64,000 nt of DNA from an uncultured archaeon. Its GTDB lineage: Archaea > Asgardarchaeota > Lokiarchaeia > Sigyniarchaeales > SOKP01. This document shows positions 1 through 64,000 of this stretch, in pieces. Location of the stretch: positions 16,144-80,143 of the forward strand of contig CAZGJX010000004.1 in NCBI GenBank assembly GCA_964525635.1. The letters are read 5' to 3'. The notes below the pieces were generated by a model. That model did not search any database. It was not told the origin of the DNA and saw only the letters and a list, made by a program, of their open reading frames with translations. A program made the translations under genes and the position numbers. Each line of letters starts with the position of its first letter. The stretch's first letter is position 1.

Positions 1-90
1 TTTTCTACGAAAAACAGGCCAACCCGTAATAGAAGCGGTTGTGTACTCGTAGGAAGCCACGGTCTTTAGGCCGTGTGTAGTTCACTGAAA
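1..90 (+). other. GC-rich patch, probably the 3' remnant of a TnpB-like (IS200/IS605-family) gene and/or its structured RNA, cut by the window edge
   Basis: About 48% GC in a ~27% GC background. Hairpin CACGG-ucuuuagg-CCGTG at 57-77. A reading frame ends ..EATVFRPCVVH*, resembling the ..LNPQVVKIS* tail of the TnpB fragment at 3583-3777. The motif CTTTAGG-N6-GTAGTTCA (62-85) recurs at 15481-15503. Confidence 0.3.
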
Positions 91-99
91 CAGGAAAAA

Positions 100-1458
100 T
101 CATATATTTTTATCCTTAATTAACTGATCAATGTTATAATTAAATGCGATTGGAATTTCTCTTTCAATAAATTCGCCTGCTATATTATTTAACAATATTT
201 CTTTGATTTCTTCTTGATTATTAGTTTGTCCTAGGGTCCATCCGAGTTTTACATATGCAGTTTCAGGTAATATATTTCTTCCAGGTATTACTCCCATATT
301 TAACAATTCTCTTCCTGTAGAATATACATTCATACCGGTAAATCCATGTAAAGTTTGTACTGTCATCAATATAGTTATTTCTTCTTCTATTGCTCTTTTT
401 ATAGAGTCATAAACTATGGTACTTACGTGTCCTAATCCAGTACCAGCAATAACTATCCCTTTATATCCTTGATCAATGTAAAAGTCGATAATATCATTAT
501 CCATACCAGGATATGAATAAAGGAGTGCTATCTTTTTTTCAAATTTTGTCAATGCTTCTATTTGTTTTTCAGATCTTTTTTGATATTTTGTATTTAACAT
601 AGTTATCTTTTTATTTCTGATTATTCCTAATGGTATATCGTCTATAGTTCTAAAAGTATGTCTGACTGAAGAATGCATTTTTCTTACTAATGTACCTCTA
701 TGAATTAAACCATAGTCATGGGCTGAAGACCCAAGCATACATACAACAACCTCTGCGATATCAGAAGTGGCAACTATTCCAGCATTAATAAGGTTTAAAG
801 CCGCATCTGAAGAAGGTCTATCTGAACTTCTTTGACTTCCTACTAATACCACAGGAATAGAGAGATCCTTTAACATAAATGATAACGCTGCTGATGTAAA
901 ACCCATTGTATCGGTACCATGCCCAATAACTATCCCATCTTTTCCTCCATTCACAGCTTTTTGTATTTTTAGAGCTAATTTCTGCCAATAATCTGGTCTC
1001 ATATTTTCAGAGAGAATTTCAAAAACGATTTCAGTATCTATATTGCAAATATCCGCTAATTCTGGAACAGCACTAAATAATTCACCAGGAGTAAATGAAG
1101 GAATTACGGCACCAGTTGTATAATCTAAGCGTGATGCAACAGTACCTCCAGTTCCAAATAGAATTACATTTGGTAATTTTTTATCTATAGGGAATTTTTT
1201 CTCTGGAATTTTATAATTTGCTTTTTTTACTCCTAATTTTCCAATTTCAAGTATATGTGAGATATGAATACCGATGTTATAGTTATTATCCAACTTTATT
1301 TCAATAAAATTTGGATTGGAATATTCATTTCTAGGAAGTAAAATACCCTCATAATTACTTTCCTTAGTTTTTATATTTAAGATATCCCAAATTTGAATAC
1401 CATTCTTTTCTAACAGATTTTTTGTTTTTCCCTTATAACCTTTTAGTTTATCATTCAA
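100..1458 (-). CDS. gatD: Glu-tRNA(Gln) amidotransferase subunit D (asparaginase-like)
   Basis: 452 aa ORF with asparaginase-type motifs GTGGTVASRLDYTTGAV and GHGTDTMGFTSAAL. It abuts gatE directly. Confidence 0.9.
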   Translation of the reverse strand: MNDKLKGYKGKTKNLLEKNGIQIWDILNIKTKESNYEGILLPRNEYSNPNFIEIKLDNNYNIGIHISHILEIGKLGVKKANYKIPEKKFPIDKKLPNVILFGTGGTVASRLDYTTGAVIPSFTPGELFSAVPELADICNIDTEIVFEILSENMRPDYWQKLALKIQKAVNGGKDGIVIGHGTDTMGFTSAALSFMLKDLSIPVVLVGSQRSSDRPSSDAALNLINAGIVATSDIAEVVVCMLGSSAHDYGLIHRGTLVRKMHSSVRHTFRTIDDIPLGIIRNKKITMLNTKYQKRSEKQIEALTKFEKKIALLYSYPGMDNDIIDFYIDQGYKGIVIAGTGLGHVSTIVYDSIKRAIEEEITILMTVQTLHGFTGMNVYSTGRELLNMGVIPGRNILPETAYVKLGWTLGQTNNQEEIKEILLNNIAGEFIEREIPIAFNYNIDQLIKDKNI

Positions 1459-3378
1459 TTATTTTATCTCCTCTAACTTTTTTATCAAATTTTTTTTTAA
1501 TTCTTCAGAAACGATTTTGCCATCTATCTTACCTCTTACTTCTTTCATAACCTCTCCCATTAATGGCCCAATCGCGCCCATTTTTCTATCTTTTATGAGA
1601 TCAATTGTATTATTAATGATTTTTTGAATTATAAGATTCAATTCTTCTACAGTTATTATTTCTAAATTTAATTTTTTTCTAATTTGTTCAATAGTTAAAT
1701 TAGGTTCATCTGATTTTAAAATCATCAATTCTTCAACAGCCTCCTTTCCAATTTCCTTTTTCTTCAAAAGTGAAAATATCTCTTTATAATCCTTATCAGT
1801 AATATTTTCTACTTCTTTTCCGTCCCGCTTAAGGGCAGTACTTGTCTCAAGTAATGTAGTTGTAAGTAACATGGGATTTTCTGGATATATTTCAACCAGT
1901 TCATTAAATAAGTTTAATTTTTCTGTGAAAATTAAATCTTTTATCTTTTGATCGTTAATATTATATTTTTTATGATATTCATGAATAATCTCCCATGGAT
2001 ATCTAGGAAGTTCTTTTATTATTTCTTTAATCTCTTCTTCAGTTGTAATAATCGCTTGAGAGTCAGTATCAGGATACAATCTTGCACCACCATGAAGTTC
2101 TCTTAAAAATTCTGTGTTCCCATTCTCTAGAGCTCTCCTAGTTTCAGGGGGAACTCCTTTAAATGCATACTTAACACGACTTAGAAGAACATCTATCGCT
2201 TTATCAATCTCTTTTTTCACCCCTAAAAGCAAAACAAAACAATCTTTCTCTGTCCAATCTACTAATTCTTTTATTTTTTTAATATCTTTCTCAGATAATT
2301 TATATTTCTTTAAATCTTCATCAGAGTGAATAATTCCTTTTAATCCAGAGATTGATTTTACCTTACTTGCTACTTCGGTGCCAAATCGGTAATTTTCCAT
2401 CAATTCTTTTCCAAAAATAGTTTTAAATCCTCTGAAATTCATACCATATAGTTTTTTTCCTGATTTTAATCCTTTTAAAATAAAATTTGAGGACGTATTT
2501 TTTAATTCTTTTGAGAGGTCATACGGATTATTAATTATACTTTCTTCTTTTAGTCCTCTTTTTATTAATTCCTCTCTAATTTCAATTAGATTTAGCTGTC
2601 TTGATATTTCATGATTTATTAATAGAGGAATCCAATCTAATTTTTGAACTCCTTTAATTTCTATTCTTGTTCCTTCTTTAATACTTACATTTACATCTTG
2701 TCTAATGGAACCAAGTATTTTTTTTACCTTAGAGTTCCATAATAATAAACCTAATCTTTCTGCTGTCTCTCTACACTCATTTGGATCATTTATATCTGGT
2801 TTTGTTGTGATTTCAACAAGGGGAATACCTAAACGATCTAATCTAAAGTAATTTGTTTTATCTTCAGTCTTTATTTTTCTAGCAGCATCCTCTTCCAAAC
2901 ATACAATATCAATTCCAATTTTTTTTCCATTATCTAATTTTAAACTGCCATCTTTTGCTAAAATCATTGTTCTTTGAAATCCACATGGAACGCTTCCATC
3001 AAGATAATTTTTCCTACAAACATGCATTTCTTCAATAATGTTTGCATTTAATAAAAGGGCTAATTCAATAGCGATTTTTTTTGCTTCCTTATTACATGAA
3101 AAAGGAGGTGTTTCATCAAGTTCATATGTACAGATTACATCATTATAACATTCATATATAATATCCATCCCTTTCTGGTATTCTGTAAGCATTGCATCAT
3201 CATAAACCCCCATTTCACCTAATACTGGCCGCATATATCTTTTAACAGTGAAATCTGGTTTTCTAGTTCCTTGAAGCTGATTTGGACATCTACAAAAAAG
3301 TTTTGTTTTAGAATCTAATTGTTGATGAATTTCAAGACCGCATTTTAAACCCAATTTTTCATAATTGAAATTATCCAT
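1459..3378 (-). CDS. gatE: Glu-tRNA(Gln) amidotransferase subunit E
   Basis: 639 aa ORF with the GatB/E N-terminal motif KCGLEIHQQL. Its length and its position upstream of gatD match the archaeal GatDE pair. Confidence 0.9.
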   Translation of the reverse strand: MDNFNYEKLGLKCGLEIHQQLDSKTKLFCRCPNQLQGTRKPDFTVKRYMRPVLGEMGVYDDAMLTEYQKGMDIIYECYNDVICTYELDETPPFSCNKEAKKIAIELALLLNANIIEEMHVCRKNYLDGSVPCGFQRTMILAKDGSLKLDNGKKIGIDIVCLEEDAARKIKTEDKTNYFRLDRLGIPLVEITTKPDINDPNECRETAERLGLLLWNSKVKKILGSIRQDVNVSIKEGTRIEIKGVQKLDWIPLLINHEISRQLNLIEIREELIKRGLKEESIINNPYDLSKELKNTSSNFILKGLKSGKKLYGMNFRGFKTIFGKELMENYRFGTEVASKVKSISGLKGIIHSDEDLKKYKLSEKDIKKIKELVDWTEKDCFVLLLGVKKEIDKAIDVLLSRVKYAFKGVPPETRRALENGNTEFLRELHGGARLYPDTDSQAIITTEEEIKEIIKELPRYPWEIIHEYHKKYNINDQKIKDLIFTEKLNLFNELVEIYPENPMLLTTTLLETSTALKRDGKEVENITDKDYKEIFSLLKKKEIGKEAVEELMILKSDEPNLTIEQIRKKLNLEIITVEELNLIIQKIINNTIDLIKDRKMGAIGPLMGEVMKEVRGKIDGKIVSEELKKNLIKKLEEIK

Positions 3379-3582
3379 ATTGAATCAAATTATTGTTAGA
3401 ATTTATTATTTATTTTAGAAAGAATTAAAATTGTTTGAATAAAAATTATTTAGAAGATATATGTTAAAAGAGAATTTAACTTTTGTAATTAATATCTTAA
3501 TTTTCAAATAGATATGGGATTATAAACTAATAAATTTTGATAGTATCTCTTTATAAATCGTATCCTTTTCAATAATAGTACT

Positions 3583-3777
3583 ATGAAATCATCTGAAGCG
3601 TGTAAATTATTACAAATTACAAAACCTACCTTATATAAGTATAAAAGTAATGGAACGATCATAAATGCTGATGTGAATGCAGGCTATAATATTCTGAAAA
3701 AAGCATTCCCAAATTTTATAAACGATGATGGGATACAGGGTTTGGTGTTAAACCCCCAAGTTGTCAAGATTTCTTGA
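3583..3777 (+). mobile_element. Decayed IS607/IS605-type element: the tnpA N-terminal HTH fused to the tnpB C-terminal tail by internal deletion
   Basis: The 64-aa ORF starts with a MerR-like HTH typical of IS607 serine recombinases (MKSSEACKLLQITKPTLYKYKSNG). It jumps straight to the TnpB RuvC-III tail (INADVNAGYNILKKA). The rest of both genes is absent. Confidence 0.6.
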
Positions 3778-3894
3778 TAATTTTAAATAAGATTAGCTAC
3801 GTTTTACTAGTTTTGATAACATGATAATAAATATCATAAACATTATTTTAATAAATATTATTAAATCAATTCTAATTATTAATTTATTATCGCT

Positions 3895-6468
3895 ATGGAA
3901 CAAAAAATATTAGATTTATTAAATAATAAGAAAGTAGCTTTCTTTATTGGAGCTGGAGTTTCAATGATTCCACCATCATGTTTACCAAGTTGGTGGCAAG
4001 TCAATCATATAATTCTCGACTCTCTCACTAATTTATCGAATTCAATTACTCCTAATGTAGGGGAACTTACAACCCTAATTAAAAATAGAGAAGAAGATGG
4101 GAAACTTCCTCCTGAATTCGCAGCAGAAATAATATGTAATAGGATTGGGGATTCATATTTTAAAGTTTTGGAAGGATTGGAAGGTGATACTCCAAATCAA
4201 GTTCATTTGTGGCTAGCTATTTTAGCAAAAATAGGAAAACTCAAAGTTATTATTACCACAAACTTTGATACTCTTATTGAAAAAGCATTTAGAATTATTA
4301 ATATTCCTCTCAAAGTATGTGTGGATCCAAAAGATTATGAACGAGTTTATGATTTATTAAATAATTCCGTAAATGAAGAAACACCATGTATCTTATTGAA
4401 GCTACATGGAACAGCTACTCATCCTGAAACATGTATAGACACTTTAGCACAGAGAAAAAGGGGTTTAGATCCAAAAATAGTAAAAACTTTAAATCTAATT
4501 GGTTATCAAAATTTTTGGATATTTTTAGGATACTCAGGAGCAGACCTTGAAGCAGAACCTAATTATTTGGGTCTTCGAAAAAGGATGGAAAATTCGCCAG
4601 GATTTGCTTGGCTTCATTTAAGTAATATAGAACCATTAAAATCCGTTTCTGAATTAGTCGAATTATATGGTAAAGATCGTGGTATTATTGATTTTGGTAC
4701 TCTACCTAATTGGCTAAATGATATTAAAAGACTCCTTCCTGATTTTATAAGTCCTCCTAATGATTTAGATATGACACAAGAACAATTAAATGAAATAAAG
4801 GAAGGAAAACTTAAAAAAATTCGAAATCATTCAAAAAGCTGGGCAATTGAACGAGGTGAAATATCTAGTACACTTATTCTTTCAGACATAGGTATTGAAG
4901 CAGGAGCCTATGAAGCGGCAAAATTGGTATTAGTAGATTTAATTAATAATAGAGAAAATCATCAAATAGGCTCCCGTAATTTAGCAATAATATATTTGGA
5001 ATTAGGTAAAATTTTAAAACATTTTGGAGATAATAAAGAAGCTTTATCCTATTATCAAAAATCTTCAGATTTATTTAAAAATATAGATGATCTTGATGGC
5101 TATCTTACAACAGTACATGAAATATCAAGGATGCAACATCATTTTGGTGAATTTCTAAAAGCAGAAAAAAATATGGAGAAAGTTGTCCAAATTATGAGAA
5201 AAAATAGTGATAATGAGGGTTTAATTAGCTCATTAAACGATTTAGGAAGTTTTTATAATAATACTGGAAAATTTCAAGAAGCATTAGATATTTATAATGA
5301 GAGTATATCACTTTCTGTTCAATTTGGTTATGAAAGTTGGTTAGCTCAAGCTAGCTTAGGTATTGCTATTACTGAATCAGAGATGGGCGACCTTATAAGT
5401 GCAGAAAATAATATCGAGAAAGCTATTAAAATTTTTTCACGTCTAGGAGATAATAGTTTCTTGTCAGAAGCTTTAAGAAATTTAGCAGAAATAAATTTTG
5501 ATAAAGGAGAAAATGAATTAGCATTTAAATATCTTGAAGAGGCTAGAAATAAGGCTTTTCTTGTAGGAGATAAATCCAGAATGGTGCGTGTGGAATTAAT
5601 GAAAGCGGATTTTATGATTCAAAATGGAAATTATGCAGAAGCAATATCAATTTTAACAAAAATAAATAAAATAATAGAAATACTTGAAGATGCTTTATTA
5701 ACAGTTGATATTTGGGAGAAAATGGGGATTGCTACCCAATTACAAGGAGATTTAAATCAAGCAATTAATATATATAAAAATGCTCTTATTGAAGTTAATA
5801 GAATTGGATTAGAAGCAAGAGCCGCAAATATTCAAAACAATCTTGGTATCATCTTAGATCAACAAGGAACCCATGAAGAAGCATTGAACTTTTATGCTAA
5901 AGCTTATAATAAATATAAAGAAATTGGGCAAATTAAAGCGATGTCAAATACCACAGCTAATATCGCAAATGTATATTATCGTTTGGGAAAATTCGATATA
6001 TCTTTAGATTATTATAATGAAGCATTGGGTTATTTCAAGGAATTAAATGATATAGGGGCTATTTTAAATACTAAAACAAATTTAGCAAATATTAAAGTTC
6101 AATTAGGAGAATATAAGAATGCTGTTGGAATTTATAATCAAACGATTCAAATGGCTGAGCAATATGGAAAACTTGGATTAAGAGATATAACTAAATTAAA
6201 TTTAGCAGGAATATATTTTCAACAAGAAGAATATCCCAAAGCTATAGAACTTTATATTCAGATTAAAAATACAAGTATTGAACGAAATGATTTTTATTAT
6301 GCAGGGATGGGAAGTTATTATTTGGGCTTAGGTTTAGGACGTATGAATGAATTAGATAAGGCAAAAGAAGCTATAACGGATGCAATTAATCTTTGGGATA
6401 AGATGAAAGAGCCATGTCCAATGATAAATGATGCCCAAAAAATATTGGATTCATTAAATAATATTTAA
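3895..6468 (+). CDS. SIR2-like (SIR2_2 type) domain protein with a long C-terminal TPR array
   Basis: 857 aa. The N-terminus has FFIGAGVS, ITTNFDTLIE and LLKLHGT (SIR2-family Rossmann and catalytic N/H motifs). The C-terminal ~500 aa are repeated 34-40 aa A/Y/G-patterned TPR-like units (..ALSYYQKS.., ..ALDIYNESI.., ..AINIYKNAL.., ..ALNFYAKAY..). Confidence 0.75.
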   Translation: MEQKILDLLNNKKVAFFIGAGVSMIPPSCLPSWWQVNHIILDSLTNLSNSITPNVGELTTLIKNREEDGKLPPEFAAEIICNRIGDSYFKVLEGLEGDTPNQVHLWLAILAKIGKLKVIITTNFDTLIEKAFRIINIPLKVCVDPKDYERVYDLLNNSVNEETPCILLKLHGTATHPETCIDTLAQRKRGLDPKIVKTLNLIGYQNFWIFLGYSGADLEAEPNYLGLRKRMENSPGFAWLHLSNIEPLKSVSELVELYGKDRGIIDFGTLPNWLNDIKRLLPDFISPPNDLDMTQEQLNEIKEGKLKKIRNHSKSWAIERGEISSTLILSDIGIEAGAYEAAKLVLVDLINNRENHQIGSRNLAIIYLELGKILKHFGDNKEALSYYQKSSDLFKNIDDLDGYLTTVHEISRMQHHFGEFLKAEKNMEKVVQIMRKNSDNEGLISSLNDLGSFYNNTGKFQEALDIYNESISLSVQFGYESWLAQASLGIAITESEMGDLISAENNIEKAIKIFSRLGDNSFLSEALRNLAEINFDKGENELAFKYLEEARNKAFLVGDKSRMVRVELMKADFMIQNGNYAEAISILTKINKIIEILEDALLTVDIWEKMGIATQLQGDLNQAINIYKNALIEVNRIGLEARAANIQNNLGIILDQQGTHEEALNFYAKAYNKYKEIGQIKAMSNTTANIANVYYRLGKFDISLDYYNEALGYFKELNDIGAILNTKTNLANIKVQLGEYKNAVGIYNQTIQMAEQYGKLGLRDITKLNLAGIYFQQEEYPKAIELYIQIKNTSIERNDFYYAGMGSYYLGLGLGRMNELDKAKEAITDAINLWDKMKEPCPMINDAQKILDSLNNI

Positions 6469-6469
6469 T

Positions 6470-8095
6470 TTATATTTTTTTTGATACATAAGGGTTATCT
6501 AATTTATATCCTAATTCATAAAACCAGTCTCTAACTCCAATACCACTAATTACAGCTAGTTTTTTTGCATTAAATTCTTCTTTTGAGATTTTTTCTGCAT
6601 TTTTCATTAATAATTTTCCAAATCCTCTATGTTGAATATGTGTTAATTGATTAGGTTTTAAATCTTTTGGTACAAGTTCACCTACAACTCTTATTTCTCT
6701 AACTATTAAAGTTTTACCATCATTTAATTCTGATCTATGAGCATATTCTGACGGATTTCTTAATCGAAGAAATCCTACTAAATATCCTTCCTTTTTATTT
6801 TCATAAGATAAAAATATTTCTTGCCCTTCAGATGCTTCATAATCAATACGATTTAATCTAACATCTTCTAGAAATCCCTCTTTTTCAATTATACCCCTTC
6901 TTTTAATTCCATATTCACGACACCTTATACAATTACATTTGCTATTCCATTCTTTCAATCTTTCATGAACAAGTTGTCTTAAATTACTTTTCTTACACCC
7001 TGATTCTATTAAATTAGCGGGTATATCTCTCATGATTCTTTGAATTCTTACATAGGGGGGGATCTTTTGTTTAACTTTAGCAATTAAATCTATTAAATCA
7101 TCTAAAGAATATGAAGTATATTTTTCCTCTTTCCACCACTGATATAATTCAGTACCTTTTATAACAACAGTCGGATATATTTTTAACATATCTGGTCTAT
7201 AATTTTGATCAGAAAATAATTCATTAAACATCTCTATATCTTTAGAAATATTTGATGTGGGAAGATTGGGCATCATATGAACATTAATTTTTAATCCCGC
7301 ATCTTTAGCCATTCTTATAGCTTCTATACTATCTTGTGTCTCATGGCCTCTTTTTACAATTTTGTATATATCATTATAAATAGTTTGTACTCCAATTTCT
7401 ACTCTAGTTGTCCCATAGTCCAACATTCTGTCTATTTCATATTCTTTACAATAATCAGGTCTAGTTTCTATTGTAATTCCGACTATTCTTCTTTTAGAGG
7501 ATTCTGCTAATTTTTTAGCTTCCTTAAATGTTTCAACTCTCCTTTCAATTATTCCTTCTAAGGCCCCTTTAATGAAATTTTGCTGATAAATAAGGTCAGT
7601 TGATAAAAAAGTACCACCCATTACAATAAGCTCGATTTTATCTACGTTATGTCCTATTACTTCAAGATCATGTATACGACTTTGAACTTGGCGATAAGGA
7701 TCATAATTATAATGAATTGAACGCATAGCAGCAGGTTCCTTACCTGTATATGATTGAGCGACCTTATCACCAGGTTGTGATTCTTTACCTGGACAATAAA
7801 TGCATTTTCCAGGACAAGGTAAGGGTTTCGTCATAATTGCTATTACAGAAACACCTGAAAGAGTTCTAGTTCTTCTTCTTTTTAATATTTGAGTGATAAA
7901 TTCTTTTTCTTCAGGTGAAGCATACTTTAGAATAGTTGCATTTTTTATAACATTTTCAATTTTGTATTTCTTCCCTAGTCTTGCTTTAATATTTGTAATA
8001 TTTTTTCTAGAACTCTGAGGATTCTTCATTAAATAACTAATAATTTCTTTTGAGAGGTGTTCTAATTTTGTCAAATCCTCCGAATTTTCAAACAT
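6470..8095 (-). CDS. elp3: Elp3-like radical SAM / GNAT acetyltransferase
   Basis: 541 aa. Radical-SAM cluster motif CPGKCIYCPG and C-terminal GNAT motif QHRGFGKLLM. The architecture matches archaeal Elp3 homologues. Confidence 0.85.
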   Translation of the reverse strand: MFENSEDLTKLEHLSKEIISYLMKNPQSSRKNITNIKARLGKKYKIENVIKNATILKYASPEEKEFITQILKRRRTRTLSGVSVIAIMTKPLPCPGKCIYCPGKESQPGDKVAQSYTGKEPAAMRSIHYNYDPYRQVQSRIHDLEVIGHNVDKIELIVMGGTFLSTDLIYQQNFIKGALEGIIERRVETFKEAKKLAESSKRRIVGITIETRPDYCKEYEIDRMLDYGTTRVEIGVQTIYNDIYKIVKRGHETQDSIEAIRMAKDAGLKINVHMMPNLPTSNISKDIEMFNELFSDQNYRPDMLKIYPTVVIKGTELYQWWKEEKYTSYSLDDLIDLIAKVKQKIPPYVRIQRIMRDIPANLIESGCKKSNLRQLVHERLKEWNSKCNCIRCREYGIKRRGIIEKEGFLEDVRLNRIDYEASEGQEIFLSYENKKEGYLVGFLRLRNPSEYAHRSELNDGKTLIVREIRVVGELVPKDLKPNQLTHIQHRGFGKLLMKNAEKISKEEFNAKKLAVISGIGVRDWFYELGYKLDNPYVSKKI

Positions 8096-8114
8096 ATATT
8101 ATATTAATTTTTTA

Positions 8115-9608
8115 TTGGAAAAAATTTTTTTGTCATATATTCAATTTCCTATAATTTTTTATTTATTGTTAATATCTAAATATATGTCACAAAAGAGCTC
8201 CAATAAAGATAAATTAGAATTTTTAAATTTCAACACCTTTCTTTATTCTATTACAGTTTCTAAAATTAAAGATATAATCTATAATTTCAATGATCAATGC
8301 GAAGATAATGATAAAAAAGAAAAAAAAATAAAAGGTTATTCCAAATTGAAAAAAGATGGATTGATTAAATTGATTAATTCATCATTATCTGAGAAGGAGA
8401 AAAATCAAATATATTCTAAGCTTGAAGGTGAATTTGTAGAAGATCTGATGAAAAAAGGGGTTGAATTAATAAGTGGGGAGAGTAGAGTTGAGACAGTACA
8501 AAATGCCGCAGTAATCGGTGGAGGGAATGGTTTTACCGTTTGGTTTAAAGGAAAATATGGTTCTCATAAATCAATAATAGAAATCCTAAATGAAACTATT
8601 GATAGAGATTGTGATTGTAAAATTGGAAAACCAGGAGGATTATGTTTACATCAGATGGCAATATATTTAATGCTAATTAGTAAGAAGATTCTAACTAAAG
8701 AAGATCTACCTTTCAATGTTGAAAATAAATATTATAGTACAATTCAAAAAAGATTGGATTTATTAGCAACTCAAAGTCTTTTTAAAGAAGATCCAGCAAT
8801 AATGTTTGAAGATGGTTATAAAATATATATCTACGAAAAGCAAAACCTAGTCATTTTAGATTGGTCAGGTGACTTTGCTGGTAAATCTACTAAAGATATA
8901 TCAAAAGAAAAAGATGATATTGAAACATGGGTAGTTAAAAAAATAGTAAATCTAATGTTAAGAAATATTAAAGTAAAGACTAAAGAAGGCAATCCCGAGA
9001 AAATTGTTATTGATTCGTATGATGTTATAGGTAAAATTATGAAACATCCAGAATTAGTAAATAAAATATTAAAAAAATTTTCTGCACTTGAAAATTCAAA
9101 GCTTCCTACAAATGAAAAAGATTTAAATTTATTTTTAAAAAGTAATTTAAAGGAATCAACAACCGAAATATATATAGAACCTCCATTTTCAGCTTATATG
9201 GGAGAGGACCCATATTTATTCGTTAGTTATACACACAAGGATAAAGCAGATGTATATCCAATCATTCAAAATTTATATAAAAATGGATTGAATATATGGT
9301 ATGATGAGGGTATTCCTTTATCTACAGATTGGTGCAATACAATTGCTGAAAAGTTAATGAATTGCAATATCTTCCTCTCTTTTATATCTCCTAATGTTAA
9401 TGAATCAGATAACACACAAGATGAAATACATCTTGCAATGAATCAGAAAAAACCATTATTAGCAATATACCTAAAAGACACAGAACTAATCCCAGGGTTA
9501 CAAATGAGAATCAGAAGAGTCCAAGGAATCATGAAGTATGAAATGGAAGAGGTAAAATTCTACGATAAGCTATTAGATAATTTAAATCACATAAATGAAA
9601 AACCATGA
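8115..9608 (+). CDS. SWIM zinc finger / C-terminal TIR domain protein (start more likely ATG at 8184)
   Basis: SWIM motif CDCKIGKPGGLCLHQ. The C-terminal TIR-like segment is PYLFVSYTHKDKADVYPIIQNLYKNGLNIWYDEG...DNTQDEIHLA, with a conserved Glu candidate. The TTG at 8115 leaves only 19 bp to divergent elp3, so MSQKSS at 8184 is the more plausible start. Confidence 0.7.
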   Translation: MEKIFLSYIQFPIIFYLLLISKYMSQKSSNKDKLEFLNFNTFLYSITVSKIKDIIYNFNDQCEDNDKKEKKIKGYSKLKKDGLIKLINSSLSEKEKNQIYSKLEGEFVEDLMKKGVELISGESRVETVQNAAVIGGGNGFTVWFKGKYGSHKSIIEILNETIDRDCDCKIGKPGGLCLHQMAIYLMLISKKILTKEDLPFNVENKYYSTIQKRLDLLATQSLFKEDPAIMFEDGYKIYIYEKQNLVILDWSGDFAGKSTKDISKEKDDIETWVVKKIVNLMLRNIKVKTKEGNPEKIVIDSYDVIGKIMKHPELVNKILKKFSALENSKLPTNEKDLNLFLKSNLKESTTEIYIEPPFSAYMGEDPYLFVSYTHKDKADVYPIIQNLYKNGLNIWYDEGIPLSTDWCNTIAEKLMNCNIFLSFISPNVNESDNTQDEIHLAMNQKKPLLAIYLKDTELIPGLQMRIRRVQGIMKYEMEEVKFYDKLLDNLNHINEKP

Positions 9609-9618
9609 AAAAAAGAAT

Positions 9619-19156: not shown

Positions 19157-20767
19157 CTAATAAAATTCTATATTTAAAATTCTCATTAATTCGTCCTTAT
19201 TTTGAATTTCTTTAATTGGAGCATCGTAGTATATCTTATTTGCTTTTAAATGTTCATGTTTGGATGTTATTGAGAATGGTAATATGGTAACATCGTCTTC
19301 AATTACATTTCCAGGAGCAATACAACATCCATCACATATTACCACACGATTACTTATTTTAATTCCTTTTACAGTCAATACTCTATCCCATAATTGGTTT
19401 GTGAGTAATATTTTCCCAAGATAAGAATTTTCACCAATATTTATAAATTCTTTAGAAAGATACATATCTTCAATTACAGTCCCTTTACCAATAGAACATC
19501 CACCAATATAATTGAATACTGGCTTAATTAACCACGGATAGGGGCCTCTCTGGATTTTCCATTTTGCATATCTGAGTAAGAAAGAACGTAAGAAATAGAA
19601 ATCATAATCTACGGTTTTTTGTGACCAATGGAATATACCTTCTTTTGGTTTATTAATTCGACTTATTATATAATATAAGAATTTAGTGATCAACACCACT
19701 AATAGGATATTAAGAATATGAAAACATAATAAGATTAATGGTGTGAAAACAAGAATCAAATTTGAAATATTTGTAATAATTAATGGGGAGGATGAAGGTG
19801 ATGCTAATACGTATGGATAAAAAACACCAGCAAAATAGAGATAAAGGCCAAAAAATACTATTATATATGATCCTACATAAACAAGTACCCAAATACCAAT
19901 ATATGTTGGAATTCTCATTATGAATTTATTTTCAGGTATTTTTTTCTGTGTTATTAAATTTAAAATTTCATTTGATTGGATTTTATCTTCTTCAGATTCT
20001 TCTATTGAATCATTAAATAAGTCATAAGAGAGGTCCGTATTATTACACACTTTCCCAGCAGGGTATCCGGAATAAATTGAGTCTGATTCTAATATTTGAT
20101 TTATCTTCGTCATAGAAAGCGTGTTTAGAGTAGAATTCTTTTTTATATTTGTCCCCGGAGATACATAAGAATGAGGGCCTATATTTACATTATCATCAAT
20201 AACAATTTTTTTTATTACTAAATAATTTCCAAAGATCATACATGATTTAATGAAACTTCCTTTACCTATGATGATATTACTTCCCAACTCAATAAATTCT
20301 GTATCAATATTTCCATTGTTTATACTATTTGATAATGAAGTTTTTACTCCAAATAACGTTAAAAAAACGTTATTTAATAATGATGAAGGAATAAGACTTA
20401 AAGTCCATATTGGCCATTTTTTTATTACAGCTCGTAAACTCCAGAAATAATAATCGCGATTTGATTTCTTTCTTTCAAATACTCCTTCTTTAGGTGTATG
20501 AATTAGATTTATTAGACTTATAAATAATTTTGATACAATAAATGATGATACAACAATAATATAATATCCAATGAGGATTTGAATAGGTAAAAGTAAAAAA
20601 AATAGAAGCTTATTTTCCTCAACTAATTTCCAAAACAGAAGAGATTCTATTAATAGCAAATAGAAACTTATCCAAATATTACTAATATAAATAATCAGGA
20701 ATTTTTTTGATGCAAGTGTATTAGTTGAATAAGGACCATCTCTCGTAGAAGTAGGGGTGCTTGTCAT
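19157..20767 (-). CDS. Membrane-anchored left-handed beta-helix protein, two tandem modules (paralogue of 18381..19124)
   Basis: 536 aa. The module is repeated twice: TM helices, then HTPKEGVF..YYFWSLR or NKPKEGIF..DFYFLRS, then hexapeptide-repeat segments. Confidence 0.6.
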   Translation of the reverse strand: MTSTPTSTRDGPYSTNTLASKKFLIIYISNIWISFYLLLIESLLFWKLVEENKLLFFLLLPIQILIGYYIIVVSSFIVSKLFISLINLIHTPKEGVFERKKSNRDYYFWSLRAVIKKWPIWTLSLIPSSLLNNVFLTLFGVKTSLSNSINNGNIDTEFIELGSNIIIGKGSFIKSCMIFGNYLVIKKIVIDDNVNIGPHSYVSPGTNIKKNSTLNTLSMTKINQILESDSIYSGYPAGKVCNNTDLSYDLFNDSIEESEEDKIQSNEILNLITQKKIPENKFIMRIPTYIGIWVLVYVGSYIIVFFGLYLYFAGVFYPYVLASPSSSPLIITNISNLILVFTPLILLCFHILNILLVVLITKFLYYIISRINKPKEGIFHWSQKTVDYDFYFLRSFLLRYAKWKIQRGPYPWLIKPVFNYIGGCSIGKGTVIEDMYLSKEFINIGENSYLGKILLTNQLWDRVLTVKGIKISNRVVICDGCCIAPGNVIEDDVTILPFSITSKHEHLKANKIYYDAPIKEIQNKDELMRILNIEFY

Positions 20768-20960
20768 ATAAAAATACTGAACTTATCTTTCTCTTAAAAC
20801 ATATTATTTTTTTTAAGAATTAAATTTTCTGAATTTATAATTTAACTATCAAATATCTTTAATATTTATAACAAATAAATGTTTAAATATTGATTATTGT
20901 TTAATCTTATAGGATAAATATGTTTTTTTTATATTTTAATGCTTAAAAGTTGTATATAAT

Positions 20961-21989
20961 ATGCCAAATTGTTATCATTGTGGAAAAGAATATGAGGAAT
21001 TAAATTATTGTAATAATTGTGGTCAATATTATTGTTACTTGCATAAAGAACAAATAGATCATGAATGTAATATTGTTAAAGAAGCCGGAGAAATGATTAA
21101 TAATCAATTCAATTCAAATAACCAAACAGTACCTTATTTTTCATCATCACAAGAAGATTCTACTTTTGAAGGTGTTTCACATCCATCATTATCTTCAAAT
21201 GAAGCTGAATCGCTCTCAGGAAGTAGAACTGATGGAAGTTTTGTATGGTATAGGAGAGAATCAAATGTACCTCAAAATGCTTTTGATCCAAATTCTGGTA
21301 TTGAGTTTAAAGGAATTCTATTACCCTATCACTCAGAATTAACGCATTTATTAATAGGATGTCTTTTAATATATATTATTGGCCTCATTGGATTTTACAG
21401 ACCAGATCAACAAGCTGTTTTAAATGCTAGTGGATATGGATGGATAATATTTATGCTTGGAGGATTTTATACAACAGCATTCCTATTCCACGAATTAGGG
21501 CATCGTCAAGTGGCCATTCATTTTGGCCTTCAGACTAAGTTTAGATTATTAAAATTTGGTATGATAATAACAGTATTTGGATTAATAATGGGAGTTATGT
21601 CTTTAGTAAATAGAACCCAAGCATTACCTTCACTAGCATTGCCTGGTGCCGTAGTGGTTTTAGGTTTGGATAAAATAGATAGAAAAACAGGATTATGTAA
21701 AACAGCTGGACCTTTAATAAATCTTATCTATGGATCTATAATATTAATAATTTCATTTTTGGTTCCAATTTATCCAATTAATCTATTTTTGGGATTATCA
21801 GCATCATTAAATTTTATGCTTGGTCTATTTAATTTAATACCCATTGGAATTCTAGATGGAGAAAACATATTTAAATGGAATAAAAAGGTATATTTTTTAC
21901 TTGTTATATCTATGCTTATTCTAATAATAATTAATTATCTCTGTATTTATTTACCCACTGAAACTAATCCATATTATCAAGTTATCTGA
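20961..21989 (+). CDS. AN1 zinc finger fused to an M50 site-2 protease-like intramembrane metalloprotease
   Basis: AN1 pattern CYHCGKEYEELNYCNNCGQYYCYLHKEQIDHEC. M50 motifs FHELGHRQ (HExxH) and FNLIPIGILDG in TM segments. Confidence 0.75.
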   Translation: MPNCYHCGKEYEELNYCNNCGQYYCYLHKEQIDHECNIVKEAGEMINNQFNSNNQTVPYFSSSQEDSTFEGVSHPSLSSNEAESLSGSRTDGSFVWYRRESNVPQNAFDPNSGIEFKGILLPYHSELTHLLIGCLLIYIIGLIGFYRPDQQAVLNASGYGWIIFMLGGFYTTAFLFHELGHRQVAIHFGLQTKFRLLKFGMIITVFGLIMGVMSLVNRTQALPSLALPGAVVVLGLDKIDRKTGLCKTAGPLINLIYGSIILIISFLVPIYPINLFLGLSASLNFMLGLFNLIPIGILDGENIFKWNKKVYFLLVISMLILIIINYLCIYLPTETNPYYQVI

Positions 21990-22180
21990 TTTTTTAAAAT
22001 AATTTTTTTTAATTTTTTAATTAATATAATGGCATATGCTCAAGCATTCAATTATAAAAATAGTTGTTAGTTAAAATTATCAATTATCATAACATTAATT
22101 ACATAGGAGTTATTTTTAATTTTAATTTTAAAGTAATTAAAATATTTCAATAAAAAATTGAAAAAGTATAGGTCAGGAAA

Positions 22181-23107
22181 GTGCCTTTTTGTGAACATTG
22201 TGGGGATGAAATGGGATATCTCCCATTTAAATGTAAATATTGTGGTGGAACATTTTGTAAGGAGCATAGACTTCCAGAAAATCATAATTGTACCTTTGAA
22301 ATAAAACATACACCGACAGTTTCAACGCAAAGGAAGAAAAGAGACATTAAGTACGAGGATAAAGAGATTATAAAATATTCTCCTTCAAGTGAAGGAAAAA
22401 AAATGGAAAAATTTTTGAAAAAACAAGAAAAACAGAGAAGGAATGCACGGAAGATTTATGAACACCAGATTAAAGATTCTAATATAAGATCGATAGGTAT
22501 TTATTTAATAATAGTAGTTTTAGTAGTTTCTATACTTGGTTCTATAAAGGAATTATCAGAGTATATTTGTCTTAGTTCTCGAAGTTTTTTCCAATATCAT
22601 TACTGGACTTTTCTTACTTCTATTTTTAGTACTACTCCATCAGACATATTTGGTTTATTCATTTTATTTATTATGTTAATTATCTTTTTTAATATGATTA
22701 AAATCATTGAGTTGAGATTTGGAGGTAAATTTTTATTACAATTATATTTACTTTGTACATTATTTGCATTTATTATATATGTATTAATCTGGTTACCAAT
22801 TGAATTATTATCACTTGAAGAAATATATATGCCAATTGGTTTAGCTTATAGTGGATTATTAGGAGTTATAGCCTTTTTAATATATTTTAATATTAATTCA
22901 GAAATGACAATGTTGCTTTTCTTTATTCCAATAAGGATGAAGGGAAAAGTGCTTTTATTATTATTAGTACTTTTACAAGTTATTCCTGCTGTATTATTTG
23001 CTGCTTTTATTATGAGTCCCTTACCTTTCGCATTATATTTACCTAATTTAGGTGGTTTATTAGCTTCATATTTAATATTTAGATATAAATTTAGAAAAAT
23101 AATGTAA
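22181..23107 (+). CDS. AN1 zinc finger fused to a rhomboid-family membrane domain, possibly catalytically altered
   Basis: AN1 pattern [34 protein letters not shown]. Rhomboid-like motifs [19 protein letters not shown] and GLAYSGLLG (Ser present). The TM6 position reads PNLGG where AHLGG is expected. Confidence 0.65.
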
Positions 23108-23187
23108 TTTTATTTTTTTTATAGTATAATAATTCATAAAAATTATCAATAACATATCTTTATTTTTTTTATTCTATAATAAAGAAG

Positions 23188-23889
23188 TTGATAACCAAAC
23201 TTTTAAAGAATATATTTATGCCAGAAAATGCAAAGTTATCTAGAATTATTGAATTAAACGAAGATTTAATTGAAAATAATGATGAAATTGCTGCTAATAA
23301 TAATAAGATTTTTCAGAAAAATAATATAAAATCTTTTGAATTTGTTGGAGCTATTGGAGCTGGAAAAACTTCTATAATAGAAGTTATACTAAAAAATATT
23401 TCGAATAAATATAAAACCTTAGTCATTAACGGAGATGTAGCTACTAGAGTTGATGCTGATAGAATTGAAAAAATGGGAGTAAAAACAATACAAATTAATA
23501 CAGGACGAGAATGTGCTTTAAATGCTTATCATATTTCTCAAGTCATACATAATATTGATATACATGACTATAACACCATTATTATAGAAAATGTCGGAAA
23601 TTTAATCTGTCCTTCTGATTTTATATTAGGAGTTGATAAGAGGATTGTTATAGTATCTATCACAGAAGGAGAATGGGTTATAAAAAAGCATCCAATTCTC
23701 TTTAAATCATCAGACATAGCAATAATTAATAAAATAGATCTTTTAGATGTTATTAATATTAATCTTGAAAATATGATAAATGATGCAAAACAAATCAATC
23801 CAAATCTAACAATTTTTAATACTAGTGCGATAACTGGTGAAAATATTGAAAATCTAATCAATATGTTGATAGAAGAAAAAATTCATTAA
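23188..23889 (+). CDS. hypB: HypB-type G3E GTPase (hydrogenase/urease nickel insertion family)
   Basis: P-loop GAIGAGKTS, ENVGNLICPSDF, and INKIDLL as an NKxD-like motif. Confidence 0.8.
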   Translation: MITKLLKNIFMPENAKLSRIIELNEDLIENNDEIAANNNKIFQKNNIKSFEFVGAIGAGKTSIIEVILKNISNKYKTLVINGDVATRVDADRIEKMGVKTIQINTGRECALNAYHISQVIHNIDIHDYNTIIIENVGNLICPSDFILGVDKRIVIVSITEGEWVIKKHPILFKSSDIAIINKIDLLDVININLENMINDAKQINPNLTIFNTSAITGENIENLINMLIEEKIH

Positions 23890-23939
23890 TTGAAGATTAC
23901 TTTATAAAATTATAAAATAAATGAATAATATAGTCTATC

Positions 23940-24356
23940 ATGTCAATTAGCAGAGAATATAATACAGAATTACAAAAATTAATAGATAAAATCGTAAAAG
24001 TATATATAGATAATGAACAATTTTTTGTAGGTCAATTAAAAGGTGTATCTGAAAATTCAAATCTTATCCTTGTTAACGCAAAAGATAAAAAAAATAAAGA
24101 TTATCCTACGATTTTAATTCGAAGTTCTTATTATAAATACTTGACTGTTGAAGAAGAGCCATTTCCAATGCAAGCTTTAGCTGATCGAATTGCTACGATA
24201 TTTTCAAAAGGTCATGTTTCTTATATTGAAGATCAAAACATGATTTCAATCTTAAATGGAAAAATTCTTGTCGATGAAGATGGAGTTAGAGGTAGTGGCC
24301 CATCAGCAGATAGAGTAAAAAAAATTTTTGAACAATTTAAAATGGATCTGGAATAA
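23940..24356 (+). CDS. Sm-like (LSm) domain protein with a C-terminal extension
   Basis: Sm1/Sm2-like pattern KIVKVYIDNEQFFVGQLKGVSENSNLILVNA...ILIRSSYYKYL. Confidence 0.55.
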   Translation: MSISREYNTELQKLIDKIVKVYIDNEQFFVGQLKGVSENSNLILVNAKDKKNKDYPTILIRSSYYKYLTVEEEPFPMQALADRIATIFSKGHVSYIEDQNMISILNGKILVDEDGVRGSGPSADRVKKIFEQFKMDLE

Positions 24357-24376
24357 TTTTAGTCTTTTTAATTTTA

Positions 24377-24883
24377 TTATTCTTTTTTAAAAACATCAAT
24401 TAGATTTTTTAATTGTAAGTTTTGAATAATATTTTTCATTAATGCTTTACCTAATGGTGAAACTTGAATGATCTCTAAGTCATTTATGGATAATTTTCTT
24501 AAATAGTCATTTTTTAGTAAGAATTTTATATCAGAGTCCCAGACTTCTGAAAAAATTTCATTAATATCTGAAAATTTAAGATTTTCATCAATCTCTTTAC
24601 TTAATGCTGTGATTAAAGCAAGAGTTCCATATTGACTAGGAGTTATAGTATCATCTATTCCATCTGATGTTAAAATATAATATTTCTGCTCTAAAAATTT
24701 AGTTGTTATTAATTCAAATCCAATTTCTTTTAGATTATCATAAATGAAATTTATTATTTGATGAAAATCCAATGAAGGATCACATAAATTAATCAGGTCT
24801 TCTTCTCGAACCATCTTTTGCTCATTAGTTAGAATAAGCTTAGTTATTTTTTTTATAGTTTCTTGAATATAATCATCTTGCAA
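24377..24883 (-). CDS. Hypothetical protein with weak ScpB/kite-like winged-helix resemblance
   Basis: 168 aa and the last gene of the 29909->24377 minus-strand operon. The segment ITPSQYGTLALITALSKEI...IKFLLKNDYLRKL resembles the ScpB LS.a.letLA...L...glI pattern. This is a by-eye resemblance only. Confidence 0.4.
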   Translation of the reverse strand: MQDDYIQETIKKITKLILTNEQKMVREEDLINLCDPSLDFHQIINFIYDNLKEIGFELITTKFLEQKYYILTSDGIDDTITPSQYGTLALITALSKEIDENLKFSDINEIFSEVWDSDIKFLLKNDYLRKLSINDLEIIQVSPLGKALMKNIIQNLQLKNLIDVFKKE

Positions 24884-24903
24884 TTCTTTTATTAACCTCT
24901 CTT

Positions 24904-26508
24904 CTAAATCTCTATTAAATTGATATTATTTATAGTTTTTTTCATTTCAAGATTTGAGATTAAAAAAATAAGATTGAAATCTTTTAAATCTTTATTACTC
25001 TCAAATATTGGGACTATTTTTTCTATTGTTCTAAATAAAGACCCTCTCTTATTAAATCTTTGATTGATAAAGAGATTTGAAAAAATGATATCTTTGTTAT
25101 TTAAAACAATCATGATAGAAATAAAAAACATAACTACGAAGAAAATTTTCTCCGGAGTTGTTAATTCTTTAAAAAGTGATGATTCTTTATTATTTCGAAT
25201 AAAATTAGGCTGAATTAAAAATTTTTTATCCTTATTATCTATTTTTATATTGAAGTTTATTTCTAAATTAATTGTAATTAAAAACTGATTTATTAATTGT
25301 TCAATGTTATTCGTTAATAATTCAAGATCTCTAAATTTTGCAATACTTGAAGTTATAATTTTAATTTCTGGAGGAAAAATTAAATTATCATTATTAGTTT
25401 TGATATTTTTAATGATATTTGAAATTTGATTGTTTATATTTTTGAAATTTTTAATATTATTTTCATTAAAATCTTGTATAGAATTTTTTATTTGCTTCAT
25501 TTCTCTGTTGATATAATCCATTTCTTTTTGAATTTCTTCATGAGATCTAATATTATTTAGCTGAAGAGGTTTTATTTTATTAAATTGATCTTGATTATTA
25601 TCAGATAAAATTTGTTTAATTTCATTTTGGATCTTTTTTATTTGAATCTCTTGGTTCTCTATAGTAGATTTTAATGAATTGTAGTCTTTTTCATATACTT
25701 TAAATTTAGGATCAATTTTATCTAAATTTTCAATTTCAAGATCTAGATTTGATTTTATTCGATTAATTTCATCATGAACCGATTTTGCTTCCTCTCGAAG
25801 TTTCATTATCATTTCTGAATTAGATAGGTCAGTCTCCATAAAAGAATTGTCCTTCTTAAAATTAGGATCTTCCATACTTCTCGTAATTTTATTGATCTCA
25901 CTGAATTTTTGTTTTTTTTGATTTGATAGATCTCTAATTTGGTTTTTATTTTTGTCAATTGTTTTTAAGATTTGATCTCTCTGATCTCTTATATTAAAGA
26001 AATCTTTTCCTAAAAAAGATAATTTTTCCTCGGTTTTAATTATATTTTTATTTAATTTATTTAATAGATCTGTTTTTGCTGATAATATACTTGATTTATC
26101 TTTAATTTTAGATAATTCTAATTCATGTGTTAAAGATTTTTTTTTAAATCTTAAAAGATTAAGGTCTAAAATAGACAAAAATGATTCTAAAGTATTAATA
26201 TATTCACTAAGAATTGAGATATTATTATCTGAGATTATTCTAAACAAGTTTAAAAATTCTAAAATCATATTATATTCTTCTAATTTCTTATAGGAAACAT
26301 TAATATCACTTAAAAACTTTAGAAAATGATCTATTGGTATAGAATCAAAATCTTCAAAAGATTCAAATTTCTCAATGATTTTATACGAATTTAACTGTTC
26401 TTTTTCAAAATTTCCTGAAATTAAAGTGTATTTATCCTTGATAGGAATTGTTTTATCTCCAATTGAAACTTCAATTTTATTATTAGATATTTTTAACCAC
26501 AGTTTTAT
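24904..26508 (-). CDS. Coiled-coil Rad50/SMC-like protein with degenerate ATPase motifs; start codon unresolved
   Basis: The track ORF starts at Met 26268, but the frame is open for 89 more codons (to 26535) with no ATG/GTG/TTG. The extension reads KLWLKISNNKIEVSIGDKTIPIKDKYTLISGNFEKEQ, a Rad50/SMC N-terminal layout with Walker A lost. The C-terminus has LTTPEKIFFVVMFFISIM, at the position of the LSGGEK signature, then IIFSNLF at the Walker B/D-loop position. A long heptad-rich middle region separates them. Confidence 0.5.
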   Translation of the reverse strand: MKLWLKISNNKIEVSIGDKTIPIKDKYTLISGNFEKEQLNSYKIIEKFESFEDFDSIPIDHFLKFLSDINVSYKKLEEYNMILEFLNLFRIISDNNISILSEYINTLESFLSILDLNLLRFKKKSLTHELELSKIKDKSSILSAKTDLLNKLNKNIIKTEEKLSFLGKDFFNIRDQRDQILKTIDKNKNQIRDLSNQKKQKFSEINKITRSMEDPNFKKDNSFMETDLSNSEMIMKLREEAKSVHDEINRIKSNLDLEIENLDKIDPKFKVYEKDYNSLKSTIENQEIQIKKIQNEIKQILSDNNQDQFNKIKPLQLNNIRSHEEIQKEMDYINREMKQIKNSIQDFNENNIKNFKNINNQISNIIKNIKTNNDNLIFPPEIKIITSSIAKFRDLELLTNNIEQLINQFLITINLEINFNIKIDNKDKKFLIQPNFIRNNKESSLFKELTTPEKIFFVVMFFISIMIVLNNKDIIFSNLFINQRFNKRGSLFRTIEKIVPIFESNKDLKDFNLIFLISNLEMKKTINNINLIEI

Positions 26509-27560
26509 TATTTTTTTAACTTGTCTATAAATTCCTTATATTCTTCTTCTTTTTTCTTTTTTCTCTCACGAATAATATTGATAGGATCTTTACTATCATC
26601 TTCCTGAATCAGATATTTATCTTCAAATGTATTCTCAAATTTTGATTTGAATTTTTTTATTTTTTCTGCTACATCTTCACTTAAACTCTCCTCTTTTTTG
26701 GGTTTTTCAGCAATTTCAGAAAGTTTTTCTCTTTTTTTTTTTCGTCTTCTCCTCTGAAATTCTTTATCAGAGTATTTAAAATAATCTTCATATGATTTTT
26801 TTTGTTCTTCTTGTGTCTTCTTTAGTACTTCTAATTTTTGCTTTTCTTTTGCTTTTTCAATTAAAACTTTTCTTTTTTTTAATTCTTGTTCAGATAACTC
26901 CTTTTCAATATTTATAATAAATTGATTAAATGTAAGAGAAGGATTTTTTAAAAAAGCTTGTTTAAAATCCTTTATTATTATAGGATCAGTATCCTCAGGA
27001 ATTTCTAAAATTCTTTTTTTTAATTTTTTCTTGATTAGAATTTTATAAAAATCATAAATCTTATCTATCGTTTTTAAGAATAATGTATTATTATGAAGAG
27101 AATCAAGTAAATCAGACCAATAATTAGCAGTTATTGAGGGAATATAAGATATTTTTTCTATTATTCTTGATATTTTCTTATTTTCAATTAAATACAATCC
27201 AATGGTTTTAGTTAATTTATTATTGAGGTTTATTCTTTTTAATTGGTTTGCATAAATATCTTTATACTTTTTAATTAAAGTATCTTGAAATATAATAAAT
27301 TTATTTAAATTTTTTTGTGTAATATCCAATAACTTATGATTTATATTTTCTACGTTTACAGAGATTTCTTTAATAACTAATACTAAATCTTCTTTATCTA
27401 TCTTATTTTCTATATTTTCACTCAATTCAATATATCTATCATATATAGAATGAAGAGAGTCTAATTTTCCATGCAATTCTTCAATTGGACTAAAATATTT
27501 CCTAATATTGTCAAGATCAAATATTTTAGATTCCATAAATATCACCTTTAAAATAATCAA
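26508..27560 (-). CDS. Hypothetical protein with a Lys/Glu-rich coiled-coil C-terminus
   Basis: 350 aa ORF lying 6 nt downstream of the AAA+ gene. It shows no recognisable catalytic motif. The probable start is the internal MESKIFDL. Confidence 0.5.
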   Translation of the reverse strand: MIILKVIFMESKIFDLDNIRKYFSPIEELHGKLDSLHSIYDRYIELSENIENKIDKEDLVLVIKEISVNVENINHKLLDITQKNLNKFIIFQDTLIKKYKDIYANQLKRINLNNKLTKTIGLYLIENKKISRIIEKISYIPSITANYWSDLLDSLHNNTLFLKTIDKIYDFYKILIKKKLKKRILEIPEDTDPIIIKDFKQAFLKNPSLTFNQFIINIEKELSEQELKKRKVLIEKAKEKQKLEVLKKTQEEQKKSYEDYFKYSDKEFQRRRRKKKREKLSEIAEKPKKEESLSEDVAEKIKKFKSKFENTFEDKYLIQEDDSKDPINIIRERKKKKEEEYKEFIDKLKK

Positions 27561-27566
27561 ATATCT

Positions 27567-28653
27567 TTAAATCTCTTTGGGACCCATTGATTTTTTTTTA
27601 TTTAAGTTATATTTTAGATTTTTTTCTTCTGTTTGTTTTGAAATACTTACTATGTCTTGTCTTTCTACATGAACTGCTGTACCACCTACAAGCTGAATTG
27701 ATTTAAGAAAAAGATCGTAAGTGAGGAGTCCTGTCTGGATTACTTTAAATAAAGCAACTCTTGTTCCTCTTTCAATATCAGATCCAGAATATCCAATTGT
27801 TAATTTTAATAAACCGCCATTATGCATTTTTCTATCAACTTCATTCCATAATAAGTTATCTTCAAACTCAGAAATGTTTCTATTTAATTTAGATTCTAAA
27901 TTTTGATGGATCTCTTTAATCTTCTTAAATTCTTTATCTAAAGAATCATGAATGCTACTATCAACACCAATATTAGCCTTCTCTATTTTATCTAAAAATG
28001 ATTCTATAATCATTTTACGTAATTCATAATTAGGAAAATTGAATCTTAAATGAAAAGTAAATCGACGCCACATTGCAGAATCAAGTTGATGAGAATGATT
28101 AGTAGCACCCACTATAGCTAAGGCTATTCCTTCATAATTAACTCGGTCAATAACCTGTAAAAATGATATGACCGCTCGTTTTATTTCTCCGACTTCATGT
28201 ATATTTGACCTTTCAGAGCCAATAGCATCAATCTCATCAAAAAATAAAACAAATGCACCATTTTCTTTGGCAATTTCAGCAGATAACTCCACAACATTTC
28301 TGATATTTTTTATAGTGTCTCCTAGTAAAGGTGATACTAATCTATCGGATTCAACTACACACATAGGAAGTTCATATTGTTTAGAAAATGCTCTTGTTAA
28401 AGATGTTTTTCCTGTGCCTGGTGGCCCATATAATAAAATAGTTAAATTCGGAGATAATTTGGTCTTTTTTAATTGTACAGAAACTTCATCATATTTTTTA
28501 AGAGCCTTGAAAAAATCTTCTAATCTCTCCTTTATTGCCTCATTTCCCTTAATATCGTCAATACTTTCCTTAATATCATCAGGTAAATAAACAGCACCAT
28601 ATTTACCTAATCTATCCTTTATTTCTTCGTCTGTATAAGTAATTTTTATGCAT
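27567..28653 (-). CDS. Classical AAA+ ATPase; 5' end needs a non-canonical start or a 1-nt correction
   Basis: The track ORF starts at MCVVESD, downstream of Walker A. The same frame upstream reads ..ITYTDEEIKDRLGKYGAVYLPDDIKES..NLTILLYGPPGTGKTSLTRAF (my translation). Walker B is VLFFDEIDAIG, followed by sensor ATN and an Arg-finger region SAMWRRF. The only ATG (28653) is in the +1 frame, ahead of an A5 run. Confidence 0.75.
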
Positions 28654-28670
28654 CTCTTTTTTCTATTATT

Positions 28671-29909
28671 TTATTTATTTTTTTTTTCTTTATCAATTTT
28701 TTTACAATAATGTGATACTTCTTCAATTAGATCTTGAAGATTATCTATCTGGGAACCAATAAAATTAAAAATTTCTTTTCTATATTGAGGAGAATCTCTA
28801 ATTTTTGTTTTATCTAATCCAAGGTAATTTGGAAAACAGATTAATTTCATTAAATAAGGTAGAACTTTTTCATTAGTCTGAAGATCCTTAAAAATAGCAT
28901 AAAAGATATTCTCATCTGAGAGCTTCCATTTTAATATTCCCATATAGACTAAAAAAGCAAAATTCATTGCAATCCAATTTATAAGTTCCTTAGACAAAAA
29001 TCCTCTCCTTCTTGAAGCGAATGCTAGATAATATATTATAAGGGTCTCATTACTAAATTGTGGAATTAATCTATTTACTCCATCAGATTGTTTATTTTCT
29101 TTTAAATAATTATTATCAATCAATATATCAACAAATTTATTTTCTGGACCTAAAAAGATACCATCTATAACACGAAGACCTATTCTTTTAGCTATACTTT
29201 CTATAGATTCTTGTTCTGTATTAGCAATTGAATCAATGTAAGGTAAAAACATATCATTTTTCAAAATTAAAGGAAGTTCATAGTTATCTCGCTCAGGAAA
29301 GGGTCCATAATTAGGATCTAAGTTGTATAATGATGTAATGTTATTAATAATTTGATAAACTTTTGGTGATAAACCTGGAATTATAAAAAAATCTGGATTA
29401 TCTAATTCTTCTCTATAATAAGTATGAGATTTTAATAAATGTCTTTGTGATTCATAGAATTCTGATGCATAATTTAATAATTTTTCATATGTTATTTTAA
29501 TTGTATTACCCCTTGGAAATAAAATATTTTCGATGAATTTTGTTAATTTATATAAATATGTTTTTTCAAGATCTCTTTGATCTGGATTTGATATATTTCC
29601 AAGAACTGTTAAAGCATCAACAGATTCTTGGAGGAATTCAATAATATAATCTTTAATATCTATAAGTGTAATTTTATCCTTATATTTAATAATAAAATCT
29701 TTCATTATTTCATAAACATTTGATCGATACATGGCAGAGAATTCCGATAATGCACGTACTTTACGAACATTTCTTTTTTCTTCCTCTTCTCGAATTTTAT
29801 CCAGAACTTCTGTATCATACAATAAATCAGGATCTAAATCTTCGATAATTCTTCTTGTTTCTCGAAGAATCGGCCTCATATGACTAAGAAATGTTTGATA
29901 ACGTGGCAA
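28671..29909 (-). CDS. Hypothetical protein, first gene of the operon
   Basis: 412 aa, TTG start, preceded by a 530-bp AT-rich non-coding gap. I recognised no family. Its TAA stop is in the same frame as the following AAA+ reading frame and directly abuts it. Confidence 0.55.
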   Translation of the reverse strand: MPRYQTFLSHMRPILRETRRIIEDLDPDLLYDTEVLDKIREEEEKRNVRKVRALSEFSAMYRSNVYEIMKDFIIKYKDKITLIDIKDYIIEFLQESVDALTVLGNISNPDQRDLEKTYLYKLTKFIENILFPRGNTIKITYEKLLNYASEFYESQRHLLKSHTYYREELDNPDFFIIPGLSPKVYQIINNITSLYNLDPNYGPFPERDNYELPLILKNDMFLPYIDSIANTEQESIESIAKRIGLRVIDGIFLGPENKFVDILIDNNYLKENKQSDGVNRLIPQFSNETLIIYYLAFASRRRGFLSKELINWIAMNFAFLVYMGILKWKLSDENIFYAIFKDLQTNEKVLPYLMKLICFPNYLGLDKTKIRDSPQYRKEIFNFIGSQIDNLQDLIEEVSHYCKKIDKEKKNK

Positions 29910-30440
29910 AATATCAGTCCATTTCTCTGAACGAATTTTTTATCATCTCATTCCGATATTCAGATTAATTTTTAATTTCTTTTTTTTCAATAAAGTGAAT
30001 TTGAATAGATCTAAATATTTGGAAAAAAAAGTTATTCTTGTAAATAAAACATTTCTAAAAAATTTTACTGAAGAGAACGAAAATACATAATCTGAATAAA
30101 GTTATACTTTATTTTACTAAATTTTAATTGTTATCTTTAGGTGGTTCATATTCATTGAATATATATACATATCAATCTCTCTAACCAAATTTTTACTCAT
30201 TTCATGAATTTGTCTTTAAATTATTTTAGCTAAAGTATGATTATATAATTGAATAATAAATATATTAAATAATTAATTTTTAGATAAATCCTTGAATAGG
30301 TTCATGATATTATAAATATTATGACAATTATCCCTCTACTAATTAAAATAAAAAATGTGGTTTTAGTGAAAATAACATGAATTTTTTTAAAATATACAAT
30401 TTAAAAAGAATTCTTAAAATCAATAATTAATCCCCTATTC

Positions 30441-32624
30441 TTATTGATTAAAATCATTATAGTTCTTAAAATAAAAAGCTAAGATTGGAATCAAATCTTT
30501 TGGAGTAATAATAACTAATTTCTTACTTTTCCATTTAGTGATTTCAATTAATGCCATTTTTAATTGAGTGTCAACAACTCTTCCAGATACAATTAATACA
30601 AAACTAATTGATTCATTAAAACATGCTTCGATAAATTGTTCTAATAAATTATCATTATTTTTAAAAGTTAATTTGCTAAAGGGGATGTCATGAATGTATT
30701 CAAGATTATCATTAGATGTTTTCTTATAACTCTTTGCAATTCCATAAATTAATTCAAGACCAGTAGAAAATTTCTGGGAAAATTCAAAATCTCCAAACTC
30801 CAATCCACTATGAGGATGTGACTGACCATTAGATAGTTTAGAAAAAATTTTAGAGATACAATCAATTTCAGAATTCTTAAGCAAATGACAATTTCTACAC
30901 TTTCCTTTGTATTCTTTGCATTTTTCTAAAATTTGTGTTATATTTTGAGTTTGAGCTTTTTGAATTGTTAGATGAAGCTCATTTATTTTAGGGATTTTTT
31001 TAAAACTTGGTAATTCGTTCCATTGATATAAAAGTTTCTTTTCATTAATAGTTCTATATAGCTTATTCTCTTTAATATAATATATCTCTTTATCGTTATT
31101 TATCAGAAATCCAATTTCTAATATTTTAAATATTTTATTAATCTCTGTTTTTAATTCTAAACTAAAGATGTATGCAAATATCTCATTTTTATTCAAATAT
31201 TGTTTATGGTTGTTTATACATTCAATTTCTATTTCTTCTGATATTTCAGTTTTGCATTGAATGCATTTTATTAATTTATCTTTTCCACTCTTTTTATTTT
31301 TTATAAAATTGGTTGAATTACAATCTTCGTTTGGACATTGAAGAATTGCATTAGAATCACTTTTTTGACATCTAGAATTAACAGAATTGATTAGAAAATC
31401 TTGAAAATAATATGCTATATCGGAAGGAAATAGAAATTCTACACATTCTATTTTTGTATTATTTTTTAAAATAATTACTTTCTCTATTAATTCTAATAAT
31501 TTTTCTTGGGCGTTCTTACTTCTAATATAATTATATAATTTTGTTCTTTTGATATAATCATGAGATCTAATATATAAACTAAAATCTTTTGTTAAAAGAA
31601 ATTCATCTTGTATTTTCATTAATTCTATTAATAACTCAATGAGCCAATCTCTGCATTTATCAATTTTAATATACTTTCCCTTTAATGAGATTTTACCAAC
31701 CTCTGAGACGTCTATTTTAATTTTCTTGGAAAATCCTTTAATACTTGTAAAATAGGTTCCCATCTTCCTTTCATATTCTTTTAAAAACGCATATATAGGC
31801 TCTTTTTGTTTTTCGGGAAATTTCTTATCAATTATTATAATAGAATCTAAATATGAATTATCAATCTCTCTTTTAGATGCAAGAGCTATTTTTATAATTT
31901 CATTAAAATCAAAAATCTTATCTATAATATCTTTCTGTAAATTAAATTTCCAAAAGACAGTTTTAAATAATTTTTCAAAAAATTTAATTATTGCTTCAAC
32001 AATTCTATAAGCTTGGCATTTTATGATAACTAAATGATTTATAATATCAATCCAAAATAATCCAAACTTTAATGAATATACATAACTTGGAATATAGTCT
32101 TTATCAAGATAATTTATTTTCTCTAAAAAATCGAATTTGAACTCTATAATTTTTTCTTTCCAAATATTTTTATTTAATAATTTAAATTCTTTAAACCTTA
32201 GATTAGATATATTATCTGCATTTTCAACTCTTTATTTTAGTGTAAATTTACAATATTCATTTAATTTCAATCCTTTAAATGATGCTCTAATTATTTTACT
32301 TAATTCAGTAGTATTTTCAAAATTATGTTCCTTATATTTATATAAGTAAAAAATAGGATTAGTACTGTCTCGAAATTGAAAAAATAATTCCTTTTCTTCA
32401 CTGATTGATAATATATTACATATTATAAAAAATTCAATGAGTTTATAATGAGGAAGATTATTAATTCTTTGCTTTGGATTTTCTACTTCTTTTTTGAAAA
32501 CTTTTAAATATTTTTTTTTTAATTCTTGTTTCGAATAGTTCTTTTTATTTAAAATTCCTATTAAATAAGAATCTGGAACTACATTCAAGAAAAAATGACG
32601 TTGAGGATTTTTGTCTAAACTCAT
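30441..32624 (-). pseudogene. 727-codon reading frame interrupted by a single in-frame TAA (32234..32232). It contains Zn-ribbon motifs and a possible C-terminal Mrr/restriction-endonuclease-like domain.
   Basis: ORFs 32232..32624 and 30441..31763 share one frame. The 156 codons between the TAA and the first Met have no stop and no ATG/GTG/TTG (my translation). Cys pairs are CPNEDC...CIQC and CRNC. The C-terminal pattern SFVLIVSGRVVDTQLKMALIEITKWKSKKLVIITPKDLIPIL resembles REase C-termini. Confidence 0.5.
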
Positions 32625-32875
32625 TTTTTGATACTAGGAAAAATGAAATATAAGATTATGTCTTTAATAAAGAATCTTTCTACATTTATTTAAGTTTTAA
32701 CATATTTCTTAATATTTTATCATTTTTAGTTTTAATATGTAATTAAAACATTTCCATATAATAGATTTCAAAGTTTGATCAATTAATTCAGCTAAAAGTT
32801 TTTTTTTTTAAATATGACTATCTAATTTTTTCTAGAAATAATACATAATTATTTCTAAATAAATGATGAAGTACT

Positions 32876-33220
32876 ATGATAAAAAATAGAAATTATCAAT
32901 ACTTAGTTAGATTTTTAACATTAATTGGAGGAATTGGTGGATTCTTTTTTTCTTTCACAAATTTATATCATATTATTGATGTTATTGAATTAATTAACAT
33001 AGAAGGGTTCACATATATTATAATAAATTGTATTGGAATGATATTTGCAGAAATAGTAATGCTATTTTCAATAAGACCTAACAAACCTATTCCAATTCAT
33101 TTTGTACTAATTGGAATTATGGGTTTTTTAATTATGATTTTCAGTTATTTTTGGTGTGGTTTTTTATTATTAATCGGAGGAGGTATTGATTTAATTACTA
33201 GAACAGGTGGGAAAGAATGA
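32876..33220 (+). CDS. Small integral membrane protein
   Basis: 114 aa with 3-4 predicted TM helices. Its stop overlaps the next start (ATGA at 33217). Confidence 0.55.
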   Translation: MIKNRNYQYLVRFLTLIGGIGGFFFSFTNLYHIIDVIELINIEGFTYIIINCIGMIFAEIVMLFSIRPNKPIPIHFVLIGIMGFLIMIFSYFWCGFLLLIGGGIDLITRTGGKE

Positions 33221-36200
33221 AATATTTTATAAAAATACATTATAAGTTTATTGTTTTAATAATTCTAGCTTTTTTAATTTTTAATTTTATTCCAAACTTA
33301 GATTTAATGCATTATAATGAAGATAAATTTGAATCCTCTAGCTTTACTAATGAATTATTATGCTCTAGTATAAAAAGTAATTATAATATAATTGAAGATC
33401 TCTTTAAAGATAAAATAGAACAATATTCAGAAAATAACTATTATAATCAATATTACACCCCTTCTTTACAAGGAATGTTTTATGCTCTATATATATTAGA
33501 TGTTATTGGAAAATTAAATTCAGCTAACCATACTTCAATGGTCTCCTATATAATAAATCAATATGATGAAGATTTACAATTTTTTATGGGTGATTATTCA
33601 TACCATTATTTGGACACAGACTTTAATTTAAAGTACTATTCTTTAAATTCAGTATTAGAAGTAAATTGCTATGCTGTTTTATCTCTTAATATTTTAAACA
33701 GAACTGATTTAATAAATTCAGAGAAATTTATTGATTTTATTTGGAGTTGTTTTAATCCTAATAAAGGGGGATTTATAGAACAACCATTTAATCATGATAT
33801 TCATCCATTTTTTAAATTACCAACATTAGACAACACTTATTTCGCAATTCTTACCTTAGATTTGTTAAATAATGATTGGAGTTTAAATAGAGGGGAAAAA
33901 AATAATATAACTAATTTTGTTAACAGTTTGCAAAGTGACATGAGTAGTGATATCTTCTTTGGAGGTTTTCTCAATGACAATAATGATAATTTTAATAGTC
34001 TAAATTGTTTTGAACCAAATCTTCTTTCAAGTTTTTATGCAATAAAGATTCTTGACATTTTTGGATTAAAGGAGACAATTGATATGAATAATTTCTATTC
34101 ATATTTGGGATTTTTATATGATTCAAATGAGAATTATTTTAATTTTGCTGGATTATTGCCATCTAATAATTATTCAAATTTAATCGCTAGTAGTTTAGGA
34201 TTAGATCTTTCTATTATTACTAATTATTTGAATATAAGCAAACAAGAGATTATTACATTCTTATTAGAAAATCAGAATGGTATAGGATTATGGTCTCATA
34301 CTACAGAAACCGAAACACTTCAATTAATTGATACTTTTCAAATAATCAGATCTTTAAAAGAATCAGGTAATATAGATATATTAAATGAATCTAATAAAAA
34401 TAAAATTTCTGAAGCATTATCACTTTTTACCTCTAATCATGGATATAGTATAACACCTCACACGTTTACTCTTCAATCTACTTTAAACACAGTAATAAGA
34501 TCATTTTATTTGCATGATAGAATTTCTGAATTAGAAATCCAAGATCTTTATTCAAAAATCGAGAAATCTTATTATGATTCAGATAATGATCCTAGTCGAG
34601 GATTTTATGCTTGTATAAATTTAGATAGGGCATATTCAGATTTTCGTTGTCTTCCTATAGAGTTTCATAATTTTGGAAATCATATATTCACATCAAAAAT
34701 TGATTATCCAAATGCTCAAAAACATACTTATTTAGCATTGGATTCTTTGAGAAATATTTTTAAAATGGATGATTTTTCAAGAAGACATAATCTAACTGAA
34801 TTATTGCATAGTATATTAAATTGCCAATATATGGATGAGAATTCTCCTTACTATGGGGGTTTTATCCCTTTTGAAGGATTAAACCAATTGAATACAACAA
34901 ATAAAGAAAAATTCATATTCTTAGAAAATTCTTACTATACAATCAAATGCTTAGAATTACTCTCTCAGATTCTTGGCTTAAATTCTATAACTAATATGAG
35001 TTTTAATAAAGAAGCCTTATTCAATTATTTACAAAGTAATGTAAAAGAAACAGATTCGGAAGTTTATTTTCAACCATCTTATAGCTCAGATATAGAACTT
35101 GCATTAAAAAATACGTATTTTATGATCTATATACTACAGACTCTAAACCTTTATGATCTTAACACTCTGAAAATTAAGAATTTCATTTCAAATCATTTAA
35201 ATTATGAAAATATTATTAATATCTACTATTCATATAAAATCTCTGAACTATTAAAGTTAAATTTTCCATTCGATTCTGAAAAGATATATGAATTGGTTAA
35301 ATTATTATTTGTTGAAGATATAAAAGAATTCAAAGTATCTAAAGATTTTAATGTAATTAATCAAGAAATTGTTTTATGGATAGTAGAAATGGCGAAATTT
35401 AGTCCTCTTGAAATTGATTTTGATTATCAAGAGATGATTAAATTAGGAAGTGTAAATACGATAAGATTAAAATTTCAAAACATGATTCTTAAAGAATTTG
35501 GAGATTATGTTATAATAATATATGAAAATGAGCAATTAGGTACACTTTATTTTGAGGAACAATATGATAAATCATATCAAGTAAGTTTCTATATCCCTGA
35601 AGAACCTCAATATTTTCCTTCTATAGATGGTAAAGTTAAAATTTATATAAATGGTGTCTTGACAAAAGAATTAAATATTGAAATACAGACAGAACTAGAT
35701 CAAGTAATAATAGAAAAGATCAATAAAGTAAACACAGAAATATGTTTTGAATACAATATCTCTCGACTAACTAATTCTGAATATCTCGCTTTAGGTAATT
35801 CTTCACTAAAAACAGAGATTTATTACCAAAATAATCTTATTGATATAGTTAATTTTGAAGAGGAAGTGTTTATTAACCATACTTATTATTTCCTTGAATA
35901 TAATTGTTCTTTCGAAGGTCTTTTTGAGTTTAAAATAGTATTAACTGATGATTTTTATCCCTATGGTTTAGATTTATCAATTATACCTTTTGAGGTTGAG
36001 TTTCAAAATACTGAATTAAATAATAATCTAATTTTCACTGGTCCCTTATTAGCAGTTCTATGTTTGATGCTAAGTTCAGCAATATTAATTATTTCAATCA
36101 ATTCTGGAAAATATTTAAAAAATAAGTTTTGGGTTAAAAATCCAAAAGTGAACCCCCATATAGTAAAAGAAGAAGAAGACTACAATACAATTGATAATAA

Positions 36201-36237
36201 ACTTAAATCATATGTAAAAAAACTCTTTAAAGATTGA
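33217..36237 (+). CDS. Large secreted/membrane-anchored protein with prenyltransferase/terpene-cyclase-like alpha/alpha-toroid repeats
   Basis: 1006 aa with an N-terminal TM/signal (FIVLIILAFLIF) and a C-terminal TM anchor (LLAVLCLMLSSAILIISI). It has repeated units of the type GGF.....T(Y/F)(Y/F)A(I/L)..LD(L/I)(L/F)G. Confidence 0.55.
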   Translation: MKYFIKIHYKFIVLIILAFLIFNFIPNLDLMHYNEDKFESSSFTNELLCSSIKSNYNIIEDLFKDKIEQYSENNYYNQYYTPSLQGMFYALYILDVIGKLNSANHTSMVSYIINQYDEDLQFFMGDYSYHYLDTDFNLKYYSLNSVLEVNCYAVLSLNILNRTDLINSEKFIDFIWSCFNPNKGGFIEQPFNHDIHPFFKLPTLDNTYFAILTLDLLNNDWSLNRGEKNNITNFVNSLQSDMSSDIFFGGFLNDNNDNFNSLNCFEPNLLSSFYAIKILDIFGLKETIDMNNFYSYLGFLYDSNENYFNFAGLLPSNNYSNLIASSLGLDLSIITNYLNISKQEIITFLLENQNGIGLWSHTTETETLQLIDTFQIIRSLKESGNIDILNESNKNKISEALSLFTSNHGYSITPHTFTLQSTLNTVIRSFYLHDRISELEIQDLYSKIEKSYYDSDNDPSRGFYACINLDRAYSDFRCLPIEFHNFGNHIFTSKIDYPNAQKHTYLALDSLRNIFKMDDFSRRHNLTELLHSILNCQYMDENSPYYGGFIPFEGLNQLNTTNKEKFIFLENSYYTIKCLELLSQILGLNSITNMSFNKEALFNYLQSNVKETDSEVYFQPSYSSDIELALKNTYFMIYILQTLNLYDLNTLKIKNFISNHLNYENIINIYYSYKISELLKLNFPFDSEKIYELVKLLFVEDIKEFKVSKDFNVINQEIVLWIVEMAKFSPLEIDFDYQEMIKLGSVNTIRLKFQNMILKEFGDYVIIIYENEQLGTLYFEEQYDKSYQVSFYIPEEPQYFPSIDGKVKIYINGVLTKELNIEIQTELDQVIIEKINKVNTEICFEYNISRLTNSEYLALGNSSLKTEIYYQNNLIDIVNFEEEVFINHTYYFLEYNCSFEGLFEFKIVLTDDFYPYGLDLSIIPFEVEFQNTELNNNLIFTGPLLAVLCLMLSSAILIISINSGKYLKNKFWVKNPKVNPHIVKEEEDYNTIDNKLKSYVKKLFKD

Positions 36238-36312
36238 TCTATTACATTAATTTTTTTTTTTCTTATTTCATTTCTTTTTTCTTTAAATAATTATATATTA
36301 AATTTTTATTAA

Positions 36313-38730
36313 ATGAAAGAACAAATTCAAAAAAAGAATGTTTTATTATATTGTGAAAACTGTGGTGTAAGAATAGATGATATAGATCTAAATAATAATA
36401 TTTTGGAGAATAATAGTTTATTTTGTCAATATTGTGGGATTGAAATAGATATCAATATTGACTCTTACACCTCCTTTAAATCGTCTAAACACGAAAATGA
36501 CAAAGATAGAAATAATTATGATACTCCGTTGGAGAGAATTCTATATGACACAAAATTACCAAATAATTTTAAGCAAAATTTGATTATTGTAATAGCCCGG
36601 TTATCCTATGAACCAATAAGAGAATTTGAACAAATACTAAATAAAAAGATTAGAAATATTAAATTAACAAAGGAACTATTAGACAAGTTGGAAAGTGTAA
36701 TAAAACCTATAACTTACAAAGAAATTCGTCAAAATTACCTTAAGAATCTCTATAAAAATATGAAAATAGAAGATTTTAACCATTTTCATACCCTTCTGAA
36801 GGAGAATCTAAAACTTAATCCTAATTATGAACATGATTTTATTATATTTTTAAGGTGGATTATTTTTCAAGTTTTTACAATCATAAAGAAAAAATGGAAT
36901 AATAAGGGGATTTCTAGTTTCCATAAAATCGTTAGAGAGGATTTAAAGAAATTTTTTAATGTAGATCATGAAAACATTAATAAAAATAATTTAAAAATCA
37001 ATTCAAGGATGATTAAAATTATGGTAATTTTGGAGGAAAATTTTGAAAGATTTTATAGTGTTTCTGATTTAGCTGATGAAATAAAAGCAGACCGTGCTAA
37101 TATTGCGAAAGATCTTAATTATTTATTAAAACATAATTTAGTTGATTACAGATATGAAGGAAAAAGAAAATTATGGAAAGCTATAAAAAAAATACCGAAA
37201 AATGAAAAAATTCAACATATATCTGTTGATAAACTAAAAGAACTCTATGTAGAATTATGGAGTTTTAAAAAGATAGCAAGATTTTTGGAAAATCAAGGTT
37301 TTAGCAAAATATATCATCCAACAACCATTGATAAAAAAATTAGAGAATCATTTCATTCAATAGAAGAGTATGAAAAATGGAAAAATGAATTTAAAGTTAA
37401 TAAATTAATTGAAATTGCTAAATTAAAAGGTGGTAAATTTTTAGGAAATAAATATCTTGGGATGAAAACAACACATATTTTTTATTGTGAAAAACATAAA
37501 AGAAATTTTAATATTACTCCTGATTGTTTGATTAATCGGGGACAATGGTGTCCAAAATGTGGACATGAAAAAGCAGGAAAAAAACAGAGATTAAAAATTG
37601 AAAATTTAGAAAAAATCATTAAAAAGAGAGGGGGTAAATTAATTTCAAAAACTTATGGAAAAGATCAATGTGATCCTATTATAATCGAATGTAAAATGCG
37701 ACATAAATTTTCAATTTTACCTAAGACATTAAAGAGAGGTGCTTGGTGTGATATATGTTCTTCAGGAATCAATGAAAATATTACCAGAAAGATGTTCGAA
37801 TATATATTTAATGTTAAATTTCCAAAAAGTACTCCAAAATGGTTAATAACAAAAAAGGGATTTCAAATGCATCTTGATGGATATAGTAAACAATTGAATA
37901 TTGCTTTTGAATTTCAAGGAAAACAACATTATCTATATCATTCCTATTTTCATAAAAATGAAGATGCTTTTCATAAACAACAAAAAACGGATCTATTAAA
38001 ACGAAAACTATGCAAAGAAAACAAGGTTAAATTAATTGAAGTACCATATTTTATAAAAAAAAAAGACCGATTTATTTATATTATTGATGAATGTAAAAAA
38101 AGAAATATTAAAATAAGAAAGGATCTTGAACCTAAAAATTGGAATGATTTTAAAATTTATCTACCAGAAAAATATGAGAGATATAAGAAAATGGCAAATT
38201 CATTCGGTTTTGATCTAGTTTCTGGAACTTACAGAGGATTTTACCAAAAAGTTACTTTAATATGCCAAACCTGTAACATTAATTTATATGTAACTCCTAA
38301 TTTAATACAAAGAAAAGTCAGGGAAGAAAAAATATTAGAATGTCCTAATTGTAAGTTTACCAAAAATATAAAGAAAATAATTGATAAAATTCAAGATAAA
38401 AATGGTAGACCTATTAAATTCAAATTTAAGGGTAAGGATAAAAGACTTTATTTTCTCATTGAATGTATGATATGTAATTATCAATGGTGGTTGAGGGATG
38501 ATGCAATAATGGGAGATGTATCTTGGTGCCCTAAATGTTCTGGTAAAGAAAAAAGAACAATAGAACGAATAAATAAATTCGCTAATCGATTTGATGGTAG
38601 ATGTATAAATAGAGAATATTTTAATAAACATACATATTTTACATTTCAATGCAATAAATGTAACCACCAATGGAAATCAACATATGATATGATGAAAAAA
38701 AGAAAATATTTTTGTCCTGCATGCAAATAA
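36313..38730 (+). CDS. Multi-zinc-ribbon protein with an embedded Vsr/DUF559-like PD-(D/E)xK nuclease domain
   Basis: 805 aa. N-terminal Zn ribbon CENCG...CQYCG and a central wHTH-like segment. Five ~45-aa repeats end in WCPKC / WCDIC / CPNC / WCPKC / CPAC. Between repeats sits HLDGYSKQLNIAFEFQGKQHY...KLIEVPY (a D...ExQ/K nuclease-like core). Confidence 0.6.
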   Translation: MKEQIQKKNVLLYCENCGVRIDDIDLNNNILENNSLFCQYCGIEIDINIDSYTSFKSSKHENDKDRNNYDTPLERILYDTKLPNNFKQNLIIVIARLSYEPIREFEQILNKKIRNIKLTKELLDKLESVIKPITYKEIRQNYLKNLYKNMKIEDFNHFHTLLKENLKLNPNYEHDFIIFLRWIIFQVFTIIKKKWNNKGISSFHKIVREDLKKFFNVDHENINKNNLKINSRMIKIMVILEENFERFYSVSDLADEIKADRANIAKDLNYLLKHNLVDYRYEGKRKLWKAIKKIPKNEKIQHISVDKLKELYVELWSFKKIARFLENQGFSKIYHPTTIDKKIRESFHSIEEYEKWKNEFKVNKLIEIAKLKGGKFLGNKYLGMKTTHIFYCEKHKRNFNITPDCLINRGQWCPKCGHEKAGKKQRLKIENLEKIIKKRGGKLISKTYGKDQCDPIIIECKMRHKFSILPKTLKRGAWCDICSSGINENITRKMFEYIFNVKFPKSTPKWLITKKGFQMHLDGYSKQLNIAFEFQGKQHYLYHSYFHKNEDAFHKQQKTDLLKRKLCKENKVKLIEVPYFIKKKDRFIYIIDECKKRNIKIRKDLEPKNWNDFKIYLPEKYERYKKMANSFGFDLVSGTYRGFYQKVTLICQTCNINLYVTPNLIQRKVREEKILECPNCKFTKNIKKIIDKIQDKNGRPIKFKFKGKDKRLYFLIECMICNYQWWLRDDAIMGDVSWCPKCSGKEKRTIERINKFANRFDGRCINREYFNKHTYFTFQCNKCNHQWKSTYDMMKKRKYFCPACK

Positions 38731-38740
38731 TTTAATTTTT

Positions 38741-39886
38741 TTAATCATTATCTCCTCTAGCAGAGACTAAGGCTTCTACTAGTATACTGCCTATGCTAAT
38801 GAATATGGGCACTTCAACTCTGACAAGCTCCCCGAGGATCCAGCGGTTGATATCCTTAATGAGAAACCGTATTTGAGAGATTAGATTCTTTCTTACATCA
38901 GAATCAAGGATCTTAGTTAACCATAACCCTCCTCCTAATCGATAAGCGATTATTTTAATTAAAGGATCAAATAAATCATCTAATACTTGTTTCATCATCC
39001 AAGATTTTGGAATCACACTCATGTTATTTTCATTAAATGAAGGATCTCTAAGAAGAGGATTATTTTCGTCTACAGATATTTTGGGCATAAAACTAAGTAG
39101 GAGGATTAAAGCAAATATAGCAGAAATACCGTTTATTGTATATTCTCCTCCAATTTTATCCAAGTTTTCACGATTTATTGCGGTATTCGCTAAAAACATA
39201 CAAATAAAGATATTTCGATCAAAATCCTCAGAAACATAAGCATAGCCTAATTTTTCATCTATAATAAGATATTTCTCTTCCAGAATGTATAAAATTTCAT
39301 CTGGAAATGTATAAAATGTATAAACTTTTTCTTCACTTCTACGTTTATCTTTTTCAACAATTAATTCTTTTGATACTAATCCAAATAGTTCTACAAGATT
39401 ATCTAATTGTTTTTTAATATTTTTTTTTGGTTTATTTGGATCTCCGAACATAGCATAAAATTGATGATCGACAATATGAAAATCATTTCTACTACTAAAT
39501 GCTTCTACCATTCTGTCAATAATTGGTATTTGTGTTCCTGAAGCAATTGCTTTTGCTTTTGATGTAATAAAGCCATTAATTAATTCATTTATAATAAAAT
39601 CTTGTTCATGAGTTCTTGATTTTAAAATATTTTTAAAAGCTTCAGTAAAATCAAGTGTATTGGGAAAAAAAGCGTTCTGAATTTTATCATCAATAGCTTT
39701 TTTAAATATATCTCCTTCATTTTTAGGAAAATGCGTTTTAATATCATTTAACCGCCTTAAAAGTGCTTCTCTAGAACCAGGTATTTTTTCAATATCTCTT
39801 TCTTCTAGTTGTTTGATAGCTTTTTCAATTCCTTTTATAAAATCTTGTATTAGATTTTTCCAAGTTGGATCTTGCTTTTCAGACAT
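38741..39886 (-). CDS. Hypothetical protein, third gene of an orphan operon
   Basis: 381 aa ORF, 16 nt downstream of 39903..40877. It has a hydrophobic segment (ISAIFALILLLSF). I recognised no family. Confidence 0.5.
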   Translation of the reverse strand: MSEKQDPTWKNLIQDFIKGIEKAIKQLEERDIEKIPGSREALLRRLNDIKTHFPKNEGDIFKKAIDDKIQNAFFPNTLDFTEAFKNILKSRTHEQDFIINELINGFITSKAKAIASGTQIPIIDRMVEAFSSRNDFHIVDHQFYAMFGDPNKPKKNIKKQLDNLVELFGLVSKELIVEKDKRRSEEKVYTFYTFPDEILYILEEKYLIIDEKLGYAYVSEDFDRNIFICMFLANTAINRENLDKIGGEYTINGISAIFALILLLSFMPKISVDENNPLLRDPSFNENNMSVIPKSWMMKQVLDDLFDPLIKIIAYRLGGGLWLTKILDSDVRKNLISQIRFLIKDINRWILGELVRVEVPIFISIGSILVEALVSARGDND

Positions 39887-39902
39887 AATATATTATTAAA
39901 TT

Positions 39903-40877
39903 TTAATTATTATCAATATCCCAATTCAATTCTTTAGCTAATTTTCTCAAAGCATCAATTAGGGGTTTAATTAATTCTTTATTATAAAGATTACTATTTC
40001 CTGACCCCTTTTGAGCTTTCCAACCTAATTTTGAACCATTTGCAATTTCATTAATCCCATATTTTAATACACTTTTGAGATCACGAGTCCACCAATAAAA
40101 TCTAAGCCATTTTTTATTTGGATTATCTTTTGAGTAGATAACTACCAGTGCTTTCCATTCTCCCATTAACCATTTTATAGTTATCCCACTTACAGGTAGA
40201 TAAAAGTTTATAGGAAAATTCCCTTGAAAGTTTAATTTTAATTCAGATGTGGGAATATTAAATATTGGCTGATTATAACCTTCTAAAATTACAATTTCTC
40301 CACAATGAGGACATTCATAATGGGATTTTTCTTTTTTCATTTTTTTTTGGCAATTTGGACATGTGCGATTTTCGATTATCCTATATCTAATTAAATCCAG
40401 TTTGTTATCTCTTATTATTTCATCTTCTTTTTTTGATTTATTTTCCTTAAATTTCCCTTTAAAAGTCCAAAAATCATCGAAATCTTTATTTATACGTTCT
40501 AATGATTTAATAAGATTAATTAATACCTCTTCTTCATATATTTTTATCATTCCAGCGTGTTGATAGAAGGATTTTTTCCACCATGATAATCTTATGTATT
40601 TTTCACTTTCTAAATAAGTGCTATGGCAAATCAAAACTGCAAACATCCTCGTTTCTGTTTTATTTATAATTAGACCTTTTTCACATACTTCATAATCAGA
40701 ATTGAGGGAAGCAGTTCGATGAAAATATTCTCCATCTTGAAAATCGCCCTTCTCCAGTTTTTTCGTTTCTATTTCCTTCTTTTCCTTAATATCTCTAGTA
40801 ATTTTTTTACATTGAGAACATTGATATATTCCTTCAACCAATGGGACCATATCAATATTACAAGCGGGACATTTCAT
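39903..40877 (-). CDS. Hypothetical protein with an internally duplicated zinc-ribbon + WW-motif module
   Basis: 324 aa. Module 1 is CPACN...CSQC ... YIRLSWWKKSF. Module 2 is CPNCQ...CPHCG ... WLRFYWWTRDL. Confidence 0.55.
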   Translation of the reverse strand: MKCPACNIDMVPLVEGIYQCSQCKKITRDIKEKKEIETKKLEKGDFQDGEYFHRTASLNSDYEVCEKGLIINKTETRMFAVLICHSTYLESEKYIRLSWWKKSFYQHAGMIKIYEEEVLINLIKSLERINKDFDDFWTFKGKFKENKSKKEDEIIRDNKLDLIRYRIIENRTCPNCQKKMKKEKSHYECPHCGEIVILEGYNQPIFNIPTSELKLNFQGNFPINFYLPVSGITIKWLMGEWKALVVIYSKDNPNKKWLRFYWWTRDLKSVLKYGINEIANGSKLGWKAQKGSGNSNLYNKELIKPLIDALRKLAKELNWDIDNN

Positions 40878-40888
40878 AATTTACATCT

Positions 40889-41983
40889 TTAGCTGTTTGT
40901 TAAGAGAAATCTTTCATAATCTAAATTTAAAAGTTTAACTTGCTTTTTTGTTAATGTTTTTATAATTTTATTGATATCTATTATCTTTTCTCTTAGAGAA
41001 ATTAAATCATTTTTTATTTTATCATGAATATTATCTTCATTGAAGGATATTTTTTCAATAAATTCTAAATAGCTATTTTTTCTATTTTTCCCTGTATAAT
41101 TATTTCTAATTGATTCTAGCTCTTGATCAATATTATCCATTTTGTATCTAAATTTTAATATTTGAATAAGTTTTGAGTGCCATTCTTTAAAGATTTTCTC
41201 ATTTTTATCTATTTTATCAAATTCAAATTTATCTGAGAGAGAGATTTTTTCATCTTTTAGATGTTTTACTATATCTTTATTTTCTTCAATTGATTTATTG
41301 ATTTTTTTTTTGATATTTTTTTTATTTAATGTAGGATCGTAAATATCTATAAATTCTAATATTTTATCAAAAATCTCTTTAAATCTATAATAAAATCCTT
41401 CAATAGTAATCTCTATTTTAATTGCTTGATAAATATTTCCAAATTGGTCTAGGATATTATATAAATCATTGGAAAGGGAGTAATCATTTTCTCCAATTTG
41501 AAAAATAAAAGAATGAATCATACCAGAATGTTCACACCTTACACTTTTTAATCTTGTTAATGCTAGATTAAAATTCCTTCTAGTTAAATGTTTGAATTTC
41601 TTATTTATCATTAAAAAAAGGGTATCATCAGGGATTAAAATCATATCCTCTTCGATTGTAATTGTTTCTTCTCCTAATTTTATTTGGAAATCTCCATCTT
41701 TTTGTTCAAATTCCTTTATATTTCTAATATTTTTCATTAAACCTAAATCTATAGCAATTTCAATGAAATCTTCATTCCAAAATTTTAATATATTATTTTT
41801 ATAAATTTCATCAAGAATTAGCACCCTTTCATAGGATTCTGTGATTTGTTTATCTGTTAAGTCTTTAAAAAGATCATTTCTTACAATATATTGAAAAAGA
41901 ATAATATATCTCATATTAATATCATCAAGAATTCGATTAATCAAATCCTTGTCATATTCTAATGATAATTTATTATGCTCCAT
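40889..41983 (-). CDS. Hypothetical protein, first gene of an orphan operon
   Basis: 364 aa with a helical, Lys/Glu-rich C-terminal half. It is preceded by a ~420-bp AT-rich gap. Confidence 0.5.
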   Translation of the reverse strand: MEHNKLSLEYDKDLINRILDDINMRYIILFQYIVRNDLFKDLTDKQITESYERVLILDEIYKNNILKFWNEDFIEIAIDLGLMKNIRNIKEFEQKDGDFQIKLGEETITIEEDMILIPDDTLFLMINKKFKHLTRRNFNLALTRLKSVRCEHSGMIHSFIFQIGENDYSLSNDLYNILDQFGNIYQAIKIEITIEGFYYRFKEIFDKILEFIDIYDPTLNKKNIKKKINKSIEENKDIVKHLKDEKISLSDKFEFDKIDKNEKIFKEWHSKLIQILKFRYKMDNIDQELESIRNNYTGKNRKNSYLEFIEKISFNEDNIHDKIKNDLISLREKIIDINKIIKTLTKKQVKLLNLDYERFLLTNS

Positions 41984-42401
41984 ACCTATTATCCTCTATT
42001 ATTTGGTAATATCATAAATATTTCAACCAAAAAGAGTATCTAGAGAAATAAATCACTCCTAAAAAATTTTATGATGATTGATAGTAAAATCTTGGATATT
42101 TTAACATTTGTTTTCATGAAATAATATGCCAGTTTCAACATCAATATGCACCACACTACCCAATTAATATTAAAAGTATGGTTATATTTAGAAAATTTCT
42201 ATCTCTTAGAAATTTTTTATCCTCTATCTTATAGGTTTTTTTTAGAGAAGGAATAAGATGTTATATTTAAAAAAAAAGGAAAAATAAAAGAATCAGAGTA
42301 ATAGAATGAACTAGAAAAATATTTAAGATTTAGCTTCTTTTATTTAATTAGCTATTTTTGTGAAATAAAACAATTATTTAATTCAATAAATCAAAAATTA
42401 G

Positions 42402-43025
42402 GTGATAGATATAGGTAGACGAAAGAGAAAACAACAAACTTATAAGAGGATTAAAAAGTTACCTAAGATTTTCACTTGCCCACAATGATATTTGGATTTA
42501 CCAAATATTGAGGAATGTGGTGAGAAATCTGTTAAAGTTGAAAATGTTAAAAAACAAAATGGGTTTGCAAAAGTGAAATGTGGTCATTGTAGTTTGGAAA
42601 AGGAAGTATTAATTAATTCGATTTCAGAACCTGTTGATGCTTTTGGTGATTTTATTGATATTTACTATGCTGATACTGAACTTCAGAGATTGGAAAAGGG
42701 TATTTCTAAATTAAAAGAAAATAATGAATGGGGAGAACTTGGTTTAGCTTATTCTTTATTATCGAATTTATGCAGAATTAAAGCCGCTCAACTTTTAGAA
42801 GAAGAGGAGGATGTTGATATGAATGAAGTTACTGAATGGAAAACTAAGGGGGAAAAATATAAAAGATTAGAAAAGGATGCTTTATTAAAATTAGAAACTG
42901 AAGAATTAGAAGAAGGGATCAAAACTGATGAAGACTCTTTATTTTCAGAACATGATGAAAGTGATATTCGTAAAAAGCGTGATATTGAAGATGTTTTCGA
43001 AGATCCAGGTTTTTTAGAATTTTAA
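42402..43025 (+). CDS. elf1: Transcription elongation factor Elf1 homologue, split by a 30-nt BHB-type mini-intron: exons 42402..42485 and 42516..43025
   Basis: Exon 1 (GTG 42402) encodes MIDIGRRKRKQQTYKRIKKLPKIFTCPQ, followed by UGA. After removal of 42486..42515 the protein reads FTCPQCGEKSVKVENVKKQNGFAKVKCGHCSLEKEVLINSISEPVDAFGDFIDIYY. This matches the Elf1 pattern F.CP.C.hEKSV...C..C...I..LsEPVDvY.DW.D. The track ORF's TTG start (42492) lies inside the intron. Confidence 0.8.
42486..42515 (+). other. Putative bulge-helix-bulge (BHB) mini-intron within elf1 mRNA
   Basis: Central helix CCAC (42480-83) / GAGG (42510-13), 3 bp plus one A.A mismatch. 3-nt bulges AAU (42484-86) and AAU (42514-16). 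9-bp inner stem GAUAUUUGG/CCAAAUAUU with loop AUUUA. An in-frame UGA sits at 42486-88. Cleavage after the 2nd bulge nucleotide gives CAA|UGU = Q-C. Confidence 0.7.
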
Positions 43026-43044
43026 TTATATTACCTTTTATTAA

Positions 43045-44799
43045 TTATTTAGAATTGGTAAAAAGTATTTTCTTTATATCATTAGGAATATGTTTCCATA
43101 TTGACAGATTTAAAATAAAATCAAAGATTTCGTGTTTATTTAATCCTTTATTAATAATATAAAATGCCCAGTTATTAAATGCTAATTTATTAAAATATTT
43201 AATTAAGTTTAAACCAATTAAATTATATTTTGAGGTTAAAAATTTCGCTAAATATGCCCATATTAATCTTTTCGGTGGAATTGCTTCCGGATAAACTGAT
43301 TCTGATAAGGGTCTAGAGAATATTTCATAAATAGCAATAATTGGTATCAGTTGTATTATATATTTTTTTATTATTTCTTTATAATTTTCTTTTTCTGGGG
43401 GAATATCATTAATTTTATTAAGTGTATTGGTAGCATATTTAAAAAAACGTTCTTTAAAGAATAGCCACATTTTAGCCATTTTATTTCTCAATCCTTTAAA
43501 ATCTTTTATTAAATCCTTATCTTTGAATTCAAAATCCTCCTTTTCTTCATATAATTCTATAAAAGTAAGAAAAATAGATTCTGTTGATTTAATTTCATAT
43601 TCAAATTCATCTAAATTTACAAGTTTTTTGGGAAAATCAAGAATTTTCATAATTTTTGAAGGTTCATGTATTGTATGAGAATAAAGAGGTGTATTCCATA
43701 GTAATTCTTTTAATTTTTCGATTAAGTGTTTATTTTTATGACTTTTTTCAATTTTATTGTATTTTATTGGTGTATTTTTTTTTAGAATTGGTAGTTTATT
43801 TGATTGATAAAGACGGAATTTTATTTTTTCAATAAATGATAAAGATCTAATCAGATTCTTACGCTTATTTTTATAAAATAATAATTTTTTATTAAGTAGT
43901 TGATTTAGATCCAATATACTTTTGATATATTTATAGAAATCAATTTCAAATTCTTCTTTTATAAATTCATTATCTATCATTGGTATTTCTAATATGTAAT
44001 CTATATTCTTATTTATAATACTCATAGCATGATCTCCAATACTATAGGAAAATGTTATTTTTTTTAATAGTTCATCCAATGATGAGAATTTACCAAGTAT
44101 TTTTGATTCATTTGTAAAATAACCATGTACCAATGTATCAATTCCTTTATATACATTATTTTTATATTCCGAAATAATAACAGATTCAAATTCCCCTGGA
44201 TGATGTCGTTTCATATTAAACCTACTTTCTAATCGAAAGATTAATATATTAATCCAATGAGATATTTTATAAATCCACTTAAACAATGGATTTAAATATT
44301 TAATGAATTTAGGTCTATAACCATAGAAATATGGATGGAAAAAAATCGGAAATCCAAGACCTCGTGAAGTAGAGAAAATAAATTGAAAAATATGCCTTGT
44401 TTCCTCTCCTTTTTGAAATCCAGGAAATTTAAAATGAAATACAACTTGAGGATATAAAGCATCTATTCCTAAAGTCATCCATGCACTAAAAAGAATAATA
44501 CTATCAGGGAATCTAAAAGATTTCTTTTTACTAATAAAATCTTCATTTATTTTACTCAATAGTGAAGGTATACTAAAAAGCCAATCTTTATCATTTTTTA
44601 TTACTTTTAATTCTTCTCGAAATTTATTTAAAATAGTTGGTTTAATTTGTTCTTGAATTTTTTTTTTTTTATAATAAAAATTATTTATAACTCTAATTAA
44701 TGATAAAATTTCCAAGATTTGCCGATTTAAATCATGTGTTACTTTTATCTTATTTTTCGTTTCGAAGAGATAATGTTTAGATGACAATGGATTCCTCAA
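43045..44799 (-). CDS. Hypothetical protein
   Basis: 584 aa uninterrupted ORF in AT-rich DNA. I recognised no motif. Confidence 0.5.
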   Translation of the reverse strand: MRNPLSSKHYLFETKNKIKVTHDLNRQILEILSLIRVINNFYYKKKKIQEQIKPTILNKFREELKVIKNDKDWLFSIPSLLSKINEDFISKKKSFRFPDSIILFSAWMTLGIDALYPQVVFHFKFPGFQKGEETRHIFQFIFSTSRGLGFPIFFHPYFYGYRPKFIKYLNPLFKWIYKISHWINILIFRLESRFNMKRHHPGEFESVIISEYKNNVYKGIDTLVHGYFTNESKILGKFSSLDELLKKITFSYSIGDHAMSIINKNIDYILEIPMIDNEFIKEEFEIDFYKYIKSILDLNQLLNKKLLFYKNKRKNLIRSLSFIEKIKFRLYQSNKLPILKKNTPIKYNKIEKSHKNKHLIEKLKELLWNTPLYSHTIHEPSKIMKILDFPKKLVNLDEFEYEIKSTESIFLTFIELYEEKEDFEFKDKDLIKDFKGLRNKMAKMWLFFKERFFKYATNTLNKINDIPPEKENYKEIIKKYIIQLIPIIAIYEIFSRPLSESVYPEAIPPKRLIWAYLAKFLTSKYNLIGLNLIKYFNKLAFNNWAFYIINKGLNKHEIFDFILNLSIWKHIPNDIKKILFTNSK

Positions 44800-45025
44800 C
44801 TTAATCCATTTATTAATGATTTCTATTATTAAATGATTTATTAATTGAGGTTAATAATATTATGGTATATATAAGGTTATTCGGAATTTCTGGTTAGAAT
44901 TTAAATATTTTTAATAATATTTATGATATTTTTATTAGTTTAGTTTTAATATTTCGAATTATACCTCTTTTTTCAAAACTATATTATAAATAGAGATGAA
45001 AAAATAAAAAATGAGTGAATAATAT

Positions 45026-45454
45026 CTAACCTTGACGTCTTTTAGAAAAAAGTTCTTTAAGTTCTCCCATAATAGCGCCTCTTAGGGAGACAGGACTTGC
45101 AGGTCGTGCAGGTTGGGGTCTTCCTGGTCCTCCAGGTGGCCCTCCAGGTCCTCCAGGTGGTCCTCCAGGTCCTCCAGGCGGTCTTCCTGGCCCTCCAGGT
45201 GGCCCTCCGGGTGCTGGTTTAATACTTGGCATACCGGCGGAAGGCATTGATGCTCCTGATGCCCTTAGATTATTCAATTGTGATTCTAAATTAGACATCT
45301 TTTGGTTAATTCCTGCTAATGTTTGATCTACTAAGTCGGGAATTCTTAAAACAATACTCATTATTTTTTCTACGATTTCACCAAACGCATTTACTTTCTC
45401 TTCTATTGGTGATTTTCTCGCTTCTGCGAGGAAATTTGAAAATTCTTCTGCCAT
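45026..45454 (-). CDS. Small protein with a helical N-terminus, a PGGP tandem-repeat tract and a short amphipathic C-terminal helix
   Basis: 142 aa. It contains APGGPPGGPGRPPGGPGGPPGGPGGPPGGPGRPQPARP, followed by SLRGAIMGELKELFSKRRQG. Confidence 0.6.
   Translation of the reverse strand: MAEEFSNFLAEARKSPIEEKVNAFGEIVEKIMSIVLRIPDLVDQTLAGINQKMSNLESQLNNLRASGASMPSAGMPSIKPAPGGPPGGPGRPPGGPGGPPGGPGGPPGGPGRPQPARPASPVSLRGAIMGELKELFSKRRQG
45115..45215 (-). repeat. Coding tandem repeat (~15-nt CCTCCAGGTGGNCCT units) encoding the PGGP tract
   Basis: Directly visible repeats cctccaggtggccctccaggtcctccaggtggtcctccaggtcctccaggcgg. This is a local GC-rich island. Confidence 0.8.
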
Positions 45455-45639
45455 ATAAATATAAAGCCTCTTTTATTGATAATAGTTATGAATTTAAAAT
45501 AAAATATTTCTGATTATTATAATAAATATAAAGTTAAATTTATTAAATTTAAGTTAATTGATTTAAATTTCATATCAAGAGTATAAAAAACTTATTATTA
45601 TAATAGAAAAAAAATATATTGTAATTTAAATAAGATTTA

Positions 45640-46263
45640 CTAACCTAAATCAGAGGTAGCATCTTTTAATTTTATCCATAATTTACTAACCCTACTTTTA
45701 ACTTCTAATAAATGCTCGTTTTTTTTTAAGAGAATATCTCTTGCTCTATCGAATTCTCTTTGTAAATCATTTTGTTCTTGATCAAGTTCATCTACTTTCT
45801 CAGGTTCAATCATCTTGTTTTTTACTTTATCTATATCAATAGCTTTTTTAATAACAGCTTTCCTCTTTCCGGCAACATCATTAAGAGCATCAGCAAATTC
45901 TCTCCTTATATTAATTAAATACTCCTTTTCTATTGTTAGATCTTTTAAAGCTTCTAAATATTTTTTATTAGTTTCCATGTGTGTGTTATTAAATTGAATT
46001 AAACTTTCTAACAGTTTTACATCTTCATCTTTGACATTAGATTTATGTTCCCTTGCAAGCATTTTAATTTGTTTATAAACATCTCTCATTGTTCTATTCA
46101 TAGAATCTCGAGTAATATTCATATCTAAAATATTTTCTGCAAATTTTTGCTGTGTTTTAACTATTTTACCTTGTTGTTTGGAAAGATCATTGAGTGTTTT
46201 TACAAACTCTTTTTCAAGGCGACTTAAATCAAGTTCATCCTCTGTTGTTATAATAGGACACAT
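45640..46263 (-). CDS. Coiled-coil protein of unknown function
   Basis: 207 aa, heptad-rich and charged throughout. Confidence 0.5.
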   Translation of the reverse strand: MCPIITTEDELDLSRLEKEFVKTLNDLSKQQGKIVKTQQKFAENILDMNITRDSMNRTMRDVYKQIKMLAREHKSNVKDEDVKLLESLIQFNNTHMETNKKYLEALKDLTIEKEYLINIRREFADALNDVAGKRKAVIKKAIDIDKVKNKMIEPEKVDELDQEQNDLQREFDRARDILLKKNEHLLEVKSRVSKLWIKLKDATSDLG

Positions 46264-46372
46264 AATTGATCACAATTATTTATTATACAATATTTAATTT
46301 GAATGAATACAATAACGTATTATAAAAAACATAGCCTATTATATTTTATTCTTAATTTCAAGATTTATAAGA

Positions 46373-47404
46373 TTAAAAAGGAAAGTATGTAGTAATGATA
46401 CTATCTCTAAAACTTGAGTTTAAGACTTTTACTTTGAGGTCTTTACCAATTAATTTTTCAGAGAATTCTATAGGAATATTAAATAAAACTTTTGCAGAGA
46501 AATTATCATCTATTTTTCCAATAAACTCATTTTTCCATCGTCCTTTTGAAACTATTTTAATTGGGATTATTTCTCCTTCTTGAATATTAATATTTGATAT
46601 TGGTCTTTCATGTATACCAAAATCATGTGGTCCAAGCTTTAATTTGATATTATATTTTTTTTCTAATTGATTGAGTTGTTGATAAAAATAACCCCAGCTT
46701 TTAGGTCGTATTTTTTTTAGTTTTCTTCCCGTTTTATATACTAAGTATTTTTGGATTCCAATTTGAATTTTCTTATAAGAATACTCTTTTTCTCTAAGAT
46801 TTATAACAAATTTGATAATATTTTCAATATCCTCATCATTTTTTCCAGGAAACCAAACTGGTGCTATTAATATATCTATATTAGATTGTAATAAAAGGTT
46901 TATATTATTTTTTAAAGAATCTATATCATAATTATTACAAGCTGTTAAATATTCTGCGAGTTTCTTATCAAATGTGTTTAAACTGATATTAATTCTAGTT
47001 AGATTCGAATTTTCAAGATTTTTGATAATTTTTTGACTAAGTAATAATCCATTTGTCTGCATAGATATAGTTTTAATCCCATCAATACTCCACAATAATT
47101 CCAATAAATGAAATAAATCTTTATATAGAAAGATTTCTCCATATGGTGCTATATGAACTTCAATATCGTGGTGCCCCTTATATTTTATGAGATTTTGAAC
47201 TTTTTCTGCTAAAAAATAAGGATCAACAATAAAATTAGTAGCATAATCTCCTGATTTTACAAAACAATATTTACATTTTAAATTACAAAGAGTCAATGGT
47301 TTGATTTCAACAATATTTGTCCCCCTATCAATAATACCTATAAAATCCAATCCAAAAATAGGAATTTTTGAATCTTTATTTAAATAAACTATTTCACTAC
47401 TCAT
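46373..47404 (-). CDS. Radical SAM protein of uncharacterised archaeal family
   Basis: 343 aa with CNLKCKYCF (CxxxCxxC) near the N-terminus and a TIM-barrel-like length. Confidence 0.7.
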   Translation of the reverse strand: MSSEIVYLNKDSKIPIFGLDFIGIIDRGTNIVEIKPLTLCNLKCKYCFVKSGDYATNFIVDPYFLAEKVQNLIKYKGHHDIEVHIAPYGEIFLYKDLFHLLELLWSIDGIKTISMQTNGLLLSQKIIKNLENSNLTRINISLNTFDKKLAEYLTACNNYDIDSLKNNINLLLQSNIDILIAPVWFPGKNDEDIENIIKFVINLREKEYSYKKIQIGIQKYLVYKTGRKLKKIRPKSWGYFYQQLNQLEKKYNIKLKLGPHDFGIHERPISNINIQEGEIIPIKIVSKGRWKNEFIGKIDDNFSAKVLFNIPIEFSEKLIGKDLKVKVLNSSFRDSIITTYFPF

Positions 47405-47422
47405 AATTCAATTTAATTCTAT

Positions 47423-48496
47423 TCATATTTTATATCTTAAAACAGCTACTATTGATCCTAAATTATCTAGCTGTTCACCAGCAGGATGATTAGTATTTAA
47501 AATATTTATTTTACCACCGATTTTTTCTACATCATTAATTATACCTTCAATATGTAGTTTTTTTGATTTATCAGATCCACGAATAAGCGTATCGGTTATA
47601 AATAATTGTTCAGTCGCACCCATTTGTGTAGCATTTTCAATTTCTTCGAATCCTATTGCAATTAGGTCAGGATTTTTTCCAAGTAAAGTTATAATTTTTT
47701 CAACTTTCTCAGTATCTTCTAAAGCAATTACTTTATTTTTCAATTTAACCAATTCTTTAGATTTTAATGTCTCATATATCGCACTTTCAGTTCCTGAACT
47801 AGCAAAAATGCTCCTTATTTTATTGAGATAATTATCATTAGTTTTTTCTTTTAAATAAGCAATAAAATGATCTTTAATATTACCTGGTCCACACATAATA
47901 ATAAGATTCACTTTATTATCAGTGATATTAGTATCGATTATTGATTTAATATCTTCATAAAATTCATGAAGATATTTATTACGCATAGATTGCTCATAGC
48001 GTTTTCCCGGAATATTTTTACTAACTGTCGCTATTTTATTATTACTATAATTTGTAATTATAAAAACATTAGCCAAACCGGTCTCAATAGCAATAATAAG
48101 CATGATAAAATTAGATGATAATTTTGAAGTCTTTTTTATTCTTTTAAGGTCATGTTTCATCCAAATATCTTTAATAATTGTGAGTGTCTGGTTTAGTTCT
48201 ATGTTAAATGTATGGTATGACCCAAAACTTACAAAATCATCAGGACCTTCCATTATCTTTCCTTTTACACGTAAACGGTTTGTAAATTCATGAAATGATA
48301 CATCTTCAACGTCCAGTGTTAGTTTCATAACTTTTCTTTCACCAGCAGCACCCTCATGTAATACCACTCTTCTCTGAGTAAGAGCAATAACCGTATCTCC
48401 TTTTGAAATTATATTGTATAATGTCCATAAATCATTCAGATCTTCGACCTTAAGTGTAAATTCTCCTTTTTTTTTATTCTGTTCAAGAATTTTCAA
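47423..48496 (-). CDS. pelA: Pelota/Dom34 mRNA surveillance protein
   Basis: 357 aa. N-terminal GEFTLKVEDLNDLWTLYNII, typical of Pelota, and a C-terminal eRF1-like domain. Confidence 0.85.
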   Translation of the reverse strand: MKILEQNKKKGEFTLKVEDLNDLWTLYNIISKGDTVIALTQRRVVLHEGAAGERKVMKLTLDVEDVSFHEFTNRLRVKGKIMEGPDDFVSFGSYHTFNIELNQTLTIIKDIWMKHDLKRIKKTSKLSSNFIMLIIAIETGLANVFIITNYSNNKIATVSKNIPGKRYEQSMRNKYLHEFYEDIKSIIDTNITDNKVNLIIMCGPGNIKDHFIAYLKEKTNDNYLNKIRSIFASSGTESAIYETLKSKELVKLKNKVIALEDTEKVEKIITLLGKNPDLIAIGFEEIENATQMGATEQLFITDTLIRGSDKSKKLHIEGIINDVEKIGGKINILNTNHPAGEQLDNLGSIVAVLRYKI

Positions 48497-48637
48497 GATT
48501 TTTTGGTTTTATGAAATTATTTATAGTAAAATAATATAAAATACCAGATAAGATTAATTCTAATTTAAGATAATTAGATAAATTAAAAAACATTAAAAAA
48601 AAAAGAAAATATAAACAATAAAATAATTATTTTAACT

Positions 48638-48796
48638 TTAGCCTTTCTCCTCAAGAGCGGCCTTAACTTTCTCAAGCTCTTCTTGTCGTTTCTTCTTTTC
48701 TTCTTCCCTTCTTTTTAATTCTGCATCATCTACTTTATCTAAAGGGACGCCTTTTTTAATTTGGTCTTTTAGTTCATCATCAAGTTGTGGAGCCAC
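48638..48796 (-). CDS. Small (52 aa) charged protein, below the ORF-track cutoff
   Basis: GTG start. My translation is MAPQLDDELKDQIKKGVPLDKVDDAELKRREEEKKKRQEELEKVKAALEEKG*. It is noticeably more GC-rich than the surrounding 700-bp otherwise empty spacer. Confidence 0.4.
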   Translation of the reverse strand: MAPQLDDELKDQIKKGVPLDKVDDAELKRREEEKKKRQEELEKVKAALEEKG

Positions 48797-49203
48797 TTTT
48801 ATTAAACACCTTTATTTAATATTTTAAGATTATATTTATCGAAAAATTATAATTACCAATATAATAATAGTACCATTATTAAAGGTTTTCGAAAAGAGAA
48901 TCAATAGGATACATTTAAAAAGAGCCTAAATTGAACCCTTTCTTCATACCTCAAGGGATAATTTATAAAGTTTTATAACCTAGATTTTTAATTTTATTAA
49001 AATAGTAAATTAACTAATCTTTTTTAAGTATGATTAGTTATATATTGATTGTAGTTTAGTACCTAATTCATGAAATCTTAGACTTTTACCATCAATCTGA
49101 TAATAATAACTCTTTTCATATAACTTATTAAAATTGATATAGAAAATTATTCCTTAGATACAATTATTTATTCATATATAAAAATATAATTTTAATTTAT
49201 ACA

Positions 49204-50346
49204 TTATTTTAATTCATATTTAAATATCCTAGCAGGGATTTTTTCAGTTATTTGTTTATATTCTTTTCTTTGAAAAGGTAAAGTTTCTAAAATATAAGGT
49301 TGTAAGATGAGTTTTTCAATCAAATCTAATATAGAATCTTCAATTAAAATATAATATGGTAATTCAATAGATGTTTTATTAAACTGGATGAGTTTTTTGG
49401 ACAATCTGGATTTATGAATTAAGATTTCATATATTTTTTTTAAATTTTCATCATTACCCTCAATTAAACCATATAATAAAAGGCCTTCTTCTGTAATTGT
49501 TTCATAAGGTTTTCTTATATTTTTAGCCCTTTGTAAATAACGATTTTTTAATTGATAGTAGTCTTTTGCTCTAATTGAACAGAAATGAATGTTAAGAGAG
49601 TTTATTTTTGGACCCATTTCTTTCATGATTTCAAGAGCATTTTCCTTGCTATTCTTTACAGATGCAATTGTATTTTCTTTCAATTCATATCCTCTTTCTT
49701 GCAAAGATTGGCTATTTGGAAAACAATATTCAAATTCATTTAAATTAATAAAATCTGCTCCAATACTATCCAAATAAAGAATAAATTGTTTTAGATCATT
49801 TACGTATGCATCATTAGGAATTATTGGAACTTCTGCACCAACAGAAATCCCCTTATTCATTGCATATTTAATATTTTTCCATTTATCTTTGGGAGGATGA
49901 AATCTGATTTCATCTAGACCTGCATTTATGAGTTCATTTGCTATTAAATCTGAAAAATTTAATCCATTAGTATATAAATGAATATGGAATTTATTCCCCA
50001 TAATTTTTTTAAGGAATTTAATATAATCAAGAGTTTTGTTGAAGTTTTCTTTTGTTAATGGTTCTCCTCCAGTAAGACTAATGCCTTTAGCGTTTATTTT
50101 TGTTAATTCATCAATAATATCTTCTTTTGAAAAAATTCGTATTTCATCTATATATGAAATATCTTTATCACGCCTTTTTTCAGAGATTGGACAATACCAA
50201 GAACAATGATTTGGTTTTTGACATATTCCATTTAAAAATAACACTGCTTTTACTCCTTTTAGACAGTATTTACATCCCTTGGGGATTCCTTTTTTTTTTA
50301 AAAAAAAGTTACCTTCAGCTGATTTAATAATATTACTTTTTCTCAT
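49204..50346 (-). CDS. Radical SAM-related protein (pyruvate formate-lyase activase-like, COG2108-type)
   Basis: 380 aa with Cys-rich N-terminus CKYC...CQKPNHCSWYC and the motif ISLTGGEPL. Confidence 0.6.
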   Translation of the reverse strand: MRKSNIIKSAEGNFFLKKKGIPKGCKYCLKGVKAVLFLNGICQKPNHCSWYCPISEKRRDKDISYIDEIRIFSKEDIIDELTKINAKGISLTGGEPLTKENFNKTLDYIKFLKKIMGNKFHIHLYTNGLNFSDLIANELINAGLDEIRFHPPKDKWKNIKYAMNKGISVGAEVPIIPNDAYVNDLKQFILYLDSIGADFINLNEFEYCFPNSQSLQERGYELKENTIASVKNSKENALEIMKEMGPKINSLNIHFCSIRAKDYYQLKNRYLQRAKNIRKPYETITEEGLLLYGLIEGNDENLKKIYEILIHKSRLSKKLIQFNKTSIELPYYILIEDSILDLIEKLILQPYILETLPFQRKEYKQITEKIPARIFKYELK

Positions 50347-51050
50347 CGTGATTTGTATTTTTTTCTTATAATTGAATTCTTTCTGGCGATCTTCTCTAAT
50401 ATATCCTCAGGAGATTCATATAGAGATAATTCTCTTTTGAAGAAAACGCCTGTTTTACCATGTTTTTGTCTTCTTAAAAGAACTCTTTTCCGTTCATTAA
50501 CAGTATGAATACTTATTCCAACTTTTTTAGCAGCTATACTCTCTTGATCAATAATAGACTGTTCTTTATGACCATTTTTTGTTGGAAGAATTAATTTTAA
50601 ATTCTTGTCTATTCCTGGGACTCTAATCTTATCTTTTAATTGCCTATACCCAATTTTCCCTCCAAACTTATAAAATTCTAAAGATATTTGGTCTAATTTA
50701 GTCATTGGGATTGTAATACATTCTAATTCACTTAAATGGATATATAATTTAATAGAATCATAAGGTGTAGCCATTATAAGTTCTTTCGTATAATTATTTA
50801 TTTTATTTTTACTTAAAATAAATTCAATTTCAAAGAATGGAATATAATAAGGAAGAATAATATCAATATCACTATTTTCATTAACATCACCACGAGCAAT
50901 GCTACCATAAACATATGATTTTAAATTTTGTCTTTCAAATAATTCCAATAAATTAATTGCGTGGGCTCTTTTCTTTTTAAAAATTTTCCATTGATTTTCT
51001 GTATATACTATTTTCCTATAAAAATCTCTTTGGACTTTTTCTTTAGACAT
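50343..51050 (-). CDS. Pol-beta superfamily nucleotidyltransferase domain protein
   Basis: The motif YGSIARGDVNENSDIDIIL (GS...D.D). It overlaps the downstream radical SAM gene by 4 nt. Confidence 0.65.
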   Translation of the reverse strand: MSKEKVQRDFYRKIVYTENQWKIFKKKRAHAINLLELFERQNLKSYVYGSIARGDVNENSDIDIILPYYIPFFEIEFILSKNKINNYTKELIMATPYDSIKLYIHLSELECITIPMTKLDQISLEFYKFGGKIGYRQLKDKIRVPGIDKNLKLILPTKNGHKEQSIIDQESIAAKKVGISIHTVNERKRVLLRRQKHGKTGVFFKRELSLYESPEDILEKIARKNSIIRKKYKSR

Positions 51051-51073
51051 TCCAATTATACTTTAATTTAAAA

Positions 51074-51874
51074 TTAATCTTTATAATTATCAAGGAACTG
51101 AATTATGTTTCCCAACAAAATTGTTTCATAATATTTGAAAGAAATTCTGGCTTTTTGAATATGAATATTTCTAATATAATTTATCTTTTCTTTATATAAT
51201 CTATTAAATTTCTTTAAATTGAAATTTGGAAAGATTAAATATGAATAATTACTAAAAATAAACCATAATTTATTCTTTATATTATTATTGCTTATAATTT
51301 TGTCAATATTGATTATATTTGTATTATTAAGTCTCGGATTGATTAATATCATTCCAACATTATTATTTTCTACTAAAAATGGTCCATAAGGAAAATTTGA
51401 TTTAGAATAGTTTAATACATAAAATTTTTCGGATGTAGTTATTTTATTTTGAAATAAATATCTCAATATCCCCAATAAATGCTTTTCCAATTCTTTATTA
51501 TAATTATTAATAGTAGAACCCAATTTCTTTTTTAATCTAATATTAACAATATTGTATCCATAAGAGGCTAATCCTTCAATTAATATATTAGGGAGAATTT
51601 TACGATAATTTGTTCTTAAAAATAGAATAATTGGTCTATTATGTTGATTATCAGAATTTGTATTTGATATTAGTTTAATTTTATTAATAAATATGCTTGG
51701 TTTATTGTCTATTATGTCATTTAATTTTAAGATTCTAATTTTTAAGTTTTGATTTGAAAATTTTTTACGCCACCTTGAAATCTCTTTATAAACTTCTATA
51801 CAAATTAAGAATAGAATTAAAAGCACTACAACAATCTCAGCAATAAAAATCCAATTAATTCGAAAAAGACTCAT
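51074..51874 (-). CDS. Hypothetical membrane-anchored protein
   Basis: 266 aa with an N-terminal TM helix (WIFIAEIVVVLLILFLICI). Confidence 0.45.
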   Translation of the reverse strand: MSLFRINWIFIAEIVVVLLILFLICIEVYKEISRWRKKFSNQNLKIRILKLNDIIDNKPSIFINKIKLISNTNSDNQHNRPIILFLRTNYRKILPNILIEGLASYGYNIVNIRLKKKLGSTINNYNKELEKHLLGILRYLFQNKITTSEKFYVLNYSKSNFPYGPFLVENNNVGMILINPRLNNTNIINIDKIISNNNIKNKLWFIFSNYSYLIFPNFNLKKFNRLYKEKINYIRNIHIQKARISFKYYETILLGNIIQFLDNYKD

Positions 51875-51899
51875 TTTACTATTATTTTTGTTTTTAATA

Positions 51900-52214
51900 T
51901 TAATTAACTACGTCGTATATCCATTTTAAATATTTTTGGGAACCATTCTCTATTTTTATTCCAACACATTCAGGTGTATCATAACTATGAATTTTTTCAA
52001 TTGTTTGAATAAGAATACTTGATTTTTCCTCTGTCGTCTTTATTATTAAAAGATATTCATTATTTTCTTCTATTTTACCTTGCCATCTGTATATTGAATA
52101 TATATTGTCAATAATATTAACACATGCAGCAATTTTGTTTTTTACTAAGTAAGTAGCTATCTTCTTTGCTTCTTCTTCTGATGAAGTTGTAGTAAAATAG
52201 ATATAATTTATCAT
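51900..52214 (-). CDS. cutA: CutA1 divalent-cation tolerance protein
   Basis: 104 aa with motifs IAACVNI and YRWQGKIEE. Confidence 0.85.
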   Translation of the reverse strand: MINYIYFTTTSSEEEAKKIATYLVKNKIAACVNIIDNIYSIYRWQGKIEENNEYLLIIKTTEEKSSILIQTIEKIHSYDTPECVGIKIENGSQKYLKWIYDVVN

Positions 52215-52534
52215 ATAATCACTTTTTTTATAACACTAAATTTAATATTTTCAGAAATTTCAAATTTTCTATAAAATAATTTTATTTTTTATTTTATTTC
52301 TTTTAATATATTAAGAAATCAATAGTTATGTTGGTAAAGCATCCCGATTAAGAGAAATAGTTATTCTTACTTATTTTTATAAATATTTATAAAGGTTAAT
52401 TCTATTGATTTATAGATTAGGTTAATTTTAAATGTTCAATTATATTATGATTTTTATTCATTATACAAAAAGAAATTTAAATAATTATAATTTTATTAGA
52501 TATCTATAAAAAAAAGTTTATTATCTACATCAAG

Positions 52535-53269
52535 GTGTTTATCATAATACATAATGTTTATATTATTGACCAAAAAACAGGAATATGTTTACTTCATCGT
52601 AAATATGGTTCAATTGAATTCAATCAAGATTTAGTAAGTGGATTTTTAACCGCATTAAAGGATTTTAGTATTGAATTTTCAAAAGGTTCAGGAGAATTAA
52701 AAGTTATTGATATGCAAGTTTTTTATTTAATGTTGGTTTTCAAAGAAGGTGTTCTAGTAACTGCAGCTGCAGATAAAAATGATGATGCTAAAATAACTCA
52801 TAAAGTTTTAAATGACATTATTGATAGATTTTCAGAAAGATTTGGAAATCTTCTTGATACATGGTCAGGAGATATTAGATTATTTAGGAATTTTGATGGA
52901 ATTATTGATGAATTATTGAAAGTGGGAAGAATTGCTGAAATTCCAATAAGAATTCCCATATTAAAAATTTATAAAAAAGATTTTAAAAAATCTCAATCTC
53001 GTCTTGAAAAAAAGGGTTTAGTGTTATCTGAAGATGATTTAAGAACTGTATCTGATCAGAAACCAAGTTGGACTTCAAAAAGACTTCCAAAACAGGTAAT
53101 AAATCAAGGCTTTTTAAATAAAAAACAGTATGAAATTGTACATTTAGCTGATGGTTTTCACACAGTGGCAGATATAGCTGAAGAAGTAGGTATACCAGAA
53201 TCAAAAATACAAACAATTATTGATAGCCTTGATAGTTTAGGATTACTTGAGTTTATACAGATTAAATAA
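52535..53269 (+). CDS. Longin/Roadblock-like domain protein with a C-terminal winged-helix
   Basis: 244 aa, GTG start. The N-terminus is VYIIDQKTGICLLHRKYG...LVSGFLTALKDFS (a profilin-like/longin-type pattern). The C-terminal HTH-like segment is YEIVHLADGFHTVADIAEEVGIPESKIQTIIDSLDSLGLLE. Confidence 0.5.
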   Translation: MFIIIHNVYIIDQKTGICLLHRKYGSIEFNQDLVSGFLTALKDFSIEFSKGSGELKVIDMQVFYLMLVFKEGVLVTAAADKNDDAKITHKVLNDIIDRFSERFGNLLDTWSGDIRLFRNFDGIIDELLKVGRIAEIPIRIPILKIYKKDFKKSQSRLEKKGLVLSEDDLRTVSDQKPSWTSKRLPKQVINQGFLNKKQYEIVHLADGFHTVADIAEEVGIPESKIQTIIDSLDSLGLLEFIQIK

Positions 53270-53322
53270 TAGAACTGAAAAAACGATTATATTAATATTC
53301 ATAACTTAGAGATTATCAGAAC

Positions 53323-53772
53323 CTATATATCAAAAATTACTTGAATTTCAACATTATTATTTCTAATTTCAATATTCATATATGAATATGTTATTGCTTT
53401 AACTTCAGTACCAATCTCATGTTTTTCTTTATTAAATATTTCTCCTTTAAGATTAGCTTCTAATTCGAATTGGTCCTCAACTTTTTTAATAAATTTGAGT
53501 TTAATTTGACTAAATAATAATCTCTCTACATCAAAAATATATAATAATTCTGATAGAAAATCAAATAAAAGTGCTTCTCTATCCTCAGATACAATCTTTA
53601 TTGATTTTGATTTCACTTTAAAGATTTTATTTAAATTCGGAGTAATAGTCTCCATTAATGCATATGCTGCTTGAGCAAATGCTTCTTCTAAATCTTTACC
53701 CCAGCATCTTACTTTTACATCTGCTGTATGTTCTTCAAACTTAAATCCTGCTTGTTTCATCCCTAATTCCAA
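53323..53772 (-). CDS. Archease (RtcB ligase/methyltransferase cofactor)
   Basis: N-terminal FEEHTADVKV motif. The size is ~145 aa. The likely start is MKQAGF at 53760. Confidence 0.85.
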   Translation of the reverse strand: MELGMKQAGFKFEEHTADVKVRCWGKDLEEAFAQAAYALMETITPNLNKIFKVKSKSIKIVSEDREALLFDFLSELLYIFDVERLLFSQIKLKFIKKVEDQFELEANLKGEIFNKEKHEIGTEVKAITYSYMNIEIRNNNVEIQVIFDI

Positions 53773-53897
53773 AAAAAAAATATTTACAAAATAAAATTAT
53801 ATTTTTCAAATTAATTTTCCTATGAGTTTAAAAATTTATGATTAAATTTGTTATTAATGTATCTTGAAAATGTTGATAATTTTTTTTTTTTCAAAAT

Positions 53898-54380
53898 ATA
53901 ACAGTAAGGAAGAAATTTTCAAATCAAGAGATTAGACTACATCAATATTTTTATAATAAGACAGGAACATTTCCTCAAAATATAATTATCAGTAATGATT
54001 TTATTTTTTTTTTTGTTGACAATGAAGATTTTTTTTCTGTTAATGTATATCTATCATTAATGAGAAAAGATTTAAAAAAAAAAAAGGTTCTGATAATAAG
54101 AAACGAGAAAAAACTGATTAAACTATTATTTAGTTTTTTTCCAGACATTTATATTCATGATATTCAGATATATTACAATACTTCCCCCAAGGAACTGAAG
54201 GCAATAATTCTTTTTTTAACATTTGAAGAAAGAGGTATTGCTATTGGAAAGAATGGAAATTATATTAAAGCTGTCAATAAAATTTTTCAAAATAATATTA
54301 TTCTTCAAAATAATAAAATTTCAATCAAAATAAAATGTGATCTTCTATATTTATATGAAGATAGAAAAATCCTTTTATAA
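53898..54380 (+). CDS. nusA: Archaeal NusA-like two-KH-domain protein; 5' end unresolved (T12 homopolymer)
   Basis: KH GxxG motif ERGIAIGKNGNYIKAV. The frame is open 60 codons upstream of the track's ATG (54060). It encodes ..EIRLHQYFYNKTGTFPQNIIISNDFIFFFV, which resembles the archaeal NusA N-terminal KH1. There is no in-frame ATG/GTG/TTG. ATGs at 53857 and 53870 come into frame with a +1 or -1 change in the T12 run (53880-53891). Confidence 0.6.
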   Translation: MTVRKKFSNQEIRLHQYFYNKTGTFPQNIIISNDFIFFFVDNEDFFSVNVYLSLMRKDLKKKKVLIIRNEKKLIKLLFSFFPDIYIHDIQIYYNTSPKELKAIILFLTFEERGIAIGKNGNYIKAVNKIFQNNIILQNNKISIKIKCDLLYLYEDRKILL

Positions 54381-54481
54381 TATTTTATTATAAAAATTAA
54401 TTGTTTTAAAATTCCATTAGAATATAATTAGGTTTACTAAGTAATATCCTATAATATTCTCTTATTTGAGGAAAGATTATA

Positions 54482-55255
54482 TTGGCAAAACCAAATATAT
54501 TAAATGAATCTGAAATGAGACATAGAAAAATAGCTGAGATATTAGCAATATCATTTGGAATTTTATTTTTAATTCATTTCCTTATTATTTCAATATTCTT
54601 TTCTTGGGCAGATTGGTCAGCAACTTTAATATTTTCCCTTCTTTTTATCATACCTGCTTATATTTCTAATGCAGGAATGGTTATTGTAGGAGGAGGAAAA
54701 CCTATTGATGGTGGCAAGAATTTTATCGATGGCAGACGTTTATTTGGTGATCATAAGACTTGGAAAGGATTTATATTTGGTCCTTTATATATAGGTATTC
54801 CAATTTCAATAGCAATTTTTATTGTATTTATCCTTTTTTGGCCAAATATCTATGATATAATACAGTCCGCTTCAAATATAGGAATGTATAAATTATATGA
54901 TAATCCTAATATGTATGAATATTATTTTGTTGGGATTGGATATCCCATAGGATTTATATCTATAGTGATAAGGATTTTTTTATGTAGTTATGGGGCTTGT
55001 TTCGGAGATCTTATCGGTTCTTTTCTTAAAAGAAGGTTTGATATAGAGAGTGGTAAACCTTTTTGGATAGTAGATCAATTGGATTTTGCGGTTTTTAGTA
55101 TACTATTTGCATCATTACCTGCATTATTTTTTCCAAATCAATTCTTAATTCTAGATATCAATATATTTATTTCACTCTTAATTTTAACACCAGCAGTGAG
55201 CATTATAGCAAATACTATAGCTTATTTAATAGGTGTTAAAGATGTACCTTGGTAA
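54482..55255 (+). CDS. carS: CDP-archaeol synthase
   Basis: 257 aa polytopic membrane protein with FGDHKTWKGF and GDLIGSFLKRR, the DUF46/CarS family motifs. Confidence 0.8.
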   Translation: MAKPNILNESEMRHRKIAEILAISFGILFLIHFLIISIFFSWADWSATLIFSLLFIIPAYISNAGMVIVGGGKPIDGGKNFIDGRRLFGDHKTWKGFIFGPLYIGIPISIAIFIVFILFWPNIYDIIQSASNIGMYKLYDNPNMYEYYFVGIGYPIGFISIVIRIFLCSYGACFGDLIGSFLKRRFDIESGKPFWIVDQLDFAVFSILFASLPALFFPNQFLILDINIFISLLILTPAVSIIANTIAYLIGVKDVPW

Positions 55256-55564
55256 GATCTTTAGTTATTTTTCCTGTTTTGTTTGAGAAAAAGACTAAAA
55301 AGAAGAATGTATTGATAATTTAAAAGATATTAATGATTGATTAATAATTATTTCTGTACTAATAGTAATTTTTTATAAGCCCGACATAAATATTATTAAT
55401 TACTGCTAAAATGTAATTTTAATATAAATATATTAAATCTTTAACATCTATTTTAAGAATTGGCTATTAATAAGAAACTTTAAATACTTTTAATTGAAGT
55501 TATTATTATCATTTGATCTCTATCGGAAATAGTTTTGTTTCAGGTGGAAAAGTGGTGTAAATAA
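55256..55564. promoter_or_regulatory. Candidate replication origin region upstream of orc1/cdc6
   Basis: A very AT-rich ~300-bp spacer bounded by a direct repeat: GTTTTGTTTGAG...AAAAAG (55276-55293) and GTTTTGTTTCAGGTGGAAAAG (55532-55552). The second copy resembles ORB cores (TTCCAGTGGAAA-like). The cdc6 plus PolD context matches euryarchaeal-type oriC loci. Confidence 0.4.
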
Positions 55565-56872
55565 GTGTTGACAAATAATAATCATTTTAAAAATTTTAAC
55601 ATTGACCAGTTTTATAAAAATTATCTTAAGGGGCCAAAAATATTTAAAAATCGAAATGCATTAGAACCCTCATATATTCCAGATGAATTACCTCACAGAG
55701 ATAAAGAAATTGAAGAAATTGCAGGAAAGACTGCTTGTGCATTAAGAGGAGATACTCCTCCAAATATCCTTTGTTATGGTATGACAGGTACAGGTAAAAC
55801 AGCTACAATTCGTTATGTTAGTCAAAAAATTGCTCAATATACTAAAACAAATAAACCTTGGTGGATCTATATCAATTGTAGCATTATTTCAACACCATAC
55901 AGAATCTTGGCTCATATATATAATACAATTATAGGAAGCGAAAAAATTCCACCTACCGGACTTCCTAAAGACGTAATTTTTAAAAAACTCTTAGGTTTGC
56001 TAGATTATAAAGTTAAAGATTCAATATGTTTTCTTGTTTTAGATGAAATAGATATGATTGCAAATGAACGGGGAGGAAATGAAATTCTATATGATCTCAC
56101 AAGGTTAGACGAAAATTTAGATTCATGTAGAACTAGTTTAATAGGTATTTCTAATAAACTAAAATTTAAGGATTCCTTAGATCCTCGAGTAATTTCAAGT
56201 TTAGGAAAGGATCATATTACATTTCCAGTTTATAATGCAAAAGAATTAGGAGACATATTAAATATAAGAGCTAAAGTAACCTTTAATAATGATGTTTTAA
56301 AAGAAGGTGTTATATCTCTTTGTGCAGCATTAGCTGCAAAAGAACATGGAGATGCAAGAAAAGCTTTACAATTACTAAGAAAAGCAGGTGAAATAGCAGA
56401 GAGAACTCAGAATAGAATGGTATCTATTGAACATGTAAATAAAGCACAATTTGAATTAGAGAGAGATTTTACCATCGATTATATTAAGGGAATGCCTTTG
56501 CAAGCTCAATTAGTTCTTACTGTTATTTATTTAATCTCCAAATTTAATGAGAATAGAATTATAATTTCTGGGGATGTTTATGAAGTTTATAATGAGCTAA
56601 CAAACAAAGTTTTAGGTGTAAGAAATCTTACCAGAAGAAGAATAAGTGATTATATCAATGATTTATCTCTAGCAGGTATTATTACAGCTGAAAAGAGATC
56701 TATGGGAAAATATGGAGCGACCAAAATAATAAAATTATGTGATGATATAATTTTTCTAAGAGATATTCTAAAAAGCATTAACAAAATAAAGGATTTATTG
56801 GATTATAGGCCAATTTTAATACAGAAAAATAAAATAAGAATAAATAACAATACTTTTAGAAAATTGAATTAA
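55565..56872 (+). CDS. cdc6: Orc1/Cdc6 replication initiator
   Basis: 435 aa. The N-terminus is ALEPSYIPDELPHRDKEIEEI, Walker A is YGMTGTGKT, Walker B is FLVLDEID, and the C-terminus is a winged helix. Confidence 0.9.
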   Translation: MLTNNNHFKNFNIDQFYKNYLKGPKIFKNRNALEPSYIPDELPHRDKEIEEIAGKTACALRGDTPPNILCYGMTGTGKTATIRYVSQKIAQYTKTNKPWWIYINCSIISTPYRILAHIYNTIIGSEKIPPTGLPKDVIFKKLLGLLDYKVKDSICFLVLDEIDMIANERGGNEILYDLTRLDENLDSCRTSLIGISNKLKFKDSLDPRVISSLGKDHITFPVYNAKELGDILNIRAKVTFNNDVLKEGVISLCAALAAKEHGDARKALQLLRKAGEIAERTQNRMVSIEHVNKAQFELERDFTIDYIKGMPLQAQLVLTVIYLISKFNENRIIISGDVYEVYNELTNKVLGVRNLTRRRISDYINDLSLAGIITAEKRSMGKYGATKIIKLCDDIIFLRDILKSINKIKDLLDYRPILIQKNKIRINNNTFRKLN

Positions 56873-57555
56873 TTTATAAAATTCCAATTATTTACAGAAT
56901 CTGCTATATCATTGAGTATACTTACAATGAATTCTTTATTATTTTCTTTCAAATCTAAAAATAATTTTGCTATATGTTTACAAAATTTCTTTTTTGGAGC
57001 TCTTCTTTCAAGATAATCATGACAATTATGCTTTATTGTTTTATTTTTTAGAGAAATTTCAATCAAATAAGATTCATTCTTTGAACCTAAAATTTCAGCT
57101 TTAAGGATACCCTTATTAGGATTAAGTTCTAATATTTTTATAGAATCACTTGATATAGAAACAGCACGATTAATTGTTCCTTTATCTAAAAATATCTTTA
57201 GTAGTATGTTGAGTTTAGATTTTTGATTATCTTCAAATTTTTTTAATGTCTTCACTCCATCTCTAAAAATACTTTCTTTTTTTTTTATATTCTCCTTACT
57301 CTTTTTTTGCCATGATTTAAATTTTCTTTCCAAATCATCAGATAAGGATATTGTATTATCCAAATTAATCTTTAAAAAATTATTATCAAGACACTTCCTA
57401 ATGAAGATTTTTGTTTTTTCAGGAGGAAGTAAAGAGAGCTTAAAAGGGATATAATGTGATAAATCCTCTTTAGTAATATAAGGTAAACCAATTATCTTCC
57501 AAATATATAATAATAATTCTTGTGGGCTTTCTTTGGGGATTTTAAAATCAATCAA
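56869..57555 (-). CDS. Hypothetical protein with a C-terminal SWIM-like Cys/His motif
   Basis: 228 aa with HNCHDY...FCKHIAKL near the C-terminus. It lies between cdc6 and the PolD small subunit. Confidence 0.45.
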   Translation of the reverse strand: MIDFKIPKESPQELLLYIWKIIGLPYITKEDLSHYIPFKLSLLPPEKTKIFIRKCLDNNFLKINLDNTISLSDDLERKFKSWQKKSKENIKKKESIFRDGVKTLKKFEDNQKSKLNILLKIFLDKGTINRAVSISSDSIKILELNPNKGILKAEILGSKNESYLIEISLKNKTIKHNCHDYLERRAPKKKFCKHIAKLFLDLKENNKEFIVSILNDIADSVNNWNFIN

Positions 57556-57622
57556 CTTCAGATCTTTTATAATTAAATGTGATTTTTATATATATTGGAG
57601 AAATTTATATTATTTCTGATTT

Positions 57623-59437
57623 TTAATGATTTTTTTTTAGATTAATTTCACAATAATTTAATGTATCCAATTCAATAACAGGAACAATTCCTGGTGTAGG
57701 TTCTATACCAAAACTTCTCATGAAATCTGTTTGACTTTGAAAACATCCTGAATTTATTAATTTAACGCCCCTATAGGTGTTAAAATCATTTATATGAATA
57801 TGACCCGTATGAAAAATTTGAGGAATCTCATCAATAACTAACCAATCTTTGGAAGTTGGAGCGATTTGTGTTTTATTACCATATGCAGGAGCTAAATGCC
57901 TACAAATTAGTAATTCTTTCATAGTTTCTGCAGGTTTATTATTATCTAAATCAGGTATTAAAAAGTTCAGATCAATTAGACTATCTCCATGATATACTAA
58001 AGAATCTACTTGATGAGTTTGAATTACACATGGATTGCCTAATACTTTAACATTAATATCCAATAAATCTTGTGTATATTTTTTTGGGACCGCTGGACGA
58101 GGTATTGCATTTCTAACAGGTTCATGATTTCCACAACTATAAAATATTTGAATATAATCAGGAATTTCAGAAATAATCTCTGCAGCTTTCCTATATTGAT
58201 CATAAATGTCAGCAATAACAAGATCTTCTTTTTGATTTGGATAGACACCAATACCATCAACCAAATCTCCATTGATAATAATATATTTGATTTTCTCAGC
58301 TTGTTTTCTAACTTTTTTATTATTTATATTACCTTTTAAAAAATCAATAAATTTATTCCATAATTTTTCTTCAAATTCTCTACTTCCAATATGGATATCT
58401 GAGATTAAAACAAGAGATAAAGGATCTGGTGAAGTTTTTGGTTCAATTCCCATTGGTATATCAATTTTTGAAATTATATTTGCAAAAATTATGCCATTTT
58501 TTCCATGTTCTCCAGGTTTGAAAATTCCATTGACATATAACATTTGATCATTTATAGTTCTTTTAGCAGTTTTTATATTATCTCGAATTTCTGTATCTTT
58601 TTTTACTAAAACATTAATATTACCAGTTAAATCTTCAAGAGTTAGAAAATAATGTCCATTTTTTGTTTGATTTATCTCTTTAACCAGTCCTATTATTGAA
58701 ATTTCTGTATTTTCTTTAAACCTAGATATATTACTAATATTTATAGAGGAACGTGTTTCTGGTCTTTTAGACATTAATTTACTTAATCGATTATATTTAT
58801 CAAGGGTAAGAGTATAAAAATCATTGTATTCTCCAGAAGTAAACAATTTTCCAGTAGGATCTTTTTTTATTTTATAATTTGATTCTATTTCTTTAGCAAT
58901 TGGATTAAAAATTAATTTAGATTTAGGAGCCCCCATTCTATTTATCATTAAAGATATATCATCTTTTTTCTGGATAGATTGCTCAGAAGTAATTTTTGGG
59001 ATTGTAGGTGTTTTTACTACATTAGATACATTTCTCTTACTTATCTGAGATTTCGTATCTTCCATATTCATTTGATTTAAACTAGGAGAAGATAATAATT
59101 TTTTATTTTGTAATTGTTCTTTAACTTCATTTTTTTGTTTGTTAACCTTTATATCTTTTATTATTTTTGTTGTTGAACTTTTTTTTGATTCTCTTTTTTC
59201 ATTAATATTTTCTAAGGATTTTAGAATTTCCTTATTTGAGATTTTACTCAAAGTTTCAACAGTTATGTGACTTTTAAAGGTCGGATTAAAACTAGTTTCT
59301 CTAATTATTAAATCTAAATTTTTAAAAGGAGAATCCGTGGTTAAAATCAATTCAAGTACGGAAGGTGAAATATTAATACCAGAATTAACCAATTTTTTTA
59401 AAATGATTCTCTTTTTCTCAAGAATATTAGTTGTCAA
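57623..59437 (-). CDS. polB: DNA polymerase D (Pol II) small subunit DP1
   Basis: 604 aa. Calcineurin-like phosphoesterase motifs LISDIHIGS, INGDLVDGIGVY, GNHEP and HTGHIH. An OB-fold region lies upstream. Confidence 0.9.
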   Translation of the reverse strand: MTTNILEKKRIILKKLVNSGINISPSVLELILTTDSPFKNLDLIIRETSFNPTFKSHITVETLSKISNKEILKSLENINEKRESKKSSTTKIIKDIKVNKQKNEVKEQLQNKKLLSSPSLNQMNMEDTKSQISKRNVSNVVKTPTIPKITSEQSIQKKDDISLMINRMGAPKSKLIFNPIAKEIESNYKIKKDPTGKLFTSGEYNDFYTLTLDKYNRLSKLMSKRPETRSSINISNISRFKENTEISIIGLVKEINQTKNGHYFLTLEDLTGNINVLVKKDTEIRDNIKTAKRTINDQMLYVNGIFKPGEHGKNGIIFANIISKIDIPMGIEPKTSPDPLSLVLISDIHIGSREFEEKLWNKFIDFLKGNINNKKVRKQAEKIKYIIINGDLVDGIGVYPNQKEDLVIADIYDQYRKAAEIISEIPDYIQIFYSCGNHEPVRNAIPRPAVPKKYTQDLLDINVKVLGNPCVIQTHQVDSLVYHGDSLIDLNFLIPDLDNNKPAETMKELLICRHLAPAYGNKTQIAPTSKDWLVIDEIPQIFHTGHIHINDFNTYRGVKLINSGCFQSQTDFMRSFGIEPTPGIVPVIELDTLNYCEINLKKNH

Positions 59438-59757
59438 TATATTATTTGTTTTATATTAGTTCTTATTATATTTTTTGATTGATAGATTTTATTATTTTTT
59501 ATTAATGAAAAAATAAAAGGAGCATATTAATTTTCTAAATAGTAATATTTATCGAAATTATAAATGAACTATTCTTAGACAAATAATTATTTATCTATTA
59601 TATGATAAATCGATTTTTAAAAAATTAGTAACTTAAGAACCTCTCCTTATTAAAAAATAATAAACAATCTATTAATAATCGAATTTAATTTAGATACAGA
59701 TTAATAAAATCATATAATCTCTGATTAATAAATAAAAAAAAGGAAAAATCGGATACT

Positions 59758-62700
59758 ATGGTTGTAATGAGCAAAAATGTTGAAGAATACTTCAATAATA
59801 TTCAAATGAAGGTAAAAGAATGTTATGATTTAGCAGAAATTGCACGAAACAAGGGTTTGGATCCTGAAACTTTTGTTGAATCACCTCAAGCAAAAGATTT
59901 AGCTGGCAGAGTAGAAAAACTGATAGGACCAGAAGGAGTAGCAGAATTAATTCGTTTACTAAAAGCTCAAGGCAAATCAGAGGATATGATTGTTTTTCAA
60001 GTTGTATCTGATATTTTGGAAAGAAAAATTGGAGATATTGAGAAATTAGAAGATCGGGTAGAAAGAGCAATAAGAGTAGGATTAGCAATAAAAACTATGG
60101 GTGTCGTAAGTGCTCCATTAGAAGGAATTTCAAAAATTCTAATTAAAAAGGACCAACAAGGAAAAAGTTATCTATCATTATACTTCGCAGGACCTATTCG
60201 AGCAGCTGGAGGTACAACAGCGGGATTATGTGTTTTAATTGCAGATTTCGTTAGGAAAAAATCGAATATCCCTAAATATGAAGCAACAGAAGGAGAAATT
60301 GGACGATATGTGGAAGAAATTAAACTCTATGATAGAAGAGTACATTTGCAATATCCTTCAACTAATAATGAAATAAGATTTGCTGTTGAACATCTTCCTG
60401 TAGAAATTAATGGTGATTCTACAGAAGATGAAGAAGTTTCTGCTTTTAGAGACCTTCCAAGAGTTGATACGAATAATATTCGCGGAGGGGCTTGTCTTGT
60501 TTTAAATGATGGTATTTTATCAAAAGCTAAAAAACTTCTTAAAATTGCCAAATTGATGGATTTGAAAGGATGGGAATGGTTAGCAAATTTAAAAAGTATT
60601 TCACACAATAGTGATAAAAATTTAACAATTAACAAAGAAGATAATATAATTGAAAAAAGTGTAACACCAAATCCAAAATATATAGCAGATATAATCGCAG
60701 GAAGACCCGTATTTAGCCACCCATCTCGTATTGGAGGCCATAGATTAAGATATGGAAGGTCACGAAATACTGGATTGGCAGCAGGAGGAATGCATCCTGT
60801 ATCAATGATATTGTTGGATAAATTTATTGCAATAGGAACTCAACTGAGAATTGAAAGACCAGGTAAGAGTACTAGTGTGTGTCCAGTAACTTCCATTGAA
60901 ACTCCAATTGTAAAATTAAAGAATGGGAATGTTATTCGAATTGATTCAATGAATAAAGCTGAGAAAATATTTCCTATGATTAAAAAGGTACTTTTTATTG
61001 GAGATATTATTTTTGGTTATGGAGAATTTGCAGAAAATAATCATCAATTAATCCCTTCTGGATATGTTGAGGAATGGTGGGTATTAGAATTTGAAAATGA
61101 GATAAATAAGAAGGAAAATAAAAATCATAAATACAAAAAATATATAGATAATCCATTTGATAATATTCCAACAGCCGAATTAGCAATTGAACTTTCTTTA
61201 GAATATAATATACCTTTACATCCTAAGTATACAGATTATTGGGGGAATTTAGAGGTTAATGAACTTGAAATACTTCGAGAAGCTTTTGGAAAAAGTTATA
61301 TTAAAAATGAGAATTCTATAAGATTAGAAAATGAACAATCTATTAGGAAAATCCTTGAAAAAGCTTTTGTACTTCATAAAATTAAAGATAATAAAATTTT
61401 ATTCAGTTCGGATATGAATAAGGTTTATGAGAAAATATTCAATTTATCAGATTATAAATCTATAAAACCTGATAAAAAAGATGATGTTTTTACTTATTTT
61501 AGTAAGATAACTTCTATTAAAATTAAGAACAAGGCCCCTTATTTTATTGGGTCTCGAATGGGGCGTCCTGAAAAATCTGAAAGAAAAACTATGAAAGGAA
61601 TTCATTCATTATTTCCTCTAAGCGATGTTGTTGGTAGTTCTCGGTTATTTGAAAAAGCAATAGAAAATACTAAAATAAAAAATGATGATTTTGATTCGAG
61701 AAAATATGATAAAAAAAGAACTTTGAGAAATGCTGAAGAAAATAAAACTGAAGTAGGTAAAATAAAAATTGATGTATGTAGAAGGATATGTCCTAAATGT
61801 AAAAGTATTAATATATTTAATACATGCTCAAAATGTAAATCTCATACGGATTTAACATCAATTTGTATTAATTGTAAAAAACTTTATCCTGCAGTTGATC
61901 CAGATGAAAAAAAACTATGTCCTCAATGTAAACAACCATTAAAAGCATCATTTGAAAAATCATTTGATATTAAATCACATATGGACTCTGTGTTAAAAAA
62001 ACTTCAAATCACCTTTCCAAAAAAAATTAAAGGGATTATTGGATTAACTAATGCATTTAAAGTACCTGAACCTGTAGAGAAAGGTATTTTAAGGGCAAGG
62101 AATGGTGTTTTGGTTTATAAAACGGCAGAAGTTCGATATGATGCTACAGATATTCCCTTAACTCATTTTAAACCAAAAGAAATAGGAATTACAATCAATA
62201 AACTCAAGGAATTAGGTTATGAATATGACTATAAGGGATCACCTCTTGTTGATGATGAGCAAATTATCGAACTACATGTACAAGATATCCTTCTTTCAGA
62301 TGACTGTGCGGAATATCTTATAAAAGTATCAAAATTCTTAGATGAAGAGTTAGAATACTTCTACCAAATGAAAAGATTTTATAACGTTAAAGAACGGGAT
62401 GATCTTATAGGACATCTCACCGTTGGGCTTGCTCCACATACAAGCGCAGGAATCATCGGAAGAATTATTGGATTCTCACCTGCTCGTTCGATTTATGCTC
62501 ATCCTTATTGGCATGCTGCGAAGCGCAGGAACTGCGACGGTGATGAAGATGCAGTCATGCTCCTCTTAGATCCCTTACTTAATTTTTCTAGAAATTATTT
62601 ACCAAGTAAGATTGGTGGGAGAATGGATGCCACACTCGTTATTGGTACTCTATTAGATCCTAATGAAATTGATAGCGAAGCACATAATATTGATACTTTA

Positions 62701-63291
62701 TATAGATATCCTCTTGAGTTTTATGAAGCAACCCAAAGATATGTTTCTCCTAATGAAATTGAAGAAATAATGGATATTGTTAAAAATCGATTGGGAACAA
62801 ATAAACAATATGAACAGATTGGATTTAATATTCCAACCAAAGATATTAATTTAGGACCAAAAGTGACAGCATATAAAACTTATGAATCAATGGATGATAA
62901 AATTGAAGCTCAACTCCATTTAGCAAAAATAATAAAAGCTGTTGATGCTAAAAATGTTGCAACCAAAATCTTATCAACTCATTTTAATCCAGACATTTTA
63001 GGAAATTTACGTAAGTTTTCAGTCCAAGAGTTCCGGTGTGTAAAATGCAACAAAAAATATCGTCGTCCTCCCCTTTCAAATTCAGGGAAATGTCCTAAAT
63101 GTGGAAATAATATCATTTTAACCGTGAATAAGGGAGGAATTCATAAATATGTTCCTCGAGCAATAAAATTATGCGAAGATTTTAACTTAGATGCCTATAC
63201 ATGCCAAAGTATGGAATTAGTTGAAGAATATATTACAAGTTTAGCTGATAATCCAAAAATTAAGCAACAAAAATTATCTGACTTTTTTTAA
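59758..63291 (+). CDS. polC: DNA polymerase D (Pol II) large subunit DP2
   Basis: 1177 aa. Conserved blocks GLAPHTSAGIIGRIIGF and RRNCDGDEDAVMLLLD, plus Cys clusters CPKC..CSKC and CVKC...CPKCG. No intein-sized insertion is evident. Confidence 0.9.
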   Translation: MVVMSKNVEEYFNNIQMKVKECYDLAEIARNKGLDPETFVESPQAKDLAGRVEKLIGPEGVAELIRLLKAQGKSEDMIVFQVVSDILERKIGDIEKLEDRVERAIRVGLAIKTMGVVSAPLEGISKILIKKDQQGKSYLSLYFAGPIRAAGGTTAGLCVLIADFVRKKSNIPKYEATEGEIGRYVEEIKLYDRRVHLQYPSTNNEIRFAVEHLPVEINGDSTEDEEVSAFRDLPRVDTNNIRGGACLVLNDGILSKAKKLLKIAKLMDLKGWEWLANLKSISHNSDKNLTINKEDNIIEKSVTPNPKYIADIIAGRPVFSHPSRIGGHRLRYGRSRNTGLAAGGMHPVSMILLDKFIAIGTQLRIERPGKSTSVCPVTSIETPIVKLKNGNVIRIDSMNKAEKIFPMIKKVLFIGDIIFGYGEFAENNHQLIPSGYVEEWWVLEFENEINKKENKNHKYKKYIDNPFDNIPTAELAIELSLEYNIPLHPKYTDYWGNLEVNELEILREAFGKSYIKNENSIRLENEQSIRKILEKAFVLHKIKDNKILFSSDMNKVYEKIFNLSDYKSIKPDKKDDVFTYFSKITSIKIKNKAPYFIGSRMGRPEKSERKTMKGIHSLFPLSDVVGSSRLFEKAIENTKIKNDDFDSRKYDKKRTLRNAEENKTEVGKIKIDVCRRICPKCKSINIFNTCSKCKSHTDLTSICINCKKLYPAVDPDEKKLCPQCKQPLKASFEKSFDIKSHMDSVLKKLQITFPKKIKGIIGLTNAFKVPEPVEKGILRARNGVLVYKTAEVRYDATDIPLTHFKPKEIGITINKLKELGYEYDYKGSPLVDDEQIIELHVQDILLSDDCAEYLIKVSKFLDEELEYFYQMKRFYNVKERDDLIGHLTVGLAPHTSAGIIGRIIGFSPARSIYAHPYWHAAKRRNCDGDEDAVMLLLDPLLNFSRNYLPSKIGGRMDATLVIGTLLDPNEIDSEAHNIDTLYRYPLEFYEATQRYVSPNEIEEIMDIVKNRLGTNKQYEQIGFNIPTKDINLGPKVTAYKTYESMDDKIEAQLHLAKIIKAVDAKNVATKILSTHFNPDILGNLRKFSVQEFRCVKCNKKYRRPPLSNSGKCPKCGNNIILTVNKGGIHKYVPRAIKLCEDFNLDAYTCQSMELVEEYITSLADNPKIKQQKLSDFF

Positions 63292-64000
63292 TTATTCTAC
63301 TCTCAAATCTATGCTCCTTATCGTATTATTACATAATTCAATACAATTATTTAAGGTTTCAGCAGAACATTTCTCAGGTGTGTCCCTTATACTATGTATA
63401 TATTTCATATCTTTATTTGAATTAAAATGACATACTTGAAATCCATTTCTCTTATATATTTTTGAAAATAAGCGAAAGGTCTTATGATCACTCCCTGCTC
63501 CAAATATATCATGTTCAGGGTTTATTTTTATTTTCATTTTTTTTGCAGTAGTTTTTATAACATTATTTATATTTTTATTCATTTCTTTCTTTTTAAAAAA
63601 GCCAACTTTATCAACCAACCCAATATATGAACCCACCATGTCAACATTTATAAGATATGATTTATTTAAATCATAATCACTATCTAATTCTTCAAAATGT
63701 TTTTTACAATATTGTCTTGATCCCCATAATCCCCATTCTTCAGCACCACACCATAAAAAAATAATATCTATTTTATTTAGAGGATTGGATTTAACTAATT
63801 TAACCAATTCTAATAAAATCGCTATACCACTTGCATTATCAATAGAACCAACAGATTCATTCTTAATATGATTAAATAAAATAATAATCAAGAGGGAGCT
63901 TAATAATAAACCAATTATAAATATTAGATTTCTTATCGTCAGGAATAGATCATTTATAATCAATATTTTCCATAATGTAATAAATACCCATAACGAAAGA
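63292..64000 (-). CDS. M28-family metallopeptidase, 5' end beyond the window
   Basis: Motifs DNASGIAILLE and CGAEEWGLWGS. The reading frame remains open upstream of the TTG at 63963 to the window edge. Confidence 0.7.
   Translation of the reverse strand, partial: LSLWVFITLWKILIINDLFLTIRNLIFIIGLLLSSLLIIILFNHIKNESVGSIDNASGIAILLELVKLVKSNPLNKIDIIFLWCGAEEWGLWGSRQYCKKHFEELDSDYDLNKSYLINVDMVGSYIGLVDKVGFFKKKEMNKNINNVIKTTAKKMKIKINPEHDIFGAGSDHKTFRLFSKIYKRNGFQVCHFNSNKDMKYIHSIRDTPEKCSAETLNNCIELCNNTIRSIDLRVE

What the first reader, a model, noticed from the sequence alone, without database searches (positions are those of the whole stretch)
42402..42530. A second 30-nt BHB mini-intron with an in-frame UGA splits the first CxxC zinc knuckle of an Elf1 homologue
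Seen in sequence:
- A frame opening at GTG 42402 encodes MIDIGRRKRKQQTYKRIKKLPKIFTCPQ and then hits UGA (42486-88).
- The same frame continues as YLDLPNIEE-CGEKSVKV...
- Removing 42486..42515 (30 nt) yields FTCPQCGEKSVKVENVKKQNGFAKVKCGHCS...SEPVDAFGDFIDIYY. This is the Elf1 zinc-ribbon signature: CxxC-x-EKSV, CxxC, then EPVD.
- The insertion folds as a BHB. The inner stem is 9 bp (GAUAUUUGG/CCAAAUAUU) with loop AUUUA.
- The central helix is CCAC/GAGG, 3 Watson-Crick pairs and one A.A mismatch. Both 3-nt bulges read AAU.
- The outer helix is CGUU/GUGG, mostly G.U pairs.
- Cleavage after the 2nd bulge nucleotide gives CAA|UGU, exactly the junction needed.
- The ORF-track start (TTG 42492) lies inside the intron and would delete the first zinc ligands.
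Basis: partly seen in the sequence, partly recalled or inferred. Interest (0 to 1): 0.85.

Follow-up and report, generated by a model that had tools for sequence, protein, structure and literature searches.

The report
Mini-intron splitting an archaeal Elf1 gene
A 30-base insert that interrupts the transcription-factor gene Elf1 of a Lokiarchaeon (Asgard archaea) has every sequence hallmark of an intron cut out of the mRNA by the tRNA-splicing enzymes, a kind of protein-gene intron so far reported in archaea essentially only for one gene (cbf5) of Crenarchaeota.

Summary

- **Gene restored.** Removing 42486-42515 turns a 28-codon stub plus a truncated ORF into a full-length Elf1. The Pfam PF05129 score rises from 39.8 to 69.7 bits, covering profile positions 1-78 of 79. 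The product is colinear with more than 100 contiguous Promethearchaeota (Lokiarchaeota) orthologues and with eukaryotic Elf1.
- **Same site in relatives.** Sixty loci (44 distinct sequences) carry a 28, 30, 31 or 32-nt insert at exactly this codon boundary. Most of these lengths would frameshift the gene if not removed.
- **Structure.** All fit one bulge-helix-bulge (BHB) register: 88% of cells are paired against 30-42% when the register is slid, and 74 compensatory cells are seen against 24 in shuffles.
- **Clean presence/absence.** Near-identical strains differ by precise presence or absence of the insert.
- **A second case.** A 30-nt BHB intron of the same build splits the RNase HII gene in this window (14021-14050, minus strand).

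The BHB motif alone is not specific in this 26% GC DNA. Most likely mechanism: EndA cleavage followed by RtcB/Archease ligation. This is a new member of a known kind. Splicing itself is inferred, not shown.

The parts
42402..42485 (+). Elf1 exon 1: 28 codons, MIDIGRRKRKQQTYKRIKKLPKIFTCPQ. GTG 42402 is the only canonical start after the TAG at 42399-401. ATA 42411 aligns with the ATG/TTG start codon of relatives.
   Evidence: exon 1 supplies Pfam profile positions 1-27; colinear with MGRRKRK...FTCPxC of the orthologues. Against L005, exon 1 has 10 synonymous differences and 1 amino-acid difference, counted by eye.
42486..42515 (+). 30-nt BHB mini-intron UGAUAUUUGGAUUUACCAAAUAUUGAGGAA, phase 0, with an in-frame UGA at 42486-88. 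Because AAUG occurs at both junctions, the boundaries could be drawn up to 2 nt further upstream or downstream with the same product.
   Evidence: Single copy in the window.
42516..43025 (+). Elf1 exon 2: CGEKSVKV...DPGFLEF plus the stop codon.
42471..42479 (+). Outer helix h, 5' strand, in exon 1 (codons Phe-Thr-Cys). The core is UUGC 42476-79, which pairs with GUGG 42517-20. The extension UUCAC 42471-75 pairs with GUGAG 42520-24, with U42476 bulged in that register.
   Evidence: RNAalifold recovers the core helix de novo. MFE folds of the relatives, and codon choice differing between genes with and without the intron.
42480..42483 (+). Central helix H, 5' strand: CCAC (Pro codon plus the first base of the Gln codon).
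   Evidence: The pair next to the 5' bulge co-varies with the x codon: C:G, A:U or G:C.
42484..42486 (+). 5' bulge AA|U. The 5' splice site lies after 42485.
   Evidence: Relatives have AAU, AUA or AAA here.
42487..42509 (+). Inner helix h' plus loop: GAUAUUUGG / AUUUA / CCAAAUAUU (9 bp, 5-nt loop).
   Evidence: helices 3 and 4 show compensatory changes in 6 of 7 pairs.
42510..42513 (+). Central helix H, 3' strand: GAGG, inside the intron.
42514..42516 (+). 3' bulge AA|U. The 3' splice site lies after 42515.
42517..42524 (+). Outer helix h, 3' strand, in exon 2 (codons Cys-Gly-Glu).
42492..42494 (+). TTG that a mechanical ORF or gene caller takes as the start codon. It lies inside the intron and gives a 177-aa product lacking the first CxxC.
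   Evidence: database entry P0001 is this truncated call.

Best explanation
The 30 nt at 42486-42515 are an archaeal bulge-helix-bulge (BHB) intron inside the coding sequence of the transcription elongation factor Elf1, in a Promethearchaeota (Lokiarchaeota-type Asgard) genome.

In the pre-mRNA:
- Exon 1 (codons Phe-Thr-Cys) pairs with exon 2 (codons Cys-Gly-Glu) to form an outer helix.
- The last bases of exon 1 (CCAC) pair with the 3' end of the intron (GAGG) to form the short central helix.
- The rest of the intron forms a 9-bp hairpin.
- This presents two 3-nt bulges (AA|U and AA|U).

Inferred steps:
1. The tRNA-splicing endonuclease EndA cuts after the second nucleotide of each bulge.
2. 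The RtcB ligase, helped by Archease, joins the exons and probably circularises the 30-nt intron.
3. The spliced mRNA encodes a 197-aa Elf1 with an intact C26-x2-C29...C50-x2-C53 zinc ribbon.
4. Unspliced mRNA ends at the UGA after 28 codons, so functional Elf1 depends on splicing.

The intron is old within this clade. It is repeatedly and precisely lost, or possibly regained.

Shown here: the gene structure, the conserved position, the structure with covariation, and the precise presence/absence polymorphism. Inferred: the enzymes, the splicing itself, and any regulatory role.
For: 1. **Homology.** The spliced product scores 69.7 bits on PF05129 over profile positions 1-78 of 79. The ORF from TTG 42492 scores 39.8 bits over positions 28-78. 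The product aligns without a gap across the junction to Elf1 in Pol II structures such as 6IR9_M. It is colinear with more than 100 contiguous 192-195 aa orthologues.

2. **Same site in relatives.** 17 of 74 species-representative genome loci carry an insert between the x codon and the second Cys codon of CPxC. All 42 of 42 metagenome pattern hits do too. That is 60 loci and 44 distinct sequences, with lengths 28 (1), 30 (26), 31 (14) and 32 (3). Lengths that are not multiples of three leave both exon frames intact only if the insert is removed.

3. **Structure.** On alignment A1, 88.3% of cells are paired against 30-42% in slid registers. There are 74 compensatory cells against 23.9 +/- 4.3 in shuffles (0 of 500 reach the observed value). 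Eight of 15 pairs show changes on both sides. The central-helix pair next to the 5' bulge tracks the x codon as C:G, A:U or G:C. MFE folds of most relatives give the exon-exon helix, a bulge, the hairpin and a bulge unaided.

4. **Exon 1 is under purifying selection.** Against L005 it has 10 synonymous differences and 1 non-synonymous, read.

5. **Precise presence/absence.** The spliced protein of L101 (intron present) is identical to P0039, encoded by the intronless L123 and L124. L092 and L125 have about 99-100% identical DNA. In both pairs the difference is exactly the predicted 30 or 31 nt.

6. **Exon codon choice fits the helix.** Where the intron is present, TTC is used in 17 of 18 genes against 18 of 51 without it. 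The Thr third base is a pyrimidine in 17 of 18 against 24 of 51. GGT is used in 17 of 18 against 24 of 51.

7. **Precedent and machinery.**
   - BHB introns of 16-44 bp in crenarchaeal cbf5 are spliced (PMC2738675).
   - That L1 loop is the insert linked to broad substrate specificity, including relaxed BHBs (PMC5829648, PMC6379350).
   - An Archease gene lies in the window.

8. **A second case.** A 30-nt BHB intron of the same build splits RNase HII in this window and in relatives.
Against: - No RNA evidence of any kind: no spliced transcript, no circular intron, no junction peptide.
- In the window's own copy the central helix has an A.A mismatch. In most N-type relatives the pair next to the 5' bulge is A.A. 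The motif is therefore a relaxed BHB, not a strict one.
- The single-sequence fold is only marginally better than shuffles (z = -1.79). Its MFE is not the BHB, although the BHB lies within 0.7 kcal/mol.
- RNAalifold de novo recovers only the outer helix and the apical hairpin.
- BHB-like motifs of equal quality occur 8 times in the window. At least some are false, for example inside CarS and a prenyltransferase repeat.
- The codon-choice contrast is not corrected for phylogeny. A sister-pair test over ten pairs is not significant (p = 0.38). Only the two near-identical pairs show clustering of differences near the junction (6 of 16 differences in 25 of 300 nt, p = 0.001).
- EndA and RtcB were not looked for in this genome, because they lie outside the window.
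Confidence: 0.9

Rival explanations
1. Programmed translational bypass of the phage T4 gene 60 type. The ribosome takes off at the codon before the insert, is helped by the adjacent stop codon and the hairpin, hops 28-32 nt, and lands just before the UGY Cys codon. No RNA is cut.
For: In the window the take-off codon CAA is followed at once by UGA and a 9-bp hairpin. In the E/D-type relatives the take-off and putative landing codons are identical (GAA...GAA, GAU...GAU) and UGA follows directly.
Against: - Take-off and landing codons do not match in the window (CAA against GAA), in L004-L006 (CAA against GAU) or in the roughly 23 N-type variants (AAU against GAU, GAA or GAC).
- In the N-type and L005-type there is no stop directly after the take-off codon.
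- Bypass does not predict pairing of exon 1 with the 3' end of the gap or with exon 2, yet those pairs co-vary or are kept.
- It also does not predict clean genomic loss of exactly the gap.
Confidence: 0.03
2. The gene is broken. Either it is a pseudogene, or the cell makes only the truncated protein from TTG 42492 without the first zinc knuckle, and the insert is a neutral insertion scar.
For: Gene callers produce exactly such truncated proteins: P0001 (177 aa) and P0022, P0025 and P0034 (162 aa). Unspliced, the frame stops at the UGA.
Against: - Exon 1 stays open and almost unchanged at the protein level despite many synonymous changes.
- The insert is kept at one site in 44 distinct variants across three subclades, with compensatory changes.
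- Inserts of 28, 31 and 32 nt would put the downstream 165 codons out of frame with the conserved exon 1, yet both frames are maintained.
- The four-Cys ribbon is the defining feature of the family.
Confidence: 0.03
3. The UGA is recoded, as selenocysteine at the Cys position (CPQ-U) or by read-through. The 10 extra codons are translated as a loop inside the zinc knuckle.
For: The UGA sits exactly where the second Cys codon is expected. Some Asgard archaea use selenocysteine (PMC11227280, title and abstract seen).
Against: - The closest relatives have no UGA there. L005 reads AAU UUA AUA GAC UUA CUA UAA and the N-type has UAA in the third codon.
- Eighteen of 44 variants have lengths that shift the frame.
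- The orthologues show no 10-aa insertion.
Confidence: 0.01
4. A small mobile DNA element (a MITE-like palindromic insert) has independently hit a hotspot in Elf1.
For: The insert is a hairpin and is patchily distributed among close relatives. It is present or absent between near-identical strains, with a patch of flanking substitutions.
Against: - Single copy in the window.
- No target-site duplication in L005-type copies.
- Insert sequences follow the Elf1 subclades and share motifs, which suggests descent rather than repeated hits.
- This reading does not remove the need for RNA-level excision to make the protein. It is a view on origin, not an alternative mechanism.
Confidence: 0.03

Closest known systems
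BHB intron in the cbf5 (pseudouridine synthase) pre-mRNA of Crenarchaeota (Watanabe et al. 2002; Yokobori et al. 2009, PMC2738675)
   Same: - A short intron (16-44 bp there, 28-32 nt here) inside a protein-coding gene.
- A BHB or relaxed BHB at the exon-intron borders.
- The host has a hetero-oligomeric, broad-specificity EndA.
- Patchy distribution with gain and loss among relatives.
- The protein is non-functional unless the intron is removed.
   Different: - A different gene (Elf1, and RNase HII nearby).
- A different phylum (Asgard/Promethearchaeota, mesophilic, 26% GC).
- At least two such introns within 64 kb.
- Presence/absence polymorphism between strains with identical proteins.
- Splicing of cbf5 was shown by RT-PCR; here it is only inferred.
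Archaeal pre-tRNA and pre-rRNA BHB introns and processing stems cut by EndA and joined by RtcB
   Same: The hBHBh' architecture is the same. The expected chemistry, a 2',3'-cyclic phosphate and a 5'-OH with the intron circularised, is also background knowledge rather than something tested here.
   Different: The substrate is an mRNA coding region, so exon sequence is constrained both by the protein and by the helix. The outer helix is built from codons (UUC ACY UGC with GYG GUG AA).
BHB intron in the 5' UTR of Haloferax volcanii HVO_1309 mRNA (PMC7714728)
   Same: An mRNA that is an EndA substrate.
   Different: That intron lies in the untranslated leader. This one interrupts the reading frame inside a zinc-binding motif.
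Unconventional HAC1/XBP1 mRNA splicing in eukaryotes (IRE1 cleavage, tRNA-ligase/RtcB joining)
   Same: Protein-enzyme, spliceosome-independent removal of a tiny intron (26 nt in XBP1, from my own background knowledge) from a coding region. Exons are joined by the tRNA ligase. The splice decides which protein is made.
   Different: The nuclease is different (IRE1 rather than EndA). The RNA signal is different (two 7-nt loops rather than a BHB). It is stress-regulated, and there is no evidence of regulation here.
Translational bypass in phage T4 gene 60
   Same: A short non-coding gap with a stop codon and a hairpin inside an otherwise colinear gene.
   Different: The defining matched take-off and landing codons are absent in most variants. 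The exon-intron helices co-vary. See the rival explanations.

Membership tests
Archaeal BHB intron (EndA/RtcB-spliced) | Two 3-nt bulges on opposite strands separated by a 4-bp central helix | tested here: met
   The bulges are 42484-86 and 42514-16, separated by CCAC/GAGG. In the window this is 3 of 4 pairs with an A.A mismatch, so it is a relaxed form. The helix is 4 of 4 in L060, L062, L098 and L106. Over 44 variants the central helix is 76% paired.
Archaeal BHB intron (EndA/RtcB-spliced) | Flanking helices h and h' on both sides of the bulges | tested here: met
   The outer helix is 4 of 4 pairs, extendable to about 8-9 bp, and 96.6% paired over the variants. The inner hairpin is 9 bp. Its apical helix is 98% paired and shows compensatory changes.
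Archaeal BHB intron (EndA/RtcB-spliced) | Cleavage at the symmetric bulge positions yields the functional mature sequence | tested here: met
   The junction CAA|UGU gives CPQCGEKS. This is identical in layout to 57 of the 74 related genome loci, which have no insert, and it is exactly the sequence missing in near-identical intronless strains.
Archaeal BHB intron (EndA/RtcB-spliced) | Structure maintained by compensatory change | tested here: met
   74 compensatory cells against 23.9 in shuffles (0 of 500 shuffles reach the observed value). Slid registers are 30-42% paired against 88.3% for the proposed register.
Archaeal BHB intron (EndA/RtcB-spliced) | Intron actually excised from the RNA and the exons ligated | not testable with these tools
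   No transcript data are available. This needs RT-PCR or RNA-seq, or an in vitro EndA assay.
Archaeal BHB intron (EndA/RtcB-spliced) | Host encodes a splicing endonuclease able to cut relaxed BHBs, plus RtcB | not tested
   Neither gene was found in the window. [quoted passage not shown] The RtcB cofactor Archease is in the window at 53323-53772.
Elf1/ELOF1 transcription elongation factor (Pfam PF05129) | Profile match above the curated threshold over the whole domain | tested here: met
   69.7 bits against a cut-off of 29.8, over profile positions 1-78 of 79, after splicing. PDB Elf1 chains match at E = 2.5e-8.
Elf1/ELOF1 transcription elongation factor (Pfam PF05129) | Four-cysteine zinc ribbon (CxxC ... 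CxxC) | tested here: met
   C26, C29, C50 and C53 in the spliced product. Without splicing the first pair is split or lost.
Elf1/ELOF1 transcription elongation factor (Pfam PF05129) | Binds the RNA polymerase elongation complex | not testable with these tools
   Function is inferred from homology only.
Programmed translational bypass (T4 gene 60 type) | Identical take-off and landing codons flanking the gap | tested here: not met
   Window: CAA against GAA. L004-L006: CAA against GAU. N-type: AAU against GAU, GAA or GAC. Matched only in the E/D-type.
Selenocysteine or stop-codon recoding | Conserved in-frame UGA that is read through, with the downstream frame unchanged | tested here: not met
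   UGA is absent in L005 and in the N-type. Eighteen of 44 variants shift the frame.
Spliceosomal, group I or group II intron | GU...AG boundaries, or a ribozyme core of hundreds of nucleotides | tested here: not met
   None of the equivalent boundary choices gives GU...AG, and 30 nt is too short for a ribozyme. No Rfam family matches in the window.

The most novel reading that the evidence does not exclude
This Lokiarchaeial lineage carries a whole population of roughly 30-nt BHB mini-introns in protein-coding genes. At least two occur among about 55 genes in this window: Elf1 and RNase HII. Both sit inside catalytic or metal-binding motifs and share one build (9-bp stem, 5-nt loop). At that density a genome would hold tens to about a hundred. 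They are precisely gained or lost between strains and removed by the tRNA-splicing machinery. That would be the first intron-rich protein-coding gene set in the archaeal relatives of eukaryotes. It would also be systematically mis-annotated in current Asgard MAGs as truncated genes.
Probability: 0.4. Interest if true: 0.9.

Novelty: new member of a known kind. Interest (0 to 1): 0.72.

Why it matters
**How rare this is.** A 2020 study still counted the crenarchaeal cbf5 mRNA as the only further BHB intron reported in archaea, beside the 5'-UTR intron it described in Haloferax (PMC7714728). Seven full-text searches turned up no report for Asgard archaea.

**What is new.**
- The phenomenon now extends to the archaeal lineage closest to eukaryotes.
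- It affects a eukaryote-type transcription factor.
- A second case lies 28 kb away, so it is probably not a one-off.
- There is a natural presence/absence series among near-identical strains. This makes intron loss, intron gain, and the co-adaptation of codons with an RNA structure directly testable.

**Practical consequence.** Gene callers truncate these genes. The 162-177 aa 'Elf1' entries and the 208-209 aa 'RNase HII' entries checked here lack their zinc knuckle or their DEAGRG active-site motif; the 212-aa call (P0206) starts inside the insert, in frame, and picks up only the GRI of that motif with no Asp or Glu. Asgard proteomes used in eukaryogenesis studies therefore contain systematic errors that a splice-aware annotation would repair.

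**Open biological question.** How do translation and splicing of the same mRNA coexist in a cell without a nucleus? Here the outer helix is made of codons 23-26 and 29-31, so a translating ribosome would disrupt it.

Tried and rejected
**1. De novo BHB scans of the window.**
- In 26% GC DNA the motif is non-specific, with thousands of loose matches.
- Strong-looking sites that proved false:
  - 54638-54701 (4/4, 4/4, 10-bp stem) lies inside a continuous CDP-archaeol synthase frame.
  - 34081-34110 lies in a prenyltransferase repeat.
  - 59982-60014 lies in PolD DP2, where the Pfam N-domain shows no extra residues.
  - 31898-31921 lies in a continuous 595-aa ORF.
  - 54038-54067 lies in a T-rich non-coding stretch upstream of the 54060 ORF.
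  - 46255-46288 would extend a 207-aa ORF whose relatives already have that length.
- Screening ORFs for Pfam matches truncated at the N-terminus worked better and found the RNase HII intron.

**2. Single-sequence thermodynamics.** Only a marginal signal.

**3. RNAalifold.** It recovered only part of the structure.

**4. A phylogeny-aware test of codon co-adaptation on ten sister pairs.** Not significant.

**5. ARAGORN and Rfam.** Nothing found in the window.

**6. Phage database.** No match.

**7. Transcript evidence.** I looked for full-length database proteins identical to spliced products. These turned out to be intronless genomic alleles, not cDNA.

**8. Selenocysteine, read-through, bypass, pseudogene and MITE readings.** Considered and set aside for the reasons given under the rival explanations.
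Full report
**What is in the sequence.**
- The window is 25.7% GC and densely packed with archaeal genes.
- From GTG 42402 a frame reads MIDIGRRKRKQQTYKRIKKLPKIFTCPQ and stops at UGA 42486-88. The same frame resumes as YLDLPNIEECGEKSVKV... and runs to 43025.
- Deleting 42486-42515 (30 nt) gives a 197-aa protein.
- The strand order is that of a canonical archaeal hBHBh' motif: outer, central, bulge, inner, then inner, central, bulge, outer.

**The gene.**
- The spliced product scores 69.7 bits on Pfam PF05129 (Elf1; cut-off 29.8) over profile positions 1-78 of 79. The ORF from TTG 42492 scores 39.8 bits over positions 28-78.
- It aligns without a gap across the junction to Elf1 chains in Pol II elongation complexes (6IR9_M, E = 2.5e-8).
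- A database search gave 513 homologues. Almost all of the best 120 are 192-195 aa Promethearchaeota/Lokiarchaeota proteins that begin MGRRKRK...FTCPxCGEKSVKV, that is, contiguous across the site.
- The exceptions are short calls: P0001 (177 aa, the window's own ORF) and P0022, P0025 and P0034 (162 aa, 87-88% identical).

**Relatives with the insert.**
- The DNA of the short calls (L001-L003) has a 30-nt insert at exactly the same codon boundary but with another sequence (AAUUUAAUAGACUUACUAUAAAAUGAGGAU) and an in-frame UAA. It folds the same way.
- A scan of one genome per species returned 77 loci. Seventeen of the 74 usable ones carry an insert at this boundary: 30 nt in 8, 31 nt in 6, 32 nt in 2 and 28 nt in 1.
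- A degenerate DNA pattern that demands 24-36 extra bases between the two Cys codons hit 42 metagenome contigs. All 42 are Elf1 genes with the insert.
- Together this is 60 loci and 44 distinct variants.
- Eighteen of the 44 variants have a length that is not a multiple of three. Both exon frames nevertheless stay open and conserved, so the insert has to be skipped or removed for the protein to be made.

**Structure.**
- In one fixed register every variant has the outer helix, with pairs 2-4 formed in 44 of 44.
- The central helix is formed at 3-4 of 4 positions in all but two variants. Two 3-nt A/U-rich bulges and an inner hairpin are present throughout.
- On alignment A1, 88.3% of cells are paired against 30-42% when the 3' partners are slid by 1-3 columns.
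- There are 74 compensatory cells against 23.9 +/- 4.3 in shuffles (0 of 500 reach the observed value), and 8 of 15 pairs show changes on both sides.
- The central-helix pair next to the 5' bulge follows the amino acid at x: C:G when x is Gln, A:U (or A.A) when Asn, G:C when Glu.
- RNAalifold on its own recovers the outer helix and the apical hairpin.
- MFE folds of most relatives show the whole arrangement, including a longer exon-exon helix UUUCACY-UGC with GYG-GUGAAA. For the window's copy the BHB fold is 0.7 kcal/mol above the MFE.
- Genes with the intron prefer the codons that build this helix. TTC is used in 17 of 18 against 18 of 51; the Thr third base is a pyrimidine in 17 of 18 against 24 of 51; GGT is used in 17 of 18 against 24 of 51.
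- That contrast is not corrected for phylogeny, and a sister-pair test is not significant.

**Caveat on the motif.**
- BHB-like patterns are common in this AT-rich DNA. About 7,400 loose matches occur, and 8 are as good as this one against about 3 in shuffles.
- Several strong ones lie inside ordinary continuous genes.
- The single-sequence fold has z = -1.79.
- The case therefore rests on homology and comparison, not on the motif.

**Evolution.**
- On a neighbour-joining tree of the proteins the intron occurs in three subclades. These are the window with L004-6, an 'E' group and an 'N' group. Intron-free sisters are interleaved, and the intron is absent from the distant Lokiarchaeum ossiferum and Promethearchaeum syntrophicum genes.
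- The spliced protein of L101 is identical to P0039, which is encoded without the insert in L123 and L124. Downstream DNA is 99.3-99.4% identical.
- L092 and L125 are identical over at least 100 nt upstream and 99.4% identical downstream.
- In both pairs the only length difference is exactly the predicted intron. Silent differences cluster in the bases flanking the site. Six of 16 differences lie in 25 of 300 nt, p = 0.001.
- Exon 1 of the window against L005 shows 10 silent and 1 replacement difference, read.
- This is the pattern of a functional, vertically inherited intron that is lost (or regained) precisely, as proposed for cbf5 (PMC2738675).

**Mechanism (inferred).**
- By analogy with cbf5 and with tRNA and rRNA processing, EndA would cut in both bulges. 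RtcB with Archease would join the exons and circularise the 30-mer.
- An Archease gene lies at 53323-53772.
- Unspliced mRNA would give a 28-aa peptide, so Elf1 output depends on splicing.
- Whether this is regulatory, as once suggested for cbf5, is unknown.
- The outer helix consists of codons 23-26 and 29-31, so translation and BHB formation should compete.

**Rivals.**
- Translational bypass fits the E-type variants superficially (GAA UGA ... GAA). It fails in the window, in L004-6 and in the N-type, where the codons are unmatched and no adjacent stop is present. It also does not predict the exon-intron pairing or the clean genomic deletions.
- Recoding of the UGA is excluded by relatives that lack a UGA and by the frameshifting lengths.
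- Pseudogene or truncated-protein readings are contradicted by the conservation of exon 1 and of the insert.
- A MITE-like origin is possible but is not an alternative to RNA removal. The sequence is single-copy in the window.

**Second intron.**
- The RNase HII ORF (13372-14001, minus strand) matches Pfam only from profile position 15.
- Upstream, MDDHLICGIDEAGS* is followed by a 30-nt insert at 14021-14050. Removing it restores GIDEAG|RGPVLGPMV.
- It has a CGGG/CCCG central helix, bulges AG|U and AA|A, a 9-bp stem and a 5-nt loop.
- Relatives L128, L130 and L131 have 30-nt inserts at the same site, with a compensatory change in the central helix (C:G to A:U in L130).
- A scan for frame-repairing BHBs of 24-36 nt singles out just these two sites, the only candidates with a 9-bp inner stem.

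**Novelty.**
- Within the searchable library, the only archaeal mRNA BHB introns described are cbf5 in Crenarchaeota and a 5'-UTR intron in Haloferax (PMC7714728, PMC2738675).
- Seven searches found nothing on Asgard protein-coding genes.
- I therefore file this as a new member of a known kind, with real interest because of the lineage, the second case nearby and the strain-level polymorphism.
- Confidence that it is a BHB intron removed at the RNA level is about 0.9. The missing piece is any RNA or protein evidence.

Noticed in passing
window 14021-14050 (minus strand); exon 1 from ATG 14091; ORF-track 13372-14001: A second 30-nt BHB mini-intron splits the catalytic DEAG|RG motif of RNase HII. 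It has the same build as the Elf1 intron (9-bp stem, 5-nt loop) and a GC-rich central helix CGGG/CCCG. Relatives L128, L130 and L131 have 30-nt inserts at the same site with a compensatory change. Database entries of 208-212 aa are truncated calls.
   Followed up: partly
L101 vs L123/L124; L092 vs L125-L127: Near-identical strains differ by exact presence or absence of the Elf1 intron. The few silent differences cluster within about 20 nt of the insertion site. In L101 vs L124, similarity ends abruptly upstream of the start codon. This suggests recombination or conversion tracts linked to intron loss or gain.
   Followed up: partly
window 53323-53772 (minus strand): An Archease gene (PF01951, 149.7 bits), the cofactor of the RtcB RNA ligase that would seal the spliced exons.
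   Followed up: no
window 27567-28593 and 28671-29909 (minus strand): An AAA+ ATPase frame whose Walker A motif lies upstream of the called ATG. It has no ATG, GTG or TTG before that motif. It is in frame with the preceding 412-aa ORF across a single TAA in an A-rich stretch. A perfect 9-bp hairpin (AGGTAAATA-N10-TATTTACCT) lies just downstream. It could be a non-canonical start, a larger intron or read-through. Unresolved.
   Followed up: partly
window 42399-42413: The codon aligned with the ATG/TTG start of Elf1 relatives is ATA (42411), preceded by AGGTGA at Shine-Dalgarno distance. The only canonical start, GTG 42402, lies inside that AGGTGA. An A/T-rich TATA-like box lies about 25 nt upstream of the GTG, which may mean a leaderless mRNA.
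   Followed up: no
window 30441-32228 and 27567-28593 (minus strand): The mechanical ORF list gives starts (31763, 28364) well inside longer open frames. The 30441 frame is open for 595 codons from a GTG near 32228. ORF-track starts in this window are therefore not always the longest possible.
   Followed up: yes
window 54638-54701, 34081-34110, 59982-60014: Very good-looking BHB motifs (up to 4/4 + 4/4 pairs with a 10-bp stem) sit inside continuous, homologous coding sequence: CDP-archaeol synthase, a prenyltransferase repeat and PolD DP2. They are false positives and show how unspecific the motif is at 26% GC.
   Followed up: yes
window 42640-43025 (Elf1 residues ~80-197): This Lokiarchaeial Elf1 carries a C-terminal extension of about 115 aa, largely acidic, ending in a conserved DPGFLEF. 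It is conserved across the clade and has no counterpart in the PDB Elf1 matches, whose aligned stretches stop at about residue 83 of this protein.
   Followed up: no
window 17607-18381 and 48496-49204: Two unusually long stretches (about 770 and 710 nt) have no ORF of 90 aa or more. ARAGORN finds no tRNA and Rfam no family anywhere in the 64 kb. Intron-disrupted tRNAs or other RNAs could be hidden there.
   Followed up: no
L023 (DATKTW010000134.1): A contig carrying this archaeal Elf1 with its intron is filed in a MAG labelled 'Candidatus Nanopelagicaceae bacterium'. It is evidently a mis-binned archaeal contig.
   Followed up: no
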